Positions 1 to 5,545 of a stretch of DNA of 5,545 nucleotides are shown here, in pieces. Numbering within the stretch: position 1 is the stretch's first letter; the number at the start of each line of letters is the position of its first letter. A model generated the notes under the pieces. The model saw nothing but the letters and a program-made list of their open reading frames with translations. It had not been told where the DNA came from and ran no database searches. This stretch comes from Candidatus Iainarchaeum sp. (GTDB taxonomy: Archaea; Iainarchaeota; Iainarchaeia; Iainarchaeales; 0-14-0-20-30-16): assembly GCA_903916665.1 (NCBI GenBank), contig CAIWXP010000156.1, positions 1-5,545 of the forward strand, written 5' to 3'. The translations under genes and the position numbers were made by a program.

Positions 1-25
1 GTGTATTTATGACCAATTATAATTA

Positions 26-44
26 TTTTATTAAAAATTATAAT
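26..44 (+). promoter_or_regulatory. Possible promoter / TATA-like A+T run upstream of the KaiC-like gene
   Basis: TTTTATTAAAAATTATAAT lies 30-48 nt upstream of the ATG at 74 and contains a TATAAT hexamer at 39-44. No clear Shine-Dalgarno precedes the ATG, so a short or absent leader is possible. The leader is nearly pure A/T, so the call is weak. Confidence 0.2.
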
Positions 45-73
45 AGATTCTTAAAAATGAAAATGGTATTTTT

Positions 74-775
74 ATGGTAGATAAATTAGTTAGAATCCCT
101 TCTGGTATCCAAGGATTAGACGAATTAATCGAAGGCGGCTTTGAAAAAGGATCTACAATATTAACTTTAGGAACGCCAGGAGCAGGAAAAACTACCTTTG
201 CTCTACAGTATTTATACTACGGGGCAATAAAATATAAAGAACCAGGAATATTTATTACCTTTGATGAATCTAAAGAAGCTCTATTAAAACATCATTTGGA
301 GTATGGTTGGGATTTTGAAGATTTAGAAAAGAAAGGACTATTTTTAGTTTTAGAATATAGGCCACACCAAGTAAATAAATTATTAGAAGAGGGTGGAGGC
401 ATAATTAAAGATGCAATTAAATCTTTAGGTGCCAAAAGATTAGTTATTGATTCAGTAACAGGCTATTCTTTATTATTTAAAGACGAATATCAAAAAAGAG
501 AGAGTATTGTTGATTTATTTGAGCTATTAAAAAAGTGGGGCACAACCACATTAATTACTTCGGAAGATAGTTCTGCAAATAATACTGTTGTTGCTGGTGG
601 AGTAGATTATTTAGCAGATTCCATAATTCAATTAAGATATGAAGCAAATGGCAAAAATATAAATAAACAACACGTAATGGAAATAATGAAGATGCGTGGA
701 ACAAAACATACAAATAAGATTTGTCCTTTTTCGTTTGATGCTCACGGTTTGAGAATCTTCTCAGATTTAATTTAA
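74..775 (+). CDS. Single-domain KaiC-like / RecA-superfamily P-loop ATPase (COG0467-type)
   Basis: 233-aa ORF bounded upstream by an in-frame TAG at 44-46, with its first ATG at 74. By-eye similarity to the KaiC CI domain runs end to end: IPSGIQGLDELIEGG; Walker A GTPGAGKTT; EPGIFITFDES (KaiC EPGVFVTFEET); YGWDFEDLEKKGLFLVLE (KaiC FGWDLAKLVDEGKLFILD); Walker B RLVIDSVT; and MEIMKMRGTKHTNKICPFSFDAHGLRIF (KaiC LEILKLRGTSHMKGEYPFTITDHGINIF). One RecA-like domain only, as is typical of archaeal KaiC homologues. Confidence 0.9.
   Translation: MVDKLVRIPSGIQGLDELIEGGFEKGSTILTLGTPGAGKTTFALQYLYYGAIKYKEPGIFITFDESKEALLKHHLEYGWDFEDLEKKGLFLVLEYRPHQVNKLLEEGGGIIKDAIKSLGAKRLVIDSVTGYSLLFKDEYQKRESIVDLFELLKKWGTTTLITSEDSSANNTVVAGGVDYLADSIIQLRYEANGKNINKQHVMEIMKMRGTKHTNKICPFSFDAHGLRIFSDLI
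170..196 (+). other. Walker A / P-loop (GTPGAGKTT, aa 33-41) of the KaiC-like ATPase
   Basis: Codons gga acg cca gga gca gga aaa act acc encode the GxxGxGKT/S motif. Confidence 0.9.
437..454 (+). other. Walker B-like strand (RLVIDS, aa 122-127; Asp126)
   Basis: A hydrophobic strand ending in Asp, at the position equivalent to KaiC RVSIDS. The catalytic-carboxylate pair TFDE sits at nt 257-268. Confidence 0.75.
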
Positions 776-780
776 TGGGC

Positions 781-790
781 CTTTTTATTT
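781..790 (+). terminator. Possible oligo-T termination signal after the KaiC-like gene
   Basis: CTTTTTATTT begins 6 nt after the TAA stop (773-775). No G+C-rich stem precedes it, so it would be an archaeal-style T-tract terminator rather than a bacterial intrinsic hairpin. Read-through into gene 2 cannot be excluded. Confidence 0.3.
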
Positions 791-803
791 AATTAAAAAC
801 GAA

Positions 804-818
804 ATATATATATATATA
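804..818 (+). promoter_or_regulatory. (AT)7 dinucleotide tract / TATA-box-like element upstream of the giant ORF
   Basis: ATATATATATATATA lies 31-45 nt upstream of the ATG at 849. An archaeal TATA box here would put the transcription start around 835-842, just at or before the GGTGA ribosome-binding site. The near-palindrome AAATAGCCTATTT (818-830) follows. Confidence 0.35.
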
Positions 819-839
819 AATAGCCTATTTTTACAATCC

Positions 840-844
840 GGTGA
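840..844 (+). promoter_or_regulatory. Shine-Dalgarno-like ribosome-binding site (GGTGA)
   Basis: GGTGA is complementary to the conserved ..UCACC.. near the 16S rRNA 3' end, with a 4-nt spacer (ATTT) to the ATG at 849. It is the only G-rich pentamer in the spacer. Confidence 0.55.
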
Positions 845-848
845 ATTT

Positions 849-932
849 ATGTTTTTTAAAAAATTAATTGCTTTTTTATTTTTACTATGTTTTTTAATTA
901 CAACAGTTAACCAATTGAGCTCAATCTATGCG
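849..932 (+). other. Sec-type (type I) signal peptide, predicted cleavage after IYA (aa 28)
   Basis: MFFKK (positive n-region), LIAFLFLLCFLITTV (hydrophobic h-region), NQLSSIYA|QD (polar c-region with small residues at -1 and an A-x-A-like site). Confidence 0.75.
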
Positions 933-3900
933 CAGGATATTCCTGTAACAGTATATGTTGGTACAGAAGGTCCAACGATTGTTTCAGAACAAATATGTTA
1001 TTTGGGAACCTGTGCAAATTATCAAACAATAGATCCAGGTTCACAATTTACTTTAAAAATTCATTTAACAGATATTAATGGTTATTCGGATTTAAATTTT
1101 AATTCTGCAGTTTTACAATTATATTTAAGTACTGATACAAATAATGAAAATGTATTAAATTGGGATCATATAGTTTTAAAACCTAGTAATGATACATTGC
1201 ATTTTAATAATAGGGATGGTTGTATTCAAACAACAGATTATTATTGTTTTAATTTTGATTCAAATTATTGGACAGTTAAATTTGATAAAGGTGCAACAAA
1301 ATTATTTTTTAAAATATTAGATAATGAAGGTAATGAAACAGTTAGTGAATTATCCTACAATGAATTTTCGAGTGGAATTTATGTGAATCAATTTGTTAAT
1401 TTACATGTTGATGCATCAAGCATAACCTATTCTGGGAATCCAGGAAGTACTGTTCCAGCAAATACAAATTTAGATAAAAATTATTTATATTTAACAAATA
1501 CAGGAAATGTGGATTTAAATTTTACTGCTGCACAGAGCGATTTAAATTCAGGAACAAATACAATTTTGGCAAGCAATGTTTTTATAAGAAGTAATAGCAA
1601 TGATAATTCTGTGCATAGTGGAAATTATGCATTATTATTAGCAGGTAATAATGGTCTTCTTGATAATACAATTGTTCAACCAATAAACGGATTAACTTTT
1701 GGAAATTTATATAATTTTAGTTTTTATGCAAAATCCAATGATGATGCAAAATTAGATTATTTATATATTAATGGTTTTACTGAAAACCCTAAATTATGGG
1801 ATTTTAATAGTCATAGTTGGACAGATATGGAACCCGCATTAAAAATATACTATGAATCAGATTTTAATTCCTGGGTTGGAAATATTCCCGATGGTTGGGA
1901 AGAATCAAGTACGGATGGAAGTCCTATATTTCAATCCATATCAGATCCTTTAAAATATCACAACGCTCCCTTTTCTTTAAAAATAACAAGTGGTGAGCCA
2001 GGCCAGGGAGGAATTATAAGAAGATATATTTCAAATATGTCAACAGATACTAATTATACTTTATCCTATTGGGCAAGAGGTGAAAATGGAGGCGAATCAA
2101 CAACATTATATTTATTAAATTCTGATAATAATGAAATATGGTTTTTTACTGGTGATGATGCAAATAGTTGGCAATCCTATTTAGGAGGTATACCTCCTAG
2201 TGGTGCACTATTAACAACATCATTATCAACTAATTTCCAACAAATAACTACAACTTTTATTTCTCCTTCAACTAGTGGGGGAAATGTGCAAGTAAATATA
2301 ATTGGCGAAGTGCAAAATGGTTTTGCGAGTGTTTATATTGATGATTTTGAATTGGCAGATATGGATAGATTTCCATCAGGTAATCAAATTAAAAGTTATA
2401 ATTTAAATGATAATTATAATCAATTTTCAGATGTAATTTCTGCACCAGAAAATGGAATAATAATTCCTTTAATTGCAAATGATAGAGCTGATACTAATAT
2501 GTATGTTGATAATGCATTTTTCGGAACTTTTATTCCAACAGCTTCTACCAATTTAATAGATAATTTTGGTTTAGAAAATTGGTCTCCAATATATATGCCA
2601 GATAATTGGATGAGTATGATTGGAGCACCCTACGATCCAACAAGAACAACAGAATCTTTTGACGGCAACTATGCATTAAAAACAAATGGTAGTAATACAA
2701 ATTTAATAATGTCATCATCAATATTTGCAAATGAAGTTTCGGGGTTAAAAGAAGATGATAATTATATTGGAAGTTTGTACGCAAAAACAAGTTCTAATGG
2801 GAATGTTGTTGTTGCATATTTGGATGGTAATGATATTTGGAATTTTGATACTCATAGTTGGGTTAGACAAGTAAATGGAGAGCCACCATCATCAGAAATT
2901 TATACGATTACTGGTTTGAGTTCTAGCTATGGTCAAAAAATTATTCCCTATGTTACTGTTGCACCAGTTGGACAGATTATGATGATTGTGGGTTCAAACA
3001 ATGATAATGTTTATATTGATAATGTAAATTTACAAAAAGATGGTTCTGGAGATAATATTTTATCCAATGGTAATTTTGAAAATTGGTCTTTAACTGGTAA
3101 TTCATTGGATGGTTTTAATATGTTGGCAAATAATGGAAATGAAATTGCCCAGGAGACAAATCCTAATAATGTTCATTCAGGGTCTAGTGCAGTTAGAATG
3201 TACGGTCCCAATGATGGTCCTGATATTTTAACCTATACAAAAACAGGACTAACTCCTGGTGCAGAATATAATTTTAGCTATTGGGCAAAAACAGATACAA
3301 ATGTAAACCTGGGTGTTGTTTTTGTTAATGGTCAATTTAATAGTGATGATTTAAATATTTTTAATAAAACAACTAGACAATGGGAACATTTTAATTCTAA
3401 TGATGGTCCTGGTGTGGGGATGGACTCTTCATTGTTAGATGATAATTATAAAAATTATATTGTTAATTTTAATGTTATTGTTCCTCCAACAGGAATATTA
3501 ACTGTTGCAATTTTTGGAAGTAGAGATGGAAATATTTATTTGGATGATTTAAGTTTATATTCTAGTAATCCCTCTGGTAATCTAGGATCAAATATTTTAC
3601 AAAATGCAGATTTTGAAGATTGGAATTCAAATGTTCCTTTGAATTGGGTTATGAGTAATAGTGATAGTGATAGTTCAAGTTCTAATACTATTCAACAAAC
3701 CTCTCCTGGAAATGATAGTAATAGTGCAATTAAATTAATTTCATCTGGGCAAGATAATCCAGCCTATATTTCTCAAGATGTAACTGGATTAACTCCAGAT
3801 AGTAATTATATAACTAATTTTTATGGAAGAACTGATTCAAATAATTCAATAGCAGTAGTATATATGGCATTTAATGGTAATCATCAATATTATTGGGATT

Positions 3901-5537
3901 TTACAGGTACAAATGCAAATAATTGGTCTGAGGTAATAACAAACTATTTACAAAATGGAGATTTTGAAAATTATAATGATGGTAATTTTGATAATTGGAC
4001 ATTGATTAATAATGGGCCAGATAATAATGGTCAAGCATTATTTGGTGACAGATATACTAGTCCAAATCATTCTGCAGAATTGATTTCAACATCTGATTCT
4101 GGTGTTGGATTGATGAGTGATCCGGTTTCAATAAATCACGATGTTAACATGCATTACTATTGTAATTTTGTTGATATGGGTATGGGTTCAGCAGCTTGGA
4201 TAATTTTAGTTAATCAAGACATGAATATGATTTATAATGTTCAAAATAGTTCTTGGCAACCAATTGATATGCAAACACAACATCCTGATGAAAATACATC
4301 ATTATACTTTACTATTCCTAATAATGGTGGACAGTTTTCAATGTTATCAAATTATTTTTCCATCCCTATTGATCAAAATATTAAAATGCTGGTAGGAACA
4401 AATGGTCATTCTACTATTCATGTTGATGATTGTACAATAATGGATGTTGCAAATGAAAATAATAGGGGTCCAACAAATGATCAATTTCATTTTATAAATT
4501 TGAATAATAATTATCAAAATTATTCTTCTCCTGCTGTGACTGTTCCACCAAGCGGAAATCTAAGTTTAACATTAGCAAGTTTTTCTCCTGATATTTATTT
4601 AGATGATATTAACATGTCATTAAATGGCGAAGGAAATAATATTTTACAAAATGCAGGATTTGAGGATTGGAATGGTTCAAATCCAGTTGCTTGGAATACC
4701 TCTGATAATCAAAGTAATGGTGGAAACGATGGTGTAAATAATAGCACAAATTATTTATTAAATGGAAATTTTAATGATTATAGTTTTGATACAAATAGTT
4801 TTAATCATTGGGATTCAAAAACAGATTTTATGGGTTCAGGAACAGGAGCTAACTTTACAATGGAGCCAGATGGAAATGGAAGTCCAGGGCATGTGAGATT
4901 AAATTCATTTCCTGATAGTGGAATAACAATGGGCAGTGATCCTGTATATGATTTAGGTCCTCAACTACAATGGAATTATAGTTGTGATTCTTGGGCAAAT
5001 GGTGAAGAAAGGGTATCGGGTAGTTTCATGGCCATAGTTGCAAATGATGGAAATAAGATCTATGATTTTCAAGCACACACCTGGGATGATTGGAATCATG
5101 AACAAGGGTTTTATGGGAATGCGCGATATGAATTTATTAGTAGTGGAATACAAAGTGATCAATCAAGTTTTTCAATGGATTTTAATATAGGTAATAACAT
5201 AAATGGATTAATATTTATAGTTGGGTTGCAGCCTGATAATAGTACATATAAAAGTGTGTATTTTGATAACTGTTCAGTAACAGAATTAAATCAAAATAAT
5301 AACAATAATAATAACAACAATAATAATTCCAATGACTATAATTATTTGTTCAAGATAGAAAGTTCAAATGGAATTCATTTTATTGATCATGGGGGAGAAT
5401 TGATAGGCCCAACAATAGCTAAAGGAATTTATCCTAATTTTGGTGATTTAACCCTACCTTTAGGAATATTTATCCCTCAAAACACTCCCAATGGTACCTA
5501 TTTAGGTTATTTGTCAATAAACGCAGCTCCTGCATAA
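849..5537 (+). CDS. Giant secreted Asn-rich surface/adhesin-like protein with eight CBM4_9-like (galactose-binding-like jelly-roll) modules
   Basis: A 4.7-kb uninterrupted ORF in A+T-rich DNA, where stop codons are frequent by chance. It has an SD-like site upstream, an N-terminal signal peptide and strong internal protein-level periodicity with conserved motifs. The stop is TAA at 5535-5537. The domain-family assignment comes from remembered motif patterns, not from a search. Confidence 0.85.
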   Translation: MFFKKLIAFLFLLCFLITTVNQLSSIYAQDIPVTVYVGTEGPTIVSEQICYLGTCANYQTIDPGSQFTLKIHLTDINGYSDLNFNSAVLQLYLSTDTNNENVLNWDHIVLKPSNDTLHFNNRDGCIQTTDYYCFNFDSNYWTVKFDKGATKLFFKILDNEGNETVSELSYNEFSSGIYVNQFVNLHVDASSITYSGNPGSTVPANTNLDKNYLYLTNTGNVDLNFTAAQSDLNSGTNTILASNVFIRSNSNDNSVHSGNYALLLAGNNGLLDNTIVQPINGLTFGNLYNFSFYAKSNDDAKLDYLYINGFTENPKLWDFNSHSWTDMEPALKIYYESDFNSWVGNIPDGWEESSTDGSPIFQSISDPLKYHNAPFSLKITSGEPGQGGIIRRYISNMSTDTNYTLSYWARGENGGESTTLYLLNSDNNEIWFFTGDDANSWQSYLGGIPPSGALLTTSLSTNFQQITTTFISPSTSGGNVQVNIIGEVQNGFASVYIDDFELADMDRFPSGNQIKSYNLNDNYNQFSDVISAPENGIIIPLIANDRADTNMYVDNAFFGTFIPTASTNLIDNFGLENWSPIYMPDNWMSMIGAPYDPTRTTESFDGNYALKTNGSNTNLIMSSSIFANEVSGLKEDDNYIGSLYAKTSSNGNVVVAYLDGNDIWNFDTHSWVRQVNGEPPSSEIYTITGLSSSYGQKIIPYVTVAPVGQIMMIVGSNNDNVYIDNVNLQKDGSGDNILSNGNFENWSLTGNSLDGFNMLANNGNEIAQETNPNNVHSGSSAVRMYGPNDGPDILTYTKTGLTPGAEYNFSYWAKTDTNVNLGVVFVNGQFNSDDLNIFNKTTRQWEHFNSNDGPGVGMDSSLLDDNYKNYIVNFNVIVPPTGILTVAIFGSRDGNIYLDDLSLYSSNPSGNLGSNILQNADFEDWNSNVPLNWVMSNSDSDSSSSNTIQQTSPGNDSNSAIKLISSGQDNPAYISQDVTGLTPDSNYITNFYGRTDSNNSIAVVYMAFNGNHQYYWDFTGTNANNWSEVITNYLQNGDFENYNDGNFDNWTLINNGPDNNGQALFGDRYTSPNHSAELISTSDSGVGLMSDPVSINHDVNMHYYCNFVDMGMGSAAWIILVNQDMNMIYNVQNSSWQPIDMQTQHPDENTSLYFTIPNNGGQFSMLSNYFSIPIDQNIKMLVGTNGHSTIHVDDCTIMDVANENNRGPTNDQFHFINLNNNYQNYSSPAVTVPPSGNLSLTLASFSPDIYLDDINMSLNGEGNNILQNAGFEDWNGSNPVAWNTSDNQSNGGNDGVNNSTNYLLNGNFNDYSFDTNSFNHWDSKTDFMGSGTGANFTMEPDGNGSPGHVRLNSFPDSGITMGSDPVYDLGPQLQWNYSCDSWANGEERVSGSFMAIVANDGNKIYDFQAHTWDDWNHEQGFYGNARYEFISSGIQSDQSSFSMDFNIGNNINGLIFIVGLQPDNSTYKSVYFDNCSVTELNQNNNNNNNNNNNSNDYNYLFKIESSNGIHFIDHGGELIGPTIAKGIYPNFGDLTLPLGIFIPQNTPNGTYLGYLSINAAPA
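933..1364 (+). other. N-terminal beta-sandwich-like domain with two closely spaced Cys pairs
   Basis: aa 29-172. It shows alternating hydrophobic strand patterns (PVTVYVG, QFTLKIHLTD, AVLQLYL, HIVLKP, YWTVKFD, KLFFKILDNEGNETV), with Cys50/Cys55 (C-x4-C) and Cys125/Cys133 (C-x7-C). The fold class is inferred from the pattern only. Confidence 0.4.
1377..1607 (+). other. NTGN-motif strand region (possible N-terminal half of an Ig-like sandwich)
   Basis: aa 177-253: VNLHVDASSITYSG..NYLYLTNTGNVDLNFTAAQSDLNSGTNTILASNVFI. The x-N-T-G-N-x-D-L pattern followed by L-x-S-G-x-N-x-I is common in prokaryotic Ig-like surface domains. The expected closing P-x-G-x-Y-x-G strand appears only at the extreme C-terminus. 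Confidence 0.35.
1560..1841 (+). repeat. Module A, N-terminal half only (aa 238-331)
   Basis: It has the first five family motifs: a degenerate TILASNVF, then VHSGNYALLLAG, INGLTFGNLYNFSFYAKS, LDYLYING and LWDFNSHSW. It lacks the closing ..Y-x-D-D/N strand. Confidence 0.6.
1842..2360 (+). repeat. Module B, complete (aa 332-504), lying inside module A
   Basis: KIYYESDFNSWVGNIPDGW, FSLKITSG, TNYTLSYWARG, TTLYLLN, IWFFTGDDANSW, loop GGIPPSG, NFQQITTTFISPSTSG, VQVNIIG..SVYIDDFEL. Confidence 0.65.
2361..2525 (+). repeat. Module A, C-terminal half only (aa 505-559)
   Basis: It has only the last two family motifs: YNLNDNYNQFSDVISAPENG and IIIPLIAN..NMYVDNAFF. There is no N-I-L-x-N-x-x-F-E-x-W start. 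Confidence 0.6.
2550..3038 (+). repeat. Module C, complete and uninterrupted (aa 568-730)
   Basis: NLIDNFGLENWSPIYMPDNW, FDGNYALKTNG, VSGLKEDDNYIGSLYAKT, NVVVAYLDG, IWNFDTHSW, loop GEPPSSE, SSSYGQKIIPYVTVAPVG, IMMIVGSNNDNVYIDNVNL. Confidence 0.7.
3054..3560 (+). repeat. Module D, complete and uninterrupted (aa 736-904)
   Basis: NILSNGNFENWSLTGNSLDGF, VHSGSSAVRMYG, KTGLTPGAEYNFSYWAKT, LGVVFVNG, IFNKTTRQW, loop NDGPGVGMDSS, DDNYKNYIVNFNVIVPPTG, LTVAIFGSRDGNIYLDDLSL. Confidence 0.7.
3591..3941 (+). repeat. Module E, N-terminal half only (aa 915-1031)
   Basis: NILQNADFEDWNSNVPLNW, NSAIKLISSG, VTGLTPDSNYITNFYGRT, IAVVYMAFNG, YWDFTGTNANNW. It then runs directly (SEVIT|NYLQNG) into the start of the next module with no closing strand. 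Confidence 0.65.
3942..4445 (+). repeat. Module F, complete (aa 1032-1199), lying inside module E; Cys-containing subtype
   Basis: NYLQNGDFENYNDGNFDNW, NHSAELISTS, VNMHYYCNF, AAWIILVN, IYNVQNSSW, GGQFSMLSNYFSIPIDQN, IKMLVGTNGHSTIHVDDCTI. Cys1105 and Cys1195. Confidence 0.65.
4446..4622 (+). repeat. Module E, C-terminal half only (aa 1200-1258)
   Basis: FINLNNNYQNYSSPAVTVPPSG and NLSLTLASFSPDIYLDDINMSL, i.e. the last two family motifs only. Confidence 0.65.
4638..4748 (+). repeat. Module G-prime: orphan first strands of a module (aa 1264-1300)
   Basis: NILQNAGFEDWNGSNPVAW, then a short N/S/G-rich stretch, then the next module start. The DNA at 4638-4673 matches 3591-3626 (start of module E) at 33 of 36 positions by hand alignment. 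Confidence 0.55.
4749..5285 (+). repeat. Module H, complete (aa 1301-1479); Cys-containing subtype like F
   Basis: NYLLNGNFNDYSFDTNSFNHW, PGHVRLNSFP, LQWNYSCDSWANG, SGSFMAIVAN, IYDFQAHTW, SSFSMDFNIGNNING, LIFIVGLQPDNSTYKSVYFDNCSV. Cys1379 and Cys1475 sit at positions equivalent to the Cys pair of F. Confidence 0.65.
5295..5327 (+). repeat. Poly-Asn tract (11 consecutive Asn; imperfect AAT/AAC trinucleotide repeat)
   Basis: aat aat aac aat aat aat aac aac aat aat aat, lying between module H and the C-terminal tail. Confidence 0.95.
5328..5534 (+). other. C-terminal 69-aa tail with a P-N-G-T-Y-x-G closing-strand motif; no anchor
   Basis: SNDYNYLFKIESSNGIHFIDHGGELIGPTIAKGIYPNFGDLTLPLGIFIPQNTPNGTYLGYLSINAAPA. 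It has alternating-hydrophobic strands but no hydrophobic TM helix, and no LPXTG, PGF-CTERM or PEP-CTERM-like ending. Confidence 0.5.
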
Positions 5538-5545
5538 TATATTTA

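Follow-up and report, generated by a model that had tools for sequence, protein, structure and literature searches.

Does the long open reading frame in this window (the whole 5,545-nucleotide stretch of Candidatus Iainarchaeum DNA that was analysed) encode a protein in which one jelly-roll module is inserted into a copy of itself? The initial annotation, which described a module of seven successive motifs (m1 to m7), proposed that a complete module (B) interrupts a second one (A) between m5 and m6. The 1562-residue reading frame and every motif quoted in support of that proposal are present in the sequence at the positions given. On the evidence set out below, we consider it likely, with a probability of about 0.82, that the window encodes a secreted, eight-copy CBM_4_9-type protein in which two complete modules are nested in the m5-m6 loops of others.

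Modules of the window protein

The features of the window are the following, with the evidence for each in brackets. HMM positions refer to a family HMM of 169 positions; its training set was 35 contiguous modules taken from the window protein and its 23 relatives, and no half of A or E was among them.

74-775, forward strand: upstream KaiC-like ATPase (profile search, homologue comparison)
849-5537, forward strand: secreted protein, 1562 aa, eight jelly-roll modules, catalytic domain absent (ORF call, Pfam, family HMM)
849-932, forward strand: Sec-type signal peptide, aa 1-28, from MFFKK to SIYA, followed by QD (read by eye from the sequence)
933-1553, forward strand: N-terminal region, aa 29-235, without family match (profile searches)
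1554-1841, forward strand: module A N-part, aa 236-331, the host up to m5 (aa 250-328 match HMM 34-113, E 5.6e-17; shuffles, models)
1842-2360, forward strand: module B, aa 332-504, complete insert (aa 332-503 match HMM 2-168, a full module, E 5.8e-41; best CBM_4_9 stretch of the region)
2361-2528, forward strand: module A C-part, aa 505-560, the host's last four strands (aa 508-557 match HMM 116-166, E 1.1e-9; shuffles, joined model)
2544-3038, forward strand: module C, aa 566-730, contiguous, HMM 1-169 (family HMM)
3048-3566, forward strand: module D, aa 734-906, contiguous, the protein's best Pfam CBM_4_9 stretch (Pfam, family HMM)
3585-3938, forward strand: module E N-part, aa 913-1030, host of the second nest (aa 914-1029 match HMM 1-112, E 4.4e-25; shuffles)
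3939-4445, forward strand: module F, aa 1031-1199, complete insert of the second nest (aa 1031-1198 match HMM 1-168, E 3.6e-32)
4446-4622, forward strand: module E C-part, aa 1200-1258 (aa 1205-1256 match HMM 115-167, E 1.0e-11; shuffles)
4629-4745, forward strand: orphan stub G-N, aa 1261-1299, m1-m2 only, HMM 1-28 (family HMM, shuffles)
4746-5291, forward strand: module H, aa 1300-1481, contiguous, with F as its nearest module (module comparison, family HMM)
5292-5330, forward strand: poly-asparagine linker, aa 1482-1494 (sequence)
5331-5534, forward strand: C-terminal 68 aa, similar to neither a module nor any family (profile searches, shuffles)

Searching the whole protein with the Pfam CBM_4_9 profile (PF02018), we obtained a score of 44.9 bits (gathering threshold 25.9, E 1.9e-11) over four stretches, and the region 1554-2528 (aa 236-560) alone scores 42.9 bits (E 7.9e-11). 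There is no direct Pfam match in the unit formed by E and F, nor in the last 303 residues (aa 1260-1562, including module H); the family HMM does recover F and H. Modules C and D, the contiguous examples on which the initial annotation had relied for comparison, likewise give full-length, uninterrupted matches to the family HMM (aa 567-730 and 735-904). The start motif NGxFE...W and the end motif YxDD are found, as in CBM_4_9, and the AlphaFold2 models are all-beta, with best Foldseek matches to CBM61, CBM16, CBM22, CBM4-2 and CBM4 at TM scores of 0.53-0.69. By Pfam score, motifs and predicted fold, the modules are divergent CBM_4_9-type beta-jelly-rolls, that is, of the CBM4/9/16/22 or CenC-like type, which is frequent in phage tail proteins. 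The subfamily differs from CBM_4_9 at large in being highly divergent and rare: an exhaustive HMMER search of 1.84 billion representatives yielded 23 detectable relatives, and a PDB sequence search with module D returned spurious fibronectin matches only. We also observed that aromatic residues are conserved in the modules.

The stub G-N, whose HMM match covers aa 1263-1289 upstream of module H, has no matching later part, and over 43 nucleotides its DNA shares 86% identity with the beginning of E. We considered the C-terminal 68 residues as its completion and ruled this out, as they score -2.5 bits with the family HMM and 603 of 1000 shuffled sequences score as high. The KaiC-like neighbour shares 73% identity with a protein of a Ca. 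Diapherotrites MAG and 54-60% with proteins of Ca. Iainarchaeum MAGs, and on this basis the window probably derives from an Iainarchaeota/Diapherotrites-like DPANN archaeon. The exact sequences of both this neighbour and the window protein are absent from the gene index.

Two nested pairs in the window protein

A discontinuous outer match flanking a continuous inner one, the signature that the initial annotation had predicted for a profile search, is what the family HMM gives for aa 236-560: positions 34-113, then 2-168, then 116-166. Within aa 238-331 there is no equivalent of m6-m7 that could complete module A from its own first part. A second nest, absent from the initial annotation, lies at aa 913-1258 (nucleotides 3585-4622), where E holds F in the same loop, with HMM positions 1-112, 1-168 and 115-167 in succession. 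At both nests, complementary segments of one profile thus surround a complete domain in the order A1-B-A2, and the nests are homotypic in that host and insert match one and the same family HMM. Scores of the halves are far from chance: module A's N-part reaches 56.2 bits (shuffle maximum 9.9) and its C-part 33.4 bits (shuffle maximum 10.2), and for any half at either nest none of 1000 shuffles equals the real score.

Comparison of the protein with itself bears out the same arrangement, since the joined halves of A, and likewise the joined halves of E, align end to end with the contiguous modules, and the A/B unit aligns collinearly with the E/F unit at 26% identity. Both halves of E have D as their nearest module (28% and 38.5%), which is consistent with one co-evolving domain. 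The idea that module A is made whole by looping out B is supported, as its halves are complementary, with one correction: most of the m1-m2 region is missing from A, which begins at HMM position 34 and amounts to ~152 aa. Being short of m1-m2, module A could be a weakened domain.

AlphaFold2 modelled the two halves of A, joined without B, as a single jelly roll (pLDDT 87.3, pTM 0.81), in agreement with the earlier prediction that they form one domain, and with strand positions equal to those in the model of the nested unit aa 236-560 (pLDDT 81.0, pTM 0.61). In Foldseek, the joined model (152 residues) is matched along its whole length, over 140-160 columns, by single-domain structures of CBM61, CBM16, CBM22 and CBM4-2 (TMq 0.53-0.64), while the nested model matches those CBM folds at TMq ~0.32-0.37, which corresponds to one of two lobes. 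Within the nested model, B has the highest confidence (pLDDT 84-93 per block); the outer C-part (region residues 281-325) has block values of 69-90, and blocks of the outer N-part reach 79-89, with 45-62 for the first 20 residues. The alignments given to AlphaFold had little depth, at 7 and 33 rows. The model of the joined construct and the unchanged secondary structure lead us to infer that the halves of A would also be in contact in their native context; the orientation of the lobes of the nested unit relative to each other is uncertain at a pTM of 0.61.

From these observations, we propose that the insertion point at both nests would be the surface loop between m5 and m6, between family-HMM positions 113 and 115. 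The host jelly roll would be made of its first ~eight strands and its last four, meeting around this point, and the insert would form a second, separate lobe connected to the host by two short linkers. In CBM4-type folds the first and last strands are adjacent, and it is this adjacency that would make nesting feasible.

Recurrence among relatives and alternative readings

Five of the 23 relatives (P0001, P0002, P0003, P0005 and P0015), drawn from independent JGI, Logan and IMG/VR data, show the split pattern, and together with the window protein they give 8 nests in 6 proteins with a shared break point. P0002 contains a two-level nest and P0003 a nest in a different loop, and the use of this other loop argues for at least two insertion events; tandem arrangements are commoner than nested ones among the relatives. 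Host and insert are just 17-25% identical, so that the insertion events must be old, and we found no direct DNA repeats flanking the inserts. A single ancestral origin for all nests was also considered, but it is undecidable from the identity matrix, which is flat (~20-22% within and between classes).

At least two of the split-pattern relatives are phage-encoded. The contigs of P0002 and P0005 each carry an SU10_adaptor gene. P0005 also has a counterpart on an IMG/VR contig, with 99% identity, and an N-terminus that matches a virion structural PHROG. If a phage tail fibre or receptor-binding protein is taken to be one that lacks a secretion signal and is encoded among the structural genes of a phage, P0002 and P0005 belong to this class; the window protein does not, having a signal peptide and, in its 5.5 kb context, a cellular KaiC-like neighbour. 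It has no PHROG match, and its aa 236-560 gave no tblastn match in the phage collection. In our reading, the nested unit recurs as a building block within a rare family of modules that the window protein shares with phage tail-fibre-like proteins. No close relative of the window protein was found in any collection searched, and metagenome DNA, scanned with the A/B unit and with the E/F unit, yielded no relatives either. Word-indexed homologue searches with the whole protein, aa 236-560 or the nested-unit alignment gave nothing useful, probably because asparagine-rich words saturate the candidates. Of 31 loci that surround KaiC homologues in MAGs of DPANN and other archaea, none carries a member of the family, and there is thus no syntenic orthologue at these loci.

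Could aa 236-331 and 505-560 be decayed fragments, i.e. unrelated remnants of tandem modules that lie beside B as linkers and do not co-fold? Module A is indeed shortened at its N-terminus, and the partnerless stub at aa 1263-1289 shows that fragments can persist in this protein. We nevertheless judge this unlikely, given that these segments complement each other exactly (HMM 34-113 and 116-166), that their joined form is predicted to be one confident jelly roll, and that in the nested model both outer parts, beyond the first 20 residues, have the pLDDT values given above; moreover, independent decay would not keep yielding the order N-part, full module, C-part with one break point at 8 nests in 6 proteins. 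All parts belonging to one family, it is also sterically conceivable that segments are swapped, so that the outer N-part pairs with B's C-terminal strands, and B's own N-part with aa 505-560, to give two intertwined hybrid sandwiches. Such a swap is very unlikely: the match of B to the family HMM runs unbroken over the full length, no part of the model has a higher pLDDT than B, both halves of E are nearest to D, and the joined halves of A are confidently compatible in their model. That the module order was scrambled by misassembly or in a chimeric contig, for which it might be said that a second copy of the contig was not found and that both window proteins are absent from the gene index, is hardly credible, as the reading frame is a single, uninterrupted one of 1562 codons, the nested order occurs twice in the window and again in the five proteins from independent data, and the DNA has no long repeats on which an assembly could go wrong, its direct repeats being 43 nucleotides at most.

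A different kind of alternative accepts the nests as real and holds them to be functionally neutral: the loop would simply tolerate insertion, and the protein would be an ordinary multi-CBM adhesin, or its modules mere spacers. This is possible, though we lean against it. The predominance of tandem over nested arrangements among the relatives favours it, and a pTM of 0.61 is no sign that the lobes keep a fixed geometry; against it, the nests are old (17-25% identity), yet both halves are still recognisable and complementary, and their retention in 6 proteins, including a two-level nest, suggests selection for a foldable host.

Known nested systems and putative role

The initial annotation knew of no description of homotypic nesting for this module type. 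Nesting of a domain in its own paralogue is not new in general, since myosin X contains such an arrangement in its PH1N-PH2-PH1C tandem (PMC3216653); for CBM_4_9 modules we found no description of it, those on record being terminal, tandem or inserted in catalytic domains (e.g. PMC9063844), and none inside another copy. The nest is genuine and uncommon as an architecture, but it varies a theme known from other domain-in-domain designs and is not a new principle. In myosin X, as is predicted here, a host is split by a paralogue of the same family and its halves refold around the insert to give two doubly tethered lobes; myosin X differs in having an unrelated fold (PH), in being a cytoplasmic protein of eukaryotes and in binding a lipid, and the rigidity and cooperative binding that we infer here have been shown there. 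The pneumococcal pilus adhesin RrgA, in which D3 is inserted into D2 and D2/D3 into D1 (PMC5333627), resembles the window protein as a secreted putative adhesin with nested beta-sandwiches assembled from N- and C-terminal halves around inserts, and RrgA halves can reconstitute a sandwich; its two levels of nesting recall P0002. In RrgA, unlike here, host and insert come from different families, isopeptide bonds stabilise the structure, and the domains are not CBMs. In the 'evolved' Dit proteins of siphophages, CBMs sit in loops of a galectin-like domain (PMC7291167, PMC9437275), and the likeness is that, in a protein for adhesion to the host, one beta-sandwich, a CBM, sits in a loop of a second beta-sandwich, with a role in phage receptor binding, as for several of the relatives; evolved Dit differs in being heterotypic, with BppA-type CBMs inside a galectin domain, in its long linkers and in having a structural baseplate component as host domain.

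An ECOD-wide survey (PMC13114784) found that 65.8% of insertion events cross homologous groups and 34% do not, that recursive nesting is known and that inserts are consistently smaller than their hosts; neither its text nor its supplements yielded an example with a CBM or a jelly roll. The nests in the window fit its A1-B-A2 definition, but their inserts, at 167-173 aa, are as large as or larger than the hosts (~152-177 aa), and the nests are thus a clean exception to the size rule.

As to function, glycans or structures of the cell surface are the probable ligands of the modules, with adhesion as the putative role of the protein. Multi-CBM proteins are usually pictured as beads on flexible strings, with avidity arising from loosely linked copies. 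By analogy with the myosin X supramodule, double tethering would instead hold the two lobes in a fixed relation as a bivalent unit: two connections per nested CBM should fix the geometry of two putative binding sites, and this, if so, would be a different route to multivalency. We tentatively entertain, as a reading that we find less probable than not, that the nested CBM pair is a conserved, transferable and recursively nestable supramodule, a doubly tethered and geometrically fixed bivalent glycan binder that is common to phage receptor-binding proteins and to adhesins on the surface of uncultured microbes, whether episymbiotic DPANN-type ones or others, and that serves in host-glycan recognition.

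CBM4-2 is the basis of engineered binders, and the m5-m6 loop, reused at 8 nests in 6 proteins, is a naturally permissive insertion site in this widely engineered scaffold; if the supramodule reading is true, the loop would be a natural, evolution-validated site for building rigid multi-CBM scaffolds. Annotation pipelines would call such hosts truncated or partial CBMs, and recognition of the split pattern prevents modules from being miscounted. The occurrence of one rare module family in phage tail-fibre-like proteins and in a DPANN archaeal surface protein hints at common hardware for cell-surface recognition.

Split modules and their predicted fold

Two genes occupy the window (G+C ~30%). 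The larger encodes two nests, each a complete module (B or F) inside the loop between motifs m5 and m6 of a host module (A or E), the seven motifs m1-m7 running in order along each module.

Features of the window (positions; strand; description)
74-775; +; KaiC-like ATPase gene, 233 aa (Pfam KaiC E 3.3e-58; closest NCBIfam KaiC_arch_3)
849-5537; +; large ORF, 1562 aa, Pfam CBM_4_9 (PF02018)
933-1553; +; 207 aa following the signal peptide, no family match
1560-2525; +; module B inside module A
3585-4622; +; second nest, module F (aa 1031-1199) within module E (aa 913-1030 and 1200-1258), at the m5-m6 loop also used by A/B
4629-4745; +; orphan stub G-N, m1-m2 only (HMM 1-28), directly before module H

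CBM_4_9 matches four stretches of the 1562-aa protein (E 1.9e-11; 44.9 bits, cut-off 25.9), and no other Pfam family was found in it. An HMM built only from C and D, the two contiguous copies named in the initial annotation, aligns aa 237-326 with its first two thirds, aa 347-502 with nearly its full length and aa 511-555 with its last quarter. A second HMM, from the protein's own five contiguous modules only, gives complementary coordinates for the two parts of A (A-N 41-117, A-C 123-171) and reveals a second such pair downstream (E-N 2-116, E-C 119-174). The family HMM (169 positions) draws on 35 contiguous modules taken from this protein and its relatives; no half of A or E was among them.

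Family HMM annotation of the 1562-aa protein (part; residues; HMM positions; E-value where noted)
A-N; aa 250-328; 34-113; 5.6e-17
B; aa 332-503; 2-168; 5.8e-41
A-C; aa 508-557; 116-166; 1.1e-9
C; aa 567-730; full
D; aa 735-904; full
E-N; aa 914-1029; 1-112
F; aa 1031-1198; 1-168
E-C; aa 1205-1256; 115-167
G-N stub; aa 1263-1289; 1-28
H; aa 1300-1478; full

This is exactly a discontinuous outer match around a continuous inner one, and the complementary halves of A on either side of a full B bear out the nesting of B in A that the initial annotation had proposed; C and D, read there as contiguous, are both full-length matches. Consistent with that proposal, no m6-m7 equivalent was found within aa 238-331. 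When each half was shuffled 1000 times, its real score was never reached (33-83 bits, with shuffle maxima ≤ 12.5 bits). When joined in silico, the outer halves of A and of E each align end to end with contiguous modules, the junction falling in the same loop for both, and self-comparison finds the A/B unit collinear with the E/F unit over its whole length at 26% identity. The nested architecture is thus real, statistically solid and wider in extent than first reported: the original inventory was correct for A/B, C and D, and it overlooked both the E/F nest and the m1-m2 stub before H.

AlphaFold2, given a 7-row alignment of nested units, predicts aa 236-560 as all-beta (mean pLDDT 81.0, pTM 0.61); B contributes 13 strands, against 8 from the outer N part and 4 from the outer C part. 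Foldseek against the PDB retrieves CBM22, CBM16, CBM4-2, CBM61 and CBM4, with TM-scores of 0.65-0.69 normalised to the target and 0.32-0.37 normalised to the query, so these folds match one of the two lobes at a time. With B left out, the two outer A halves (152 aa; alignment with 32 contiguous modules) come out as a single compact domain in the prediction (pLDDT 87.3, pTM 0.81). Strand positions are identical in the joined and nested models, the C part being offset by exactly 173 residues, and the joined model matches single-domain CBM61, CBM16, CBM22 and CBM4-2 structures with TM 0.53-0.64 over 140-160 alignment columns, its whole length. The prediction shows a module fold of CBM type and indirectly supports the earlier suggestion that the outer segments (aa 236-331 and 505-560 in our model; 238-331 and 505-559 as first delimited) together form one jelly roll. 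In CBM4-type jelly rolls the first and last strands adjoin, so that a loop can accommodate the insertion of an entire module.

Relatives and age of the nests

Word-indexed search found no relatives of the window protein. An exhaustive HMMER search of 1.84 billion representatives with a profile of the two nested units (E ≤ 1e-3) returned 23 proteins (P0001-P0023), making the module subfamily rare; no close orthologue was present in any collection searched. By family HMM annotation, five of the 23 contain the N-part, full module, C-part pattern, while the remainder have ordinary tandem or single modules.

Nests in relatives (residues of N part / full module / C part unless marked)
P0001; 472-587 / 590-756 / 758-817
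P0005; 85-208 / 209-374 / 380-435
P0015; 41-144 / 157-320 / 332-380
P0003, different-loop nest; 824-910 / 920-1087 / 1105-1183; host broken at HMM 83/93, not 113/115
P0002, two-level nest (its contig L032, 6759-11048); 107-218 (N), 219-328 (N), 332-492 (full), 499-550 (C), 555-737 (full), 743-792 (C)

P0003 has two nests, the other being in the usual loop; by eye, its C-terminal end consists of peptidoglycan-binding-like repeats. The order of parts in P0002 was confirmed by re-derivation from the contig: like a Russian doll, the outer module's loop takes up ~520 aa in total, made up of a nested pair and one more complete module, before the outer C part. A collinear alignment is obtained for seven nested units drawn from six proteins.

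Several relatives are phage-encoded. An SU10_adaptor gene lies on the contigs of P0002 and P0005. A gene on an IMG/VR contig shares 99% identity with P0005, whose N-terminus gives a match to a virion structural PHROG; P0015 weakly matches a tail-fibre PHROG. Some members of the subfamily are phage tail-fibre-like proteins that lack signal peptides, the others secreted proteins of uncultured organisms, an intriguing phage-DPANN connection.

Modules of the window protein share 15-31% pairwise identity and hosts share 17-25% with their own inserts; the window contains no DNA repeats longer than 43 nt and none flanking the inserts, which indicates that the nests are old. Module D is the closest match for both E-N and E-C (28% and 38.5%), in keeping with the two being parts of one domain. 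In the phage proteins, outer modules are 5-8 identity points nearer the first than the second module of tandem pairs, a signal absent from A and E. This, together with identities of ~20-22% among outer modules, among inner modules and across the two classes, is compatible both with the spread of a single ancestral nest as a unit and with repeated hits on the loop. More than one insertion event is implied by the two-level nesting of P0002 and by the use of another loop in P0003, whose break at 83/93 shows that the family has two or more independent insertion sites.

Known domain insertions and possible function

An ECOD survey finds domain insertion in 20% of multidomain proteins; only 65.8% of events cross between homologous groups, nesting can be recursive, and the insert is consistently the smaller partner (PMC13114784). 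The window inserts, as large as or larger than their hosts, depart from that rule. The adhesin RrgA has nested beta-sandwiches, including two levels (PMC5333627), phage Dit proteins are well known for CBMs inserted in a galectin-like sandwich (PMC7291167, PMC9437275), and a CBM inside a GH5 catalytic domain is known (PMC9063844). Homotypic nesting is documented for PH domains (PMC3216653); for this module type the initial annotation was not aware of a description, and for a CBM_4_9 module within another we found none in open-access papers and one survey supplement. The window case, a homotypic domain insertion within an already known module family, introduces no new principle; it is a neat example both for the evolution of protein architecture and for CBM engineering.

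The lack of a catalytic domain, the phage receptor-binding-type relatives and the frequency of CenC-like modules among phage tail proteins suggest that the window protein may be a secreted adhesin for glycans or cell surfaces. By analogy with myosin X PH1N-PH2-PH1C, in which a fixed geometry of doubly tethered lobes was demonstrated (PMC3216653), the double tether would hold the two lobes in fixed geometry. The pTM of 0.61 for the nested unit does not establish rigidity. For function, an insertion that is neutral and simply tolerated is a live alternative.

Gene neighbour, flanking segments, stub and cysteines

The upstream KaiC/RecA-like ATPase is single-domain, with 73% identity to a Ca. Diapherotrites MAG copy and 54-60% to Ca. 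Iainarchaeum MAG copies; judged by this one neighbouring gene, a DPANN archaeon from this lineage is the most likely source. No module-family gene lies near KaiC homologues at 31 related loci, so the large ORF is not syntenic with it. The 1562-aa protein begins with a Sec-type signal peptide (read from sequence), and the following 207 aa resemble no known family (the best Pfam E is 0.056) and are not matched by the module HMM. After H, an Asn-rich linker (aa 1482-1494, in the region 5292-5534) includes a run of 11 asparagines; the 68-aa C-terminal segment beyond it resembles neither a module nor any Pfam/NCBIfam family, and by eye has no transmembrane segment or known archaeal sorting signal.

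No later part matching stub G-N was detected. Over 43 nt the stub shares 86% DNA identity with the start of module E (other m1 copies, 65-77%); it may be what is left of a third nest, or a partial copy made more recently. F and H are each other's closest relatives. They share a cysteine in m4 (HYYCNF / NYSCDS) and another in m7 (VDDCTI / FDNCSV), at window 4200-4445 in F and 5070-5291 in H; both are absent from the other window modules and could form a disulfide between the m4 and m7 strands.

Follow-up and report, generated by a model that had tools for sequence, protein, structure and literature searches.

How one module of carbohydrate-binding type came to lie inside another, and whether two such nests in a single giant protein arose by separate insertions or by the inheritance of one unit, are the questions raised by this locus of a Candidatus Iainarchaeum sp. 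genome. The window, which denotes the whole 5545-nt stretch of DNA that was analysed, had a GC content of about 29% and carried two genes, both on the plus strand (Table 1), and no tRNA was found along its 5545 nt. The product of the first gene, a KaiC-like ATPase, was 73% identical to a Candidatus Diapherotrites MAG protein and 54–60% identical to proteins of several Iainarchaeum MAGs, which marks the source as a DPANN archaeon. The closest genome (Diapherotrites MAG L001) shared the KaiC gene, and the gene after it was no homologue of the giant protein. The giant reading frame was preceded by GGTGA 5 nt before its ATG and by an AT-rich, TATA-like stretch about 30 nt before it; two short minus-strand reading frames within it were without support. 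Exact look-ups returned no record for either protein of the window. According to the Pfam search, the whole giant protein matched CBM_4_9 (PF02018) with 44.9 bits against a gathering cut-off of 25.9, and the best stretch lay in module D. Module B was the only module that reached the cut-off alone, whereas no match at E<1 was obtained for spliced E, the E-N half, the E-C half, F or H singly. At the level of sequence, E and F are tied to the CBM_4_9 family only via profiles derived from this protein and from metagenomic proteins.

Table 1. Features of the window, with bit scores from the outer and inner subtype profiles; the scores of modules A and E are entered in the rows of their N-parts.
Feature	Position (nt)	Residues (aa)	Strand	Evidence and remarks	Outer (bits)	Inner (bits)	Outer minus inner
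KaiC/RecA-type ATPase gene	74-775		+	Pfam KaiC, E 3e-58
Giant ORF, uninterrupted	849..5537	1562 aa	+	N-terminal hydrophobic signal-peptide-like start; secreted multi-module protein
Outer module A, N-part	1536..1835	230-329	+	First nest; seed HMM, nest alignment, profiles	56	34	+22.5
Inner module B	1836..2360	330-504	+	First nest; seed HMM, inner-type score, Pfam CBM_4_9 26.0 bits	33	66	-33.2
Outer module A, C-part	2361..2534	505-562	+	Seed HMM, nest alignment
Module C, unsplit, outer type	2535..3047	563-733	+	Seed HMM, subtype profiles	104	62	+42.8
Module D, unsplit, neither clear type	3048..3566	734-906	+	Best Pfam CBM_4_9 stretch; subtype profiles	63	59	+4.1 (neutral)
Outer module E, N-part (E-N)	3576..3941	910-1031	+	8 predicted beta-strands; ends with invariant Trp1026 and SEVIT	85	42	+43.2
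Inner module F, complete, in loop of E	3942..4445	1032-1199	+	Inner type; Cys pair	6.0	42.2	-36.2
Outer module E, C-part (E-C)	4446..4634	1200-1262	+	Last 4 strands, YLDD included; completes jelly roll when spliced to E-N
Stump G	4635..4742	1263-1298	+	First ~30 positions of outer-type module only
Module H, inner type	4743..5288	1299-1480	+	Closest relative of F; equivalent Cys pair	7	19	-12.1
Poly-Asn linker and 68-aa C-terminal tail	5289..5534	linker 1482-1494	+	Tail without detectable family

The second nest, E(F), was evaluated against the original prediction that E is one module interrupted by the complete module F. The sequence landmarks on which this proposal was built were all recovered at their places in the reading frame at 849-5537. 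The start of module E, NILQNADFEDWNSNVPLNW, begins at aa 915 (nt 3591); YWDFTGTNANNW occupies aa 1015-1026 and is followed by SEVIT at aa 1027-1031. Module F extends from NYLQNGDFENY, which begins at aa 1032, to IHVDDCTIMD, which ends at aa 1199, and the end part of E, NNNYQNYSSPAVTVPPSG...PDIYLDDINMSL, spans aa 1219 to aa 1258 (nt 4622). A seed module HMM was constructed from the unsplit modules C, D, F and H and searched against the giant protein. E-N (aa 915-1019) was assigned to positions 1-94 with an iE of 8e-11, and E-C (aa 1217-1256) was assigned to positions 115-154 with 3.8 bits, a score that is weak alone. F (aa 1032-1199) covered positions 1-156, a match by construction because F was among the four seed sequences. 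The first nest behaved in the same manner: the A halves corresponded to positions 17-100 (aa 238-326) and 109-151 (aa 512-555), and B corresponded to positions 6-155 (aa 337-503). As a guard against circularity, further profiles were built solely from five foreign proteins. The foreign N-half profile (outN) matched E-N at aa 911-1029 (iE 1.9e-14), and the foreign C-half profile (outC) matched E-C at aa 1207-1264 (iE 8.5e-13) over profile positions 4-63 of 63. The nested pattern of E(F) is confirmed by these sequence comparisons as lying far beyond chance.

The occurrence of the nest outside the window was explored via an exhaustive phmmer search with E(F) against 1.84 billion representatives, which returned 15 proteins at E <= 0.001, the best with values down to 1e-15. 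P0002, P0003, P0005 and P0015 were aligned in a single stretch over query residues 47-358, which is the nest minus the first ~45-70 residues of E-N, and P0001 also carries a nest. A word-indexed protein search with the whole protein, with E(F) and with the seven-nest alignment A2 gave no relatives. In the MAFFT alignment of seven nests, the nests were colinear throughout; another MAFFT alignment, of E(F), A(B) and the unsplit modules, placed B onto E-N and was discarded. Moreover, one junction register was common to nine nests, namely A(B), E(F) and seven from five metagenomic proteins. In all nine, the inner module begins 5-8 residues past the invariant Trp, and the outer chain resumes ~6-10 residues past the inner Y-x-D-D strand, usually with P-(T/S)-x-(D/N). 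The break in E falls, as had been proposed, in the same loop as that in A(B), with the same residue register of invariant Trp, five residues and inner module. Profile matches in P0002 and P0003 gave the order N1[N2[M3]C2 M4]C1, which would be one nest enclosed in another and accompanied by an additional module.

The contigs of P0003 and P0008 were gene-dense, co-directional and almost without Pfam matches, and a SU10_adaptor match and a head-decoration PHROG match were found among the neighbours of the homologue genes. These contigs are probably viral, an assignment of moderate confidence in view of the weak annotation. A PHROG scan of the homologues P0003 and P0008 themselves gave no match, and neither did tblastn searches with E(F) and P0003 against 50,697 phage records. 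The annotation of P0007, from a Bacteroidales MAG, is that of a peptidoglycan-binding protein. Scans for close relatives yielded one weak 85-aa match in metagenomes and none in IMG/VR, and no close orthologue of the giant protein was present in any collection searched.

Two subtype profiles, one outer and one inner, were trained only on foreign nests, and the modules were scored with both (Table 1). Because these foreign-only scores separate A, E and C from B, F and H, outer and inner are best described, on profile evidence, as two conserved module subtypes, with A and E of the outer type and B, F and H of the inner type. Foreign outer modules outside the training set were also of the outer type (P0002-1, +104; P0003-1, +79). 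With conserved subtypes and a fixed junction register, the nest is most economically read as an old unit copied whole, which we consider likely. In the module comparison, F was nearest to H and not to B (32% identity, z 10.6, NJ bootstrap 77%). The features on which this affinity had been predicted were present, namely a Y-for-W start in both modules (ENY in F, NDY in H) and positionally equivalent Cys pairs (C1105 and C1195 in F, C1379 and C1475 in H). A matrix and tree of the modules had been suggested as the means of deciding which of them pair; the F/H pair was recovered, the A/E and B/F pairs were not recovered within the window, and the bootstrap values of the deep nodes were below 20%. 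The NJ tree was used for the F/H pair only. Since its deep nodes are unsupported, the argument for a single origin is based on profile scores and junction conservation.

The original prediction had put forward independent events for A(B) and E(F), in which a complete module entered the same permissive loop of different hosts on separate occasions. Neither B and F nor A and E are closest relatives within the window, as such events would lead one to expect. The loop is also permissive family-wide, as the prediction held: a module of P0002 (aa 813-913 and 1008-1082) accommodates an unrelated insert of ~95 aa at the same loop, and the P0007 nest, the modules of which are of neither subtype, has its break in another loop, near profile position 86. 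However, the foreign-only profiles group A and E against B, F and H, nine nests share the junction register, and the whole nest is colinear with five foreign proteins, with E-values down to 1e-15. Separate insertions would need the same host type, insert type and site every time. They are accordingly regarded as unlikely, and the evidence from subtype scores, colinear foreign nests and the conserved junction favours the other possibility named in the prediction, namely that the nests are very old.

The stump G directly precedes H. It begins with NILQNAGFEDWNGSNPVAWN... (aa 1263-1298) and matches the first ~30 profile positions only. The start of G had a protein score of 95 against the start of E and 62 against that of D; the nucleotide identity was 86% over 43 nt for E (repeat family D1, 3584-3626) and 70% for D. 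Because the start of G most resembles that of E, G(H) may have been copied from an E(F)-like nest and then have lost the greater part of its outer module, and the chances of this are judged to be roughly even. The affinity between F and H would thus be explained more simply by the copying of G(H) from an E(F)-like nest. As a candidate for the missing C-half of G, the C-terminal tail (aa 1480-1562) was rejected, since neither HMM nor hhalign comparison showed similarity.

The fold of the nest was evaluated via AlphaFold2 models. The model of E(F) (aa 905-1262), which was calculated with a 7-sequence nest alignment, was of moderate quality, with a pLDDT of 66.6 and a pTM of 0.51. The halves of E were its most confident parts (pLDDT blocks of 69-90 for E-N and 73-91 for E-C), and F was weaker (49-75). 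The strand count was 8+4 for E and 9+4 (13) for F. When F was excised and aa 910-1031 were joined to aa 1200-1262, the model obtained with a 32-sequence module alignment had a pLDDT of 90.9 and a pTM of 0.88, and its sole dip in pLDDT (66) occurred at residues 121-130, which form the splice loop. The folding check proposed for the region of aa 915-1258 thus gave a single compact domain for the spliced halves. In Foldseek searches, spliced E was matched to CBM4 (1gui, 4bj0), CBM16 (2zex, 3oea), CBM22 (4xup) and CBM61 (2xom) with a target-normalised TM-score (TMt) of 0.66-0.73, in each case to a single CBM over the full query length (186-200 alignment columns). Because whole single structures of these families are matched in this way, aa 915-1031 and 1200-1258 are, with high confidence in the model, two parts of one CBM-type jelly roll, and the predicted insertion point is the surface loop between the 8th and 9th strands of E. 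Spliced E has the form that is characteristic of the CBM4/9/16/22-type fold, a single two-sheet jelly roll of ~150-190 residues. The E(F) model also matched CBM4 and CBM22. A search of PDB and BFVD with this model gave matches at the single-domain level only (query-normalised TM-score, TMq, <=0.36); neither collection yielded a solved or predicted structure with this two-domain arrangement, a result to which the inter-domain geometry of the model is too unreliable to give weight. The fold was common in phage tail proteins in the BFVD search. From the pLDDT values and the spliced model, we infer that E-N and E-C are in contact within E(F).

The proposal that F interrupts one module E was therefore upheld by complementary HMM positions, by foreign profiles that match both halves and by a single fold for spliced E, and E has the features of a discontinuous domain, since its two segments (1-94 and 115-154) flank a complete 1-156 module and are predicted to co-fold. 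It could be argued that no true nest exists and that a tandem array is degenerating here, with E-N as the decayed remnant of a truncated module and aa 1200-1262 as a linker or a small domain of its own. Stump G demonstrates that the giant protein does contain truncated modules, and E-C is weak alone against the seed HMM, but E-C fits exactly the missing positions and is recognised by foreign outer C-halves. Moreover, spliced E is one confident jelly roll, the highest pLDDT of the E(F) model lies in E-C, and the arrangement is kept in distant proteins, all of which make a degenerating array very improbable. The least credible explanation, an assembly chimera or pseudogene in which the order of N-part, whole module and C-part reflects mis-assembly of a repetitive gene, could appeal to an internally repetitive gene in low-GC, metagenome-like sequence with no record elsewhere, but the reading frame is uninterrupted over 4.7 kb, the modules share only short (<=43 nt), diverged DNA repeats that are too weak to mislead an assembler, and this topology is found two times in the giant protein and again in independent samples.

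The nest was compared with known systems. The likeness to CBM families 4/9/16/22/61 lies in the fold of spliced E, which corresponds to whole CBM4, CBM16, CBM22 and CBM61 structures, and in the N-terminal N-x-x-N-G-x-F-E and C-terminal Y-x-D-D motifs. The giant protein differs from these families in that E, F and H singly are below Pfam significance for CBM_4_9 and that no catalytic partner domain is present. Furthermore, described CBM4/9/22 modules are contiguous and in tandem (e.g., CBM22-1-CBM22-2 in 4xup), whereas one lies inside another here. In RTX adhesins such as AhLap of Aeromonas hydrophila, ligand-binding CBMs are projected by split domains (PMC12077191). As in the nest, a beta-sandwich there is broken by an entire ligand-binding domain with adjacent termini, which is likewise a CBM, and the split domain of a giant extracellular adhesin is completed after the insert. 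However, RTX adhesins have an Ig-like split domain that is not related to the domain it carries, whereas host and insert here are homologous CBM-type jelly rolls, and the archaeal protein has an N-terminal signal-peptide-like start without RTX repeats or a type I secretion signal. No RTX or other Pfam family beyond CBM_4_9 was detected in the giant protein, and its 68-aa C-terminus is unrelated. Membership in the RTX-adhesin split-domain architecture was accordingly rejected, the split domain being a CBM-type jelly roll and no RTX family being present.

In siphophage baseplates, CBMs are inserted in loops of the Dit and Tal proteins (PMC7533335). In these 'evolved' Dit/Tal proteins, which recognise receptors, CBMs likewise sit in loops of a different structural domain, and homologues of the E(F) nest are encoded on probably viral contigs. 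The hosts there differ in being galectin-like or gp27-like, the inserts are BppA-like or of other folds, and no sequence relationship was found in the tblastn search of the phage records. Membership in this group was also rejected, as no Dit/Tal Pfam family was found and P0003 and P0008 had no PHROG match. In the part of the literature on nested or inserted domains that was covered, no CBM4/9-type module nested in another was encountered, an absence that is not proof. Domain insertion with a split host is a known kind of arrangement, and the new elements are that host and insert are homologous and are probably inherited as a unit. No new class of mechanism is implied, because RTX adhesins and phage baseplates already offer examples of binding modules projected by split domains.

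Taken as a whole, the explanation that a CBM4/9/22-type module E was split by F, and that the two form an old heritable block in an adhesin, is considered fairly likely. The first and last strands of CBM4/6/22-type modules are neighbours, which lets such a module serve as an insert. Two conserved motifs, F-E and D-D, are similar to the structural Ca2+ site of such modules, which would tie the two termini of each module together. In the proposed mechanism, the chain would lay down eight strands of E and then run five residues past the invariant Trp. F would fold next, with its first strand (N-x-L-x-N-G-x-F-E) and its last (x-V-D-D) side by side, after which the chain would return and the last four strands of E would be added. 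The giant protein contains two copies of the block, A(B) and E(F), and G(H) is probably a third that has decayed. The outer module may act like the split domain of an RTX adhesin and hold the inner, presumably ligand-binding, module rigidly off the axis of the protein. The outer modules would then form a stalk and the inner modules binding heads, in a branched array of binding sites and not in a beads-on-a-string arrangement. By analogy, the giant protein may be a secreted glycan-binding adhesin of an episymbiotic DPANN (Diapherotrites/Iainarchaeota-like) archaeon, an assignment that we hold to be evenly balanced.

A fold that is nested in a homologue of itself at one fixed position, and that is passed on whole and seemingly iterated, represents a rarely documented route to large adhesins. 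Such an architecture defeats standard domain annotation, given that Pfam detects only 2 of the 8 modules here, and the outer/inner unit provides a handle for annotating 'hypothetical' giant proteins of DPANN archaea and uncultured viruses. For protein engineering, the CBM4/9 jelly roll provides a naturally occurring loop that tolerates insertions. For the episymbiotic lineage, proteins of this kind are candidates for host recognition. More tentatively, and with the odds somewhat against it, the nested outer/inner CBM jelly roll may be a conserved, heritable and recursive block common to probably viral receptor-binding-like proteins and DPANN surface proteins, which would reach a depth of three in some of them and build rigid, branched glycan-binding arrays. 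If this is true, receptor-recognition modules would be exchanged between viruses and episymbiotic archaea.

The module order of two foreign metagenomic homologues, P0002 and P0003, was determined with the profiles of the module halves and subtypes. In both proteins, the order was outer-N, outer-N, inner, outer-C, inner-type module and outer-C, and this is a predicted nest inside a nest, with a sister module in the same loop and a depth of three. P0002 also had a module (aa 813-1082) in which an unrelated segment of approximately 95 aa broke the chain at the same loop. Moreover, a complete module split another module at a different, earlier loop in the homologue P0007 (aa 824-1183). Hence, insertion into these jelly rolls was not confined to one site or cargo. 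The word-indexed protein search gave no matches, even when the query was an alignment including segments of P0001, P0002, P0003, P0005 and P0015, all five of which are cluster representatives in the same collection. Apparently, the word index misses modules that are of low complexity, rich in Asn and highly diverged.

Features of the giant protein, its gene and two homologues
Feature	Window position	Residues	Remarks
Intergenic region	776-848		(AT)n/TATA-like stretch ~30 nt and GGTGA 5 nt before the ATG at 849
N-terminal ~200 aa ahead of the first nest	936-1535	30-229	holds C50, C55, C125, C133
Cysteines of F and H	4161-4163, 4431-4433, 4983-4985, 5271-5273	C1105, C1195, C1379, C1475	
Stump G	4635-4742	1263-1298	36-aa fragment; corresponds to an outer-type module in its first strand(s) only
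Asn run and C-terminal tail	5289-5534	1481-1562	
P0002		124-813	profile coordinates
P0003		105-799	profile coordinates; encoded on contig L032, 6759-11048

The start of stump G was near-identical to that of module E (NILQNAGFEDWN versus NILQNADFEDWN), with 86% nucleotide identity over 43 nt, and module H lay directly C-terminal to the stump. Stump G may be what is left of a third nest. Modules F and H each carried a pair of cysteines, one in the Y-x-C strand and the other in the final D-D/N-C strand, and the two pairs occupied equivalent alignment columns. The inner modules of the foreign proteins had their cysteines elsewhere or had none. These pairs may form disulphides particular to the F/H sub-lineage.

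The region ahead of the first nest held 4 of the 9 cysteines of the giant protein and belonged to no significant family; its sole match was to TSGP1, which was sub-threshold (E 0.05). At the other end, a 68-aa C-terminal tail (…GTYLGYLSINAAPA) came after 11 consecutive Asn residues (inside LNQNNNNNNNNNNNSND). The tail matched no Pfam family, did not resemble the module profiles and showed no obvious membrane anchor. The stop codon of the ORF lay 8 nt before the window end.

The elements between the giant gene and the KaiC-like ATPase gene upstream (74-775) are consistent, as read from the nucleotide sequence, with the giant gene having its own archaeal promoter and ribosome-binding site. The ATPase was conserved, with 73% identity, in a Diapherotrites MAG (L001; locus at 6718-9139). 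There, it comes after a protein predicted to cross the membrane several times and a small one whose hydrophobic N-terminus is like those of archaeal type IV pilins. This locus lacked the giant protein; therefore, the giant gene appears to be a variable addition adjoining a pilus- or archaellum-like locus.
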